In this document: piece by piece, positions 1 to 64,000 of the stretch
How the letters are laid out: every line of letters begins with the position of its first letter
How positions within the stretch are numbered: position 1 is the first letter of the stretch
Origin: Candidatus Poribacteria bacterium
GTDB lineage: Bacteria > Poribacteria > WGA-4E > PCPOR2b
NCBI GenBank assembly: GCA_965208325.1
Contig: OZ242326.1
Location: 3,936,001-4,000,000 of the forward strand
Reading direction: 5' to 3'
DNA: 64,000 nt
Made by a program: the position numbers and the translations under genes
Notes under the pieces: model-generated
The model's database searches: none
Told to the model about the DNA's origin: nothing
The model's input: the letters and a program-made list of their open reading frames with translations, nothing else

Positions 1-336
1 GGTAGGTTGATGTCATCAGCATTCATTGGCACTGGCGTGGTTGTTTTTGGCGTGAAGGAAATTGTTCGCCGTAAACGCCCACTAGATAATCGACTTGGAA
101 ATCCTGCCTTTCCATCGGGGCATACGGCTTATGCATTTGCCGCCGCAACTGTTCTGAGCAATCGATATCCCAAACTCCGAATTCCATTCTACATCGGTGC
201 TGGATTGGTAGGCCTTTCTCGCATTTATTTGGGGAGACATTATGCATCGGATGTGTTTGGCGGTGCTGCCGTTGGGACAGTTGCGGGCGTGCTAATCATG
301 CATCATCGCGCGACTTTGTTAAAGTGGGAGTTCTAA
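1..336 (+). CDS. PAP2 family phosphatase (5' partial)
   Basis: Motifs K..VRRKRP, FPSGH and SRIYLGRHYASDV; frame is open to the window edge. Confidence 0.9.
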   Translation, partial: GRLMSSAFIGTGVVVFGVKEIVRRKRPLDNRLGNPAFPSGHTAYAFAAATVLSNRYPKLRIPFYIGAGLVGLSRIYLGRHYASDVFGGAAVGTVAGVLIMHHRATLLKWEF

Positions 337-540
337 CCCAAAGCAGGTTAATTGCCTTTCGATTGACAACTGGCAGCAATTGTGCTAGATTGACGCTACA
401 AAGATGAGAAGCTTCATTTTAATAAACAGTACAAAAAAATCGTAAACCTCCCCAAGTTGTAACTCGTTTAGAGAAAATGTCCTGTTCCCAATTGCTTTCC
501 TAACGGTATTTTCATTTTTTGGCAAATTAATTAACGCCTT

Positions 541-1122
541 ATGGACACAATGGTTGAAGATGAAATATTGGTTGCACACTTTCAAGCTGGTGGGCAAGAT
601 GCATTCGATGAACTAATGAAGCGGTACAAGCACAAAATCTTCTCCTATTTGCTCAGGTCTGTCAAGAATTTTGAAGATGCTGAAGAATTGACCATAGAGG
701 TGTTTGTCAAGGTTTACCGTGCGCTTGAAGACTGGCGTCCTCAAGCGCGTTTTTCGACTTGGCTTTATCGAATCGCCTATAACCTGTCAATCGATCACCA
801 CCGCTCAAAATCGCGGCGAATGACATACTCACTTGATGACGAAGAACTTCCGCTTGACGAACCAATGGCGAACGATTTGAGAAGCAACCCCGAATGGCAA
901 GTTGAAGAAAAAGATCGGCATCGAATTATTCGTGACGCAGTAGATCGGCTTTCGCCAAACCAGAAAGCGGTCTTTATGTTGAATCGATATGACGGTTTGC
1001 AACTCAATGAAATTGCTGAAGTGCTTGGTATAGCGGAAGGCACGGTAAAAATTCACCTCCATCGGGCAATGAAAAAGCTAAAAACAACACTAGAACCGTT
1101 GTGGGAAAAGAATGAAATTTAA
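541..1122 (+). CDS. ECF RNA polymerase sigma factor (SigW/RpoE-like)
   Basis: Region 2 DAEEL..EVFVKVY, FSTWLYRIAYN; region 4 EIAEVLGIAEGTVKIHLHRA. Confidence 0.95.
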   Translation: MDTMVEDEILVAHFQAGGQDAFDELMKRYKHKIFSYLLRSVKNFEDAEELTIEVFVKVYRALEDWRPQARFSTWLYRIAYNLSIDHHRSKSRRMTYSLDDEELPLDEPMANDLRSNPEWQVEEKDRHRIIRDAVDRLSPNQKAVFMLNRYDGLQLNEIAEVLGIAEGTVKIHLHRAMKKLKTTLEPLWEKNEI

Positions 1123-1139
1123 TCTAAGGAGCTTGTTTC

Positions 1140-1760
1140 ATGAAAACGTGTAAACAACTGAAGGAATTACACACCGAATATATTTGTGACCTCCTCGATG
1201 ATGAACGAATGAATCTCATGGAGGAACATCTACAACATTGCCCTTCATGCGTACACGCGGTTGGCGCATTGAAAAATGTTCTGTGTCTGACTGGCGAAGC
1301 AGGTACGATATCAATTCCGGAGCCTATCCTTAATAATCTTGAGGTAAAGGTATACAAACGCCTTGTGATAGAATCATCGCAATCCGCACCGGTATCTTTC
1401 TTGTCTCGGATCTTCGGCGTAATTCGTTCTACAGGGAATTGGCGAATCGCGGCTGCTTGCTGTATACTGATTTTAAGTGTCCCTGTCGCTAGTATTGTCT
1501 ATTACCAAAGTCGGTCGGTGGTTGCACCCCTAAGTTCGAATGACATTCAATCCCCGCATGAACGGGTCGAACAATATAAACGACAACAGTATCAAGCTGA
1601 CTTGGATAATGCGTTGGAGACCGTGTATCTGAGAGACGATGATTGGGCTTCGGTTGGAGCGTTTCAAAAAATGAAAGAACAGGGGAAGGGTCATCTTTGG
1701 GAATCGTTCCCGGACGAACGGCTTCATCCTAGAGGCCTAGCCCCAAACGGCGGAATTTAA
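1140..1760 (+). CDS. zinc-binding (ZAS) transmembrane anti-sigma factor
   Basis: HLQHCPSC (HxxxCxxC), one TM helix, directly downstream of the ECF sigma. Confidence 0.85.
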   Translation: MKTCKQLKELHTEYICDLLDDERMNLMEEHLQHCPSCVHAVGALKNVLCLTGEAGTISIPEPILNNLEVKVYKRLVIESSQSAPVSFLSRIFGVIRSTGNWRIAAACCILILSVPVASIVYYQSRSVVAPLSSNDIQSPHERVEQYKRQQYQADLDNALETVYLRDDDWASVGAFQKMKEQGKGHLWESFPDERLHPRGLAPNGGI

Positions 1761-1872
1761 TACCTAGATCTGGTGCCGCTGACCTCTTTTGACAGTGCGT
1801 AGATTGGCGTCAGAATTTCTGCATCTTCGCCTGTGCCCCTATCGAATGTAATAAAACTACTGGGCAGTATCA

Positions 1873-3912
1873 ATGATTTTCTCAACCAAAATGGAATCGA
1901 ACGGAATAGTTGGCACCGCAAATAAAGTAGGCCGCCGCGCTTTGAATTTCACGCAGTACGCCTTACGCCTGAAGTTGCTGGTTTGCGCCGTTTTGGCGAG
2001 CGTTATAGTCCTGAAGACGACTCAATTACACGCCAATACAATCGTTTCACTTATTGAAGCGAAGGAATACGAAGAAGCCGCTGAAGCGCTTCAAAATCTC
2101 GCCGAATCCACGAAAAACGTGGAAAAACTTGGCGACATTTTCTATCGGTTGGGTGAGATTTATTACACTTATACTCATGAATATTTGAAAGCACTAGGGG
2201 CTTACGACAAGGTTGTTCAGCTCAGTGAAAAAGGGCTGGATGATCAGTTCCTTAGCTACATTAAGAAAGGAGATGTGTATTGTCGCTTGGGTGAATACGG
2301 GGACGCAATTTCGACATATCAGATTGTTGTCAATCAATCAATGCCGAACAATTTTGCCCATCAAACAGCTTTACAGAAGATAAGAAACATTCGGTCGGCG
2401 CGTGAGGACTTACAAAATCAACGTCGCGTAATCAGCGTTTATGAGGGAACACCTCTGGCTGTCGAAGCTCGGTTTCAAATCGCGGAACTGTATCGCAACC
2501 TATATCAACTGAACCAGCCAGAAAAAGCGATTTCCGAGTATAAAACCATGCTTAAGCGACATGGGGACACAAAACTTTCCCCTGAGGCACAGTGGCGTAT
2601 CGGAAAATTGCTGAATGATGTACTGAATCAACCGGAAAAAGCAATTGAGGCGTATAATAAAGTGGTTGAAAACTACCCATCAAGCAACTTTGCGGCGGAT
2701 GCTCTCTTTCGAACCGCGTTAATCCATAATGAACAAAAGCAGTATGAACACGCCGTGCAGGTTTTTGGACAACTTGAGAAGAGGTATCTCGATTATTGGA
2801 ATATGCATGCCGTCTACTATTGGATGGGGGTTGGTTATGAAAATTTACAAAATTACCGTCGTTCAATTCATGCCTATAGAACCTTTCTGCTTGCTTACTT
2901 GCCGAATTTGGATTCTGCCCACTTTGGAGCTATTGGCAAATACAATCAAAACGCCTCGAAAATCGAAGCAGAATTGAAAGCGAAGATCCGGCAACTTGAA
3001 TCCGATCTACCCAAAATCGAGTGGGCCAAGATTGAGAAGTATCTTGCGGAAGAGAATTACATATCCGCACTGCGCTTAGTACGACAACTAATCGCCGATG
3101 CACCCGATGCGGCATACTTACAACGTGCACAGTCGAAACTGCGGTCGATTCAAAAACAAGCAGCCATCCAGCAATTACGGATGCAGATGCGGAAGAATCT
3201 TGGCTCAGCTACAGTTGCTCAGACTCTATTTCGGATTGGCAAAATCCACGAACGTGGACTACAAGACTACGAAAAGGCAATCATCGCATATCGTCAGTTA
3301 ATTGATGAACATCCAGACTCGCCTTGGGCTGCTGAAGCGATGTATCGAAGCGGTTTAATTTATGCCAACCAGCTTGACGACCTCCAGAATGCAATCGGGC
3401 ACTACACAACCCTGATTCGACAATACCAGACTTCGACACATACGATTATGGCAAATTTTCAGCTTGGAAAAATCTATCATTCGCTCAACCAATACGATAA
3501 GGCTTTGAAAGCTTACCAGACAACCATCGCTTTCCCCGAGCAAGACCGGTACCTTGCCAATGGCTATAAAGATAGTTTTGCTGATAGTGCTCAGTTTCGA
3601 ATTGGACGAGTGCATTACGAAGATGGACGTTATGATGACGCTGTCTCAGCTTTCAACGAATTTATTGCGAGCCGCTTGCAGTCCCCCCGTCGTGCGGCTG
3701 CATACGTTTATCTCGCGCGTATCAGTGAAGATCGTGGATTGCCTGGCGAGGCCGTTGAAACTTATAAACAGGCGAGGAGCCTGATAATCGAGAATTCAAT
3801 CCAGGCGAAAATGGTAATTGACGAAGCCAATAATCTTGGATTTCAGGGAACGGATACAAAGGCTGTCATCAAACGCCTTGACAATCTCAGTAATCGGTTG
3901 GGTAGAAAATAG
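1873..3912 (+). CDS. tetratricopeptide repeat protein, probably exported
   Basis: Many TPR units (AQWRIG, ALFRTA, AQFRIG, YPxS..A..A); N-terminal hydrophobic segment; start uncertain. Confidence 0.85.
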   Translation: MIFSTKMESNGIVGTANKVGRRALNFTQYALRLKLLVCAVLASVIVLKTTQLHANTIVSLIEAKEYEEAAEALQNLAESTKNVEKLGDIFYRLGEIYYTYTHEYLKALGAYDKVVQLSEKGLDDQFLSYIKKGDVYCRLGEYGDAISTYQIVVNQSMPNNFAHQTALQKIRNIRSAREDLQNQRRVISVYEGTPLAVEARFQIAELYRNLYQLNQPEKAISEYKTMLKRHGDTKLSPEAQWRIGKLLNDVLNQPEKAIEAYNKVVENYPSSNFAADALFRTALIHNEQKQYEHAVQVFGQLEKRYLDYWNMHAVYYWMGVGYENLQNYRRSIHAYRTFLLAYLPNLDSAHFGAIGKYNQNASKIEAELKAKIRQLESDLPKIEWAKIEKYLAEENYISALRLVRQLIADAPDAAYLQRAQSKLRSIQKQAAIQQLRMQMRKNLGSATVAQTLFRIGKIHERGLQDYEKAIIAYRQLIDEHPDSPWAAEAMYRSGLIYANQLDDLQNAIGHYTTLIRQYQTSTHTIMANFQLGKIYHSLNQYDKALKAYQTTIAFPEQDRYLANGYKDSFADSAQFRIGRVHYEDGRYDDAVSAFNEFIASRLQSPRRAAAYVYLARISEDRGLPGEAVETYKQARSLIIENSIQAKMVIDEANNLGFQGTDTKAVIKRLDNLSNRLGRK

Positions 3913-3959
3913 GCGAGTAAAAAAAATTATTGTGATTTTAGTTCTTACGAGGAGGTACG

Positions 3960-4328
3960 ATGCCATTAACAGTTATTCGAACAGCACGCCCAAGTCCTGT
4001 TTGGCAGGAAACTTATGTTAATGTAGAAAAAGGACAGCGTTTAGTCATTGATGCCGAAGGCGCATGGTCGCCAGATTTACGGGATCGCATCGGCTGGTGT
4101 GGTGCTGATGGGGTTGCAAATACCATCGCAGGAGAAGACTATCTTTGTCCAGGCACCAACGTTGGCGCATTGATTGCAAAGATTGGTGACGTTGTTTTTA
4201 CCGTTGGTTCGCGCTACGACAATGACGCTCCGGCTGAAGGAGTAATTTTTCTGGCGATGAACGAGAGTCCGTCGCATAACAACCAAGCAGGTACGCTGCT
4301 AGCACAACTTGTCGTTTTTGACGAGTAA
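3960..4328 (+). CDS. LecA/PA-IL-like lectin domain protein
   Basis: 122 aa; GALIAKIG and IFLAMNE..SHNNQAG resemble PA-IL GALVMKIG and ITLIYND..YGNNSG; strong GAGGAGG RBS. Confidence 0.65.
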   Translation: MPLTVIRTARPSPVWQETYVNVEKGQRLVIDAEGAWSPDLRDRIGWCGADGVANTIAGEDYLCPGTNVGALIAKIGDVVFTVGSRYDNDAPAEGVIFLAMNESPSHNNQAGTLLAQLVVFDE

Positions 4329-4469
4329 AAACAATCTGCATCCAAGATTCGTTGGCAACTCTTAATCATGTCGCAAGCGAAAAGTTCGATAAAATTATGT
4401 CTTTCTAACATTCTTAGATTTGATGACCGTAAAACGTTCAGTATCTGATGTAGATTAGAGAAGCCGCCG

Positions 4470-5297
4470 ATGCCTTTTTTTAATAACGATGGGCTGAATT
4501 TTCATTACCGTGACATAGGAGAAGGGGTACCCTTCTTTTTCCAGCATGGACTCGGTGGTGATGTCAACCAACCTACTGGACTTTTCAAACCCCGTACAGG
4601 ATTCCGATTGCTGTCTTTCGACTGTCGCGGACACGGAGAAACGCGTCCACTAGGCAATGTGGAGAAAATCAGAATTGCTGTTTTTGCTGATGATTTAGCT
4701 GCACTCATGGATAGTCTGAGCATATCTCGTGCTGTAATTGGCGGCATCTCAATGGGAGCTGCCGTCGCGCTCAACTTCACGCTTCGGTATTCGAAGCGTG
4801 TGCTTGGCTTAATCCTATCTCGTCCGGCCTGGCTGATTGGTCCCATGCTGCGAAATGCAGAAATCTATTTGCATATCGCACAATTGATTCGCCAACACGG
4901 CCAGGAGCGTGGTTTGGAACTTTTCAAGCAATCTGAATACTACATTGAAACACTGCGCCAATCTCCAGCCGCCGCTAATTCGCTGATAGGGCAGTTTGAA
5001 ACATTACGCGCGTCGGAAACTGTGGCGAGGCTTGAAGGCATTTCAAGCGACGCACCGGTTTATGACCTACGGGAATTGGCAGCAATCGCGGTTCCTACGC
5101 TGGTGCTCGCCAACCGACGGGATCCTATCCATCCCTTCGACTATGGTGAGGTTTTGGCGCGAGAGATTCCGAAAGCTGAGTTCAAGGAATTAACGTCGAA
5201 ATCTGTAAGCCAGGAACGACACGAAGCAGAAATCCAGAAATTTATTGAGTCGTTTTTGTGCGGCCACTTTTGCCGCGCAAGGAGCGCAACATGCTAA
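4470..5297 (+). CDS. alpha/beta hydrolase
   Basis: QHGLGG, DCRGHGET, nucleophile elbow GISMG. Confidence 0.9.
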   Translation: MPFFNNDGLNFHYRDIGEGVPFFFQHGLGGDVNQPTGLFKPRTGFRLLSFDCRGHGETRPLGNVEKIRIAVFADDLAALMDSLSISRAVIGGISMGAAVALNFTLRYSKRVLGLILSRPAWLIGPMLRNAEIYLHIAQLIRQHGQERGLELFKQSEYYIETLRQSPAAANSLIGQFETLRASETVARLEGISSDAPVYDLRELAAIAVPTLVLANRRDPIHPFDYGEVLAREIPKAEFKELTSKSVSQERHEAEIQKFIESFLCGHFCRARSATC

Positions 5298-5932
5298 AAT
5301 GTTCTACATCTCTCTGGTCGGCCGATTTGGCAAATCTAGCGTCGGAGATTAAACGTATTGAACCATTCTCGGAGCGTTTTCACCTAGATGTGGCTGACGG
5401 GCATTATGTAAAAAACCTGCTGTTCTTCCCAGACATGGTCAAGGCTTTGCGGAAGCATACCAATCTCCCGTTTGAAGTGCATTTAATGACCACTGACCCC
5501 ATAGGATGGATTGAACCTTTCGTTGAAGCGGGTGCGGACAGCATTATTTTCTGTTTAGACGCTCCTAGCAATCCGGGCAAAGTACTTGAAACCATTAAAT
5601 CTTGCGGTAAAGAGGCGGGGATTTCGCTGCTCATCACGGAGTCCGTCGATTTGCTTGAACCTTATTGGGATGACTTAGACCTCGTCACTATTGTCGGTAC
5701 CGCTATGGGAATTAAAGGTGCATCAATGGATGCCTCAATCCCAGGTAAAATTCGACGGTGCAGAGAAATCGCTGCTAAGCGTGGGGGAAAGATTAAAATT
5801 GAAGCCGACGGCGGGATTCGGCGCGAGACGGTACCCTTGATTCATGCCGCTGGTGCGGACTATATCGTTCCGGGTTCGCTGATGTTCGGTGGAGATCCGC
5901 ACGAGATGCGCCAATGGCTCGCTGCGATGTGA
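5291..5932 (+). CDS. rpe: ribulose-phosphate 3-epimerase family protein
   Basis: HLDVADGHYV, EVHLM, IEADGGI, GAD..V.GS; ATG overlaps the upstream stop. Confidence 0.88.
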   Translation: MLKCSTSLWSADLANLASEIKRIEPFSERFHLDVADGHYVKNLLFFPDMVKALRKHTNLPFEVHLMTTDPIGWIEPFVEAGADSIIFCLDAPSNPGKVLETIKSCGKEAGISLLITESVDLLEPYWDDLDLVTIVGTAMGIKGASMDASIPGKIRRCREIAAKRGGKIKIEADGGIRRETVPLIHAAGADYIVPGSLMFGGDPHEMRQWLAAM

Positions 5933-5971
5933 AAGATTGACTTCATTGTAATTCTGGTTTACTAGCTCAGA

Positions 5972-7477
5972 TTATTGAATTACCTCAATCTCAAGTTGAT
6001 TCAACGTTCGCATAACCCCTTCACCGAATTCAATCAGGGAGTTTGATTCTATTTGACCGCCTGTGAGTTGAATACGATTCGCATCGGCTTGAATCTGTCC
6101 GAGTGTCGGTTCCATCGCAACCCATTCACCTACATACAACTCTGGCCAAAAATGGTAGTAGAAGGCATCTCGCTGGAATACAAGCCCCATACACGCTCTG
6201 GCCGGAATATCAACCGAACGCGCCAACGCGATTAACAAAACTGTGTGCTCCGTGCAATCTCCTTCCAGTGATTCTAGGGTCTGCAATGCCGATCCAAATC
6301 CAATTCTGAGGTTCTTGTCGTAAATATTGGTGTGCACCCAGCGGCACAGTTTTTTAGATGCTTTCCAAGCATCAATTTCTCCATTTATAATCTCGATCGC
6401 TTTTGCTTTAAGTGTTGGCTGATTGGCTTGAATGTATACCGTAGACTTTAGGAATTCTTCAAGGTCTTGATTCGCATCGGCTTGAATCGGTAGGTTTAGC
6501 ACTTTTGAAGGATTAACGGCAGGCACTTCGATTTCCACGGTTCCGCTGTCCGGGTGTTCATCAAGGTGGAGTTTCTGACGGCCGTTTTTTACGATTACTT
6601 CGTCCAAGTTTCCACCATTGAGTCGCAACCGCGCCTTAAAATTTCGGGCATTTTGAATCGGCTGTATGCCCCGAGAGAAAATCTTCGTATTGATGATGAC
6701 GTCTAGTTCACCGTGTTTGCCGAGCGCTGTCTCCATGTCTACTTTCGATAGAACTATCTTCATTCCCGGTATGCCGGTTTCCATACGATACGTTGTACCG
6801 TCGTGTCCTAACCAGGCAGTCGCTCTAAAGCCTCCGAAAATGTCCATCAAGTAATCAATGACAATGGCGGGCTTAGATTCTCCTCCAAATTCGACCGTAT
6901 CCTCCCGAACAACATCGACTTGGGTCTCCACGGGTCGCATAAGTTCCGTATTGAACACAGACAATGTGTATTCATCCCCGACGCTGATGCCCCGTTGAAG
7001 CATCAAATAACCGAGCGTTTCCTCAAAAATAGTATCGGGCGGAATTAAATTCTGTGACTGCGTTGTTTCTCCGGCGAGAGTGGTTTTCAAGTAGATGCTG
7101 CCATCTTTAATTTCGCCTTCAACACGTTTTTCATGTCCGGATTCCTTTGAAGTCGAAATGAAGTACCGCGGAACGAAATCCATACCTACATAGTGAATTT
7201 TTGTCGTTTCCAGCCGTAGCCCCGTGCCGGAACGTTTAAACTCCATCATTACATCCATGCGAGTGCGAATGGCTTCCTCGCCCTGATACTGTGATTTTTC
7301 AGTGTAGATGTGAGCATACCCAATCTTTTCGCCCATCACCGTCAAGGTTAACCAATCCTCTTGAGGTAACTGTACCATTTTTTCTAGCTCCATCGGGTCA
7401 ATCTTTACGACTTTCCCTTCGCTAAATTGAACAAATAGAACAAGCAGAAAGCAGTTGAGCAAACCAATTGACCTCAT
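5972..7477 (-). CDS. secreted transglutaminase-like domain protein
   Basis: Signal peptide; GDCTEH catalytic Cys, YHFWPE, W..MEPT. Confidence 0.85.
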   Translation of the reverse strand: MRSIGLLNCFLLVLFVQFSEGKVVKIDPMELEKMVQLPQEDWLTLTVMGEKIGYAHIYTEKSQYQGEEAIRTRMDVMMEFKRSGTGLRLETTKIHYVGMDFVPRYFISTSKESGHEKRVEGEIKDGSIYLKTTLAGETTQSQNLIPPDTIFEETLGYLMLQRGISVGDEYTLSVFNTELMRPVETQVDVVREDTVEFGGESKPAIVIDYLMDIFGGFRATAWLGHDGTTYRMETGIPGMKIVLSKVDMETALGKHGELDVIINTKIFSRGIQPIQNARNFKARLRLNGGNLDEVIVKNGRQKLHLDEHPDSGTVEIEVPAVNPSKVLNLPIQADANQDLEEFLKSTVYIQANQPTLKAKAIEIINGEIDAWKASKKLCRWVHTNIYDKNLRIGFGSALQTLESLEGDCTEHTVLLIALARSVDIPARACMGLVFQRDAFYYHFWPELYVGEWVAMEPTLGQIQADANRIQLTGGQIESNSLIEFGEGVMRTLNQLEIEVIQ

Positions 7478-7718
7478 TGCGCTACCAATCTTTTTTTCGG
7501 GTTGAAGAGTGCACGGGTGGCTTACGCATTAGCGAAAATGGGAGTGTTAACCAATTTCCAACCATGAAAGCAAATTTTTCGTCGGCAACGACGTTGAATA
7601 TTCTTCAATTTCGCTAAGCTGTAGAATAGGATACCTTGTGAAAGGAAAGTTCAACAACGATGAAGAACTGCATAGAATTGGGTATATCTAGAAAGTGCAG
7701 AAAACTACCAAAAGACAG

Positions 7719-7756
7719 AAAAAGCGGATGGCGACTAAACGATTTCGGTTGCCATC
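7719..7756 (-). terminator. putative intrinsic terminator of rpoBC
   Basis: Stem GATGGCGAC/GTTGCCATC followed by a U-rich tract on the minus strand, just after the rpoC stop. Confidence 0.55.
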
Positions 7757-7772
7757 ATGATTTTACCAAAAT

Positions 7773-10700
7773 TCAGTCCGCGGCCTGTTCATCAAGGGAC
7801 AGTATCGGCAACTCGGTTTTCGGCATAGGAGATTCGGGTTCTGTTCGCGGTAAAATCTCGATTTTCCTGAATTGCGATACGCCTGTTCCCGCTGGGATTA
7901 AACGCCCCATGATTACATTTTCCTTCAGTCCCTTGAGATAATCCCGTTTCCCTACAACAGTAGCTTTTGTCAGCACATTCGTAGTCTGCTGAAACGATGC
8001 GGCGGAAATGAAACTTTCTGTACTTAACGCCGCTTTAGTAATTCCTTGTAGAATTGGCTCCGCCATCGCCGGTTGCCCGCCTTCACTTATGGCGTGGCGA
8101 TTGACTCGGTTAAACGTTGAACGATCCACCTCGTCATCCTCAAGGAATTCCGTACTCCCAGGCGACGTAATCCGCACCTTATTCAGCATCCGGCGAATAA
8201 TGACCTCAATATGTTTATCATTTATCCGTTCCCCTTGTGTGCGGTAAACTTCCTGCACCTCATTCACCAAATAGGACTGAACAGCTTCTTCGCCTTTGAC
8301 CTCTAAAATGTCATGGGGGTTAATCGGACCGTCTGTCACGCGTTCCCCGGCTTCAACTAAATCCCCATCGTGTACGATTAGGTGTTTTCCCATCGGAATG
8401 CGGTAAGGCCTGCTTGATACATCGGTATGCACAATCCGTAACTGCCGCATTCCACGGTTGATGCCTTCCAACTTCACATGCCCCTCGATTTCGGCGATTA
8501 TTGCTGCATCCCTAGGGCGACGGGCTTCAAAGAGTTCGGTTACGCGAGGGAGACCGGTGACAATGTCTCGACTTTTTGCTGTTTCCCGTGGAAGCCGCGC
8601 CAAAACGGTGCCAGGAGTGACCATTTCCTCATCAGTCACGGAGAGGTGGGCTCCAGTTGGCATAAGGTAACTGGCCAAAAGTTCCTCATTGTCAGAATAG
8701 ATTTCGATTCGTGGTTGATCCTCTCCCTTATATTCGATGATCACCCGTTCTGCCAATCCAGTAGCTTTATCTTCCCGCATGGTCCTGCCTTCAACAATAT
8801 CTTGGAACACTGCTTTCCCTTGATATTCTGTCAGAATTGGCACTCGATACGGATCCCATTCAAGAAGAAGTGATGGTGTCTGCTCCTCGGCATGCGGGTC
8901 GCCTTTGGTCACCCTCTGTCCTTCATCGACACATAGTCGAGCACCAATTTGCGCATCGTGCCGCTCAATCACCCGTCCATTTTCATCAACAATACGTAGT
9001 TGAGCGTTTCGAGAAAGCACAATCTTTTCAATTTCCGGCGGGCCTTTGGTTGTTGATTTGTCCAAAGAGGTATCATCAACCTGAACCGGATGTTCAACAA
9101 ATCTGACACTGTGGTACTTGACCACACCGTCATGCCGCGCTTCAATTCGGGATTGGAATCCTCCACCGCTTACAGTTCCACCGGTATGAAACGTCCGCAT
9201 CGTCAACTGGGTTCCGGGCTCGCCGATTGACTGCGCAGCAATAATGCCAATTGCTTCCCCGATATCAACCAACTGCCCTGTTGTCAAGTCTGTACCATAG
9301 CAGAGCGCACACACGCCATGCGCAGCCTCACAAGTAAGTGCTGACCGAATGCGGAGGCTTGTTACGCCGACTGCTTCAATCTGCTCCGCGATTTGACGGC
9401 TGATTAGCATATCTCTAGCAATAATGACTTCATTTGTATTTGGATCTGTAATGTCCTCTGCAACCGTTCGGCCAGTAATCCGTTCAGAGAAGGTGTCATC
9501 TTCATCCTCGCTGGCAACCTTGGTAATGCCATTTAATGTTCCGCAGTTCTTTGTGGTAATCATCATATCTTGTGCTACATCCACCAATTTGCGGGTCAGA
9601 TAACCGCTGCTCGCAGTCTTTATCGCCGTGTCTGCCAACCCTTTTCGCGCACCGTGCGTAGAGATAAAGTATTCGAGCACGGACAATCCCTCTCGGAAAG
9701 ACGATTCAATCGGTTGTTCGATGATTTCACCGGAGGGCTTTGTCATTAGTCCTCGCATGCCGCTTATCTGGCGAATTGATTCTTTTCTGGATCGTGCCCC
9801 GGAATCCACCATGATATGAACCGGATTAAATCCCTTTATCTCATCGTCACGTCCCTGTTCTAGTTCTTCAAACAATGCAGTTTCGATGTCATCAATTAGT
9901 TGGTGCCAAACATCGATAACTTTGTTATATCTTTCTCCTGGGCTCATTCCGCCGCTCGCATATTCCTTGTCAATCTCTGTCACTTGTTCTCGCGCTGCTT
10001 GGATAGATTCCTGTTTTTTTGATGGAACAATCAAATCTCCAATGCCAATCGAGATTCCAGCCACAGTCGCATAATGAAATCCGAGCTGTTTGAGTTCATC
10101 AATAAATTCCACGGTACGCCGGTTTCCAAGCTCATCAAAACAACGTGACACTAGACGTGAAAGATCTTTCCCCTGCATTTCCCAATTGATAAACGGGATT
10201 TGGCGTTCAACTTTGGGATTGGTGAACATCAGGTCGTTTGGAATTATTTGGTTAAAGATTACCCGACCCACTGTTGTCTCAACCGGCGGTATCGCATCAT
10301 CAATGTGGAGCAGTACCGGGTCATGCAGACCCAAAATCCCGCACTCATGGGCAATAATCACTTCCTGTTGATTCTGATAGTGCCGTGGTATTGCAATCTG
10401 ACAAGAGTTTTCCCGATTTGCTTGAGGAATAGATTTCGTGAGGAAACTACAACCGAGTACAACATCAAGATTCGGCACTGCCGTGGCCTCACCGTGAGCG
10501 GGCTTCAAGATGTTTCGAGTAGCCATCATGAGTAACTTCGATTCAACCTGTGCTTCAACACTCAAAGGCACATGCACCGCCATCTGGTCTCCATCAAAGT
10601 CAGCGTTGAAGGCAGTGCAAACCAGCGGGTTGATTCGGATTGCCTTGCCTTCAACCAATGAGGGTTGAAACGCCTGAATCCCAAGGCGGTGGAGTGTCGG

Positions 10701-12020
10701 CGGACGGTTGAGCAATACAGGATGTTCGTCAATCACCTCTTCAAGGACTTCCCAGACCTCTGGAGAAACCTTTTCAGCCATATTTTTGGCACGCTTGATG
10801 GTGTGAGCATATCCCTTTTCCTGCAGCTTTCGAATGATGAACGGCTTGAACAATTCCAGTGCCATAGCTTTGGGCAAGCCGCATTGATGCAACTTAAGTT
10901 CTGGCCCCACAACTATGACAGATCTGCCTGAATAATCAACCCGTTTACCAAGCAGGTTCTGTCGAAAGCGTCCCACCTTACCTTTGAGCATGTCGCTCAA
11001 AGACTTCAACGGGCGGTTCCCCGGTCCACGCACTACCCGTCCATGCCGGCCATTGTCCAACAACGCATCAACAGCTTCCTGAAGCATTCGCTTCTCATTC
11101 CGAATGATTACTTCTGGCGCACGTAGCTCCATCAATCGTTTTAGTCGATTATTCCGGTTGATTACCCGTCGGTACAAGTCATTGAGGTCGCTGGTTGCGA
11201 AGCGCCCGCCGTCAAGTGCGACAAGTGGACGTAAATCCGGTGGAATCACCGGAACCTCGGTAAGAATCATCCAGTGCGGTTTGTTGCCAGATTTCAAAAA
11301 GCCGAGCACCGATTTCAACCGTTTTGAAAGTTTCCGCGCTTTCTGTTTACTCCCGGTTTCGTCCAATTCAGCACGCAGTGTTTGGGATTCTTGCTCTAAA
11401 TCTATCCGTTCAAGCAGTTCGCGGATAGCTTCAGCCCCCATCTCAGCTCGGAAATCATACTGAACTTTGAGTTTATTGTACTCCTCTTCTGACAGAAGCT
11501 GCTTAACCGCCAGAGAGCATTCCGAATCATTGACATCAAGCACAACATACGCTTCAAAGTATAGTATTCGCTCAATGTCACGAAAAGACAAATCCAAAAA
11601 GAGGCCGATTCGGGATGGCAGCCCTTTAAAGTACCATACATGTGAGACCGGCGCCGCCAACTGGATATATCCCATTCTTTCCCGGCGCACCTTTTGTTGA
11701 GTTACCTCAACGCCGCAGCGATCACAAATCACCCCTTTATGCTTAATTCGTTTGTACTTTCCGCACGCACATTCCCAGTCCTTCTGGGGACCAAATATCG
11801 CCTCACAAAATAAACCCTCCCGTTCCGGACGAAACGTCCGATAGTTAATGGTTTCAGGTTTACGAACCTCGGCGCAGTTGCACTCCCCCATCATCGGACA
11901 AGGCCATACTTTGCTCGCTCGTTTCTTGCAAGAAGCCTGTTTTGCCCAACTCTTAATTTGGTCTGGTGAGGCAATTCGGATGGAGATTGCATCAAAATTG
12001 TTCAAATTCTTTGTATCCAA
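7773..12020 (-). CDS. rpoC: DNA-directed RNA polymerase subunit beta'
   Basis: NADFDGD catalytic motif, zinc-ribbon [41 protein letters not shown] trigger-loop insertion. Confidence 0.99.
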
Positions 12021-12099
12021 GGTGCTTCTCCTTATACATAGGGGTATATGGGCAGTTGCTAATTTCTCAATGCTTTAAAATCTGGCACAATTCCTTCGC

Positions 12100-15000
12100 T
12101 CAATTCTTATCCTCCCAATTCGTCGCATCCGCATCAAACTCTAGTTCTTCGGGGACATCACCGATTTCCTCAAGGTCAACATCAAGACACAAACTCTGTA
12201 GCTCCTTAACTAGCACGTTAAAGGACTCCGGTGTGCCGGGTGCCGGGGCATTTTCGCCCTTGACAATGGCCTCATATATCTTACTTCTACCGGCGACATC
12301 ATCCGATTTGATGGTCAACAACTCTTGGAGGGTGTAGGCAGCGCCATAAGCTTCCAAAGCCCAAACTTCCATCTCGCCAAATCGTTGTCCGCCTTGTTGA
12401 GCCTTTCCGCCCAACGGCTGCTGCGTCACCAATGAATAAGGCCCTGTGCTGCGGGCATGAATCTTATCGTCTACCAAGTGGTTCAACTTAAGAATGTAGG
12501 CATAACCGACAGTGGTTTCCTGCTCGAAATGAGCACCGGTTCTACCGTCGAAGAGTTTTGCTTTTCCTGTTGGCGGGAGACCGGCATCATTCAGCAATTC
12601 CTGTATCTCGTTTTCTGTGGCGCCGTCAAAAACAGGTGTTGCGATGTATAAACCTAATTTTTCAACCGCCCAGCCGAGATGTGTTTCCAGAATCTGTCCA
12701 ACGTTCATGCGAGAGGGGACGCCCAATGGGTTTAACACAATTTCCACAGGGGTGCCATCTTCCAAATACGGCATATCTTCCTGGGGAAGAATTTTTGCGA
12801 CTACCCCCTTGTTTCCGTGCCGCCCAGCTATCTTATCGCCAACTGCAATTTTTCGGCGATTGGCAACGTAGACCTTGACAAGTTTAATTACGCCCGGCTT
12901 GAGTTCGTCACCCTTGCGAATCTTCTCAATATTCGCCTCCTTTTCCGTTGTTAAGGCTTCGACCCGTCCTTGGGCCAAATAACGAATGCGGGCGATGCGT
13001 TCCATGGCTTCAGAATCCGTCACTCGAATATCCTCAAGGGGAACGCCGCTGTCAATAATCTCTTCAGTAACCAAGTCACCAGGCTTCGCCGCAATCACTT
13101 CTTCCGAACCTTCTACTGCGGATGTACGAAGTTCGTTAGCGAGTGCCCCGCCCAATAGTGCGTTTCGAATCTCTGCATGTTCCCGCTGCTGAATTAGTGC
13201 ACATTTGGACTCCCACTCTTTTTCCACTTCTTTCTCTTTGGCGGCTTCCCGAAGCTGAGCTTGGCGATCCTTGTCCCTATCTCTTCGAGAGAACACCCTG
13301 ACATCAATAACTACGCCTTCAACACCCGTCCTGGCATACGTCGAAGCGTCGCGGACTTCTCCCACTTTTTCTCCGAAGATTGCGCGCAGCAGTTTCTCTT
13401 CAGGTCCGAGATCGCTTTCCCCCTTCGGAGTTACTTTCCCGACAAGAATACTGCCGGGTCTGACAATCGATCCGACTCGGATAATCCCCTCATCGTCGAG
13501 CTGGCTAAGTGCATCTTCAGGGAGGTTGGGAATATCACGGGTGATTTCTTCTCGTCCCATCTTTGTATCTCGTGCTTCAACTTCAAACTCGTCGATGTGG
13601 ATAGAGGTAAAAGTATCATCAGTCACCAGTGATTCACTGATTAAGATGGCGTCCTCAAAGTTATAGCCTTCCCACGGCATAAACGCTACGAGTACATTGC
13701 TGCCCAGTGCGAGTTCGCCGTTATCGGTGGCCGTGCCATCTGCAATTACCTGCCTGGCTTCGACCTTTTCGCCGACATCTACACACGGGCGTTGATGGAT
13801 GCATGTCCCGTTGTTCGATCGCCTAAAGTTCATTAGTCGGTAAACATCGTACCCCATTTCCGAAAAGGATTGTTCCCCGCCGTCAACATGAAAGGCGTCT
13901 TCCGTGCGGATAATAATCTCGGATGCAGAAATGCTTTCAACAGTCCCGTCGCGCTTCGCCAACACCACTGCGCCCGAATCTCGAGCAGCTTTGGATTCCA
14001 TGCCAGTGCCGATTCGAGGCGCCTCAGGGCTGATCAGCGGCACAGCTTGACGCTGCATGTTACTCCCCATTAATGCCCGGTTTGCATCGTCATGTTCAAG
14101 GAATGGAATGAGCGCCGCAGACACGCCCACAATCTGCTTGGGGGACACATCAATGTAATCAATTTCTTTGGGAGATTTCCGAGGAAAATCCCCCTGATAT
14201 CGTGTGACCAACCCATTCCCAACCAGTTTCCCGCGTTTGTCAAGCAATGTATTTGCTTGTGCAATCGCAAAATCATCCTCTTTGTCCGCTGTCAGATAGT
14301 CAATCCGGTCCGTGGCTCGTCCCTTGACCACCTTGCGGTACGGGGTCTCCAGAAAACCGTAGGTGTTTACCCGTGCATATGTGCTCAATGAGACTATCAA
14401 GCCGACGGATGGGCCTTCTGGTGTCTCGATTGGACACACTCTGCCGTAGTGAGTGCGGTGAACATCGCGGACCTCGAAAGTTGCGCGTTCGCGGTGCAAT
14501 CCGCCCGGACCAAGCGCGCTGAGTCGACGTTTGTGGGTCAATTCGTCTAGCGGGTTAGTCTGCTGCATGAATTGAGAAAGCTGGCTGGAACCAAAGAAAT
14601 CTTTAATTGCCGCTGCTAGCGGTTTGGGGTTAATTAAATCCGTCGCGGTGGCGTTTTCAAGCTCTTGGATTGTCATGCGTTCACGTGTCGCCCGCGTGAC
14701 ACGCATTATTCCCATCCGCACCTGGTTTTGGAGCAACTCCCCGACCGCTCGCACACGTCGATTGCCTAGGTGGTCGATATCGTCTGTTACTCCATCGCCG
14801 TTTTGGAGGTCAATCAGGTATTTGAGTGCTGCCGCGATATCTTCTCTCCGTAGGGTACGTTTACCCTCATCAACCTTTCCGTTTCCATTGTGGTAAATGG
14901 AGAGTCCGCCCAGTTTTTCATTGAGCTTGTAACGTCCGACTCGAGACAGGTCATATCGGACCGGGTCGAAGACCATCTTTTCAAAACGGTTGCGTGCGCT

Positions 15001-16017
15001 CTCTATCGTTGGGGGGTCGCCCGGTTGGAGTTTGCGAAAAATTTCCACCAAAGCCTGATCTTGAATGTGCCCGGCTTTGTAATCAGATTGGCGGTCACGT
15101 TCGAGAGTATTCCTTAACAATCGAATTTCTTCCGCATCCTTCTCAGCCAATACTTCAACCTCATCGACTCCCGATTCAATGCACGCAGTCAAGCAATCAT
15201 TTGTCAGTTCTGTATTCGCCTCCAACAGTACCTCTCCAGTTTCCGGATTGACTACCGGACTGGCTGTGATACGCCCTTCTAGTGCTTCAATTGTAGCGGG
15301 GTCGTTCACAATTGCGCAGCTATCGACATTTGCAAATAGCTTGAGAATCTGCTCATCGGTTTCCCAACCGAGTGCACGGAGCAGCACCGTAACGAGCATT
15401 TTTTTACGCCGCGCCAGACGGACATGAATCAAATCTTTGATGTCGCATTCAAACTCGATCCATTCACCGCGGTACGGAATAATCCTTGCCGTGAAAAGTT
15501 TCTGACCGCTGGTATGGGTATCTTCGCTAAAAGTTGCTCCTGGAGATCGGTGAAGCTGGCTGACAATCACCCGTTCCGCACCGTTGATTACGAATGTGCC
15601 GTTTTCCGTCATTAGCGGAAGTTCACCCATGTAGACTTCATTTTCTTTAATGTCAATCGTGTTCTTGTCACCAGTGTCTTTATCCTGCTCTCGAAAAACC
15701 AAACGGACGCGAATCTTGAGCGGAACGGCATATGTAAATCCGCGAGATTGGCATTCGTTAATATCGTATTTTGGCGGACTAAGGGTGTAATTAACAAATT
15801 CGAGGCTGGACGTTTCGCTGAAATCCGAAATTGGGAAAATTTCGCTGAAGATGGCTTGCAACCCAATTTCTTCACGTTCATCGGGTTCTACATTTCGCTG
15901 TAAGAACTTGTCGTAGGAGTACTTTTGGACCTCAATCAGATCGGGGAGATTCATAATCTCTGGAATTTTTGCGAAGGGTTTTCGTTCACGCTTACCAAAT
16001 TCGATGCGGTGGGGCAT
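12100..16017 (-). CDS. rpoB: DNA-directed RNA polymerase subunit beta
   Basis: [47 protein letters not shown]. Confidence 0.99.
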
Positions 16018-16091
16018 ACTTTCACCTTTATGCTTAGAAGGTTAAAGGGGGATGGCGTAATGACTCAATTTGTAAACCACGCAAACCTAAT

Positions 16092-16120
16092 ATTATACAG
16101 AAAGATTTTCCCTATGTCAA
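16092..16120 (-). promoter_or_regulatory. sigma70 promoter of rpoBC
   Basis: Minus strand TTGACA (16120-16115), 17-bp spacer, TATAAT (16097-16092), about 75 bp upstream of rpoB. Confidence 0.85.
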
Positions 16121-16565
16121 GTTTTCTACCTAAATTTCTACACTTAAAATGAAAAAAGGTTGCCTCAAGGTTGAAAAATTTGGTTAAAACCACAGATATT
16201 TGGCTATTTTGCCGCCACTTCGGTGGCATCAATACCAGGATTTGGGATGAAAAGATAAACGATGCCGCCTATATACACAGACATGTTCTATCTGAGTAAA
16301 CGTAAATCGTTGTGTTTGGCTTCAGTGCGGGGCGTTAGACGGTTTGGGTAAGTAGATTGACGAACGTTTTTGGCGGATTTTCAGTAACTTCAAGGGTATT
16401 CCGCGGATGATTTTCCCATCATTTCTTTATCGTTTGCGAGACATACGACGTGAAGGATAGCGGTTGACAGGCAGTTAATCGCCGCCTTGCTGCAGGTCGG
16501 TGTACAATGTTTAGTATATCACAAATAACGTGCGAATGGAAAAAAATCAGTGTTTTAGCATTTAC

Positions 16566-16602
16566 TTGACACAGGAAAAATTGTATTATACATTATCATA
16601 CA
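16566..16602 (+). promoter_or_regulatory. promoter with overlapping putative YtrA/GntR operator
   Basis: TTGACA (16566), 17 bp, TACATT (16589); inverted repeat TGTAT..ATACA (16582-16602) over the -10 box. Confidence 0.65.
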
Positions 16603-16623
16603 GACCGTACAGATGAGGTGCCG

Positions 16624-17013
16624 ATGTTTTTCCACATTGATTATAACAGCAGCCAACCAATTTATCAGCAGGTCATTGAGCAGATTAAGCTCACGATTGT
16701 CAATGGCGGGTTAAAGCCCGGAGAGCGTATGCCTTCTATACGCGAGTTGGCGAAAACGCTGAAGATAAATCCAACTACCGTGGCGAAAATCTACAATGAG
16801 TTGGCGCACCAAGGGGTGCTCGTACTGCGTCAGGGCAAGGGTGCGTTCGTCGCCCCAAAAGTGGTTTCGCTTGCGAGTGAAGAGATTCACCGAATCGTCG
16901 CGGAACATGCCCGGAAAATTTTGGTTGAAGGGTTGCGGTTTGGGTTGACACGCGAGGAGATTGACTTAATTATTGATGCGGAGTATCAAAGTATCAGGAA
17001 AGGGGAGCAATGA
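16624..17013 (+). CDS. GntR family regulator, YtrA subfamily
   Basis: PIYQQV..QI, MPSIRELA..L.INPTTVAKIY; short C-terminus; followed by an ABC ATPase. Confidence 0.93.
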   Translation: MFFHIDYNSSQPIYQQVIEQIKLTIVNGGLKPGERMPSIRELAKTLKINPTTVAKIYNELAHQGVLVLRQGKGAFVAPKVVSLASEEIHRIVAEHARKILVEGLRFGLTREEIDLIIDAEYQSIRKGEQ

Positions 17014-17954
17014 GCGAGGACGTCATTCAAACACACAATCTCACAAAGGATTTCGAGCGCGAAAGAGCCGTGGATTCACTGAGTTTGGCGGTGCCGCAGG
17101 GCTCGGTCTTCGGGTTCTTGGGGGTCAACGGTGCTGGAAAAACAACGACAGTTCGGATGATAATGGGACATCTGTATCCCACCAAAGGGGAGGTCGAGCT
17201 ACTCGGTAAGAATCCGTGGAAACATACCGAAGTTGAACGGCACCGTGTGGCTTATGTTTCAGACAACATGCACTTACCGGGCTGGATGACGCCGAAGCAG
17301 GCAATACGACTCAACGCGTCTCTTTATCCAAGCTGGGACAGCGCGCTCGCGGAGCGTCTACTTTTCGATCTGAATTTGAACCGATGGAAAAAATACCGGT
17401 CGTTCTCGAAAGGCGAGAAACGGCGGCTCTGCCTGCTGCTTGCGATTTGCCAGAACGCCGATGTCCTAATTCTTGACGAACCCGCGTCGGGGCTTGATGT
17501 GGTCGCTCGGCACAAATTCTTGGATCTCATCCTTGAGCGGGTGTACGATGGGCGGCGAACCGTTTTTCTATCTTCGCATCTTTTAAGTGACTTAGAACGT
17601 ATCATTGATAGGCTGGTGATTATCCATCGCGGTCAATTGCATCTGTCGGGTACACTTGATGATTTAAAAACGGAGGTTCGAGAACTCCGCTTGCCGCACG
17701 ACATACCCCGTGAATCGCTTGATTCCTACTTCGAAATTTTACATTATGAGTCAAATGAACAAGGGACGGTCGTCATTATTCGAAACTTCGAGGATGCGCG
17801 TTTTCGAGCATTTTGCCAGCAATTCAATGTGGACGAAATCGTTCAAGTTAACGGTTTCAACTTGGAAGACCTATTTGTGAAGCTCGTCGGTACTGAAGGA
17901 AACAGAAACCGTCGGAATCGCCAAAAGCGCAAATCAAAACACCTTATCGCTTAG
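17010..17954 (+). CDS. ABC transporter ATP-binding protein (YtrB-like)
   Basis: Walker A GVNGAGKT, signature FSKGE, Walker B LILDEP, SSH switch. Confidence 0.95.
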   Translation: MSEDVIQTHNLTKDFERERAVDSLSLAVPQGSVFGFLGVNGAGKTTTVRMIMGHLYPTKGEVELLGKNPWKHTEVERHRVAYVSDNMHLPGWMTPKQAIRLNASLYPSWDSALAERLLFDLNLNRWKKYRSFSKGEKRRLCLLLAICQNADVLILDEPASGLDVVARHKFLDLILERVYDGRRTVFLSSHLLSDLERIIDRLVIIHRGQLHLSGTLDDLKTEVRELRLPHDIPRESLDSYFEILHYESNEQGTVVIIRNFEDARFRAFCQQFNVDEIVQVNGFNLEDLFVKLVGTEGNRNRRNRQKRKSKHLIA

Positions 17955-18796
17955 TGTGGAGGAGGTTGCGTCCACGGAAAAGTTGGAGTGCCCAACCTGC
18001 ACAAATTCAGGAATCCATTATGTGTCACCATCAGATGAATCAACGAGAGAAGTATGTGTCCATCGAATTTCTAAAAATGGACGCACGGAAAGTCTTGCCT
18101 TTCTATGTACCCGTTTTGTTACTAACCGTTGGTTACGTTCTCTTTCAGGAAATGCCGTTAGCGCGTACCGATTGGAAATTGAACTTGATCGCCTGTCTAC
18201 AGGGTATGGTAATCGCTTGGGTGCTTTTCAACGATTCAGCAGGGACTGAAGTGTTCGTCTTTTCACGCCCATTATCCCGCGTGCGGTTGTTTTTCACACG
18301 CTGGGCGTTCGGCATTTCGTTTCAGTTGCTGACGATTTCCGTGGTATTCTTCACGGTTGCCATAGGGTTGCGAAGCGAAATTCAGGTGCTGATGAACTCG
18401 CCTTATCAGCCGATGGTCAAATGGTATGAACTGTCTATATTGAGTTCGATTGCACTGTATTCAATTTTGAGCTACGAAATTGTCATGTTCTTAAAGCTGC
18501 GCCATCGTGTTGTGAGTGTGGGCCCATTGACGTGGCGCGATTACATCTGGGTTGTATTAATTTGCGTCCTCATAGGGATAATTTTAACAGGTCTCTTTTC
18601 AAACATTGGACCAATAGCCTATCAGATGATGTCCTGGGCACTAATGGCAAAGTTAGTGTTAGTTAGTTTCTTTGCAATCTTGGTACCAATTCACAATCTA
18701 CTGATTTACGTTGTGCTCGTGACAATTGTGGGTACATTGGCATCGCTCCACTGTTATCAAAACATGGAGATTGAGTCTTTAGCCGTGTTGGGATGA
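17954..18796 (+). CDS. putative ABC-2 type permease
   Basis: About 6 TM helices, FVFSRPLSR motif; true start probably downstream. Confidence 0.7.
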   Translation: MWRRLRPRKSWSAQPAQIQESIMCHHQMNQREKYVSIEFLKMDARKVLPFYVPVLLLTVGYVLFQEMPLARTDWKLNLIACLQGMVIAWVLFNDSAGTEVFVFSRPLSRVRLFFTRWAFGISFQLLTISVVFFTVAIGLRSEIQVLMNSPYQPMVKWYELSILSSIALYSILSYEIVMFLKLRHRVVSVGPLTWRDYIWVVLICVLIGIILTGLFSNIGPIAYQMMSWALMAKLVLVSFFAILVPIHNLLIYVVLVTIVGTLASLHCYQNMEIESLAVLG

Positions 18797-20952
18797 GCGT
18801 GATGAGACATGATAATCGAGCAAATCGGTGGGTGTTGAATACGGCGGCGTTTGTAATCTTTTTGCCGGTGCTGCTACATCCGGAATTAAACTTGTCCATC
18901 ACACCGGGTTACATTAAGTCGTTAATTGAGGGCGGACATTGGATGGGTCTATCATTGGCTGTCGTCATCATTATTCTCTATTTGGCAACAATCATCTTCG
19001 TGATTTGGAAAGGCCGCCTGCGCCTAGCGCTTCTTACCGCGTTCACCGCTATTTGTGTGCTCGCAGGTTCGTTCTTGGTGCATTTAGATAGAGGTGCCGA
19101 TTTTCCGCGTCAACTCGAATTATTTGAAAGTACAGCTGGAATCGACGTTTATTGCAATGATGTGTATCTAGGAAAATCACCTCTCCGGTTATCGGAATCC
19201 AGATTTCACGAGAAGGTGAAACCGTGGGATACACCGCCCCGTCAAAAGACGGTAATTGGAGAGACACTGCTTGAGAAGGTGAAATCAAAACGTTACGAAT
19301 CTGAGCTAGGATGGTTCTTCATTCCTTACGACTATTTCGACCAACCCTACGAATTCAGTAGTCCGAGGTCCTTCAGTTATGACAAGGCGGTGAAATCCGG
19401 CTACTGGTGGCGTTTCGAGAGAGACGGATGCACAGGGTTCGCTAAAATTGGGGATATGGTCTGGTTTGCTCATGGCTTTAGACAATATTTTAGCATCTGG
19501 TCATCTCCGGCGTTGCAATACCCCGCCCTCGATCCGTATCTGAAACATCTGCTGCACGACTTGGCACGGTTAAACTACCAGCCTTCCCTCGAATGGATAA
19601 GGCACGTCGCCGAATCTTCAGGTCTACTATTTCAACATCTGTACGAGGCGGGTCAACGCGATTCACGTGTAATGCGAGCGCTTGACGCGGTAGTTCGTGC
19701 GGAGTTCGGTATACACGACGGAATGCTCGCTCACGAGTGGGAGGAGGTCTTGAATAAGATCATGTTAAGAGTAAGGCAGCGGCATGCGTTTCGGACGCCC
19801 TCACTGGAGTCCATGGCGATGGACCTAATCGTACAAGGCAACACGAAACTGATTGAAACCCATTTTTTCGAACGGCTATCCCCGAGTACTTGGGAGCACG
19901 TTGCCTTGAAGAGTCAGCCGCCGGCACTGTTCAAACGATTCGTTTACGATTCCCGAAACGGCGGGCAGTTTTTGGTCATGGCAGGCAACTATTCGCGTCC
20001 GGAAGCCTTGCGGCTTGTCAGACGGTATTTTCGCGATGTCAATATCGATCAACCGGCTAAGGGCTTCGCCGGTACTGCAAATCTCAGACAGCGCCAGTCT
20101 GAGGCACTGATCACCGCCGTGCAGTTGCAGAATCCGCTTGTTGAACCAGAGCTACGTGATTTTGTTCTGAATCTCGTGAAGGCTCATCCGAATGAGTTTG
20201 ACCACGAACTCCGGATGTTTATTGATGCGAGATTGAAACGCCTTCTGGCCGATGGGGAGGCAGATTCACTCGCCGAGTGGGTGGCTGAAGCGGTCCCACT
20301 TGCTGAAGACGAAAAACTAAAATTCTTGGTTCGTCTTAATTCCACCCGCACACAGCGATATGTCCGGGATATCCTCCGCCGCCATCCGTCCTACCAAGAG
20401 ACAGTTTTACAGACTCTGACAGAATACGCAAACCCATCGTTGGATCGTTTTCTTATCGAAACATTACAAGCTGCTTCGGAGGTTTCCGCGATTAACGCCC
20501 CTCCCTCATTGCTTCGCGCCATGATACTCTGCAGTACACCGCGCATGCATGCATTCTTGGATGAAATGTGGAATGCCAATGACATCAACAGGATTACTCT
20601 GTTATCGGCTATGAAGCATGACGAACCGAATTACTTTCCTCAGCTGCATCGGTGGATAGCGCCTATCTCGCAAATCGAGGATGCCGGCATACGCCTCGCT
20701 GCGATTCCGGTGCTCGACCAAATTGACACGCCGGAATCGTCGGAAATCTTGGGCAATTGGGCGTTAAGTTCAGATGCGGCGGTCAAACGTGAGGCGGAAC
20801 GGGCACTTGAAAATTACCGCAATCGAAGCCGTCTGGCAAGGGAGCTTCTGGCGGAAAACGTCAAACCGGACGATCTGCTAACCGGTCAAACAGCGTACGT
20901 TTGGAATGGGAGGAATTATGTGCCGGAGGCGGCAGTTTCGGAAAGTAAATGA
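18793..20952 (+). CDS. membrane-anchored hypothetical protein with PEGA-like and C-terminal HEAT-like segments
   Basis: N-terminal TM helices, DVYCNDVYLGKSPL, IRLAAIPVL/VKREAERAL; overlaps the permease stop. Confidence 0.65.
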   Translation: MSVMRHDNRANRWVLNTAAFVIFLPVLLHPELNLSITPGYIKSLIEGGHWMGLSLAVVIIILYLATIIFVIWKGRLRLALLTAFTAICVLAGSFLVHLDRGADFPRQLELFESTAGIDVYCNDVYLGKSPLRLSESRFHEKVKPWDTPPRQKTVIGETLLEKVKSKRYESELGWFFIPYDYFDQPYEFSSPRSFSYDKAVKSGYWWRFERDGCTGFAKIGDMVWFAHGFRQYFSIWSSPALQYPALDPYLKHLLHDLARLNYQPSLEWIRHVAESSGLLFQHLYEAGQRDSRVMRALDAVVRAEFGIHDGMLAHEWEEVLNKIMLRVRQRHAFRTPSLESMAMDLIVQGNTKLIETHFFERLSPSTWEHVALKSQPPALFKRFVYDSRNGGQFLVMAGNYSRPEALRLVRRYFRDVNIDQPAKGFAGTANLRQRQSEALITAVQLQNPLVEPELRDFVLNLVKAHPNEFDHELRMFIDARLKRLLADGEADSLAEWVAEAVPLAEDEKLKFLVRLNSTRTQRYVRDILRRHPSYQETVLQTLTEYANPSLDRFLIETLQAASEVSAINAPPSLLRAMILCSTPRMHAFLDEMWNANDINRITLLSAMKHDEPNYFPQLHRWIAPISQIEDAGIRLAAIPVLDQIDTPESSEILGNWALSSDAAVKREAERALENYRNRSRLARELLAENVKPDDLLTGQTAYVWNGRNYVPEAAVSESK

Positions 20953-21063
20953 GAGAGTCCCATAACTCTTGTCTGAATCAAAGATTTAGTGTATGCCGAA
21001 AAGAACGCGAATCGGATTCATCCATGACTTTCACTGGTGTCGCAATACCCCGCTACAGCATCT

Positions 21064-21096
21064 AGAAACCGAGATTTTGGCAAAAACTCGGTTACT
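21064..21096. repeat. palindromic element, possible bidirectional terminator
   Basis: AGAAACCGAGATTTTG-G-CAAAAACTCGGTTACT (14 of 16 pairs) between convergent genes. Confidence 0.55.
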
Positions 21097-21120
21097 TGCC
21101 GCCATGACTGGTAACTGCCC

Positions 21121-22176
21121 TCAAAGACATTGAACGTTTACTACAGCGGCTTCGTCAATTGAGATGCGGCGCGAGGCAGAATTGATTCGAACCTGTAATC
21201 CATAAGGGATAACAAACACGGGGTCAGTATGTCCAAAGTCCATATTGGTGACAATTGGCAACTCATCTAACCCATGCTCTACTCTGACCGCGTTGCAAAT
21301 TGCATCGTCGTAGCTTTGAAATAACTCTGGTGAAATCAGTCCGCCGGGTCTCCCGAATAAGATACCGCCCAGCTTTTCAAGAACGCCCATCGCCGCAAGA
21401 GATCGAATGAACTCAGTAATCCGAGACGGTGGCGGCGTTTCTTCGGATGTTTCGAGGAAAAGAACTGCGCCGATAAGCGATTCTAGCGGCGGCCAATACG
21501 GCGAGCCGCGAAGCCAGTCCAAGACTTCAAGGCACCCGCCAAACAATCTCCCTTTGACCTCACCGTAATCTTGGTGAAATTCCCAACCTGTAGATGGGTT
21601 CAGTTTTCGTTTTATAGACTGATTTTCCGGGGCTGACCAGTCCAAATGCTCGACAGTCCATCCCGTCTGGTTCGGTTCGATAAGCCCAATCGGTTGCGCC
21701 GAAAAAATTGACTTGCGGACTGAATCAATGGTATAAGGAAACATCCCCCCGTTTTCGGCGAATCCGGTCATTAACGCGGGGCCGTAGAATGAAACAAGCC
21801 CCGCCTTAAAACAGGCAGCGTGCGAGATAGTTGTGTCTGAATAGCCCATAAATACCTTTGGGTTAGCCCGGATTGCGTCCAAATCCAAGTGTGGAAGGAT
21901 GCGGATAGAATCTTCTCCGCCGATAGTAGAGAAGATTCCGTCAATTAAATCATCGGCGAAGGCAACCATCAAATCGTCTGCGCGCGCTTTTGGATTCTTG
22001 GATAGCCAATCGGGGTGACGCAAGGCGTGCTCGGTTTCGATAACAGTTACGCCAAATTCTTCCTCGAATTGCCGCTTCCCAATCTCATAGCGGTATCGGA
22101 ATGTTCCCGGTCCGCCCCAAGACAGTGAAATTGCGGCAACGCGGCTGCCGCTACGCAGCATTTGGGGCTTAATCAT
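21121..22176 (-). CDS. S66 peptidase (LD-carboxypeptidase/MccF family)
   Basis: GYSDTT Ser, LFLETSEE Glu, DFGHTDP His catalytic triad. Confidence 0.93.
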   Translation of the reverse strand: MIKPQMLRSGSRVAAISLSWGGPGTFRYRYEIGKRQFEEEFGVTVIETEHALRHPDWLSKNPKARADDLMVAFADDLIDGIFSTIGGEDSIRILPHLDLDAIRANPKVFMGYSDTTISHAACFKAGLVSFYGPALMTGFAENGGMFPYTIDSVRKSIFSAQPIGLIEPNQTGWTVEHLDWSAPENQSIKRKLNPSTGWEFHQDYGEVKGRLFGGCLEVLDWLRGSPYWPPLESLIGAVLFLETSEETPPPSRITEFIRSLAAMGVLEKLGGILFGRPGGLISPELFQSYDDAICNAVRVEHGLDELPIVTNMDFGHTDPVFVIPYGLQVRINSASRRISIDEAAVVNVQCL

Positions 22177-22251
22177 ATCTATCTCTATGTTACCTACACT
22201 TAAATCTTATCGACCTAGTTTGATGTTCCAAAATTATTATGGGTTATCGAG

Positions 22252-23346
22252 TTAGCCAACTTCACTCGGATTCAGTCGCACGGTTCCGGAGCCGCTATCC
22301 AAGTCTAAATCCCCCACGCGGCTTAAACTTTTTGGCTTTCCAAATTGTGTCAGAATGTACAGGAGAATTCCATCCAAGATGAGAACAAAGTAGAAAGTCA
22401 GGAATCGCCAGCCAGCGATGACGATACCGAGAACCTCCTTCGGCAGAACAGATTGAAACAGAAGGTAAAACAGGGTTTCACTGCTACCAATGGCGCCGGG
22501 AGTAGGAACAAACATTGCCAACACGTCAACTAGCCATTGGAGCGCGAAGAAGCGCACAGGTTCAACTGAAAGACCTAAACTCGCCACTAATGCAGCGGCT
22601 ACTGAATACCGGCACGTCCACTGAATTCCCGAAATGCACAAGCACAGCATGAAACGTGATTTGCCCCGCCGACCTATCATTGCATAGACATTTTTAAAAT
22701 CTGACCAGAATTCCAACAACCGCATTCTGAAGCGCTGAAACCCCGGAATTTTACGCAGAAGTTGGCCTTGAACAAGAATGATACCCGTTGCGCCGACCAA
22801 TATGGCGGTGAGAATGACCCACGTCCAATTCAGTGCATGGAGTGGGTTGTGCAGCGCATCAAAAATAGGCATGTCGCTCCACGCTGATGAAATGCCGACG
22901 GCGATCGGGACGCTGATGAGAAAGAAGACTACATCCTCAAATGTCGAAAGTGTCGTCAAGCACGCCGCGGCGCCTGGGCTCAACCTATTCTGGACCAGCA
23001 TTGCAACTTTGAGCGGACCTCCGCCAATGGCTGTGGGCGTAACCGAAGCTACTAATTCTGTGCTGATTGCGACTTTAAAGAATTCGATGGCGCGAATGCG
23101 GTAACCTAGGAATCGCGTCCAGACGGCGCATCGAAGGGTGTGACCAGCCCAAGGGACCAGACTCAACATCGCAGCGAGGATGAGATAGCGAGGGTCAAAA
23201 CGCACCAAGTTTTGGAGTGAGGCTCGGTCAATCGTCCATAGCGAGAATAGAAGATTTCCCGTAACGCCAGTGGCGGCGAGAAGGAAAATCCACCGGAAAA
23301 CCTTGTCAATATTGGGTTGAGGTCGTTGGGGAATCTGTTTTTGCAT
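22252..23346 (-). CDS. lysylphosphatidylglycerol synthase TM domain / flippase-like protein
   Basis: Polytopic membrane protein; TPTAIGG, PTPGAIGSSE, WRFLTFY. Confidence 0.85.
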   Translation of the reverse strand: MQKQIPQRPQPNIDKVFRWIFLLAATGVTGNLLFSLWTIDRASLQNLVRFDPRYLILAAMLSLVPWAGHTLRCAVWTRFLGYRIRAIEFFKVAISTELVASVTPTAIGGGPLKVAMLVQNRLSPGAAACLTTLSTFEDVVFFLISVPIAVGISSAWSDMPIFDALHNPLHALNWTWVILTAILVGATGIILVQGQLLRKIPGFQRFRMRLLEFWSDFKNVYAMIGRRGKSRFMLCLCISGIQWTCRYSVAAALVASLGLSVEPVRFFALQWLVDVLAMFVPTPGAIGSSETLFYLLFQSVLPKEVLGIVIAGWRFLTFYFVLILDGILLYILTQFGKPKSLSRVGDLDLDSGSGTVRLNPSEVG

Positions 23347-23568
23347 TGATCGAGTTCGCATCCTCAAATACAACACGTAGAATTTATGCGCTTAAAAAAT
23401 TAGTTTTGTACACTGCTGCGGCGCTACCAAACCTAACGATTAAAAATTGTTGCCGGATTCATCAAGCGACAACCGTTGTGTTGGCCGGCGATTCGTTGTC
23501 GAATGGCAAGGTTTTGAAGGTTCAACAGCGTAAATCCCAATACAAACTGGCGTGCCCGCCGCCGTAAG

Positions 23569-24759
23569 GTGACACTACCCCGCTTCTTGACGTACATCGT
23601 GACCTGTTCGTGCAAGGCACGCTCCATTATGTGCGACTCGTGGCGCAAACCCTCTCCCAACGATCTAAGCTTTGAAACAGTTGCAATCATATTCAACAAA
23701 CTTCCAGGCATGGATGCCGTGCGGCTGACTGGCGGGGCACCGTTTGTTCGACGAGATTTATTAGACATCTTTCCAAAACAATTCCACCGCCCGATAGCCC
23801 CAGCGGGGCGGCAGGTGTAAAACGACTACCCTCACGTTGGGCTAATACGCTGTAGGGGCAACCCTTGTGGTTGCCCGTAACGCTTTGGTTTTGTCAACCA
23901 CATTGAGTTAATTAGGAAAGATGTCTATTGGACAATGCACATCTAGAGCAGGATAGACTTCGTCCATTGGGACGCCACAAACGGGATTCTTACTAATCCA
24001 ATTGTTAAATTCTGCGAAGGTCGCCGACAGGATGTGCCATTGAGTTTGCTCGTTTCGGTGGACTGAATGGGAGAGAAGCATAACACAGTGTGAGGCCATG
24101 ACAAGGGGTGGGATTTCATCGTGGAGACACTCAAGGCCCTTGAGCAACGCCAGCATATACTGCGCCTTAGTCTGTCAGTGAACCATACGATTGTTGATGC
24201 GGAGGGGGTCGAACACTATAAACGGCTGTGCGATTTTCTCAAGCCGTTGGGGATACAGAATAATGTCGTGACGGCATATGACCTCGGCGCGGCTTATTAC
24301 CTGAAAGACGAGATGGACGCTGCGCCGAGACAAGTTGGTCAGTTCACAACCTTCAGCGAATTCCCCGTAGCCCATCTCCATTCTTTATTCGGCGAAATTG
24401 GAAAAGATTTTGCGAATTATCCACTGCTTGATAGGCTTGCCAAACGGTACTTTCCGCTCGGCATCCGCAATCGGTTGCTCCAAGGTGAGGGCGCTCCCAA
24501 TCCCAATTGTGCCGCGCTGAATTCGCAGCTTCGGTTGCTTCCTGACGGGCGCGTGCCGACCTGTCAGTTCAATACAATCAGCGTCGGCAATCTACGGGAG
24601 AGCGATTTCGCCGACCCGTGGCCGAGCGCCAGAATTCAGAAACGACGCGGCTGGGTAGGCAAATGCCCGGAGTGTTGGGCGGAGTGCGAAGTTCTGCCAA
24701 ACGCAATTTACACCGGAGATTTGTTTCAGAATAGCCTCTTCCCGAAAAAGTCGCCTTGA
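23569..24759 (+). pseudogene. radical SAM/SPASM protein pseudogene
   Basis: Degenerate CKARSIMC motif, LTGGAPF; insertion near 23770-23930; in-frame TGA at 24064 and 24091; C-terminal SPASM-like cysteines. Confidence 0.8.
23796..23876 (+). repeat. REP-like palindromes inserted in the radical SAM gene
   Basis: GCCCC-AGC-GGGGC hairpin, and GTAG followed by GGGCAACC-N5-GGTTGCCC. Confidence 0.65.
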
Positions 24760-24851
24760 AAGCGTAAATACCTCATTGCCTTTGGCGTCAACTTGTCCAT
24801 AATCATGGAATAATTGATTTTCGTAACCGGAGTTGGCGTGTCCGTTTTTCA

Positions 24852-25505
24852 CTATTTTAACCCTTCTCTTTTCCACTCTATCTTACTGCTGCACTTTGCG
24901 CACTGTCCGGTTCTCGAACGTCGACTCAGGCGTTGCCGCTTCCATTTTCGGCCGCACTCACACGTTCCGCGCCATAGCGGCGGAGTATGATCGACTTGGT
25001 GGCACCGCTTGGCTGTACATCCAATCCGCCGTGCCGCTGTTTTCCATGTATCATCGTGTCCGTGATTCGGTCCAACAATGGCGTGTGCGATTTCATGTAG
25101 AATCGTATCAACAATGTCTTCTTTTGGTGCTTTCAGGCAGAACGTGACAGAGAGCGTTATCTGCTTTGTCGCGTACCGGCATATACCGCCGCGCACAGGC
25201 GCGAGGTCAAATGCGAACTGCCATCCTGTTTTTAGACCGCTTTTGGCTTCATGTTCTTGGATAAGGCGCACACCCAACATTTCAATTTCGTTGAGCGTCA
25301 TTGCGGAATTGTTTTTAGGTTCTCTGACCGTCAGAGCGTTATATGGCACGTTCCAAAGAGTTTCGCCCTGTGTTGCCACCAGTGCGTGGCGGCGTAACAG
25401 TTTTTGTACGGTGCCTTGCAGAGTGTGAGTCTTATTCGTAAATGACACGTTTGTCCCCGGCGGAAATTTCGCTCCCGCAAAGTCGGCGGTCACTATGCTC
25501 GTCAA
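24852..25505 (-). CDS. SprT-like zinc metalloprotease
   Basis: ILHEIAHA, HGHDDTW, C-terminal CECG..CAKC. Confidence 0.88.
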   Translation of the reverse strand: MTSIVTADFAGAKFPPGTNVSFTNKTHTLQGTVQKLLRRHALVATQGETLWNVPYNALTVREPKNNSAMTLNEIEMLGVRLIQEHEAKSGLKTGWQFAFDLAPVRGGICRYATKQITLSVTFCLKAPKEDIVDTILHEIAHAIVGPNHGHDDTWKTAARRIGCTAKRCHQVDHTPPLWRGTCECGRKWKRQRLSRRSRTGQCAKCSSKIEWKREGLK

Positions 25506-25524
25506 TTCTCTGCTCCTTGTCGTG

Positions 25525-28371
25525 CTATTTCACGATAACCAGCCTCCGAGGCGGTGTTGGTTCCCGGGTGATTAGCCGGTAGAAATAAACGCCTGAAGCC
25601 AACCGTTCGCCAAAATCGTTGCGGCCGTCCCAATAGGCAGCGCGTGACCGTCCAATGTAATATCCCGCGGCCTTAAAGCCAAGGTCAAGATGCCGAACAA
25701 TATTTCCCGTTGGGCTATAGATATGGATGGCGGCGTCGGTGCCATTCGCTAACTGGTACGGCATCCACGTTTCCGGATTGAACGGGTTCGGGTAATTGGC
25801 GAGCAGCGCGGTATGCCTCGGCATGATATCGTCTGGTGTCAGTTGTAATTCTGCGAACGCCCGACCGGTGTCCGTCGCGTAAATTTCGTGCCGAAGCGTG
25901 CGAATTAGTTCGCCATTTGTGTCAAATACTTCGACCGTCAGCCTATCGCCGACTGCAGCAACAGTTCGGCGGCTCATGTCTGCCCAGACGGCGTGTGGTT
26001 GGTTCACGTCAACCAATCGGGTGAGTCCGGTACGTTCGTTATGAACAGCGAGTGTAAAAACTTCGACCCCTTCGAACCGGGCGCGAAAAACAAACGCCCA
26101 CACGCCGGCAGTCTGAGCCGGTGTCGGAGCGGATGCGGCTGCCGCCGGAGAGTTTTCCCAGGCGCGTCCGGTGAAGCTAACAATCTTCGATTGGTTAACA
26201 TTGACAATGTAACCTCTCCCGCCTTCAATGGGGAAACCGACGCCGGAGGAATTTGTGGTGAATCCGATGAACCCGCTAACAGATGGATTATACTCAATAA
26301 CGATTGTCGCGTCGAGTTTTTCAATGAAGGAACGCGCGGTGTAAGGTTTATCGGGCATCAAGGGTAAACTAATCATGTTCAAACCCGCACTGAGGTGTAT
26401 GTCGAATGTGGTTGCGGCTTGAGGTGTTAAAATCAGGCTGTCCGTCCGAAAGGCGAGATTCTGAATGCGTTCATCACTTTCAGGACCAACATCGGCAATT
26501 GAAAACGGTGTTTCCGAGTAGTTCGTCGCAAGGTATTCTGCGAGCGCATCCTGCTCCGTACCGGGCGCGGCAAAGGACGCTTGTCCACCTGATTGTTCAT
26601 CCGTCAACACTGTGGGAAGGTCTACACGATTCGATTTTGGAAAATTCGGAAAGGGATAGTCGTCGCCGCCACTCGCAAGGAAATTAAGTGTGACAATGTG
26701 GAATGTTCGTTCTGTATCGCCGACCAACTCACCATTTTGTGCAACGATGTCTGTGGGGTTCCCATTGGCACTTGTGAGCACGAGCGACCTGACTCTTGAA
26801 CCCAACGGCTGCGAGATGTCGAAACTGAAGGCGAGTCCAGCGACTTGGGCGAATTGCCCGGGCGTCGAACCCGGCTGGGACCGAGCGACAGCGTGTTCGA
26901 TAACCGTTAGCAGTTGTGCTGCCGTGAGTGTTAATAGACTCAATTCGTTGTTGAAGCGGAGTGTATTTTCTATGTCAATCTGCGAAATCTGACCGGCTGC
27001 TTTCCCGACCAACGGGTTCCCGGGCGGCGGCAGTGTAACGCCGCCTACGGAGACGCCGATAGGCGCTCGGATGCCCCCGCCGTTTTTCAGTGAAGCAACC
27101 ACCGTGGGGTCAACCTGCCGTGCCGCGTACAGGTTGGCGTCGGCGCTTAAGTTGCCGAGATTCGTTTCTTCAGTGCGTACAGAAGCGCGGTTCCCATTCA
27201 GATAAACGCTCGTGTGTCCAAAAATGTTGCCATCCTTTTCGACAACCACGTTTCGAACCGCTTCGATAATTTCCACGACCTGCGGGGTTGGTGCGGCGTT
27301 GCCGGTATCCACGACACCACGTTGGTCCGCCGCGTAGGCGCCGCTTACCTCAGCGTCAATTGAACTCGGCAACAGTAGACCCGCCTCGTCAAAACCGACA
27401 ACTAACCGACCGACGTACCTATAATTGCCGTCTGTGCCGACAATTGCGACCGGTTGATTTGCTGCGGAACTGGTCAGAATCGGATAGGCGCCGCCGTGGA
27501 CATCGCCGTCTCGCAGTCGATCTGTATCATCTGCCAGAAGAGTGTTAGAACCGCCGGTGATGATGATGTCAACATCGTGCAACCGGCCTGCCATCATCTC
27601 ATCAAGGCGAATTTGCTGCAGATGGCTAGCGATTATGACCTTGTTTACTCCGGTTGCCGTCAACTCATCAACAGATTCTTGGACGATTGCCGCCAATGCC
27701 GCAATGTTATCCGGATCTTCGGGTGAAATCCCGACGTTTCCCGGTGAAGAAATGCTGGCGACCCGTGGCGTAGTGACACCTACAACGCCAATCTTTTCGC
27801 CCGATTGCGTCGTAATTACTGCACTCTTACTGATACTGTTCGGAATAGTGCTTGCCTCCTGGCCGGCATCAACAACAAGATCGGCAAGGTTGCTATCAAG
27901 ACTGAAATCCAAGTTTGCGCTCAGAATCGGGAATGCAGTGCCGACGTATCCTCTGCCATCGTTCCGAATCAACCCTGCCAGTGTTCCCGTGCCCGCGTCA
28001 AATTCGTGATTGCCGAGTGCGGACGCCATAAAGCCCATGGCATTGAGAATCAGAATATCCGCGCGTCCTGATCCTTCACGCCCCAAAACACTGCGAAGGC
28101 TTCGATCGTTACCTGCTGCGAAAAACGGTCCAGGGATGTAGCTATCGCCGGCTCCAATAATAACAGTATTTTCAAACTCGGCGCTGAGTGCGTTGAGCAC
28201 TGATGAAAACCGAGGGGCATTGTCGAGCGCTTCAATACCGCCTTCCATGTCTGCCGCGTGAAGCAGTTGAAGTGTGAAGTTTTGAGAGAAGGCAGGCCTG
28301 AAGATGCCTAAAATTAAGACAATAAGAACAATGAAAACAGAACTTGAAAAGAGGCGTCTCTTGCTATACAT
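25525..28371 (-). CDS. secreted 5'-nucleotidase/metallophosphoesterase with C-terminal FlgD/T9SS-like domain
   Basis: Signal peptide, LLHAADME, GD, LGNHEFD, NGGGIR; C-terminal YPNPFNPETW..YWDGRN..SGVYFYRL. Confidence 0.9.
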   Translation of the reverse strand: MYSKRRLFSSSVFIVLIVLILGIFRPAFSQNFTLQLLHAADMEGGIEALDNAPRFSSVLNALSAEFENTVIIGAGDSYIPGPFFAAGNDRSLRSVLGREGSGRADILILNAMGFMASALGNHEFDAGTGTLAGLIRNDGRGYVGTAFPILSANLDFSLDSNLADLVVDAGQEASTIPNSISKSAVITTQSGEKIGVVGVTTPRVASISSPGNVGISPEDPDNIAALAAIVQESVDELTATGVNKVIIASHLQQIRLDEMMAGRLHDVDIIITGGSNTLLADDTDRLRDGDVHGGAYPILTSSAANQPVAIVGTDGNYRYVGRLVVGFDEAGLLLPSSIDAEVSGAYAADQRGVVDTGNAAPTPQVVEIIEAVRNVVVEKDGNIFGHTSVYLNGNRASVRTEETNLGNLSADANLYAARQVDPTVVASLKNGGGIRAPIGVSVGGVTLPPPGNPLVGKAAGQISQIDIENTLRFNNELSLLTLTAAQLLTVIEHAVARSQPGSTPGQFAQVAGLAFSFDISQPLGSRVRSLVLTSANGNPTDIVAQNGELVGDTERTFHIVTLNFLASGGDDYPFPNFPKSNRVDLPTVLTDEQSGGQASFAAPGTEQDALAEYLATNYSETPFSIADVGPESDERIQNLAFRTDSLILTPQAATTFDIHLSAGLNMISLPLMPDKPYTARSFIEKLDATIVIEYNPSVSGFIGFTTNSSGVGFPIEGGRGYIVNVNQSKIVSFTGRAWENSPAAAASAPTPAQTAGVWAFVFRARFEGVEVFTLAVHNERTGLTRLVDVNQPHAVWADMSRRTVAAVGDRLTVEVFDTNGELIRTLRHEIYATDTGRAFAELQLTPDDIMPRHTALLANYPNPFNPETWMPYQLANGTDAAIHIYSPTGNIVRHLDLGFKAAGYYIGRSRAAYWDGRNDFGERLASGVYFYRLITREPTPPRRLVIVK

Positions 28372-28500
28372 TAAAGATTCTTCCTTTAGTCATGTTGGAT
28401 TAATTGTAACCTAATACTTCGCGTGGATAAAGGAGGACTTCACAAGCAGGTCCTTTCTCGTTCACGCTTACATCTTTGACCGAAATGGCTTCAACTGAAT

Positions 28501-28857
28501 TTACCCTCGTTGGTCGGTGTGCTTCACCCACGCCAGGGCATCCATGTGACCGCTGTCAACCGTTTCGAGCGGTTGCGGTACGACCCGCCGATTGCGATGC
28601 CACATCAAGCAGAGCCGCGACGCTATTCTGTAGAGCCAGCCGGGGAAATACCGCCAATCCTTGAGCGTGTGAAGTTTTTGGTAGGCTCGGAGAAAGGTGT
28701 CCTGCGTAATGTCTTCGGCGGTGTGGAAATTCCCGGTTTTACGGTAAGCGAGTGCGTGGACTGCGCCTTTGTATTTGTCGACCAGGAACCCGAACGCGGT
28801 ATCATCGCCATCCAAAGTGCGTTGGATGAGTTCGGCATCGCTGTTTGCCATTTTCAT
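28501..28857 (-). pseudogene. truncated ECF sigma factor (region 2 only)
   Basis: LVDKYK..AEDITQDTFLRAY..WLY matches the sigma domain ending at 58280; ends before region 4. Confidence 0.75.
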
Positions 28858-29069
28858 CGCTCCCGATGTTGTGCGGCTTTAGGTGGCAAAGACTCCAGCG
28901 TCATTGCCTTCTATCATATAATGATGCACATGGCGGGCAAGAGATCAGATTCGGACGGAATTATTTTTCTGGAATAAGCGGGGGGCGAAATTGTAACGTC
29001 GTTAGCTAGATTAGGGACTGTACGCAATGTATTGATTGTCAGGATATTCGCCTCAAATCAATGGAAAGT

Positions 29070-29780
29070 TCAATAGAGTCGAAACTCGACAGATGCGGCA
29101 ATGTTATCGTAGACCGGCACCAGTTCTTCATATCGACCGCCAGGGCACCAAAAGCTGATTTGGTAAACGTCAGATTCGCTGCTAACATTTCTGAAGAATG
29201 CCGTCCGCTTGATTCGACTGCCATCGACGAGTCTCATCTCAAAATAGTGTGCAGGTCTGCCGTCTTTAGAGAAGTGGCTTCCTTGCTGAGTCACTTCGAA
29301 ACTGTCCGGGGGCAAAACAAGCTCCAGCAGTTCTATCATGGTTTCAATGTACTTTCTCGGGGAGCTTATTTCTGAGATTTTTTGCTTTTCAATGAAAATG
29401 TAGATAAAAGGAATTTGTTTTTCAACTGCTTCTAAAATGGTACTCGCAAATTCCTGTCCTGTAGTTAACTGCAATAGCAGGAAGGAGTCGACTGCGTTAA
29501 ATTGGACTTGTCCACCAGCCGCCGCGATCCAAGCCACTTTCCAAATCTTATCAATCTCCCGCCTCGCTACATTGGATATTTCCAAGACAGTCCAATCATC
29601 AACAGGTAGGTTGGTCACTCTGAATACGTACCGTTGATGCTGATACGTATCACCGTGAAGCCCGTAGACCACGGCGGGCGGCTCTTTTTTAACTGGCGAA
29701 GGCGCAACTTCTTCGTCACGGCCGCACGCGGCAAAAAAGACAGTAGTTAGCAGACTCAACAGCTTCAAAAGCTTGTACAT
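29070..29780 (-). CDS. lipoprotein, possibly PsbP/DcrB-like fold
   Basis: Lipobox FAAC after hydrophobic leader; C-terminal VYQISF..YDNIAASVEF pattern. Confidence 0.65.
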   Translation of the reverse strand: MYKLLKLLSLLTTVFFAACGRDEEVAPSPVKKEPPAVVYGLHGDTYQHQRYVFRVTNLPVDDWTVLEISNVARREIDKIWKVAWIAAAGGQVQFNAVDSFLLLQLTTGQEFASTILEAVEKQIPFIYIFIEKQKISEISSPRKYIETMIELLELVLPPDSFEVTQQGSHFSKDGRPAHYFEMRLVDGSRIKRTAFFRNVSSESDVYQISFWCPGGRYEELVPVYDNIAASVEFRLY

Positions 29781-29912
29781 TTTCGATTCCTCCCGCGTCG
29801 AGCAAAAAAGCTTTTGCGATCATGAGCATTCTAAGCCCATTTCAAATCTGGGTCAACAGAAAACTAGCGCTGGCAAAGACTTGTGTCCCTTCTTTACAAA
29901 TAACATCCAGCT

Positions 29913-30800
29913 ATGCTATTATTGCAAAATAAAAATATGGCGATGACTTTTCAGCACATGGACGGGAAAATGTTACACCTCAACGATACATTACAAAAAA
30001 GCGATGGTGAAGCGGCCGCAGGGATATCGCTTCGACCGATGGGGTTCGCGGACATTCTGGATACAACGTTTAGCCTCTATCGGAACCGATTTCGACTGTT
30101 TTTATGCATATCTGCCGTGTATTTTTTTTCGCATATTGTCCTTTCTACTTTCACACATTGGATAATATCTTTCTGTGAACTGGTTCTACCGTTTTTGTGT
30201 TACGCTGCGCTTACGTTCGCTAGTGCGCAGGCATACCTGGGTAAACACATTACTGCCCGGGTTGCATTCAATCAAGTCAAATACCGGTTTTGGCGCTTCA
30301 TCGGCAGCAGTTTACTCTATTGGATCGTTGTTGTGTTTTTGAGTGTGTCCATCATCGGCATTCCGTTTGCCATTTACTTTTTGACGCGGTGGAGTTTTTA
30401 CATTCAAGCAGCTATGGTTGAAAAGCCCTCGGCGACGAACACGTTGAAGCGCAGCAGTGAACTGGTCAAAGGCGCATGGTGGCGTGTGTTTGGTATTATA
30501 CTCGCAATTTGGCTGATTTATTTCATGATTGACGTGATACTTATTACCTCTGCAACACTTATCTTCGCCTCGTCAGGGATTGCTAGCGAGGTTGACCTAT
30601 GGGAGATAATTCGACAGATGTTGTGGGAGCCCCATGTCCAACTTGAGGGAATCTTGCATTTATTGCATGCGATTCAAACCGCAATTAGCGCGCTTACGAT
30701 GCCGATTACGGCAATCGGTTTCACGCTGCTCTACTTTGACCTACGAATTCGGAAGGAAGGATTCGATATTGAGATAATGTTGGCAAGAGAGGAGATGTGA
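29913..30800 (+). CDS. membrane protein (GDPD membrane-domain-like), paralog 1
   Basis: LRPMGFADILD, RSSELVKGAWWRVFG, YFDLRIRKEGFDIE; start uncertain. Confidence 0.8.
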   Translation: MLLLQNKNMAMTFQHMDGKMLHLNDTLQKSDGEAAAGISLRPMGFADILDTTFSLYRNRFRLFLCISAVYFFSHIVLSTFTHWIISFCELVLPFLCYAALTFASAQAYLGKHITARVAFNQVKYRFWRFIGSSLLYWIVVVFLSVSIIGIPFAIYFLTRWSFYIQAAMVEKPSATNTLKRSSELVKGAWWRVFGIILAIWLIYFMIDVILITSATLIFASSGIASEVDLWEIIRQMLWEPHVQLEGILHLLHAIQTAISALTMPITAIGFTLLYFDLRIRKEGFDIEIMLAREEM

Positions 30801-30885
30801 CACAATGACTCTTTTGGATTGACTCGCAGTGGCGCAATGCGATAGAATTACCGCCTTATAAACCTTACTGCTGCACGGAGGAAAA

Positions 30886-31818
30886 ATGTTAAATCCGAAC
30901 GATCCATCAAAAGCAAGCAACAGCGAAACCCCCGCAACAACGTCGTTACAACCGATGGGGTTCACGGATATTTTGGACTCAATCTTCAGTCTCTATCGCA
31001 ACAATTTTCAACTGTTTTTGCGCATCTGTGCTGTTTATTTCGTGTTCAACTGCGTGCTTAGCCTAATGGCAGGTATTGTTCCATTACTTTTGCTCAGTTC
31101 AAGCGAACCGAGCATGATGGAAGCGATATTGGGATTGGTATTCGCAATATTGGTGTTAGTAGTATTGGTATTAGGAATTTTGGCTTCTTTTGTAGTTACA
31201 CTATTTGCTGTTGGCGGACTTACCTTCGCCAGCGCTCAAACCTATTTGGGCAGACATATCAGCGCGCGCACGGCATTCAGGCAAGTCAAACGCCGTTTTT
31301 GGCCGTTCTTAGGCGGCAATTTACTCTGGCTGTTGGTTGTCGGTGCATTAGCGGTAACTATCATTGGAATCCCGTTCGCGATCTATTTTGGCACACGCTG
31401 GGTTTTCTGGAGCCTAGCTATTCTGGTTGAAGAACACTCGGTTACCAATGCGCTGAGACGCAGTGGTGAATTGGTCAAAGGCACGTGGTGGCGCGTGTTT
31501 GGAATTATGTTAGGGATTCTTCTGCTCGCTTTCATGATTCAATCCATACTTCAGTTCTCACTGTTGTTTGTGTTCGGTGTATCACAGTCCACGAGCGGTG
31601 AAGGTGATTTGTTGACGACATTAAAGCAGATGTTCCTTCCGGAACTCACCGCGTGGGCAGGCTTGGTAAGGTTCGCGGTTCAAAATGTCATTAACAATCT
31701 CGTCGCTAGCCTGATGCTTCCAGTTTATCTTATCGGTGCCGTGCTGCTCTACTATGACTCCCGCATTCGCAAAGAAGGGTTCGACATTGAGATGCGTGTG
31801 AGCAACGACGTGGTGTGA
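30886..31818 (+). CDS. membrane protein (GDPD membrane-domain-like), paralog 2
   Basis: LQPMGFTDILD, RSGELVKGTWWRVFG, YYDSRIRKEGFDIE. Confidence 0.85.
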   Translation: MLNPNDPSKASNSETPATTSLQPMGFTDILDSIFSLYRNNFQLFLRICAVYFVFNCVLSLMAGIVPLLLLSSSEPSMMEAILGLVFAILVLVVLVLGILASFVVTLFAVGGLTFASAQTYLGRHISARTAFRQVKRRFWPFLGGNLLWLLVVGALAVTIIGIPFAIYFGTRWVFWSLAILVEEHSVTNALRRSGELVKGTWWRVFGIMLGILLLAFMIQSILQFSLLFVFGVSQSTSGEGDLLTTLKQMFLPELTAWAGLVRFAVQNVINNLVASLMLPVYLIGAVLLYYDSRIRKEGFDIEMRVSNDVV

Positions 31819-31940
31819 CGGCCGGACGCTTAGAGGATGGAACATCTCGGCAACCCTGCGGCGAATCGGACGTGCTTCAGCATTTTTCGGATTTGGGCGA
31901 TTTTACTCAATCATGTCAACTTGAGACAGGCGAGATTCGC

Positions 31941-32573
31941 ATGAGGGAAATAGCGTTCATCTGTACGATACTCCTATCGGCGAGTTCCACAATGTTGTCC
32001 GCAGCAGCAGCCGAGGAAGAACCTTTCAGAAAACACGTGAACGCGAACCGAGGCGAGTTCGATATTTCGTTCGAGGAATACCAAGAAATATTATCCAAAC
32101 TCCTCTCGCCAGCCGTACCTTGGGACATCAACTTCAAGTATGCGCTGTTCGGGCTTGGCGTCCTGGTACTAAGTATTGCGGCCGTCTTTTTTGTTCGGCA
32201 GATTCGCAGGAATCTGATTATTGAAGTGCGAGATGCGGCGGATGAATCCTCAATGGACGGGAGGCTCACGGAGCGCGCAGCGATTATCAAATCTAATGCA
32301 GCAGCGGCGTCACATAACTTTAGGGATGCGCTCCGATTTCTCTATATATCGGCGATTTTGCACCTCCACGAAAAGGGCATACTGGTTTACGATAAAAGCC
32401 TGACCAATCTCGAAAATCTCCAATCATTGCAGATGCATGCTGAGTTGCAAGACGCACTGCGACCGGCGGTACAGGTTTTTGATGATGTCTGGTATGGCTG
32501 CAAACCGTGCGACGCGGATACCATCGGAAATTACCGAGTGCTGTTACAAAAGGTGTATTTATTGAGCGGATGA
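31941..32573 (+). CDS. DUF4129 domain protein
   Basis: FRDALRFLY..L, TNLE, FDDVWYG; lies in MoxR cluster. Confidence 0.8.
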   Translation: MREIAFICTILLSASSTMLSAAAAEEEPFRKHVNANRGEFDISFEEYQEILSKLLSPAVPWDINFKYALFGLGVLVLSIAAVFFVRQIRRNLIIEVRDAADESSMDGRLTERAAIIKSNAAAASHNFRDALRFLYISAILHLHEKGILVYDKSLTNLENLQSLQMHAELQDALRPAVQVFDDVWYGCKPCDADTIGNYRVLLQKVYLLSG

Positions 32574-33736
32574 ATCAACCGTGCTCCTTTGACAAAGAGC
32601 GTCCACGGATGACAGTCATCAGAATTTGCCACTTCAGTATTTCGCTGATTATACTCTCATTTTTTGGAGTTTCGTGCGATCAACTTTATCAAGGCAGTAC
32701 ACTCTACGAAGTCTTGCGGGCGTTAGGATTCCGTGTGACGGAAATTAGCATAGATGAACCCGCCCGGCTGAATCGATTAGATGTACTATTTCTACAGCAA
32801 CTAAATAAAGCCTTAGAGGAAGGGGAAATAGAGGAGATACACAAGTTCGTTGCAGAAGGCGGCACTCTGATTGCCGCGGGGGACACGTCAACCCTCGATT
32901 CCTTGTTATTCGATTATGGATTAGAGATGCACGAGACATTGAAAACGCTGGAGACCTCGCAGCGAATCCCGGTTGCCCCGGTCTTTTCAGATCGTCCTGT
33001 CGATGAAATTTTCTCGAAAACCGAATATGCTTTCAGGTCAATCGAACGGGACATTACGCCGCTCTTCGGACGGGGAACGGATTATTCGGTAGTGACGTTT
33101 CGTGAAGGGGACGGACGTGCCTATTTCATATCATGCCCCTTTATTTTCGACGATTTCGGTTTAGGAGATGATCGGAATGCGACGTTCCTCTACAACCTCA
33201 TGACGACGTTGCCCCGCCGTGCGCGAATCGGGCTAGCTGAATCGCGCTACTACGCTTTTGGCTCAACAGACGCCGCTGATCCGCTAATCCACCTACTGTT
33301 CAAAACGCCGGTCGGTCTGGGCATTGTTTATGTTGGGCTAATTATCTTCCTGTTTTTGGTTCTCCGTGGGAAGAGATTCGGGAAGCCTCTAGCGGTTGAG
33401 GAGGCACACAGGCGTTTCGGTTCAGAATATGTCCTCGCTATTACCGCCCTTTATCAGAAAGGCAACACCCAATTGGCTGTTTTGAAGCAAATTCGCGACG
33501 CTTTTCGAACAGACCTCGCTGCACGGTGGGATATTAACCCGAAACTAGAGACCGCTAGCTTCGTGGAGGAGATTGCCAAACGGAAGCCGATAGATGCTGA
33601 CGAGCTTCGAGAGCTTCTGAAAAGACTTGAGCCGCATGAAGAAATATCCGAGGCGCATCTTCTCTCACTCGCCAAACAGGTTGAAGCCTTTTATGATAAG
33701 GAGAAAATCGGGCGTACACTTCTAATGCAGCGTTGA
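32570..33736 (+). CDS. DUF4350 domain protein
   Basis: FVAEGGTLI, TM helix then KRFGKP, EYV.A...LY; ATGA overlap with DUF4129. Confidence 0.78.
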   Translation: MNQPCSFDKERPRMTVIRICHFSISLIILSFFGVSCDQLYQGSTLYEVLRALGFRVTEISIDEPARLNRLDVLFLQQLNKALEEGEIEEIHKFVAEGGTLIAAGDTSTLDSLLFDYGLEMHETLKTLETSQRIPVAPVFSDRPVDEIFSKTEYAFRSIERDITPLFGRGTDYSVVTFREGDGRAYFISCPFIFDDFGLGDDRNATFLYNLMTTLPRRARIGLAESRYYAFGSTDAADPLIHLLFKTPVGLGIVYVGLIIFLFLVLRGKRFGKPLAVEEAHRRFGSEYVLAITALYQKGNTQLAVLKQIRDAFRTDLAARWDINPKLETASFVEEIAKRKPIDADELRELLKRLEPHEEISEAHLLSLAKQVEAFYDKEKIGRTLLMQR

Positions 33737-33886
33737 ATGAATTTAGTCTATATCACGAGCAGTTAAGGCTGCTTAGAGGGGGTCGGGTAATCTCTCGATT
33801 TAGCATAATTACTTGCGTTCTGCTTTTAACCATGGAATTAAAGGTTTTCAGAACGGGCGCAAATATGAACGAAAGGATTACAACTC

Positions 33887-34717
33887 GTGGCAACTAAGAT
33901 AAAATCTTTATTTCGATTGCCAGCCCCGACCAAAGCGGACATTGATTCCTTTCATTATGACGGTTACATTGTGTACCCGGACATCCTTTCTGACGATGCG
34001 AGAAAAAACCTAATTTCGGAAATAACGGGATACGAGCCTGTGCAGCATTACCTCAATGCGATGGCGCCAAATTTCGTAGAACCGAACTCGTATTTCATTC
34101 GCCCGTGGAACGAACGCAAAATTTGTAGCGACCGGTTGATTGACGACCCCTTTATAACCTCGTTGTTACGATCCACTATCGGGGAAGATTATCATTTTTG
34201 TCATTCTGCCCTGAATATCGCACCGCGCGGCACCGGCGCGATACCGTATCATCAAGATCATCACCATTGGAGGCATGAAAATCCAATTAACCTGGCTGAA
34301 CGCGACAGATATTATGTGCAGATTTTGTATTATCCGAACGGGTTCACGCTCGGCGACCGCAATCTGAAGGTTATCCCTGGTAGTCACCGTGTTGCGCCGA
34401 CCGAAACCGCGACACCGGAACGGATGTTAGCGGGCGAATTCGACGTTGAGGCTGGACGCCAGCTAGGCGAGAAACGGCTATCGCTACCGCCCGGTAGCAT
34501 GGTCTATATTAACGCCCGAATTTTTCATGCAGTTGAGGCGAAGCCTTTAGATTCGCCTCAACCTTACCGAATCTTCAATATTGATATCTTCAAGGAAGCT
34601 GGGCCGCCGCACCGTTACACCCAAGAGATTCCACCAGAATGGATGGTGCGCGCCAACGCGACTCGTAGGAAGCTGTTTACCCGCGAGGCGTACACGGAGG
34701 GTTGCTGGGCTTCATGA
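33887..34717 (+). CDS. phytanoyl-CoA dioxygenase (PhyH) family protein
   Basis: DGY, HQD, VIPGSH, distal IFHA. Confidence 0.88.
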   Translation: MATKIKSLFRLPAPTKADIDSFHYDGYIVYPDILSDDARKNLISEITGYEPVQHYLNAMAPNFVEPNSYFIRPWNERKICSDRLIDDPFITSLLRSTIGEDYHFCHSALNIAPRGTGAIPYHQDHHHWRHENPINLAERDRYYVQILYYPNGFTLGDRNLKVIPGSHRVAPTETATPERMLAGEFDVEAGRQLGEKRLSLPPGSMVYINARIFHAVEAKPLDSPQPYRIFNIDIFKEAGPPHRYTQEIPPEWMVRANATRRKLFTREAYTEGCWAS

Positions 34718-34818
34718 TGCGTTAATGGGTAGGCTCTGGGAATCAATCTACCTGATAGCTTTACTGCCTGCTCCGGTAGGATAGATTACGATTGTTAGCA
34801 CAGAATGTTAAGAAGAGT

Positions 34819-35589
34819 ATGGCAACGACGAGTCCCAAGGCGTTTTTGATCGATTTGGATGGTACGCTGTATTTCAAGAATGAACCCTACCCTAAGGCAG
34901 TTCAAACCGTAAGGTATTTGCGACAGGAAGGGTATCAGATTCGATTTCTTACGAACATCACCGCCAAAACCCCGAAAATGCTGTATAGACAGATGTGCGA
35001 TATGGGGTTTGACGTACGTGAGCGTGAAATTTTTAATGCGAGCTACGCTTGCCTCCTTTATCTGCGGTCACAACCCCGCGCACGCTGCTACTTTATGGTG
35101 GATGATGCCGTTAAAGCGTATTTCCAAGAGATACCGACAGACTGTAATTCTCCCGATTTTGTCGTCGTTGGCGACTATGGACACAGGTTTGATTATAACT
35201 CTTTGAATCGTGCGTTTCGGTTGTTGATGCGTGGCGCCGAACTCATTGCGCTTCAAAAATCACCGTATTGGATTTCGCCGGAAGGGATGTTCTTGGATTG
35301 CGGCGCATTTTCGGCACTTCTCGAATATGCTTCAAATAAGACAGCGGCACTGATGGGCAAGCCGAGTGAGTTATTTTTCAAAATCGCACTTGATGACCTA
35401 CAACTTTCCCCAAGCGAAGTCGTTGTTGTAGGCGATGATATCGCCACCGACATCTTGGGAGCTGAAAGAATGGGACTGAGAAGTGTTTTAGTTAGGACTG
35501 GGAAGTTCCAACTCAATCAGGTGGCGCGCTCAACCGTAAAACCGACGTGGGAAGTTGATAGTATATCAAGTCTACTCCAGATGTTTTGA
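34819..35589 (+). CDS. HAD-IIA hydrolase (LHPP/HDHD2-like)
   Basis: DLDGTLY, TN, GKPS, GDDI.TDI.GA, VRTGK. Confidence 0.9.
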   Translation: MATTSPKAFLIDLDGTLYFKNEPYPKAVQTVRYLRQEGYQIRFLTNITAKTPKMLYRQMCDMGFDVREREIFNASYACLLYLRSQPRARCYFMVDDAVKAYFQEIPTDCNSPDFVVVGDYGHRFDYNSLNRAFRLLMRGAELIALQKSPYWISPEGMFLDCGAFSALLEYASNKTAALMGKPSELFFKIALDDLQLSPSEVVVVGDDIATDILGAERMGLRSVLVRTGKFQLNQVARSTVKPTWEVDSISSLLQMF

Positions 35590-35782
35590 AGGGGTTATGC
35601 GTATCCACCACAGTGGACGGGGAACAGGGAATCAATGCTTTTTTCCGCAGATCCGCAGATTGGAATCGCCGATAGCAACAGTTTGGATTGTTGATTACCC
35701 GGTTCGGGAAATTGGTCTAACGGCAGGGTGTGGATGAAATGCGGTTGCCGCTGATTTAATCCGGTTTCTGAATAGGAGAGTT

Positions 35783-36736
35783 ATGTCCAATTTAATTCAG
35801 AGCGTCTTTGAAAAGTTGAAACAGGAAGCCCAAAAAGTGATTGTTGGGCAAGACGAATTGTTTGAACTGGTGGTGGTGGGATTCCTATCCGGGGGGCACG
35901 TTTTGCTCGAAGGCGTTCCCGGCACTGCAAAAACGCTCGTAGCGAAAACATTGGCGATGGTGGTGTCCGGCGATTTCAGCCGCGTCCAATTCACGCCCGA
36001 CCTAATGCCGTCCGACATTGTGGGAACTAGCGTGTACGATTTAGCAACACATCAATTCAGCCTCAAGCGGGGGCCGGTTTTCACTAACGTTTTGCTCGCC
36101 GATGAAATCAACCGCGCCCCGGCGAAGACGCAATCGGCGCTCCTAGAATGTATGGAGGAGCGGCAGGTTAGCATTGACGGCGTCCGCCACGAACTGGCTG
36201 CCCCTTTTATGGTATTGGCGACACAGAACCCTGTAGAATACGAAGGAACCTATCCGCTCCCCGAAGCCCAACTAGACCGGTTTTTATTCAAACTACGAGT
36301 CGATTATCCGGGACGGGAGGTGGAGCAACAGGTTTTGATTAACTATCACAACGGCTTTAATGTTTCGCAACTCGCTGAAGCAGGCGTTGAAGGGGTCATC
36401 GACAAAGATTTACTCGGACAATGCCAAGCAGCCATTCAGGCGGTAACGGTTGAAGAATCTATTTTCGATTATATTGTCGGTATAGCCGAAGCGTCACGCA
36501 GTTCTAATGACCTCATTTTGGGCGGGAGTCCACGGGCATCCATTTCGCTGTTGTTGGGAAGCAAAACTTACGCGGCGATGCAGGGGCGAGATTACATCTT
36601 ACCGGATGATGTCAAGCGGTTAGCCGCGCACGTCTATCGCCATCGGATTATTTTGAAACCGGAAGCGGAAATTGAAGGGCTAACCGCAGACGATGTGATT
36701 GGTAGATTACTCGCCGAGTTGGATATTCCACGTTAG
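35783..36736 (+). CDS. moxR: MoxR family AAA+ ATPase
   Basis: [55 protein letters not shown]. Confidence 0.96.
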
Positions 36737-36785
36737 TCGGTGTGCCTAGTTTAATCCGTGGTTGAGGCAAGCGGGAGGACACGCG

Positions 36786-38156
36786 ATGCGATTGAGCAAT
36801 AAACTACTCGGCTTATTACTCGCGTCAGCGATTCCAATTGTCCTTTACAATGTCTCCCCAAGCCTGTTGTTCGTTGATGCCGTTTATCTGCTGTTGCTGT
36901 TGGTTGTCTGCGTCATAGATTACGTAAAAACACCGCTATTTGCAAGGGTTGATGTGAGCCGCGAGATGAACTCCAAGTTTTCGTTGGGTGCGGAAAACGC
37001 GGTGACGCTGCGGGTTGTGAATCGTTCTCGATTCAGGTTGAGGTTGCGGCTGAAGGATGATTTCCCCCCAACGTTTCGGTTTAATCGCGTTATTCACGAG
37101 GTTTACATCGGTGCAGCAACCCAAGAACTCCTAACTTACCAACTCACGCCGCTGCGCCGAGGGGTTTACCATTTTGCGGACATCCACGTACAGAGTTGGG
37201 GGATTCTTGGGCTGATTATCCGGCAACGCCGGGTCGAGGCGGCCGCGGAAGTGAAGGTGTATCCCAATCTCCACGCCATTCGACAGTACGAGTTATTGGC
37301 TAGGCGCGGGATGCTCAGCCAACTTGGACTAAAAAATTCTCGGCAGTTCGGCGAGGGAACAGAATTTGAGCGTCTTCGCGATTATGCTCCTGATGATGAT
37401 ACCCGCCGCGTTGACTGGAAGGCGACTTCGAGACGCCAAAAACCGATTGTGCGGGAGTTTGAAACGGAACGGAGCCAGGACTTGATGATTATGTTGGACG
37501 CTGGCAGATTGATGGCCTCCCCCATTTTGACCGAACCAAACGAAGATGGGACAGAGGACGCGTTCAACACCGAGTCAATTCAGCAGTTGACGATGATTAA
37601 ACTCGATTATGCTATAAACACCACCCTTATGACAACGTACGTCGCATCACTCAAAGGGGACAAAGTTGGTTTAATCGCGTTTTCAGACTCCGTGCACCGA
37701 TACCTAGACCCGAAACCAGGAAAAAAACAGTTCCTCGCAATGCTAGAGGCTACTTACGCCTTGCAGGTACATGCGGTCGAACCGGACTTCGAGACTGCAT
37801 TCAAATTCTTGGCATCAAAACAGCGTAAACGGGCATTAGTTATCATTTTTACGGATATCTTAGATAAGGACGCAGCGGAAGGGTTTGTCCGTTATACAGC
37901 GAAACTAGCCAGACATCACCTTATCGCATGTGTAACCTTGACCGACTCCAGCATTGTTGCGCTCGCCGCACAGAAATTGACAAACTCCAAAATTGTCTAT
38001 CAAAGGGCGATTGCGGCAAAGTTATTGCAGGAGAAACAAGCGACCTTGCAAATCCTTCGCAGGGGTGGTATTATCGCGGTTGATGTTCCCGCACATCAGT
38101 TGACGATGACGGTCGTAAATAAATACTTGGAACTCAAGGCGAAGTCTAAAATTTAG
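36786..38156 (+). CDS. DUF58 (VWA-like) domain protein
   Basis: EFERLRDY.P.DD.RRVDWKATSR, MLDAGRLM, IFTD. Confidence 0.93.
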   Translation: MRLSNKLLGLLLASAIPIVLYNVSPSLLFVDAVYLLLLLVVCVIDYVKTPLFARVDVSREMNSKFSLGAENAVTLRVVNRSRFRLRLRLKDDFPPTFRFNRVIHEVYIGAATQELLTYQLTPLRRGVYHFADIHVQSWGILGLIIRQRRVEAAAEVKVYPNLHAIRQYELLARRGMLSQLGLKNSRQFGEGTEFERLRDYAPDDDTRRVDWKATSRRQKPIVREFETERSQDLMIMLDAGRLMASPILTEPNEDGTEDAFNTESIQQLTMIKLDYAINTTLMTTYVASLKGDKVGLIAFSDSVHRYLDPKPGKKQFLAMLEATYALQVHAVEPDFETAFKFLASKQRKRALVIIFTDILDKDAAEGFVRYTAKLARHHLIACVTLTDSSIVALAAQKLTNSKIVYQRAIAAKLLQEKQATLQILRRGGIIAVDVPAHQLTMTVVNKYLELKAKSKI

Positions 38157-38292
38157 TTCGCTGCGGCGGGCGTATCTGCCATAAGAAATTAAGCGAATGA
38201 TTGTGGGGCACGTTGGTATTTGGCGGATATTGAAATGTAAACTTCCTACGCTGGCATTGATTTATCAGCTATTCGCAATCAAGGAGATGTAA

Positions 38293-39222
38293 GTGTTTCG
38301 AGAGAGTATCGGTCAATTCATCCCCGAACAGTGGGCGGCGCTGTATGTACCAAAAAACAAGGGGCTAAATGAATATGTGAACAGGCTCCTCAGAGAAATA
38401 GGTGTCCGTGATGCAGGTGAGTTTGATCGGACAGATATGAGCAAGGGAGTCATCAACATTGTGTCAGCTCGCGGAGAAGATGTGCCGCAACGCGTCGATG
38501 ATTGCATCCGGCGTGGAGAAACCGCCTATGGCCTCACCGGAGACGATCTGTTTGATGAATACATGTTGGGCGCAAGTAATTCCCCACTTGGAGTCCTGAA
38601 TACGTATGATTGGTTCGATTCAAGTGCTCAGTTTAATCGGCCTGCCTTGTGCTTGTTGAATCGCTCGGGATTGATTCCTGATTCTTCGCCGCCTGTGTCC
38701 ATTGCCGTAAACAGGAAATATGAACGCTCGTCACGCCTATTCCTGTCGCAGCGGCTACAATCAAGAGGAATTCAGTTCAGTGTCGCCGCATATGCTGGAG
38801 ACACTGAGAACACTGTGGTAGAAGGCACTCACGACTGGTGTGTTGAGGTCGTGTATCGCGGCGATAAATCACCCGATAGCGCGATGTCAAGAGCAGGTCT
38901 CAAAGTAGCCGAAGTTGTGCGGTTCAGCGATATCTCGTTGATTGGACGGAAAATCATCAATCCGTGGGAGGAGGAGTACCGTAGAATTGCCGCGGTTGCT
39001 GAGAACCCAACGGGTTCGTCTACATCAAAGCTTTTAAGGGACAAAAATGAGGTTTGTAAGAAATTTGGTGAGGAATCCGCCGAGTTTGTGAGAGCATTTA
39101 CGCAGGAGGCGGGAATGCCCGAAGAGTTTAACGATGTTGTGTATGCGTTGATGGTTGCGGCAGCAAAACTACAAATTCCCTGGGCAGAAATTGAGGCGGA
39201 CCTGAAATCTAGATGGAAATAA
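38293..39222 (+). CDS. hisG: short-form ATP phosphoribosyltransferase-like domain fused to phosphoribosyl-ATP pyrophosphatase (HisG-HisE)
   Basis: N-terminal VPK, RGEDVP, GLTGDDLFDE, KY, GDTE; C-terminal SSTSKLL, KKFGEESAE, EFNDVVY..MV. Confidence 0.72.
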   Translation: MFRESIGQFIPEQWAALYVPKNKGLNEYVNRLLREIGVRDAGEFDRTDMSKGVINIVSARGEDVPQRVDDCIRRGETAYGLTGDDLFDEYMLGASNSPLGVLNTYDWFDSSAQFNRPALCLLNRSGLIPDSSPPVSIAVNRKYERSSRLFLSQRLQSRGIQFSVAAYAGDTENTVVEGTHDWCVEVVYRGDKSPDSAMSRAGLKVAEVVRFSDISLIGRKIINPWEEEYRRIAAVAENPTGSSTSKLLRDKNEVCKKFGEESAEFVRAFTQEAGMPEEFNDVVYALMVAAAKLQIPWAEIEADLKSRWK

Positions 39223-39435
39223 GCTGTTTGTCTATTGATTGTAAAAGGAAAATACATTGTGCTGTCAGATTTTAGCAATATCGTGCCTTGGTCTTCAGCG
39301 GCGTCTCAACTCACATCAATGGCCTCAGCGGGCGGGGCAGGTTGACTCACCTACGATGCGTTGCATGCCATTGTCCATCATCGTGAAATACGTACAGCGA
39401 CTGCCATTAGAGGCGGTCAATCGTAAGGGAGAAAT

Positions 39436-39807
39436 ATGGAATTAGGTGCATTTTCAGTAAGTCTGAATGTCAAAGACATCCAGACTTCAAAGTCATTCTA
39501 TGAGAAATTTGGATTTAAGGTTTTTGGCGGCGATGTATCCCAGAATTGGCTGATTATGAAAAATCGTAGTTGCACTATTGGGTTGTTTCAAGGCATGTTC
39601 GATAAGAACATTCTCACTTTCAATCCAGGTTGGGATGAAAACGCCTCTAAACTAGATTCATTTATTGACGTAAGGGAACTCCAACGGCAGCTTAAGGCAA
39701 ATTGCATCAAAATAGAGACTGAAGCAAACGAAGAAACTTCAGGTCCGGCAAGTTTTGTCGTGGTTGATCCGGACGGCAACCCCATTCTTGTTGATCAACA
39801 TGTATAG
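39436..39807 (+). CDS. VOC/glyoxalase family protein
   Basis: SL.VKDI..SK.FYEKFGF, DPDGNPIL. Confidence 0.92.
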   Translation: MELGAFSVSLNVKDIQTSKSFYEKFGFKVFGGDVSQNWLIMKNRSCTIGLFQGMFDKNILTFNPGWDENASKLDSFIDVRELQRQLKANCIKIETEANEETSGPASFVVVDPDGNPILVDQHV

Positions 39808-39885
39808 GACTTTGATAGGCCTTCTGTTTAGTGTAATAAATGTGAATTGTAAACGACATAAGCCCGTGGGCAGGAGAATCCGACG

Positions 39886-40458
39886 GTGTACGAAACACAA
39901 ACCGTCATAGCAGAGCCAAATGTCACGATACGTCCATTGCAGCTTAGCGACGCCGAAGCAGTCCAGCGTTACGCTTCGGATGAGAGCGTAGCCGGTACGA
40001 CGACAATCCCCCAACCCTATCCCGAAGATGGGGGTGAGATGTTTGTCAAGCAGGCAGTGGAAGCGCACGCAAATGAGGAAGCGTTCTACTTTGGCATCCT
40101 TGCTGACGGCGAACTGATTGGAGCTATCGACCTTCGTTCAATTGAGTGCGAAAATCGTACCGTCGAATGTGGTTATGCAATTGCCGCTTCTCACTGGGGT
40201 AAGGGAATTGCCACCAGAGCCGTTGCGCTCGCACTCCGCTGCGCGTTTTGCGAACTCAGAGTGGATATTGTTTTTGCACACTGCTTGAAGCGAAACCCCG
40301 CATCGGCGCGTGTACTCGAAAAGAATGGTTTTCGGGAAACCGGGGATTTTGCGTCTAATTTACCCAAATTCAAGGATGAGCCATCTCGCGCATTTCAACT
40401 GACAAAGCAGGAGTGGTTTGCGAATCATCCTATGGAGCACAGTTGTGATAATGCCTGA
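39886..40458 (+). CDS. GNAT acetyltransferase (RimJ/RimL-like)
   Basis: ECGYAI..HWGKGIAT, NPASARVLEKNGF. Confidence 0.92.
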   Translation: MYETQTVIAEPNVTIRPLQLSDAEAVQRYASDESVAGTTTIPQPYPEDGGEMFVKQAVEAHANEEAFYFGILADGELIGAIDLRSIECENRTVECGYAIAASHWGKGIATRAVALALRCAFCELRVDIVFAHCLKRNPASARVLEKNGFRETGDFASNLPKFKDEPSRAFQLTKQEWFANHPMEHSCDNA

Positions 40459-40675
40459 GTCGGCAACGACGCATGCATGCCTCTGATAGATTGGCAATTC
40501 ATTTATATTGGCATCGCTAGATTTGGAGCAATATTCGCCATGTAATAAAAATCAATTTAGTCTCTTTAGAAGCGCAACGGTTAGACATGGAGACGAACAA
40601 AAAGGAGAAAAATGCCGAGGGAAATAGATTCGGATCAACGTTTTCAGTGAATGAACTGCGCAAAGGAGCAAAAGC

Positions 40676-41164
40676 GTGATTTTTCGAATTTCAACAAAAA
40701 TAGGCAAGAAGATACACCTGACTCCGGACGAGATATTGCCGGTTGACCGCAATCCATTTGCGGATTGGTCGGCTCATTTGTTCACTGTCGACCGGATTCA
40801 ATTCGTGCTCATCACGAATACAATCTCACTCTATTCCATGGTCATGTTCGGACGAGGACTGAAGGACGAGCAATCGTTCCGGGGGCGGGTTACAGACTAT
40901 ATGAGTGAATTCATTCGCACTGCCGGACATGAATCCTTAGTTGAGGAATTTATCCTCCCGTCGATGGATACCGTCCGTTTTTCGAAAGCGTTAAACCGAT
41001 CAGTAATCGGCTCAATGAACGACTTCATTTGGCAGGCGAAGTACCATTTAACAGAGAACGATCTATCTCTCTTTGAAGTTGGGTTGCTCTTGAACGAAAC
41101 GCCCATGTCGTATTTGGATCGTAGCAGTCCAATGGATATCTTTCCGAAGCTTGCAAATACGTAG
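40676..41164 (+). CDS. DUF6933-like protein
   Basis: DWSAHLF..R, N..LYS, NRSVIGSMND, LNETP. Confidence 0.7.
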   Translation: MIFRISTKIGKKIHLTPDEILPVDRNPFADWSAHLFTVDRIQFVLITNTISLYSMVMFGRGLKDEQSFRGRVTDYMSEFIRTAGHESLVEEFILPSMDTVRFSKALNRSVIGSMNDFIWQAKYHLTENDLSLFEVGLLLNETPMSYLDRSSPMDIFPKLANT

Positions 41165-41323
41165 GCAGTCGATAAAATCCCGCCTGCCTCCTAACCCGGG
41201 CGGGCACACCTAGTCCATAGGTTTGCGTTATGCTGTCTGCGGACGTTTAATCTTTGACATCACCTCAAAAATCGCAGAGGACTTTAAGCCAGCACTACTT
41301 CATCAAAAAAATGGTCCAAATCT

Positions 41324-42133
41324 ATGAAAGACTGTGTCAAAAGTCGGTCTGAAAGCAGCAATACCGCCCTCTACGATTATCCAGATTACTACGAGTTAGC
41401 ATTTTCATTTCGTGACATCTCGCAGGAAGTAACTTGTATAGAGCAACTGATTGAGCGGTACGCCAAGGCGTCAGTGCTGCGAGTGTTGGAGTTAGCCTGT
41501 GGTCCCAGCCCGCACCTTCAAGAACTTTGTCGAAGGGGCTACGAATATCACGGACTAGACCTTAGCGAAAACATGTTAGCCGCCGGTCGAAAAAAGGTTT
41601 CTGAGTGTGCATGGAGGGCAGTCTTTCACAGAGCCTCTATGATAGATTTCAACCTGCACACAACGTACCAGTTTGCATTCGTGGCGCTTGGTTCGCTATA
41701 CGCACGAAACACAGAAGAACTGTCTACTCATTTCCAATCAGTGGCACGCGCCCTTGAACCTGGTGGACTCTACTTGTTGGACTGGTGTGTGCAGTTTGGT
41801 CAATCGCCTGCAATTATAGAGGATAGCCAGTCGTGGCGGATGGAGAGGGATGGCATTGCAGTCAAAGTGAACGTCATATTGAGAGATGTAGATCCTGTTG
41901 AGCAGATTGTTCAGGAAGAGACGACCTTAAATGTGTCAGACCGCGGACAAACCTTAACGATATCTAATTGCGACCTCCGTAGGGTGATTTATCCGCAGGA
42001 ATTTCACCTGTTAATTGATGCTTTGGATGAGTTCGAGTTTGTGGGATGGTGGAACAATTGGGACTTGAACCAACCATTATCGCAGGTAACGGGTGAGATT
42101 AATCGGCCAATTGTGGCGGTTCGACGCGTCTAA
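41324..42133 (+). CDS. class I SAM-dependent methyltransferase
   Basis: VLELACGP, GLDLS..ML, L.PGG. Confidence 0.9.
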   Translation: MKDCVKSRSESSNTALYDYPDYYELAFSFRDISQEVTCIEQLIERYAKASVLRVLELACGPSPHLQELCRRGYEYHGLDLSENMLAAGRKKVSECAWRAVFHRASMIDFNLHTTYQFAFVALGSLYARNTEELSTHFQSVARALEPGGLYLLDWCVQFGQSPAIIEDSQSWRMERDGIAVKVNVILRDVDPVEQIVQEETTLNVSDRGQTLTISNCDLRRVIYPQEFHLLIDALDEFEFVGWWNNWDLNQPLSQVTGEINRPIVAVRRV

Positions 42134-42272
42134 CGGATTTGAACAATTCAATCGCAAGAATACGCCGTCCGCCTGCCGCAACGCCACGCTGCAACGGTTC
42201 GTTCTTCGGCATTACGGCGACGAATTCGACACGTAGACAGTGAAAGCGATGGTTGTAATGTAGACCTGCGAC

Positions 42273-43214
42273 ATGCGAAGTTCATACACGAGCGAGCATT
42301 TCAACTTGGTTATCGACGCTGTGATGGATCGCGCGGATGATGTACGCGCTGTCCTGGCAAAGATGGGGCTTGACACCGCTCATCTAGGGACGGTCGAGCA
42401 TATTCGGGCAAAACATGGTAATCGCCTCTTTAGGATTGCGCTTGGAAGTTCCTCTTATGTATTAAAGGTATTCGGGAATCCGGAGACCTCAAGTGAGATA
42501 AGGGCGTATGACCTCCTGAGAAACCTTGGTGTTCCGACTCTTCGCGCCATTGCGGCCACAGATGATGCGCTTCTACTTGAAGATCTTGAAGTCAGCAGCG
42601 ATTTCAGACTTGCGAGCGAGGGTGATGTCGAAAAGCCTGAAGTTGGCGCTGCACTAGCGCGCTGGTATCGTACTCTTCACGACACAGGCTCAAGGCTACG
42701 GATATGCCTCACTGAGACTACATTCTTGCGCCGTGAGATTGAGGATTTGACTCCTACGTCGATTTTGGATTTAGCCGCGAAGATTGGCAGCTCAGATCGG
42801 TCAGAGTGGATTACTCTAACTGACAGCATTGACAGAATCAAAAACGCCGCGATGGCATCTGCTGAGACGTTGACCTACAATGACTTTCATTGGACCAATT
42901 TGGCACTGTCCCGCGCCGAGAAGCCAATCAGGGCTATTGTGTTTGACTATCATCTTTTGGGTCTAGGATTGCGATATTCGGATTACAGAAACGTGCTATG
43001 TTCTCTTGGGCAAAATGCTGCGGCTGCATTCCGTTCTGAATACGGTGAGACCGATCGGAGGGAGAAAGTTTTGGACGACTTGATGGCGCCTTTGTATGCT
43101 CTCGTGGTAGCCTTCCGCCGTCGCAAATTCCCTTCTTGGGCGGGGGCGCCTCTCGAACTTGTAAAAACGGGGGAGATTCACAGCAGATTTAAAGCGGTCA
43201 TGGAGATGCTGTAA
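42273..43214 (+). CDS. aminoglycoside phosphotransferase/choline kinase-like protein
   Basis: YVLK, LLLEDL, LH, YNDFHWTN, FDY. Confidence 0.8.
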   Translation: MRSSYTSEHFNLVIDAVMDRADDVRAVLAKMGLDTAHLGTVEHIRAKHGNRLFRIALGSSSYVLKVFGNPETSSEIRAYDLLRNLGVPTLRAIAATDDALLLEDLEVSSDFRLASEGDVEKPEVGAALARWYRTLHDTGSRLRICLTETTFLRREIEDLTPTSILDLAAKIGSSDRSEWITLTDSIDRIKNAAMASAETLTYNDFHWTNLALSRAEKPIRAIVFDYHLLGLGLRYSDYRNVLCSLGQNAAAAFRSEYGETDRREKVLDDLMAPLYALVVAFRRRKFPSWAGAPLELVKTGEIHSRFKAVMEML

Positions 43215-43331
43215 GGGAAGCTGCCAGACTAGTTTTCTCGACACGTGGTGATAGCGGGGGACCTACAATTGACGCCTGTACCTACCGCATGAATTAGCGA
43301 AACCATCAACCGAACTTGCTTGAGTGGACGG

Positions 43332-44168
43332 ATGAGTTCAAATCACAGTTACTACAGTCCGGCGTGGGTAGCCGATTACTACGATGAATACGGCGAACAG
43401 GAATGCGAACGATATGATCGGAGACCCGCGAATGAAGTCAGTTTATTCCTCCACACGCATTATCTGAAAAAATTCGTAAAACCCGGGTCGCGAGTTTTGG
43501 ATGTAGGCGCCGGCCCTGGGCGTTTCACCCAAATTTTGGCTGATATGGGTTGCCGGGTTGTGGCGGCAGATATATCCCACGTACAACTCGATTTACATCG
43601 AAAATCTGCGGAAGCGCTGGGTTTTGAAAGTGCCGTGGAGGAACGCCTGCAACTAGACATTTGCGATTTGAGTTGTCTGTCCAGCGATTCGTTTGATGCC
43701 GTTATCTGTTACGGCGGCCCTTTAAGCTATGTCTTCGATCGTGCGTCAACTGCAATGTCCGAATGCGCTCGGGTTTGCCGGAAAGGCGGCCACGTTCTAG
43801 CCAGCGTCATGTCTCTTTGGGGCGCGGCTCATCGGAACTTGGAGATGGTGCTTTCGGTACCGTCGGAAAATAACCAGAAGATTACTGAGACCGGCGACTT
43901 AACGCCGGAGAATTGGAGTGATGTACGCCATCGGTGCCACATGTTTCGCCCCGACGAAGTGCGGCGGATGGTGCGCCAAGCGGAATTGGCGCTAGTTGCG
44001 ATATCCGCTTCAAACTGTGTTTCAAACTGTTGGGATAATCTACTCATTGACGTAATGGCAGATCGAGAAAAGTGGCAGGAACTCCTAAGAATGGAGCTTG
44101 CAGCGTGCAGCGAAGAGGGGTGTTTGGGCATGGGCTCCCACATCATTGTGGTTGGGAGAAAGGAGTAG
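43332..44168 (+). CDS. class I SAM-dependent methyltransferase
   Basis: VLDVGAGPGRF, DIS, FDAVICYGGPLSY. Confidence 0.92.
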   Translation: MSSNHSYYSPAWVADYYDEYGEQECERYDRRPANEVSLFLHTHYLKKFVKPGSRVLDVGAGPGRFTQILADMGCRVVAADISHVQLDLHRKSAEALGFESAVEERLQLDICDLSCLSSDSFDAVICYGGPLSYVFDRASTAMSECARVCRKGGHVLASVMSLWGAAHRNLEMVLSVPSENNQKITETGDLTPENWSDVRHRCHMFRPDEVRRMVRQAELALVAISASNCVSNCWDNLLIDVMADREKWQELLRMELAACSEEGCLGMGSHIIVVGRKE

Positions 44169-44312
44169 GCAAGATTTAGGGTTTTATTGAACTCTATTCC
44201 CACTCATGATTCAATTCGCGTAATGGTTTCCAATTCCAAGTAAGCGGGGGACCACCTGCGTAAAGTTTAACTTGTTTGAAGGGTGATAACTCCTGCCAAA
44301 GCGGAGTTTCGG

Positions 44313-45041
44313 ATGTTAAAGCGGATTTCTTCTAATGTATATATGTGGTCCGAGGTTCATGGGGCGGCTAGAAATGAACCGTATATTTGGAACAGCTATC
44401 TGATTCAGGTGAAGGATCGGGGCGTTTTAGTCCTCGTGGATCCACTTCCGCTTTCCGATGAAGAAATTCGAGAAGTTGAAAAAATCGGTGCGCCCACTCA
44501 CATTCTGCTTACATGCAACTGGCACTATCGTGAATCGCATGTATTCAAGGGAAAGTGGGGTTGTGAAGTTCGCCTGCACGAAGACGGATTGGTGGACTCA
44601 GAGGTGCCTATAGACGGAACATTGCAGGATAGGGAGTTGTTGTGGAATCAGATGCAAGTGATTCATGTTCCGGATGTCGGTTGGGCGGAGGAAGTTGCGT
44701 TTCTGGTTAAGGGTGATGGAAATACCATGATTGTCGGGGATTTGCTCTGCGGTGGAAGAAAAGATAGAGGTGTTCCTGACGGTGAAGTTTGGATACATGG
44801 GCCTGAGTATAGCTTGGACCTTAAGAACGCGCGGAACTCTCTTCGGAAGCTGAGTGAATTCTCATTCGAGAAATTGTGTTTTGGTCATGGAACTCCAATC
44901 ACGCAAGCGGCCAGCGTGGTGTTCAACGAATTTATCGAAAATGATGGCGCATGGGAGAAGTTGAAAGTTGAAAAGTTTGAGAGAGCGGATGCTGTCTCGC
45001 GAGAATTTCTGAAGATCATGGAATCAAGAAAAGCACGTTAA
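44313..45041 (+). CDS. metallo-beta-lactamase fold protein with degenerate metal motif
   Basis: LVDP, ILLTCNWH.RE, VGD, FGHG. Confidence 0.78.
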   Translation: MLKRISSNVYMWSEVHGAARNEPYIWNSYLIQVKDRGVLVLVDPLPLSDEEIREVEKIGAPTHILLTCNWHYRESHVFKGKWGCEVRLHEDGLVDSEVPIDGTLQDRELLWNQMQVIHVPDVGWAEEVAFLVKGDGNTMIVGDLLCGGRKDRGVPDGEVWIHGPEYSLDLKNARNSLRKLSEFSFEKLCFGHGTPITQAASVVFNEFIENDGAWEKLKVEKFERADAVSREFLKIMESRKAR

Positions 45042-45118
45042 GTAGAGATTCTCATGCGGGCTTTAATTGGGGTTCGTTCACCGTGACTGACTTGCTTGAG
45101 CTGTAATATTAGGCTATT

Positions 45119-45841
45119 ATGGAGAAAATCTACGGCAAACATTCAGTTAATGCGGTTTTCCGTACACGCCCCCGCGCTGTTCGACGCATCATTCTTCTAG
45201 CAGGTAGAAAGTCCTCGCTCAACGAAGAGTATTTAGAACATGCACACCGGCACAAAATTCAACCTGAGATATTGCCGCGGGAAAAATTCTTGCGCGCTAC
45301 AGAATTAACTGAAGACGACAAACACCAAGGTATTTGCATATTTACGGAGCCCAGGACGATTTACGGCGAGAAAGATTTGGAAATCCTTCGAGAAGGTCGG
45401 GTTATTCTTGCGCTTGACCAAGTTTCCAACCCTCAAAACTTAGGCACAATGCTTCGGAACGCGGCATTTTTCGGTGCAGACGCGGTTTTATTGTTACGGA
45501 ATCGCTCAACAGATATTACTCCGACCGTAACGCGAGTCGCGGTTGGCGCTGCGGAATTCGTGAAGATTTTCAAGGTGATAAACCTAGCGAGAAGTTTGGA
45601 CGCGCTAAAAAAAATCGGATTTTGGGTGTACGGCTTGGACGAAAGCGGACAGAAAACTCTGGCGGAGACAGATTTCGATGAAAAAACAGTATTTGTCGTC
45701 GGCGCAGAGGGAGAAGGACTTCGTCTCCGAACAAAGAAGTTTTGCGACGAACTTGTGCGTATCCCGGGCGGACAGCATGGCATTGAAAGTTTGAATGCGG
45801 GAGTTGCTACGGCTGTGGCACTGGCGGAGTTTTTTCGCTAA
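45119..45841 (+). CDS. rlmB: TrmH/RlmB-family SPOUT RNA methyltransferase
   Basis: IYGKH.V, HQGI, NPQNLG..LR, GAEGEGL, SLNAGVA. Confidence 0.85.
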   Translation: MEKIYGKHSVNAVFRTRPRAVRRIILLAGRKSSLNEEYLEHAHRHKIQPEILPREKFLRATELTEDDKHQGICIFTEPRTIYGEKDLEILREGRVILALDQVSNPQNLGTMLRNAAFFGADAVLLLRNRSTDITPTVTRVAVGAAEFVKIFKVINLARSLDALKKIGFWVYGLDESGQKTLAETDFDEKTVFVVGAEGEGLRLRTKKFCDELVRIPGGQHGIESLNAGVATAVALAEFFR

Positions 45842-45964
45842 ATGAATGAATCATTTGAATGCGGCATTCTATCAAGCAGATTCTCGGATTTGATCGTAGC
45901 CAACCGAGGTTGGAGGATGGTTCACCCATCCCGCGAAGTATAGGTTCAGAAGGGGATAACGACT

Positions 45965-47698
45965 TTGAAAGAAACTCTACGGGGAAAAGATTCTTCGAGC
46001 GGCGATTCGCCGATGGACGCGGAAAGTATCTGCCAAGCAGCGCAGGCGGGTGACCTTCAGCGGGTTAAGGAAATTCTCGCTGTCAAACCCGAATTGGCCA
46101 CGCAGGATCTCGCCTCAAATAATGAGCACCAGCCGATCCATTTTGCGGCGGAAGAAGGCCACGCTGAAATCGTGCGCGTGCTTCTGGAAGCCGGTGCCGA
46201 TCCGCACAATGGCATTTATCCTCACCGTGAGGCAACGAGTGCGCTGACCATGGCGACAGACCGCGGGCACACCTCCGTCGTTGAGGTCATCAAGGAGTGG
46301 CTCAATGAACAGCATGGAACGACGCCAAAGGGTGAAGCCTTTGCCCAGGCCGCGGCGCGCGGCGATACTGAACGTGTCCGATTGATGCACGATGAGGATG
46401 CTGAACTAATCAATGCAACTGACATGGGCGGGGGAACTGCGCTTTTCAGAGCGGTGCATCGGGCTGATTTGCCGCTATTGCTTGAGTTGCTAGACCGGGG
46501 CGCGGACGTAGACTATCGTGCCGCGGATGGGAGCCGGCCGATTCACCATTGCCTCGCGCACAGTTGGAAGGTGCCCGACGCGATGTACAAAACCTATGTG
46601 CTTCTTGCGGGCGCCTTGATTTCCCGAGGTGCAGCGTATACCCTCTGGGTCGCCTGCGGCGTAGGCGATGTTGAAGGTGTTAAACGAATATTGGACGCGT
46701 GCGAAGACAGAAGTTCATTGTGCAAGAGTCGTGAGCCGTTTTGGAGCGACTATGAGAACCCGCTTGTCGTTGCCTGTTTTCAAGGACATGCAGCAGTCGT
46801 CCAGTTGCTCATTGACGCGGGTGTGGATCCAGATTCGCCATTTGAAATCGACGTCGCCGGCGAGAAGGTGAAGCAATGGGGCCATCCGCTCTGGATTGCG
46901 GCGAACCGCGGGCATTACGATGTTGTAAAATTGCTGCTTGAACGGGGTGCAAACCCAAACACGGCGGTCTATGCCGCCGGTAACGCTGTGTGTTGGGCGT
47001 ATCAATACGGGCACAAGCGCGTTGCCGATTTGATGTTTCAGCACGGTGCGGTTGCGGATCTGTTGAGCTATTGTCTGACAAACAATCTTCCCGCCATCTC
47101 GGAAATTCTTCATCGGGACACATCGGCGCGCGACGGAATACTGTGGGACGCAATCCTGGCGGGCAATGTTGATGTAGTTGCGATGGCGCTGCGCGGTAAC
47201 CCACAGCATGATGAAGCAAACGGATTCAAGCTGTTAGAAGCGGCGGTACGCGGCTGGCGGCTGGGCGACCTGAAAATCAGTAACGAGGGATTCGACCGCC
47301 GCAATGCCATTACAATTCTGGGTAAGTTACTTGAACATGGTGTCAATCCGAATCTGAGAAACCCACGAGATGAACGGTTCAATTTTACGATTTTGCATCA
47401 TCTTGCGGGCAAAAGCTGCAACTCCCGAACGTATGGGCATACGGAGGAAGAGGTCGTCGAATTCGCTCGTCTTCTGCTTAACTACGGCGCCGATGTCAAT
47501 GCCATAGAAAACAAACTCAAGTCAACCCCGCTAGGTTGGGCAGCCCGGTTCGGTTGCAAGGAGTTGGCCGCGTTCCTGCTTGACCGCGGCGCAGACCCCA
47601 ATCTAGCGGACGCGCCGTGGGCGCCACCATTGGCTTGGGCGAAGAGAGAGGGACATACCGAAATTGCCAAAATTCTCCATGAACATGGCGCGGCATAG
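45965..47698 (+). CDS. ankyrin repeat protein
   Basis: Repeated PIHFAA/TPLGWAA..LL..GAD units; start may be ATG 46013. Confidence 0.93.
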   Translation: MKETLRGKDSSSGDSPMDAESICQAAQAGDLQRVKEILAVKPELATQDLASNNEHQPIHFAAEEGHAEIVRVLLEAGADPHNGIYPHREATSALTMATDRGHTSVVEVIKEWLNEQHGTTPKGEAFAQAAARGDTERVRLMHDEDAELINATDMGGGTALFRAVHRADLPLLLELLDRGADVDYRAADGSRPIHHCLAHSWKVPDAMYKTYVLLAGALISRGAAYTLWVACGVGDVEGVKRILDACEDRSSLCKSREPFWSDYENPLVVACFQGHAAVVQLLIDAGVDPDSPFEIDVAGEKVKQWGHPLWIAANRGHYDVVKLLLERGANPNTAVYAAGNAVCWAYQYGHKRVADLMFQHGAVADLLSYCLTNNLPAISEILHRDTSARDGILWDAILAGNVDVVAMALRGNPQHDEANGFKLLEAAVRGWRLGDLKISNEGFDRRNAITILGKLLEHGVNPNLRNPRDERFNFTILHHLAGKSCNSRTYGHTEEEVVEFARLLLNYGADVNAIENKLKSTPLGWAARFGCKELAAFLLDRGADPNLADAPWAPPLAWAKREGHTEIAKILHEHGAA

Positions 47699-47746
47699 CG
47701 CGCCCAAAGATTTTGCAGAATCGTTTGCGGAATATCGATTGACTAA

Positions 47747-47953
47747 GCGGCTGTTTGAAAAATCGGCAGCAAAGCCATTCTTGAGCGTTTGAGTCGTAAT
47801 GACCTGTCGCCCCTCTGGGGCTCTTGTTATATGGTGATTTGGAGATTCTATAAATCGAATTTAAAGCTATCTTCGATTTGACGATTGAAGTTCCCCTCTG
47901 GTGCTTTGGTTAAAGGAAACCGGTGCAGAGAAAATGAATTTTCAAACAGGTTT
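47747..47953. mobile_element. putative MITE (IS5-like ends)
   Basis: Inverted repeats CTGTTTGAAAA (47751-47761) and TTTTCAAACAG (47939-47949), each 4 nt inside a flanking TAA; no ORF. Confidence 0.6.
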
Positions 47954-48147
47954 TAAATCCGACTCCCACTGATGTTCCCTAGAATTAACTACGTCATCGG
48001 GAAGCGCGCCGGAATATGATTTTTCGGCGCTAGGCGATCGCAAACGGTGTGAACACTGCGTTTCCTGCTCCGGTAAACATTAGCCCTTCGTTCAACGGCT
48101 CACGGCTCGGCCATAAAAAAGTGATCCCACGGCTATTACAATTGGTA

Positions 48148-48501
48148 ATGTGCTATAGAATAGACTCGATAGTCAAGGTGATAATTGACAGACCGATGGG
48201 ATCCCGGCATCCCGAACACGGCTTTATCTATCCGGTTAACTACGGGTATGTTCCCGGAACACTCGCCGGGGATGGAGAGGAGCTTGACGCCTACATTCTA
48301 GGCGAATTTGAACCGCTGGATTCGTTCGAGGGGAACGTCATTGGGCTTATCGTCCGCAATGACGACGCCGAGAATAAGTTAGTTGTCTCTCGATATGTGG
48401 ACCGATACGGAGAAGATGAGATTAGGGCGCTGACCGAATTCCAAGAGCGCTTTTTCGATTCCCACGTGATTTCATTTGTTGAGAAGCCTGCAACGGGATG
48501 A
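48148..48501 (+). CDS. small family I inorganic pyrophosphatase
   Basis: YPVNYGYVPGTL.GDGEELD, DDAENK. Confidence 0.85.
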   Translation: MCYRIDSIVKVIIDRPMGSRHPEHGFIYPVNYGYVPGTLAGDGEELDAYILGEFEPLDSFEGNVIGLIVRNDDAENKLVVSRYVDRYGEDEIRALTEFQERFFDSHVISFVEKPATG

Positions 48502-48622
48502 ATTTGCACCTGTGTTTAACAACGCTTCGGTAATCAGGAGAAGAAATCCCCATGTGAAGCGATGTTTGTGCGACTATAATTCGGTGGGAAAACTTTCGTG
48601 AGCAGGGAAATATGCGAATGAG

Positions 48623-49066
48623 ATGGAAGGGTTAAGTATTCGCAAGGCGTGCGCAATCGACAGCGAATTTGTGTTTGCTACAAAGGCGGAGGCATTCCGC
48701 GCATATGTGGAGCAGGTTTGGGGCTGGGACGAGAGCCATCAGAGAGAATTACACAATGCCCGGTTTGCTTCACATGATTTCAGCATTATCGGGTTTCGTG
48801 GGACTAACGTGGGTTACTTTGCAACGTTCAATACTTCTGAAAAGCTCACGCTGCATCAGTTGTTTATCCTTCCCGAATATCAAGGGAGAGGAATTGGGTC
48901 GGCGTGCATGACACGGATTGTCAACGAGGCTAAGATGGAACAAAAGCCCGTGATGCTTCAGGTACTAAAGATTAACACCCGTGCCATCACCTTCTACCAA
49001 AGATTGGAATTCAAAATCGCTGGTAAAAATTGTACACATGTTCGCATGGTGAGAAACCCTGATTAA
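48623..49066 (+). CDS. GNAT acetyltransferase
   Basis: PEYQGRGIGS, N.RA..FYQRL.F. Confidence 0.92.
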   Translation: MEGLSIRKACAIDSEFVFATKAEAFRAYVEQVWGWDESHQRELHNARFASHDFSIIGFRGTNVGYFATFNTSEKLTLHQLFILPEYQGRGIGSACMTRIVNEAKMEQKPVMLQVLKINTRAITFYQRLEFKIAGKNCTHVRMVRNPD

Positions 49067-49231
49067 GCGGGATTGTTATCCTGCACTTAATTACTACATA
49101 AGTCGGGGCGGCGAGAACGTTGGATGACGACGGTGAGGGAATTGGCTGACGAAAGATGAATAACACTCAGGTGTTGAGGTGCTACACCGCTTGCGTTTCC
49201 TGTTCAGGTGCTTTCTTCACGAGGCACATAG

Positions 49232-49672
49232 ATGTCTGATAGATTCAAACTCATTGCAACCGTCCATGTCTTTCTAACGAAAAATGAAAGTGAAATTTTG
49301 CTCTTGAGGCGCTTCGATACAGGGTACGAAGACGGCAATTATAGCGTGATTGCCGGGCACATCAACGGTAACGAAGAGATTAAGGCAGCCGCAATCCGAG
49401 AAGCGAAGGAAGAGGCGGGAATCGAAATTCAGGCGTCGGACATCAACGTGGTCGGGGTTATGCATAGGAAGGGAGAGGATGAACGGGTGGATTTCTTTCT
49501 TGCTGCCGCTAGATGGAACGGAGGCATCGTCAATGCCGAACCGGAAAAATGTGACGATCTATCCTGGCATTCTGTCCACGATTTACCCGCCAATATGGTG
49601 CCTTATGTTAGGCAGGCACTCGAAAATTATCGGCAGGGCAAATTTTTTGACAGTTTCGGTTGGGAAAATTAA
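49232..49672 (+). CDS. NUDIX hydrolase
   Basis: Nudix box GH...NE....AAIREAKEEAG, NAEPEKCDDL.W. Confidence 0.93.
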   Translation: MSDRFKLIATVHVFLTKNESEILLLRRFDTGYEDGNYSVIAGHINGNEEIKAAAIREAKEEAGIEIQASDINVVGVMHRKGEDERVDFFLAAARWNGGIVNAEPEKCDDLSWHSVHDLPANMVPYVRQALENYRQGKFFDSFGWEN

Positions 49673-49791
49673 GGAGCTCACACCGCTTCGTGAATCCGTA
49701 CTTTAGCCAAACTATAGATGCTTCGGGTACGGAGATGAGTAACGCGAGACCGATGATTGCAACCGATTTAAATATTTGTTAGGCGCTTTAC

Positions 49792-50565
49792 ATGAATATT
49801 ACTCATGCCGAAATAAAAGAATTTCAAACCGCCGGCCTTGTGACTTTGTCGCCGAATTTTCCTCGCGGATGGCTCGAAGCTGCAAATGAAGCTATAGATG
49901 CGCTCGACGATGCCGATTTCAACCCCGAAGACGGGAGAGGTTTAGCCGGTTGGTATATGGGCGGCGTCGTGCAACCCGAATTATTGAGGCTTATCTACGA
50001 TCCATTCTTCGAGGACGCTGCCAAGAGAGTCTTGCGTGCAGACGCAGTCGAATTAACGCTTGTGTCTCTGCGAGTGACGAAACCTAAGCCCAACGCGGCA
50101 GCGGCGCTTGAACCGCAACACGTTGATTTCAAGTGTGGAACAGTCTCTGCCGGAAGCACACCCGTTGCGATGCCCTGTGGCTTTTTCGTGTGGTTGACGG
50201 ATGTCCAAGCGGATAATTTCCCTTTGTATTACCTCCCCGGCAGTCATTTACAGGTGATGCACTACATGGACAATCATCCGGACGACAATAATCATGAGAT
50301 CCAACAAGTGCCGCCTAATCTCGAGTATGCGCCCGCGGTTCCGGTATTTGCGCAAAGTGGGCAAGTGTCCACGCTTTCAGGGACACTTGTCCACGGCGGA
50401 TCTGTAACGCCAGGGCATCGGGAACGTAGACTTCTCGTGATTGAGTTTAGAGCAAAAGGCACCGATTTTCCGTTGTACGCTCAGTTGGAGGAGCGCAGCA
50501 GAAAATACCTACAGGAGTTGAAGAATCACATGCCAACCGACAGACTGCATCTGCTTCCTGAATAA
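49792..50565 (+). CDS. phytanoyl-CoA dioxygenase (PhyH) family protein
   Basis: HVD, WLTDV, LPGSH, LVHGG. Confidence 0.85.
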   Translation: MNITHAEIKEFQTAGLVTLSPNFPRGWLEAANEAIDALDDADFNPEDGRGLAGWYMGGVVQPELLRLIYDPFFEDAAKRVLRADAVELTLVSLRVTKPKPNAAAALEPQHVDFKCGTVSAGSTPVAMPCGFFVWLTDVQADNFPLYYLPGSHLQVMHYMDNHPDDNNHEIQQVPPNLEYAPAVPVFAQSGQVSTLSGTLVHGGSVTPGHRERRLLVIEFRAKGTDFPLYAQLEERSRKYLQELKNHMPTDRLHLLPE

Positions 50566-50605
50566 ATCATGATATATTTTACTACAGCGCCGAAAATCTC
50601 ACGCC

Positions 50606-51067
50606 ATGAAAATGAAAATTGAAAATCGTGATTGTGTTTTTTGCAGAATCGTAAGTGGCGAGGCGGATTCTGCAACGGTATTTGAGGACGATGTGACGTT
50701 GGCATTCATGGACCGCCGGCAAAGCAACGAGGGGCACGTCTTGGTTGTTCCAAAACGTCATTACGAACAAATCTATGACGTAGACGATGACACTGCATCG
50801 GCGCTTGCCAAAACGGTGCGGAAGGTGGCGCGTGCTGTACGCCATGTCTATGAACCCGAAGGCTTATCCATTTGGCAGTCGAACGGCGCCGCGGCAAATC
50901 AGGAGGTGCCGCACGTTCATTGGCACGTTTTTCCGCGATACACAAACGATAGTCATCTTGTGGTTTATCCTGGGGGTACCTCCGGCAGACCGCGAAACCA
51001 ACCGGTAGAATTTCTAAGGAGGATTTCTGTGCCTTTGATAGAAGCACTTAAGAATGGCATCGCATAA
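50606..51067 (+). CDS. HIT family protein
   Basis: CVFC, GHVLVVPKRH, HVHWHV. Confidence 0.95.
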   Translation: MKMKIENRDCVFCRIVSGEADSATVFEDDVTLAFMDRRQSNEGHVLVVPKRHYEQIYDVDDDTASALAKTVRKVARAVRHVYEPEGLSIWQSNGAAANQEVPHVHWHVFPRYTNDSHLVVYPGGTSGRPRNQPVEFLRRISVPLIEALKNGIA

Positions 51068-51216
51068 CTTTGAGGTTTAGTGCTATGCTATTGGTGCAGT
51101 TGTTTCCTACGGACAATCCCTCGACAGGTTTTTAATTCGCTTACGAGCAACACGCTAACCAACAATGCTTTTTCCCTCAAAAATGACTCGAACAGCCGAA
51201 CACATGGAGAACAGGT

Positions 51217-51915
51217 ATGAAAATCGGGTCAATTCATGACGCGGCAGCAAACGGCGATCTGGATGCGGTGAAGAGAATCGTTGAACAAGATTCGCAGGTG
51301 GTCAATCAAGATGACGAATATGAATGGCGCCCGATTTTCCACGCCGGACTAAGACGCCACTATGATGTTGTCAAATATCTGATAGACTCCGGTGCCGATT
51401 TGGCAGCTCATGATGGCTATGCCTTGCACTATGCGGGTGAAGTACCGGACAATAAGAATGTCGTATCGTTGCTCGTTTCCTATGGCGGGTTGGACGCACA
51501 CACCAAACCATCATCCGAGCCCGCTCGGCAGTTTATATATGCCGTGTTTTTAGCTAATGTGACGCGGGTAAAATCCATGCTCGGCGATCATCCAGAGTTA
51601 GCACAGGAGCGCTACGCCCGAGGCGATACGGCTATGCACCATGCCGCTCGAAACGGCGACATTAAAGTTGTAGAACAGTTGGTTTCTTATGGCGCGGACG
51701 TTAATGCACGATCAGATCACGAGCATTTTCCGTTGTACTGTGCAGCCGGTCATGGACACTTAGAAACCACCCAATATTTAGTAGAAAATGGTGCGGATTT
51801 ACGGGCTAGACTTAGCGATGGAAAAACAGTCGTTGAATGGCTAAGACAGTATGCGGACGCCGACAGCCGATTTAGGTTATGTCTGGATTTTTTGGAGGCA
51901 CAGGGCGCGACGTAA
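51217..51915 (+). CDS. ankyrin repeat protein
   Basis: TAMHHAARNG..LVSYGADVNA, PLYCAAGHG. Confidence 0.92.
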   Translation: MKIGSIHDAAANGDLDAVKRIVEQDSQVVNQDDEYEWRPIFHAGLRRHYDVVKYLIDSGADLAAHDGYALHYAGEVPDNKNVVSLLVSYGGLDAHTKPSSEPARQFIYAVFLANVTRVKSMLGDHPELAQERYARGDTAMHHAARNGDIKVVEQLVSYGADVNARSDHEHFPLYCAAGHGHLETTQYLVENGADLRARLSDGKTVVEWLRQYADADSRFRLCLDFLEAQGAT

Positions 51916-52049
51916 TAGGGGCTTTCGGTGATTGTTAAACCGGCGTGTACCATGATCGGTTTCGGAGGATTGGGCTGACGTAATTTCTTACTGCTCTAGG
52001 GACTCTATGCGGCACACGAGTTTTGTAGAGATTCCCTGAGGAAGGTTTC

Positions 52050-52793
52050 ATGTCGATTGAATCTTTAGCCGACTTTGAAGGCATGTCACGGGTCGGAAAA
52101 GCTGTTGCGGCAACGTTGAAGGCAATGTCGGACTACGTTCGTCCAGGGGTTGCGACTGCGGAAGTAGATTGGGTTGGCGCGCAAGTTCTCAGGCAGCACG
52201 GGGCGCGGTCAGCACCTCAACTCATCTATGATTTCCCAGGTGTCAATCTGATTAGCGTCAACGATGAAGTCGTTCACGGTATTCCCGGCGATCGGCTTTT
52301 GCAAACTGGGGATTTGGTAAGCCTTGACGTTACCGCAGAGCTTGATGGATACATCGCAGATGCGGCTACAACCATTCCGCTCCCACCGTATTCTAGAAAG
52401 GCCGCGAAGTTGTGCCGGTGTGCGAAAACAGCCTTTGAAAAGGCGGCGACGGTTGCCCGCGCCGGAAGGCCTATCCATTGTATTGGAAAAGCCGTTGAAC
52501 GAGAGGTGGGGAGAGATGGATTCTCCGTGATTGAGGAGTTAGGAGGTCACGGTGTTGGCAGGCACATCCATGAACGTCCGTTCGTTGCCAACTTTTTCCA
52601 TCCAACCGATACACAGCCGTTGACGGACGGTCTGGTAATCACGATTGAACCGCTGATTGCCGAAGGTATGGGGAAAATTTTTGAGGACGATGATGGCTGG
52701 ACAATTCGAACAGTCGATGGCGGTCTATCTGCCCATTATGAACACACCGTTGTGATTAGGGAAGGTCAGCCAATTTTACTTACGGCGGCGTAG
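52050..52793 (+). CDS. map: type I methionine aminopeptidase
   Basis: SVNDEVVHGIP, D..D, GHGVG..IHE, IEP, AHYEHT. Confidence 0.95.
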   Translation: MSIESLADFEGMSRVGKAVAATLKAMSDYVRPGVATAEVDWVGAQVLRQHGARSAPQLIYDFPGVNLISVNDEVVHGIPGDRLLQTGDLVSLDVTAELDGYIADAATTIPLPPYSRKAAKLCRCAKTAFEKAATVARAGRPIHCIGKAVEREVGRDGFSVIEELGGHGVGRHIHERPFVANFFHPTDTQPLTDGLVITIEPLIAEGMGKIFEDDDGWTIRTVDGGLSAHYEHTVVIREGQPILLTAA

Positions 52794-52900
52794 CGGTTAA
52801 TGTTCTGTTGACGCTCGTTTCTTGCTGCGGAAAAAATGCGCTTTCGCCTTTCAGATTACGGCAGGAGTCACTTGAGAAATGGCGCACAAAAGGCTTCAAA

Positions 52901-53740
52901 ATGAAGACCAACAGTCCGTCCCGTGATGAAACCTACCTTCGAGCCAACCGCGAGAATTGGAATGAACGGGTCGAACATCACTACGGCACCAAGTATTACG
53001 ATGTTCAAGGGTTTCTCTCTGGCCGATGCACGTTAAAGCCGGTCGAACTCAAAGCGCTTGGTGATGTCGCCGGAGTGCGAATTCTCCATCTGCAATGCCA
53101 CTTCGGCCTCGATACGCTTTCACTTAGCAGAATGGGCGGTATTGTGACAGGTGTGGACTTTTCCGAGGCAGCAATTCAGAAAGCACGTGACCTTAGCGAA
53201 ATGACCGAGCTGAGTGCCGAGTTCCATTGCACGGATGTCCACTCTGTGTGGGATGTGCTGGATTGCGGTTCATTCGATCTCGTCTTTGCCTCTTACGGTG
53301 TGTTTTGCTGGATACGGAATCTCTATCACTGGTTTGCGGTTGCGAGTGCAATGTTGCAACCTGATGGCAGAATTTTCGTCGTCGATGGGCATCCGGTGCT
53401 CGACATGCTTAACTATGATGCCGCGGGCGACAGATTTTCGTTCAACGGGAACTATTTCCACGAGGAAGCCCCCGAACTATGCACTGTCAAGGAGTCTTAC
53501 ACCGGGGAAGGCGGCAGTCTGGTGAATTCTACGACCTACCAGTGGTATCACCACATGGGTGAATTTGCCACGGCGGCTGCATCCGCTGGTCTCATGGTCC
53601 ATTCCTTAACGGAGTACCCCTATTGCCATTTTCGCAAGTTCCCGTGCATGGTTCAACGCTCCGACGGCTATTGGGAGATTCCAAATCATAACTTGCCCGC
53701 CATGTTCTCTATGGATTGCAGGAAGGTGCCTAACGTGTAA
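52901..53740 (+). CDS. class I SAM-dependent methyltransferase
   Basis: LHLQCHFGLDTLS, GVDFS, FDLVF.SYG. Confidence 0.9.
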   Translation: MKTNSPSRDETYLRANRENWNERVEHHYGTKYYDVQGFLSGRCTLKPVELKALGDVAGVRILHLQCHFGLDTLSLSRMGGIVTGVDFSEAAIQKARDLSEMTELSAEFHCTDVHSVWDVLDCGSFDLVFASYGVFCWIRNLYHWFAVASAMLQPDGRIFVVDGHPVLDMLNYDAAGDRFSFNGNYFHEEAPELCTVKESYTGEGGSLVNSTTYQWYHHMGEFATAAASAGLMVHSLTEYPYCHFRKFPCMVQRSDGYWEIPNHNLPAMFSMDCRKVPNV

Positions 53741-53814
53741 CCGCACAGTTTTCGCTGCGGTGTAATCGTCGAGGACTCCCGCCGCATAAATTTTTTCTCA
53801 CAACCCTCAAGGAA

Positions 53815-54665
53815 GCCTTAGACGGAAAACAATCCGGGTTGGGGACCTCATCCTCACTCGAGCGTCTCCTTCGCAGGAGGTGTTGGACGTTTTTCGTACC
53901 CCAAAGGCCGGTTATCAAGATTATACCGTTGTTGTGATTGATACGACGGACTTTGAAAATGGCGGGGAACTCAATATTGACATTAAAGTCGGTAGAAATG
54001 AAGGTGAAGGCGATTTTTATCTGTTTGACGGCGAAATTGTACATTTTTCCGATGAAAGAACACCTAAAAACATGCTTGACCGGACAGGTTGTGGGCCCGG
54101 CGAAACAGGGCAGATCACGCGTCGTTGCTACAACGGTCGGGTATTTAGGTTAGGCGCGACCGGACAGCCCGATAGAGAGGAACCGTATGTCAACGCTTTT
54201 CGCGCCGCAGTTTCCGTACGGGAAAATCTAGATGAGGAAAATTCAGGTGAGGACACTTCCGTCTCGTCTTCAGCTGAATTGCGCGTTGTACTCGACAGAA
54301 CGCAACCGGCACAAGAGATATTAGACATTTTTCGTGCATCCGGCAGCGGTTATCAAGATTACACTGTTGTCAATGTTGACACCACAGCGTTGGAAGACGG
54401 CGGCGCACTCGATATCTAAATCCGGGTCGGCGGTGTGGATGCGTCCGGTTCGTTCGACTTATTTGCTGGCGGCGCTAAACTCCCGAATGAACGGATACTT
54501 GAGTCACTTGTCTCGGCATAGGGCGTTAAACCCAATACATATACAACAATTAGGCATTGTTTTGAGCGCGGCGAAGTTTTTAAGCTGGGCGCCACCGGAG
54601 ATTGGTTCAGCGAAAAAGGGGACATGAACGCTTTCTACCTAATGATTTCTATAGAGATGAATTGA
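53815..54665 (+). pseudogene. pseudogene of a tandem-repeat hypothetical protein
   Basis: Two ~125-aa repeats (LD.FR...GYQDYTVV..DTT..E.GG.L.I, F.LGATG, NAF); second repeat continues in frame through TAA 54417 and TAG 54519. Confidence 0.75.
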
Positions 54666-54825
54666 AATTTAAAACACCACCAAACGGTACCATGCATAAT
54701 CATTGATTGAGAAGGCGCAATCAACGTCAAAGGCTTCATCGCCGGACCCTGTCGTCGTTGCCTTGGCTGTTGGTTGGCTTGAAGGGCATAGGTTGCGGTG
54801 AACCAGTCAGGAATTCGGTGGTTGC

Positions 54826-55404
54826 GTGGATAATCCAAATATTGTTATCATCGGCGGTGAATCTCAGGCTGGAACGTACGTTCTGCGGATTCACCTCATT
54901 GAGGACACTACATTACGATTCGGGCGATTCAAGCGTGGGAAGCTGATTTCGCTGCCCGCCGGTGAATATTGCTATGTCGGTTCCGCGCTCTCGGAGAAGG
55001 GTTCGACATCTCTGGCGCGGCGGCTGATTCGGCACGCAACTCGGAGTGGGGGTCAAGCACCGCACCGTATTCGAGATGAGATGATGCGCCGATGCGTTGA
55101 ATGCGGTATGGGAAACGGCTACCTGCTACCAAAGCACGGTAAAACCTTGTTCTGGAACATTGACTTCCTCTTGGATTTAGGTTCGGCGGAGATTGCGGGC
55201 GTCTACGCGGTTCGGTCAGGAAAACGATTGGAAAGCAGGCTTGCCCAACAACTTGAGCGGGATTCACACACGGAAGTCATCGAACGCGGCTTAGGCGCTA
55301 ACGATGTCCCAGGCAACACACATCTGCTGCTCGTCCGCGCGGAGGAGCCGTGGTGGGAATCGCTCGCTGTGCAGATTGCTAACATAGAGGAAGACAAGTC
55401 ATAG
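54826..55404 (+). CDS. DUF123/GIY-YIG nuclease-like protein
   Basis: GTYVL, G.Y.YVGSA, RRL.RH, W.IDFLL. Confidence 0.8.
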   Translation: MDNPNIVIIGGESQAGTYVLRIHLIEDTTLRFGRFKRGKLISLPAGEYCYVGSALSEKGSTSLARRLIRHATRSGGQAPHRIRDEMMRRCVECGMGNGYLLPKHGKTLFWNIDFLLDLGSAEIAGVYAVRSGKRLESRLAQQLERDSHTEVIERGLGANDVPGNTHLLLVRAEEPWWESLAVQIANIEEDKS

Positions 55405-55478
55405 TCGGCTTGCAGCGGACGATGGTTTTTCATCGGTATCCTGAGCAGGAAAAGAATTAGGCTCTGTTGGAGACATGA

Positions 55479-58280
55479 TCATTGGCTGACTAGATGGCTC
55501 ACGTCTATTTTCCAACACTGAAGGTTTGAATCACCCTGAGAAAATAAGAATGTTTTGCCGTTTGGCGACATATATATAGGATTAGCGTTTACCGGTATGC
55601 TAAAGGAGAACTCCTTGAAAATTGAGCCATCAAGCGAAACCCGCTGGAATTTACCGAGATACGCATATGCAAGGTAAGTCTTACTGTCAGGAGACCAACT
55701 TGATCTAACATATTTCTCTCGTATCTTTGTTGGATTTCCACCGTCTATGGAGGCAACATACTGTCCTTGGTGCGATATCGTGAATGTCAGTCGCTTCCCA
55801 TCGGGTGTCCAGGCAATCTCTTTTTCATGCTCTGGAGTGTTCGTAATTTGCTTGGGTTCTCCACCCTTTGCAGGAAGAACATACAAATCGCCTTCCATTT
55901 CAGCATAGTGAGATGATTTCTTCTTTCCCTTCAAACGAAAAAATGCCAGACTATTCCCTTTGGGCGACCAAGTTACTCCCTCAAATACTCCGGCTTCGGT
56001 CAGTCGTTTTACCTTACCGCTGGCTAGCGCAACGACGCAGAGTTGTACGTTATGACCGCTTAATGTATTAAGGAACGCAATTCGTTGTCCGTCGGGCGAC
56101 CACCGCGGTTTTCGGGCAGAGAAATTGCTGTGCGTTAACTGTTTGGACGGTCCACCTGACACCGGCATGATTTGAATGGTGGCTGCATTGTAAAGCCTTC
56201 CACCTTGAGGCATCGTTATGAACTTTCGCTGTACAAACGCAATCCGCTTGCCATCATTGGAAAAGGTTGATTCACCAAGCTCGATTCTCTTCGGGAGTGA
56301 AATAGGCACCGGTGTCAACTCGCCCGTTTCGACATTCAGGAGGCCGGGTTTTTGGTTGCCCGACGATGGGAGACATAAATGTTTGCCGTCGGCTAGCCAT
56401 TGTAAGGGTTCAGACTGCCACATTAAACTCGGGTCCAAGCTCATGGTTCGGTATTCACCGTTTTTGAGACTAAGAGCATAGGTTTTATTATTGAAAGACG
56501 TTTCCACCATGATAATTTCTCCTCCGGATATCCACCTAATTGGTCTGCCAAACATATCCGAATCAGATTTAACAGCCTTGAGAAGAATTGGTTTTCCCGA
56601 AAAATTTCCTTGCTTATCGACTCCAGAGGCGTAAAACCCTTTCTGACTGTTTAATCTTTGGGTGAAGTTGGAATAATAAGCCATCCACCGTCCATCGGGT
56701 GAATATACGAGCGGCTTTAGTGCAGAACCATCTACTACGATCCTTTGCTTACCACCGTCTAATGCTTGAATCCACCTACGGCTACCAATCCCAACGCCTC
56801 GTCGCGATAAATAAGTAATCCATCTTCCATCTCCAGACCAAACTGGGTTCATGTTATCTTTACCATCGGTCGTAAATGGACGAATCTTCCCCGTAGCGAT
56901 CGATAGGATGAAGATATCTGTGTTTTCTCCGTTAGCCCTTTCAAATGCGAGTTCTTTCCCGTCAGGCGACCAACTTAGGCCTTCTGGCCTCTTGTTGGAA
57001 CCGGATTGCGCTAGGAAACGAACTTTGCCTCCAGACACGGGAATAAGACATACGTCCATGTCTTCACCAGTTTCGGGACTCGTCCCAGTAGAAGGACTGT
57101 GACGATAAAACGCAATCCAGCGTCCGTCCGGAGACCACTTCGGTACATAATAGACCGTTGGAATACCTTCATCCACCAAAACCGTCGGATTAACCGGTAT
57201 ATCTTGTGATGCGGATGTTACGGGCAAAACCAAAAGACCACGTGGAGTTGAAGAAGGCCCCCAACTGAAGTAAGTCATTTTTGTTCCATCGGGCGAAAAA
57301 TCGAGATTCCCACTAGGATTGACTTCATCAGGAAGGTATACGCCCGTTAATGATACACCATTTTTCTGCGAAGATCTGAGTTGTCCATCTCTGGTTAGCA
57401 GTTCGCGCCGCTGCGGTTTTTGCCCAAAATCGCCATCTTTCCCTTCAGCACCGAGTATGGCGACCCGAGTCGCTTGCGCGTCTACGGGAAGATCGCCATT
57501 TTCGACAACCTTTGTTTTCAGAGGCAGAGAGCCGCCCAGCCATTCACCCACCGGATAAAGCGGGCTGTGCGGAATGCTCAAGCTCAATAGCAGGAGAATT
57601 ACCCCACCCGCGGCGGATAGCCCCAAGGGCAGCGCGGTCTTGTGGGGTGCTGTCTGAATCTTTGCGTTACTGATTAACTCTACCACACGGGCGGTGAATC
57701 CCGGCTGTAATTTTCTTTCGGCAAAAGCGGTGCGTATCATTGGAATCATCTCCTCACTTAAAATTGTTTTTAATTTTGCTCTGGCTCGCACGAGCCGCTG
57801 ATCGATGGTGTTTGGAGACACCCGCAACGTTTCTGCAATCTCCTTGCTTTTCATGCCAGCCATGTAACGGAGCACTAAAACTTGACGGTGCATCTCAGGG
57901 AGAGAAGCCAATGCTTCATGAAGCTGTTCGACTCTCACCGCTTCCGAATCGGCATCAACATCCGCTTGGTGATTGAGATTCCGAGCGAGAAGGTTCATGG
58001 TTTCAACCTGTTCTTTTTGGGCGCGGTAAAAATTCTTGCACCTGTTGGCGGCAATCGAATAGAGCCACGGATAGAAATTGTCCCATCGCCGCAGTGTAGA
58101 CAGTTTCTTATAGGCGTTGAGAAAGATATCTTGGGTTAGGTCCTCAGCGTCTTGAAACTGCCCGACCTTCGCGTAAACGAGTGCGAAGATACGCTCCTTG
58201 TATTTGTCAACCAACAGGGCAAATGCCTCAGTGTTGCCCGAAAGACATTGATGAACGATATTACCGTCTCTGGTGTGCAT
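55479..58280 (-). CDS. ECF sigma factor fused via a TM helix to TolB/PD40 beta-propellers
   Basis: Regions 2 and 4 in the first ~175 aa, hydrophobic LGLSAAGGVILLLLSLSI, about 12 W/FSPDG repeats. Confidence 0.9.
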   Translation of the reverse strand: MHTRDGNIVHQCLSGNTEAFALLVDKYKERIFALVYAKVGQFQDAEDLTQDIFLNAYKKLSTLRRWDNFYPWLYSIAANRCKNFYRAQKEQVETMNLLARNLNHQADVDADSEAVRVEQLHEALASLPEMHRQVLVLRYMAGMKSKEIAETLRVSPNTIDQRLVRARAKLKTILSEEMIPMIRTAFAERKLQPGFTARVVELISNAKIQTAPHKTALPLGLSAAGGVILLLLSLSIPHSPLYPVGEWLGGSLPLKTKVVENGDLPVDAQATRVAILGAEGKDGDFGQKPQRRELLTRDGQLRSSQKNGVSLTGVYLPDEVNPSGNLDFSPDGTKMTYFSWGPSSTPRGLLVLPVTSASQDIPVNPTVLVDEGIPTVYYVPKWSPDGRWIAFYRHSPSTGTSPETGEDMDVCLIPVSGGKVRFLAQSGSNKRPEGLSWSPDGKELAFERANGENTDIFILSIATGKIRPFTTDGKDNMNPVWSGDGRWITYLSRRGVGIGSRRWIQALDGGKQRIVVDGSALKPLVYSPDGRWMAYYSNFTQRLNSQKGFYASGVDKQGNFSGKPILLKAVKSDSDMFGRPIRWISGGEIIMVETSFNNKTYALSLKNGEYRTMSLDPSLMWQSEPLQWLADGKHLCLPSSGNQKPGLLNVETGELTPVPISLPKRIELGESTFSNDGKRIAFVQRKFITMPQGGRLYNAATIQIMPVSGGPSKQLTHSNFSARKPRWSPDGQRIAFLNTLSGHNVQLCVVALASGKVKRLTEAGVFEGVTWSPKGNSLAFFRLKGKKKSSHYAEMEGDLYVLPAKGGEPKQITNTPEHEKEIAWTPDGKRLTFTISHQGQYVASIDGGNPTKIREKYVRSSWSPDSKTYLAYAYLGKFQRVSLDGSIFKEFSFSIPVNANPIYMSPNGKTFLFSQGDSNLQCWKIDVSHLVSQ

Positions 58281-58666
58281 AAGCGTTCTCTCGTCATGAG
58301 ATGATTGTTACTGCACTATATAGAAACCGCTTACCCCGAATTCTGACATCGGGTTGATTTTTTCTTGAGGAGAAAGGTCGCAATCGCTACAGTGGAATTG
58401 AAAATGTTCCTGCGAATATTGTACCCTGTCTGAACCAGGATTGACAGGATGTTGCATCTGTTCACAAGGAATTGATTACGCAATGGTGAATATATTGAAG
58501 GGCAGAGTGTATACTTATTTAGGTTCATGTTTACGCGAGGAGGAATTGACTGATTGATAATCGAGGCTAGGAAGTCTCTCCCACAAACCAATGGGTAAAT
58601 GTATAATTTTTAGCCGCAACGGCTTCAAAAAGCATGCAATACAGATGTGTTCCGCGTACGGTATGG

Positions 58667-58714
58667 AAAAGAAAAAGGCGTCCGTCTGCCGTGAAATTGG
58701 GGCAAATGGACGCC
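58667..58714 (-). terminator. putative intrinsic terminator downstream of the WD40 gene
   Basis: GGCGTCC..GGACGCC stem followed by a U-tract on the minus strand. Confidence 0.6.
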
Positions 58715-58836
58715 GCGAGGTGTGCGATAGTCATGGCAACCAAGATTGATATAGCTTCTTTCTTGGTACTTTGAGTTTTATGTAATGGTCAATGGGCATT
58801 GGTGACACTATCGCGCTTGGTCTAGACCCCCTCTAA

Positions 58837-58857
58837 CTCCCCCTTGGCAAGGGGGAG
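58837..58857. repeat. palindromic element
   Basis: CTCCCCCTTG-G-CAAGGGGGAG perfect inverted repeat. Confidence 0.6.
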
Positions 58858-58989
58858 AACTCTTCGATGGAAACACTCGCGTACGTAAATTTTCGTTTTG
58901 ACTAATACTATACTTTGAGTTTTCCTGCAATCCGATGGGGAGTGTCTGGATATTGCACTGTGAGACGAGGGTTTATCGGCATCGTAGCC

Positions 58990-61155
58990 TCAATCATCAT
59001 CCGTTTCTAAATTCCACATTACCACCGTTCCCGCCGTTGACGCCGCAACTAGTTTTGTGCCGTCCGGCGAGAATGCAACGGAGGTGACTGGATGCGGATC
59101 GCCTTGTAATGAAGTGATGATATTGCCTGTCGAGGCCTCCCACAATTGGACGGAAGCCCACGATCCCGAGGCGAGTTTCGTGCCATCGGGTGAAAATGCC
59201 ACAGAGGCGATCCTATCCTCATGCTCGAGTGTAGCGATATTTTTTCCCGTTGAGATCTCCCACAGTTTGATTGTGTTATCCCATGACCCCGAGGCGATTC
59301 TTGTACCATCGGGTGAGAACGCCACAGAGGACACTCTATCCATGTGCCCAGCGAGCGTCGCGATATTTTTTCCAGACGAAACCTCCCATAGCTTTACGGT
59401 TTTATCGCCGGACCCCGAGGCAAGTATTGTGCCATCGGGTGAGAACGCGACGGAGGAGACCCTATCCGTATGCGCTGTGAGTGTAGCGACGTTTTTTCCT
59501 GTCGAGATGTCCCAGAGCTTAACGGATTCTGCGCCCGAGGCGAGAATCGCGCCGTCGGATGAGAACATCACACAACTGACCCAACCCGTGTGCTTTTGGA
59601 ATGCAGCAATCTCTTTTCTTGTCTCGACATCCCACAGTTGGATGGAAGCCCATGACCCCAAGGCGAGTTTCCTGCCGTCCATTGAGTAAGCAACAGAGTT
59701 AATCCACCCGCTATGCTTGAGTGTGCCGGTATTTAGTCCTGTCTCAATGTCCCACAGTCTGACACCTTGTGATGCCGGCAAAGGGATAGCGAGTTTTGTG
59801 CCGTCAGGCGAGAACACCGCAGCGTTGACTGAACCCGCGTGGCTGAAATTCGTGACGATATTTTTTCCTGTTGAAACATCCAGCAGTTCAATCGTTCCAA
59901 GGTCTCCGGTGGTATGCGCAACTAGCGCACCATTGGGTGAGAACGCGAGGGACTTGTACAATCCATCTCCTTGCCCTCGGAAAGTCTTAATATTTTTTCC
60001 CGACACAACCTCCCACAGTTTAACAGTTCCATTCACTGATCCTGAGACAAGTATTGAACCGTCAGGCGAAAATGCCACGGAGGATACGCGATCCTTATGC
60101 CCTTTGAGTGCGTCGATACTCTTTCTCGTTGCGACATCCCACATTCTGACGGTTTTATCACCGGAACCTGAAACGAATCTTAGACCGTCGGGTGAAAACG
60201 CTACGGATTTGATTTCATCTGTATGTCCTTTAAGCGTGGCGATGTTTTCTCCCGTTGTAACTTCCCACAGTTTGACGGTTTTATCTATTGACCCTGAAAC
60301 GAGTTTTGCGCCATCGGGCGAGAACGCCACAGATCTTGGCAACTCCGTATGCCCGGTGAGTGTGGTGATATTGTTCCCCGTTGCGACCTCCCACAGTTTG
60401 ACTGTTGTATCCACTGACCCCGAAGCGAGTTTCGTACCATCGGGCGAAAAGGCTACGGACCAGACTAAGCTCCTATGGCCGACAATCGTGGCAAAACGTC
60501 TTCCCGTTGCGACCTCCCAGAGTTTAATGTCATCATCGTCACCCGCAGCGAGTAGCGTGCCATCGGGCGAGAATGCCACAGCATGAAGCCAGCCGGACCG
60601 ACCGCCGGCGAATAGCGCGAGTTCACGAGATGTCTGCACGTCATAAAGCCAGACACCAATGGTCGTTGCAACGGCGAGATGTAATCCATCGGGCGAAAAC
60701 GCTATTACTCTGTCACCTTGACTAATTTTCCCTTTTTCAAAGCGGGCGATGGCATTTTCCGGCAAACCCCACGTCTGATATTCTTGAAATCCAACGGCGG
60801 CAGGTAACCTGGGCGGTTTTGGCCTCCGTCCAAAATCGTCATCTTCCCCTTTAGTACCGAGTATCGCAACTCGAGTCGCTTCCACGTCTACGGGGAGTTC
60901 ACCATCCTCGACAACCTGTGTTTTTAGCGGCAGCGAGCCACCCAGCCATTCGCCCACCGGATAAAGCGGGCTGTGTGGAAGGCTTAAACTTAAGAGCAGG
61001 AGAATTAACCCGCCCGCAGCAGATAACCCCAAAGGCAGCGCGGTTTTGTGGGGTGCGGTTTGAATCTTGGCGTCACTGATTAACTCTACTATATGCGCGG
61101 TGAATCCCGGTTGTAATTTTCGTTCGGCAATTGCTGTGTGCATCATTTGAATCAT
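58990..61155 (-). CDS. membrane-anchored WD40 protein (14 repeats), C-terminal part of a decayed sigma fusion
   Basis: Linker and TM nearly identical to the 55479-58280 protein; 14 AFSPDG-type repeats; start inferred. Confidence 0.8.
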   Translation of the reverse strand: MIQMMHTAIAERKLQPGFTAHIVELISDAKIQTAPHKTALPLGLSAAGGLILLLLSLSLPHSPLYPVGEWLGGSLPLKTQVVEDGELPVDVEATRVAILGTKGEDDDFGRRPKPPRLPAAVGFQEYQTWGLPENAIARFEKGKISQGDRVIAFSPDGLHLAVATTIGVWLYDVQTSRELALFAGGRSGWLHAVAFSPDGTLLAAGDDDDIKLWEVATGRRFATIVGHRSLVWSVAFSPDGTKLASGSVDTTVKLWEVATGNNITTLTGHTELPRSVAFSPDGAKLVSGSIDKTVKLWEVTTGENIATLKGHTDEIKSVAFSPDGLRFVSGSGDKTVRMWDVATRKSIDALKGHKDRVSSVAFSPDGSILVSGSVNGTVKLWEVVSGKNIKTFRGQGDGLYKSLAFSPNGALVAHTTGDLGTIELLDVSTGKNIVTNFSHAGSVNAAVFSPDGTKLAIPLPASQGVRLWDIETGLNTGTLKHSGWINSVAYSMDGRKLALGSWASIQLWDVETRKEIAAFQKHTGWVSCVMFSSDGAILASGAESVKLWDISTGKNVATLTAHTDRVSSVAFSPDGTILASGSGDKTVKLWEVSSGKNIATLAGHMDRVSSVAFSPDGTRIASGSWDNTIKLWEISTGKNIATLEHEDRIASVAFSPDGTKLASGSWASVQLWEASTGNIITSLQGDPHPVTSVAFSPDGTKLVAASTAGTVVMWNLETDDD

Positions 61156-61425
61156 CTCCTCACTTAAGTTTTTTTCAGTTTCGTTTTGGCTCGTACGAGT
61201 CTTTGATGGATGACATTCGGATGCCCCGCAACACCTCGACATTCGTGTCCATTCCATGATTTTAAACGTGTTCAGCAAGAAGCGCAGTGACGACTTGTCT
61301 TTCTTGGGCACAATGAAAATTCTTGCTTTGATTTGAAGCAATGGAATAGAGTCGCGGATAGAAATTGTCCCATCGGCGCAGGGTTGATAGATTTTTATAC
61401 GCTTCGAGAAAGCTGTCCTGAGTAT
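61156..61425 (-). pseudogene. degraded ECF sigma domain remnant
   Basis: Alternative frame reads TQDSFLEAYKNLSTLRRWDNFYPRLYSIA, matching 58050-58140; frameshifts, internal deletion, N-terminus missing. Confidence 0.8.
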
Positions 61426-61564
61426 AGAAAGTGAATTTGCCGCTGTCGAATTTGACGTGACTACGGCAGGCGCCCTACTGTGGGTACGAACATTTGGGGC
61501 TTCGGTGTTAATGGTGGGGGTGAAACTTGCTACAGGAAGACGTGTTTGCCCTATATGCTAAAAT

Positions 61565-61624
61565 GTCGCGATTCGGAGATCGCTCCTACCGTCGGAAAGG
61601 TCGCGATTCGGCGATTGCTCCTAC
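61565..61624 (-). repeat. tandem GTAG-type REP-like repeats
   Basis: Two 25-bp copies (23 of 25 identical), minus strand GTAGGAGCGATCTCCGAATCGCGAC with a GCGAT/ATCGC hairpin. Confidence 0.75.
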
Positions 61625-62394
61625 AGTTCGCGGCTGCGTGGGTTTGTCTTTAGGACATAGAGTTCTTCGAGGAATACGTCGTAATCAATGTGTTTATGAC
61701 CGCCCATTTTTCGGGCGATAGGGTCTCCGATGGTGTGCGCTAATTTCAACCGGCGCGGTAACGGAAGGGTCCGACGACGTACGAGATACTCGCGTATCGC
61801 CGCTAGTTCAGCGTCGGAAACCTGAGCTGGTTGAATCCAGCCGGCATAGACAAAATTCGACTTTTGGATGGTCGGGGGATGTACTGGATTGGGAGAAGCC
61901 ACGGCGTCCTCTTTAACAACGAGTGTACCAGCCGCTAAATCGCCCAACCGCTGCCAATTTTTGTTAAATAGCATAGCGACTAGCCCGGCGCCGTAGCAGA
62001 ATGGCAGAAAATCGATAATTCGGACCAAGTTCCTTATAGCTGAATCTGAAAAGTTGATTGGGTATCCGTTCGTTTTTATAACCCGCAAACCGAGTGCGCG
62101 CTTGCCCGGAGACTGGCCATTTGTTGTAATCTCAAACGCGATATAGTAACCCCAGATGAGCGCGAATATGGCTATGCTGGTAATTGCCACCAGCCAATTA
62201 CCAAAATTTTCATCTAGAACTGCATGGGTACGTATGATAACATAGACACCTATGCAAATAAGCGGGATTAGCACGGCGATATCAACGAATGCGGCATAAA
62301 AACGGGAACCGATTCCTGCAATACTATAGTTGATTCTGATTTGTTCAGGGGTTTCAACATATAGACGGTCGTTAATCTCTCTTTTCGTAGTCAT
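61621..62394 (-). CDS. RDD family protein
   Basis: ETPE, AGIGSRFYAAFVD, GQSPGK..LGLRV, RN..R.ID, QRLGDLAAGT. Confidence 0.93.
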   Translation of the reverse strand: MTTKREINDRLYVETPEQIRINYSIAGIGSRFYAAFVDIAVLIPLICIGVYVIIRTHAVLDENFGNWLVAITSIAIFALIWGYYIAFEITTNGQSPGKRALGLRVIKTNGYPINFSDSAIRNLVRIIDFLPFCYGAGLVAMLFNKNWQRLGDLAAGTLVVKEDAVASPNPVHPPTIQKSNFVYAGWIQPAQVSDAELAAIREYLVRRRTLPLPRRLKLAHTIGDPIARKMGGHKHIDYDVFLEELYVLKTNPRSREL

Positions 62395-62502
62395 TCGATC
62401 TCCAGAGACGTTTATAAGCGCAAATAATTACGCGCAAACCCGCGCTGCGCGGGGTCTACTGCGCGTTTCCCGCAATATCATCAACTGACGACGCTATAAT
62501 AA

Positions 62503-63483
62503 ATGACTTTAGAAGAATTTATTAACAAAAAGCAGCCAATCTGGTCAGAGTTGGAAGGGTATTTGAACCGCGGCCGGCGGGGCAATATCGGCAGCGCTAC
62601 GCCAACGCAACTCAATCGTTTGGGATATTTGTACCGCCGTGTGACCTCCGATTTGGCAATTGCCCGGCGCGATTTTCCAGACGACCGCTGTGTTTCATAC
62701 CTGAACACGCTGGCTTCCCGCGCCCACAGCGGCATCTACCAAAGCTCCCCCTTGAAAAGAAACACGATTCGCCAGTTCTTTAGCTCCGGGTTTCCGACGC
62801 TGTTTCGCAGCAACCTCCGTTTCATCTCGGCTGCGTTTTTGCTGTTTACGCTCGGGTTTGCCGCGACATATTGGATGGCGCTGGTGAACCCTCAAATTGC
62901 GGAAAAACTCGCGCCTGAAGACATTGTTGATACGATACACGAGAAGGAGATGTGGACGAACATTCCGGAGTTACAGCGAAATCTGTTTGCTTCATTTATC
63001 ATGACCAATAACATTCGTGTCGCGTTTTTGGCGTTCGCTAGCGGTATCATGTATATGGTCGGAACAGTTTATATTCTAGCCTTCAATGGTGTGCACATCG
63101 GCACGATTGCAGGGTTATGCCACGTGCATGGGCTCGCCCAGCCACTCTGGACGTTTGTGTCGCCGCACGGTTATATCGAATTGACGACAATTTTTATCGC
63201 GGGTGGTGCGGGCTTAAAAATGGGGTATGCGCTGATTGGCCCGACACTGTTTACCCGGAAACGCGCATTGACCGATGCAGCGAAAACCGCGGTCAAACTC
63301 ATCGGCGGCTGCGTTGTTCTGCTCGTCATCGCCGGCGTGATTGAGGGTTTTATCTCACCTTCAGGTTTACCGCCACCCGTCAAGGTCGGATTCGGATTCA
63401 CAACCGGCGTGTTGCTGTTCTCCTATCTCTTTTTGATGGGCAGGTCGAGAAAACCGTCGATACCGACAAATGCGGAAGATTAG
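62503..63483 (+). CDS. SpoIIM/DUF95 family membrane protein
   Basis: LYR....DLA, I.TNNIRVAF, PHGYIEL, AG.IEGFISP. Confidence 0.92.
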   Translation: MTLEEFINKKQPIWSELEGYLNRGRRGNIGSATPTQLNRLGYLYRRVTSDLAIARRDFPDDRCVSYLNTLASRAHSGIYQSSPLKRNTIRQFFSSGFPTLFRSNLRFISAAFLLFTLGFAATYWMALVNPQIAEKLAPEDIVDTIHEKEMWTNIPELQRNLFASFIMTNNIRVAFLAFASGIMYMVGTVYILAFNGVHIGTIAGLCHVHGLAQPLWTFVSPHGYIELTTIFIAGGAGLKMGYALIGPTLFTRKRALTDAAKTAVKLIGGCVVLLVIAGVIEGFISPSGLPPPVKVGFGFTTGVLLFSYLFLMGRSRKPSIPTNAED

Positions 63484-63563
63484 GTGTGTTTGACATATCG
63501 CCCGCTCTTGAACCTGGTAAGGAGCATTTTTAATTGTCGAATACCACGTTAGACAGGGAATTG

Positions 63564-64000
63564 ATGGCTTGTAGACCAGTCCCTGTGAATCCTAAATTCT
63601 TCAATCCAAACTGTACGCTTCCTTATGGTTTGGCGGTAGAACATATCCGTCAAGCAATGGAAGGTTTTGTTGATTTCCTAGGGTTTATTAACGCGCAACT
63701 TTACACGAAGGAGATTCCGCGCCTTGAAAGTTTCTTAATGCCCGCAAACTTTAGTAGCATCGTTGGCGAGTTCATCAACACCAACATACCGATGCATTGC
63801 TTTGACTTAGCGAAGAACCAGTATCACAATGGACATCCAGATTTGCTTCCAAAAACGATGTTTCCGAATAATGCGGTGCAGTATGCGCAAGAAGGCATCG
63901 AAGTTAAAGCGTCCCGTCATGCAAGCGGCTGGCAAGGGCACAACCCAGAATCCGTTTGGCTTATGGTGTTTTACTTTGACAGTAATACTTCACGCGATTC
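63564..64000 (+). CDS. PD-(D/E)XK nuclease, putative type II restriction endonuclease (3' partial)
   Basis: Not in the ORF track; open from ATG 63564 to the window end; GHPDLLP...GIEVKAS. Confidence 0.6.
   Translation, partial: MACRPVPVNPKFFNPNCTLPYGLAVEHIRQAMEGFVDFLGFINAQLYTKEIPRLESFLMPANFSSIVGEFINTNIPMHCFDLAKNQYHNGHPDLLPKTMFPNNAVQYAQEGIEVKASRHASGWQGHNPESVWLMVFYFDSNTSRD

Follow-up and report, generated by a model that had tools for sequence, protein, structure and literature searches.

The window analysed here, a stretch of 64,000 nucleotides from Candidatus Poribacteria, contains two adjacent genes on the minus strand that share a block of sequence and then run on into different repeat domains, which raises the question of how a sigma factor, a membrane helix and an exchangeable outer domain can work together in one polypeptide. 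Gene A (55479..58280, minus strand) encodes a protein of 933 amino acids consisting of an ECF sigma domain, a linker, a single membrane helix, a stalk and PD40 propellers. A Pfam search of the protein found Sigma70_r2 (sigma2) at residues 23-89, Sigma70_r4_2 (sigma4) at residues 118-170 and PD40 repeats; TIGR02937 also scored above its cut-off (93.5 bits, cut-off 42.9). With sigma2 and sigma4, a short linker and no sigma3, the domain (57771..58280, minus strand) belongs to the ECF (group 4) sigma factors, and it is intact, as a preliminary description of this DNA had stated. The outer domain, a PD40/TolB-like propeller (55479..57410, minus strand), has 11 blade motifs by a simple pattern and 13 when two variants are added by eye, in keeping with the roughly 12 TolB/PD40 repeats reported earlier.

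Residues 174-290 of gene A make up the block shared with gene B (82% amino acid identity, tblastn E 7e-51; 336 of 405 nucleotides identical). To call this block nearly identical, as was done at first, was too strong, and it does not begin at the motif EEM, since the similarity extends upstream into the broken sigma part of gene B. Its downstream end is as abrupt as described: 5-10 of every ten residues are identical before residue 290 and 0-3 after it.

Gene B is an intact frame of 718 codons (58990..61146, minus strand) that starts from an ATG of the internal type discussed below and encodes linker, helix, stalk and 14 WD40 repeats, a number confirmed by a pattern count of 14 [FY]SxDG motifs. 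The ATG and its Shine-Dalgarno sequence (61144..61161, minus strand) are arranged as in gene A. Upstream lies a decayed sigma remnant (61162..61423, minus strand), which has lost its 5′ end, that is, the first 48 sigma codons, lacks the family promoter, and carries an in-frame TAA (61264-61262), a 117-nt deletion and two 1-nt deletions causing frameshifts. The sigma part thus has five lesions and the 2157 nt behind the ATG have none. An assembly error as the cause was ruled out because a 2767-nt contig from run X1 (covering 58824-61590) and a contig from run X4 (covering 61183-61590) match with zero differences, X1 possibly being the source sample and both runs coming from one study. Since the sigma part of gene B is wrecked, the possibility of two intact receptors was rejected: the window contains one intact receptor, gene A, and one sigma-less gene, which to judge from its sequence can probably make only a short sigma-less chain. 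Relative to an intact copy in G003, dN/dS of gene B is 0.12 in the block and 0.32 in the WD40 part, values that may reflect selection pre-dating the loss of sigma, the comparison partner being an intact gene. The neighbours of the two genes are DUF123, RDD and SpoIIM genes, and no other ORF of more than 330 aa was found in 48000-64000. What the preliminary description had observed therefore stands for the block, the domains and the breakpoint, and had to be revised for the identity and start of the block and for gene B as a second receptor.

Is the joining of one chassis to different outer domains peculiar to this locus? A search of relatives with the block and a tabulation of the domains behind it, as the preliminary description had suggested, found the block in most of the phylum (130 of 151 genomes, at most 37 matches in any one), together with more than 10 types of outer domain and a junction near residue 290. 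Four of 111 homologues have a taxon in their source name, and all four are Ca. Poribacteria. The outer domains are not confined to propellers, as had been assumed; they include M16, FGE-sulfatase, redoxin, GH32-like, ASPIC/UnbV and FlgD-tailed types, which match mature exported proteins. In the chassis tree four WD40 proteins fall within the PD40 chassis clade (100/100) as sister to a PD40 gene (99/97), and the starred branches force at least four changes of the WD40 label. For 14 PD40 genes the number of taxon changes is 2, the minimum, on the chassis tree and 5 on the outer tree, where the AU test rejects a grouping of all 7 genes of this genus (p 3e-41). Gene A itself agrees with G002c over nt 22-400 (67 of 76 informative sites) but with G002e over nt 401-870 (36 of 56) and beyond (108 of 112). 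In gene B the WD40 part begins where the proteins of this genome's exported WD40 family, having lost their signal peptide, have their mature N-terminus. Judged from these trees and alignments, the chassis follows taxonomy, the outer domains do not, and the latter have almost certainly been exchanged at about residue 290. The idea of a constant sigma and membrane chassis with exchangeable outer domains thus holds in relatives, with a fairly fixed junction.

The hydropathy scan of gene A showed a single hydrophobic segment, residues 216-234 (57579..57635, minus strand), followed by a conserved stalk (57411..57578, minus strand) that would lie outside and reaches to the domain junction. Among 145 representatives hydropathy is at least 1.6 in 92% and a positive-inside bias is present in 95%; both signs agree with the transmembrane helix proposed earlier and suggest that the C-terminus lies outside. 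The cytoplasmic linker between sigma and this helix (57669..57755, minus strand) forms two helices in the AlphaFold model (residues 176-185 and 195-204). Modelled together with the linker, sigma adopted a closed form (pTM 0.75) superimposable on RsiW-bound SigW (Z 16.1, rmsd 3.7, 158 residues), CnrY-bound CnrH (Z 13.7) and NepR-bound RpoE (Z 13.6); modelled alone it did not close (pTM 0.49; rmsd 31.6 to RsiW-bound SigW), the alignments under these models having 31-32 rows only. The linker is therefore predicted to clamp sigma2 onto sigma4, as in sigma/anti-sigma crystals, and is likely to inhibit sigma as a built-in anti-sigma domain. A profile of the linker matched neither a solved anti-sigma among the PDB sequences nor a Pfam family; its LQPGFT helix presumably resembles helix 4 of RseA. 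The statement that such a receptor needs no separate anti-sigma is then right as a count of genes, but the linker is itself a predicted anti-sigma, and a separate sigma-less chain is probable. Of the earlier interpretation as a whole, the modular chassis and the membrane helix remain; gene B as a receptor, the restriction to propellers and the wording on the anti-sigma do not.

The separate chain would arise from a second start that we predict at the sigma/linker junction of gene A (57738..57755, minus strand), where a Shine-Dalgarno sequence (57755-57750) precedes an in-frame ATG (M181, 57740-57738). In 23 clusters of less than 60% identity the mean Shine-Dalgarno energy of this site is -9.4, compared with -5.5 for synonymous recoding (0 of 5000 null sets), and 20 clusters reach -7 or below, the null maximum being 13; the clusters remain related, so that the synonymous null overstates significance. 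The ATG lies 10 or 9 residues before an invariant Leu in 21 of the 23, and in 18 the first start of the gene is the weaker of the two sites. No strong site is found in three clusters, all among the 12 later clusters from more distant loci, nine of which pass; G002a lacks the Shine-Dalgarno sequence and G026a the Met. All 13 C-terminally extended ECF sigma factors of this genome, several with unrelated linkers, have a site of -9.4 or below, against 4.75% of 400 random windows (the cut-off was chosen after the values were known). In the other fused sigma factors of this genome the internal ATG lies within or after the helix, or the membrane helix is absent, and therefore the short chain from them would be no anti-sigma. 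Inspection of the gene A junction by eye revealed no slippery run for programmed frameshifting.

The preliminary description had envisaged one product, the full-length tethered sigma factor. On such a reading the purine-rich site would be left over from an ancestral sigma/anti-sigma operon or would make ribosomes pause, and gene B would be a dying pseudogene. Stand-alone ECF genes here indeed carry the ribosome-binding site of the next gene near their 3′ end, K/E-rich helix ends readily yield such sequences, as the mean of the synonymous null indicates, some members are without the site, and IutY is described as acting through one chain (PMC5411451). Conservation of codons alone is not diagnostic, because E147, a conserved Glu in another part of sigma4, likewise uses GAG in 30 of 33 cases. 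Against a single product, the site is conserved at synonymous positions across proteins less than 60% identical: K and E swap freely across relatives provided AGGAG is kept, and [K/E]E pairs ending in A,A number 0 of 37 at the junction, 9 of 34 in sigma and 26 of 76 outside. A pause site, moreover, would require no ATG at fixed spacing, and the spacing varies only within the range for initiation. A dying pseudogene also fits poorly with five lesions in the sigma part of gene B and none behind its ATG. Two sigma-less M16 copies (G000 and G002) share a sigma deletion and have intact frames of 714 and 711 codons (dN/dS 0.39, p 5e-7). In sigma-less copies such as these and gene B, the frame behind the internal ATG is intact. 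The reverse case, a broken gene in which sigma is intact and the outer part cut short, is also seen (G001, G026, G050); decay therefore affects both gene ends. We regard the single-product reading as improbable and are fairly confident that the internal start is in use, giving a second chain without the sigma switch.

A conserved ECF-type promoter-like motif with a TGTCAG box and a TCTATA box (58317..58350, minus strand) precedes gene A and 14 related genes. Between B and A lies a hairpin with a U-tract (58667..58714, minus strand; -22.3 kcal/mol), a likely terminator that recurs between array members and is absent from the list of a simple scan. In a scan with the promoter profile, the promoter of gene A alone rose above background (37 versus 19.5 for the next), the scan covering spacers of 9-11 where the training set had 11-12 and thus omitting the commonest length. 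A rescan with the core-box pattern gave 28 matches against 31-50 in shuffled sequences, no excess, and neither this pattern nor the weak profile scan found target genes of the sigma factor. That gene A's own promoter stands out suggests another reading, in which the short exported or anchored chain is the main product and a minor full-length form reports its state and drives the same gene, the outer domain being both output and sensor. The greater strength of the internal site in 18 of 23 clusters, the match of the outer domains to mature exported proteins, the persistence of sigma-less copies, one of which retains the promoter motif, and the short chains of other fused sigma factors, which are without an anti-sigma part, all fit this reading. 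The promoter scan, however, is weak for the reasons given, so that a regulon of other genes may exist, and the short chain of the gene A family includes the predicted inhibitory helix, always at a constant spacing from the start. We consider such self-monitoring unlikely as the main purpose; it is compatible with the two-chain model and mostly a matter of emphasis.

How would the sigma factor be set free? Gly, Ala and Ser abound in the membrane helix, as is typical of site-2 protease substrates. The genome has a Peptidase_M50 gene (604-codon frame), seen by the Pfam search and unmatched by a site-2 protease motif pattern. Release by proteolysis appears somewhat favoured, by analogy to IutY, the one characterised sigma-membrane-anti-sigma hybrid, which needs Prc and RseP (PMC5411451). 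After cleavage within the membrane, sigma would still carry the inhibitory linker. This problem would vanish if the outer propellers, by binding a ligand or by clustering, pulled the linker off and the membrane-bound sigma recruited RNA polymerase, and for ECF57 protein interaction has been proposed (PMC8999054); the protease requirement of IutY and the composition of the helix speak against it, and we hold activation without cleavage to be very improbable.

The model that we narrowly favour as a whole combines the fusion of sigma, anti-sigma linker, helix and outer domain with a short chain from the internal start and likely proteolytic release. Gene A would be autoregulated from its own ECF-type promoter, and the stronger internal site would yield the short chain in excess over the full-length protein. 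Like the separate anti-sigma of a conventional two-gene operon, the excess would buffer sigma once it is released, and it would also display more outer domain. A trigger acting on the outer domain would lead to an outer cut and then an RseP-type cut that frees the sigma end, from which the linker must still be removed or displaced. The family would grow when the chassis is grafted onto a gene for an exported protein and replaces its signal peptide; gene B would have arisen in this way and then lost its sigma, so that only the short chain could still be made from it. More tentatively, with a chance somewhat below even, the large receptor repertoire of the Poribacteria may come from this one nested design, a homogenised chassis grafted in place of signal peptides whose internal start gives excess inhibitor plus payload.

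Fused sigma/anti-sigma proteins are usually viewed as one-chain, one-to-one switches. If the model is true, a conserved internal start would restore free anti-sigma from a single reading frame; one gene would amount to a whole sigma/anti-sigma operon, could be retargeted by recombination and would outlive the loss of sigma as a working sensor-only gene. Many apparent pseudogenes and eukaryote-like repeat proteins (WD40, Kelch, NHL, LRR) of Poribacteria would then be parts of one signalling design. In the titles and abstract openings of the literature on Poribacteria sigma, WD40 and eukaryotic-like proteins and on internal translation of fused ECF sigma factors, neither this family nor the internal start is described, and in the literature searched in-frame isoforms are not described as a regulation of ECF sigma factors; other published work may bear on the novelty.

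Among known systems, the closest in action is IutY of Pseudomonas putida, an ECF243 sigma/anti-sigma hybrid (PMC5411451; PMC8999054). Like the product of gene A, it is described as one chain in which a single membrane helix joins a cytosolic ECF sigma to a domain outside, and it is the best precedent for the release by Prc and RseP that we propose by analogy for the gene A family. The anti-sigma of IutY is of the FecR type and a TonB receptor lies next to it; for gene A neither was found, FecR being absent from its Pfam list at E 0.01. For IutY no exchange of outer domains appears in the accounts consulted, and the main text of PMC5411451 does not contain the word "internal".

The last cytoplasmic helix of class I and class II anti-sigmas (RseA, RsiW; CnrY) binds sigma2 and is followed by a membrane helix and an outside domain (PMC7406223), an arrangement that the linker may share, and the modelled gene A sigma is closed as sigma is in the crystals of SigW/RsiW and CnrH/CnrY. 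These anti-sigmas are encoded by separate genes, whereas the linker is fused. In class I anti-sigmas a fourth helix is added to a bundle of three. The linker, with two helices in the model, departs from this fold; it also lacks a zinc motif, and its sequence shows no detectable likeness to either class. An anti-sigma fused behind sigma, as in gene A, is listed for ECF48, ECF52 (SCO4117), ECF53, ECF249s14 and ECF270s2, and for ECF48, ECF52 and ECF53 proteolytic activation has been proposed. According to their descriptions ECF48, ECF52, ECF53 and ECF270s2 have a zinc-finger (ZAS) domain, in contrast to the linker of gene A.

The preliminary description had raised the question of whether the family falls inside a known ECF group of the same architecture. 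A C-terminal extension with membrane helices, in some members with WD40-like repeats, is already described for ECF57, for which release from the membrane has been proposed (PMC7826278). As listed there, ECF57 is 100% Planctomycetes, with about 2 helices, a fully conserved Cys pair in sigma2 and sigma4 and no conserved promoter. The gene A family is found in Poribacteria, its promoter-like motif is conserved, gene A has one helix by the hydropathy scan, and the Cys is present in sigma2 of 80 of 80 members but in sigma4 of 12 of 80, gene A having none in sigma4. To judge from the published group descriptions, the gene A family works like IutY and resembles ECF57, and the features that define membership in either set it apart from both.

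The sigma-sensor feature noted at window positions 55479-61425 is real. Gene A (55479-58280, minus strand) encodes a 933-residue protein with N-terminal sigma2 and sigma4 domains and C-terminal PD40 repeats, and gene B, the frame upstream of it, encodes 14 WD40 motifs. The two share a block (gene A residues 174-290, 82% identity) past which identity collapses. The preliminary description of adjacent genes that leave a common block for different repeats thus holds, but the sigma of gene B is only a remnant: 48 codons and the promoter are missing, one stop and two frameshifts interrupt it, and a further 117 nt are deleted. Over these lesions, contigs from two runs of one study match the window without a differing letter.

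A short inverted repeat with very high contig depth (window 61560-61600), probably an abundant repetitive element, sits upstream of gene B where its promoter and first codons went missing. Flanking the locus are genes for DUF123 (54826-55404), RDD (61621-62394) and SpoIIM (62503-63483) proteins; the RDD-SpoIIM pair also flanks it in the relatives G001 and G003. Elsewhere the window holds a stand-alone ECF sigma whose next gene starts like a zinc anti-sigma (window 541-1122; G000:C1:3936541-3937122, G000 being the window's own genome and C1 its contig), as well as a fused-family sigma that is truncated (G000:C1:3964501-3964857).

Of 151 genomes sampled from the phylum, 130 have matches to a 65-column linker-helix profile (up to 37 per genome), and the profile matches 246 clusters at 50% identity; the four taxon-named sequences among 111 close homologues are all from Ca. 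Poribacteria. Close relatives form tandem arrays, each of 2-5 genes, most of these genes preceded by their own promoter-like motif and, in gene A's genus, separated by a terminator-like hairpin. Among 150 representatives listed, 80 have the sigma intact and carry both the block and a long outer part. By similarity to a reference set these outer parts are Kelch (24), PD40 (9), WD40 (7), CarboxypepD-like (5), BNR (2) and M16 (1), with 32 unassigned, to which Pfam added LRR, Reg_prop plus redoxin, FGE-sulfatase, FG-GAP, ASPIC/UnbV, NHL, GH32-like and DUF1080 types; 14 of the 32 matched no outer Pfam family at E 1e-7. The proposal of an exchangeable outer domain on a constant block is therefore borne out across the phylum. 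Its breakpoint is fairly, not strictly, fixed: when the sigma-linker-helix part (chassis) is aligned with members whose outer domain differs, the alignment mostly stops near residue 267 or 283-291.

In a chassis tree of 53 proteins, the PD40 clade encloses four WD40 proteins, one of them the intact G003 copy from the corresponding position, and a distant WD40 clade contains two unassigned outer domains. Among 14 PD40 genes, chassis relationships agree with taxonomy, unlike those of the outer domain, as would be expected if each lineage homogenises its chassis. Gene A is a mosaic of two array types of the relative G002, through recombination in one lineage or the other. The WD40 domain of gene B is 39-46% identical to the closest among 31 other WD40 proteins of G000 and starts where the signal peptides of most of these end; of the 13 that carry the exact motif, 12 begin with a hydrophobic leader. 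The comparison suggests that they are a donor family. Genome-wide, the paralogous WD40 proteins of G000 number about 30; the majority carry signal peptides and have a mature start in common. The position at which the WD40 domain begins supports an outside C-terminus, with which hydropathy and charge bias agree, as predicted for an extracytoplasmic sensor. Within an array, sigma2 and sigma4 are much alike, so exchange probably varies input more than output.

The linker is predicted to be a built-in anti-sigma. AlphaFold placed helices at residues 176-185 and 195-204 of a 1-240 model with good confidence (pTM 0.75), mean pLDDT being near 80 in only two of five models. Almost all of the sigma in this model superposes on anti-sigma-bound SigW, CnrH and RpoE, and polymerase-bound sigmas fit it no closer than about 27 A. 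Residues 1-173 modelled alone gave an open fold (pTM 0.49), 31.6 A from the same SigW. The available part of one source describes the last anti-sigma helix as binding sigma2, and CnrY as having two helices (PMC7406223). Profile comparison with PDB sequences and Pfam gave no sequence link between the linker and known anti-sigma factors.

At the sigma/linker junction, K/E-E codons spell a Shine-Dalgarno sequence about 9 nt before the position of M181 in 33 of 34 first members. From a wider set of 101 loci, nine lacking an in-frame sigma or the motif were dropped and the other 92 fell into 23 groups. Compared with synonymous recoding, the site outperforms all 5000 null sets, whether codon use is taken from the whole gene or from the sigma alone. 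In 18 of the 23 groups it outscores the first start, and 9 of the 23 first starts are GTG. In gene A it pairs with the 16S tail of G000 at -13.6 kcal/mol, the following Met-Ile codons lengthening the pairing; in distant subfamilies the spacing is shifted, yet within about 5-9 nt. All 13 extended ECF sigmas of G000, five from gene A's family, have a similar site. Long frames from the internal ATG persist in gene B (718 codons) despite its lost sigma, in a sigma-less WD40 copy of G026, and in two sigma-less M16 copies with a common sigma deletion (dN/dS 0.39). Against an internal start stand three weak clusters, two members without the site or the Met, a control column also rich in GAG, and other copies broken at the opposite end. 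In two cases only, where a gene leads the G002 or the G026 array (L031:15267-18128, L034:4268-7105), the family promoter is absent and the internal Shine-Dalgarno or Met also lost.

The gene A product would thus be a fused sigma/anti-sigma receptor, likely autoregulated, whose sigma is likely released by two-step proteolysis, by analogy with IutY (PMC5411451, PMC8999054); the gene likely also yields an excess of sigma-less chain. G000 encodes an M50 protease, and in a promoter scan gene A's own promoter was the only clear match. Near-identical intergenic core-promoter-box matches at G000:C1:1549135 and 1550808 precede two neighbouring genes, of which one starts like a signal peptide; these are possible targets, the number of matches being within chance for the scan.

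Three ECF sigmas of G000 (G000:C1:3096245-3097918, 483013-484401 and 2412364-2414565) lack a membrane helix and have WD40, an unknown domain or a Reg_prop-like propeller as fusion partner; just past sigma4, each of the three carries a strong Shine-Dalgarno with an ATG in frame. Two more sigma-helix-outer-domain clusters (G000:C1:1429492-1443792 and 2624854-2636802) have different linkers; in the latter the predicted short chain starts like a Sec signal peptide. After a stand-alone ECF (G000:C1:1249169-1250020) comes a separate frame of 97 codons that, judged by eye, starts like the linker helix and that is not among the best 30 linker-profile matches; the pair is a possible two-gene analogue.

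None of the titles and abstract openings returned by the literature searches describes this Poribacteria fused-sigma family or its internal start. In a planctomycete, according to the accessible portion of one report, ECF sigmas with WD40 repeats were recovered from detergent-soluble fractions (PMC8567305). The gene A family would work like IutY but lacks features listed for it in the available sections of PMC5411451 and PMC8999054; likewise it is similar to ECF57 but lacks features listed for that group in the excerpted text of PMC7826278.
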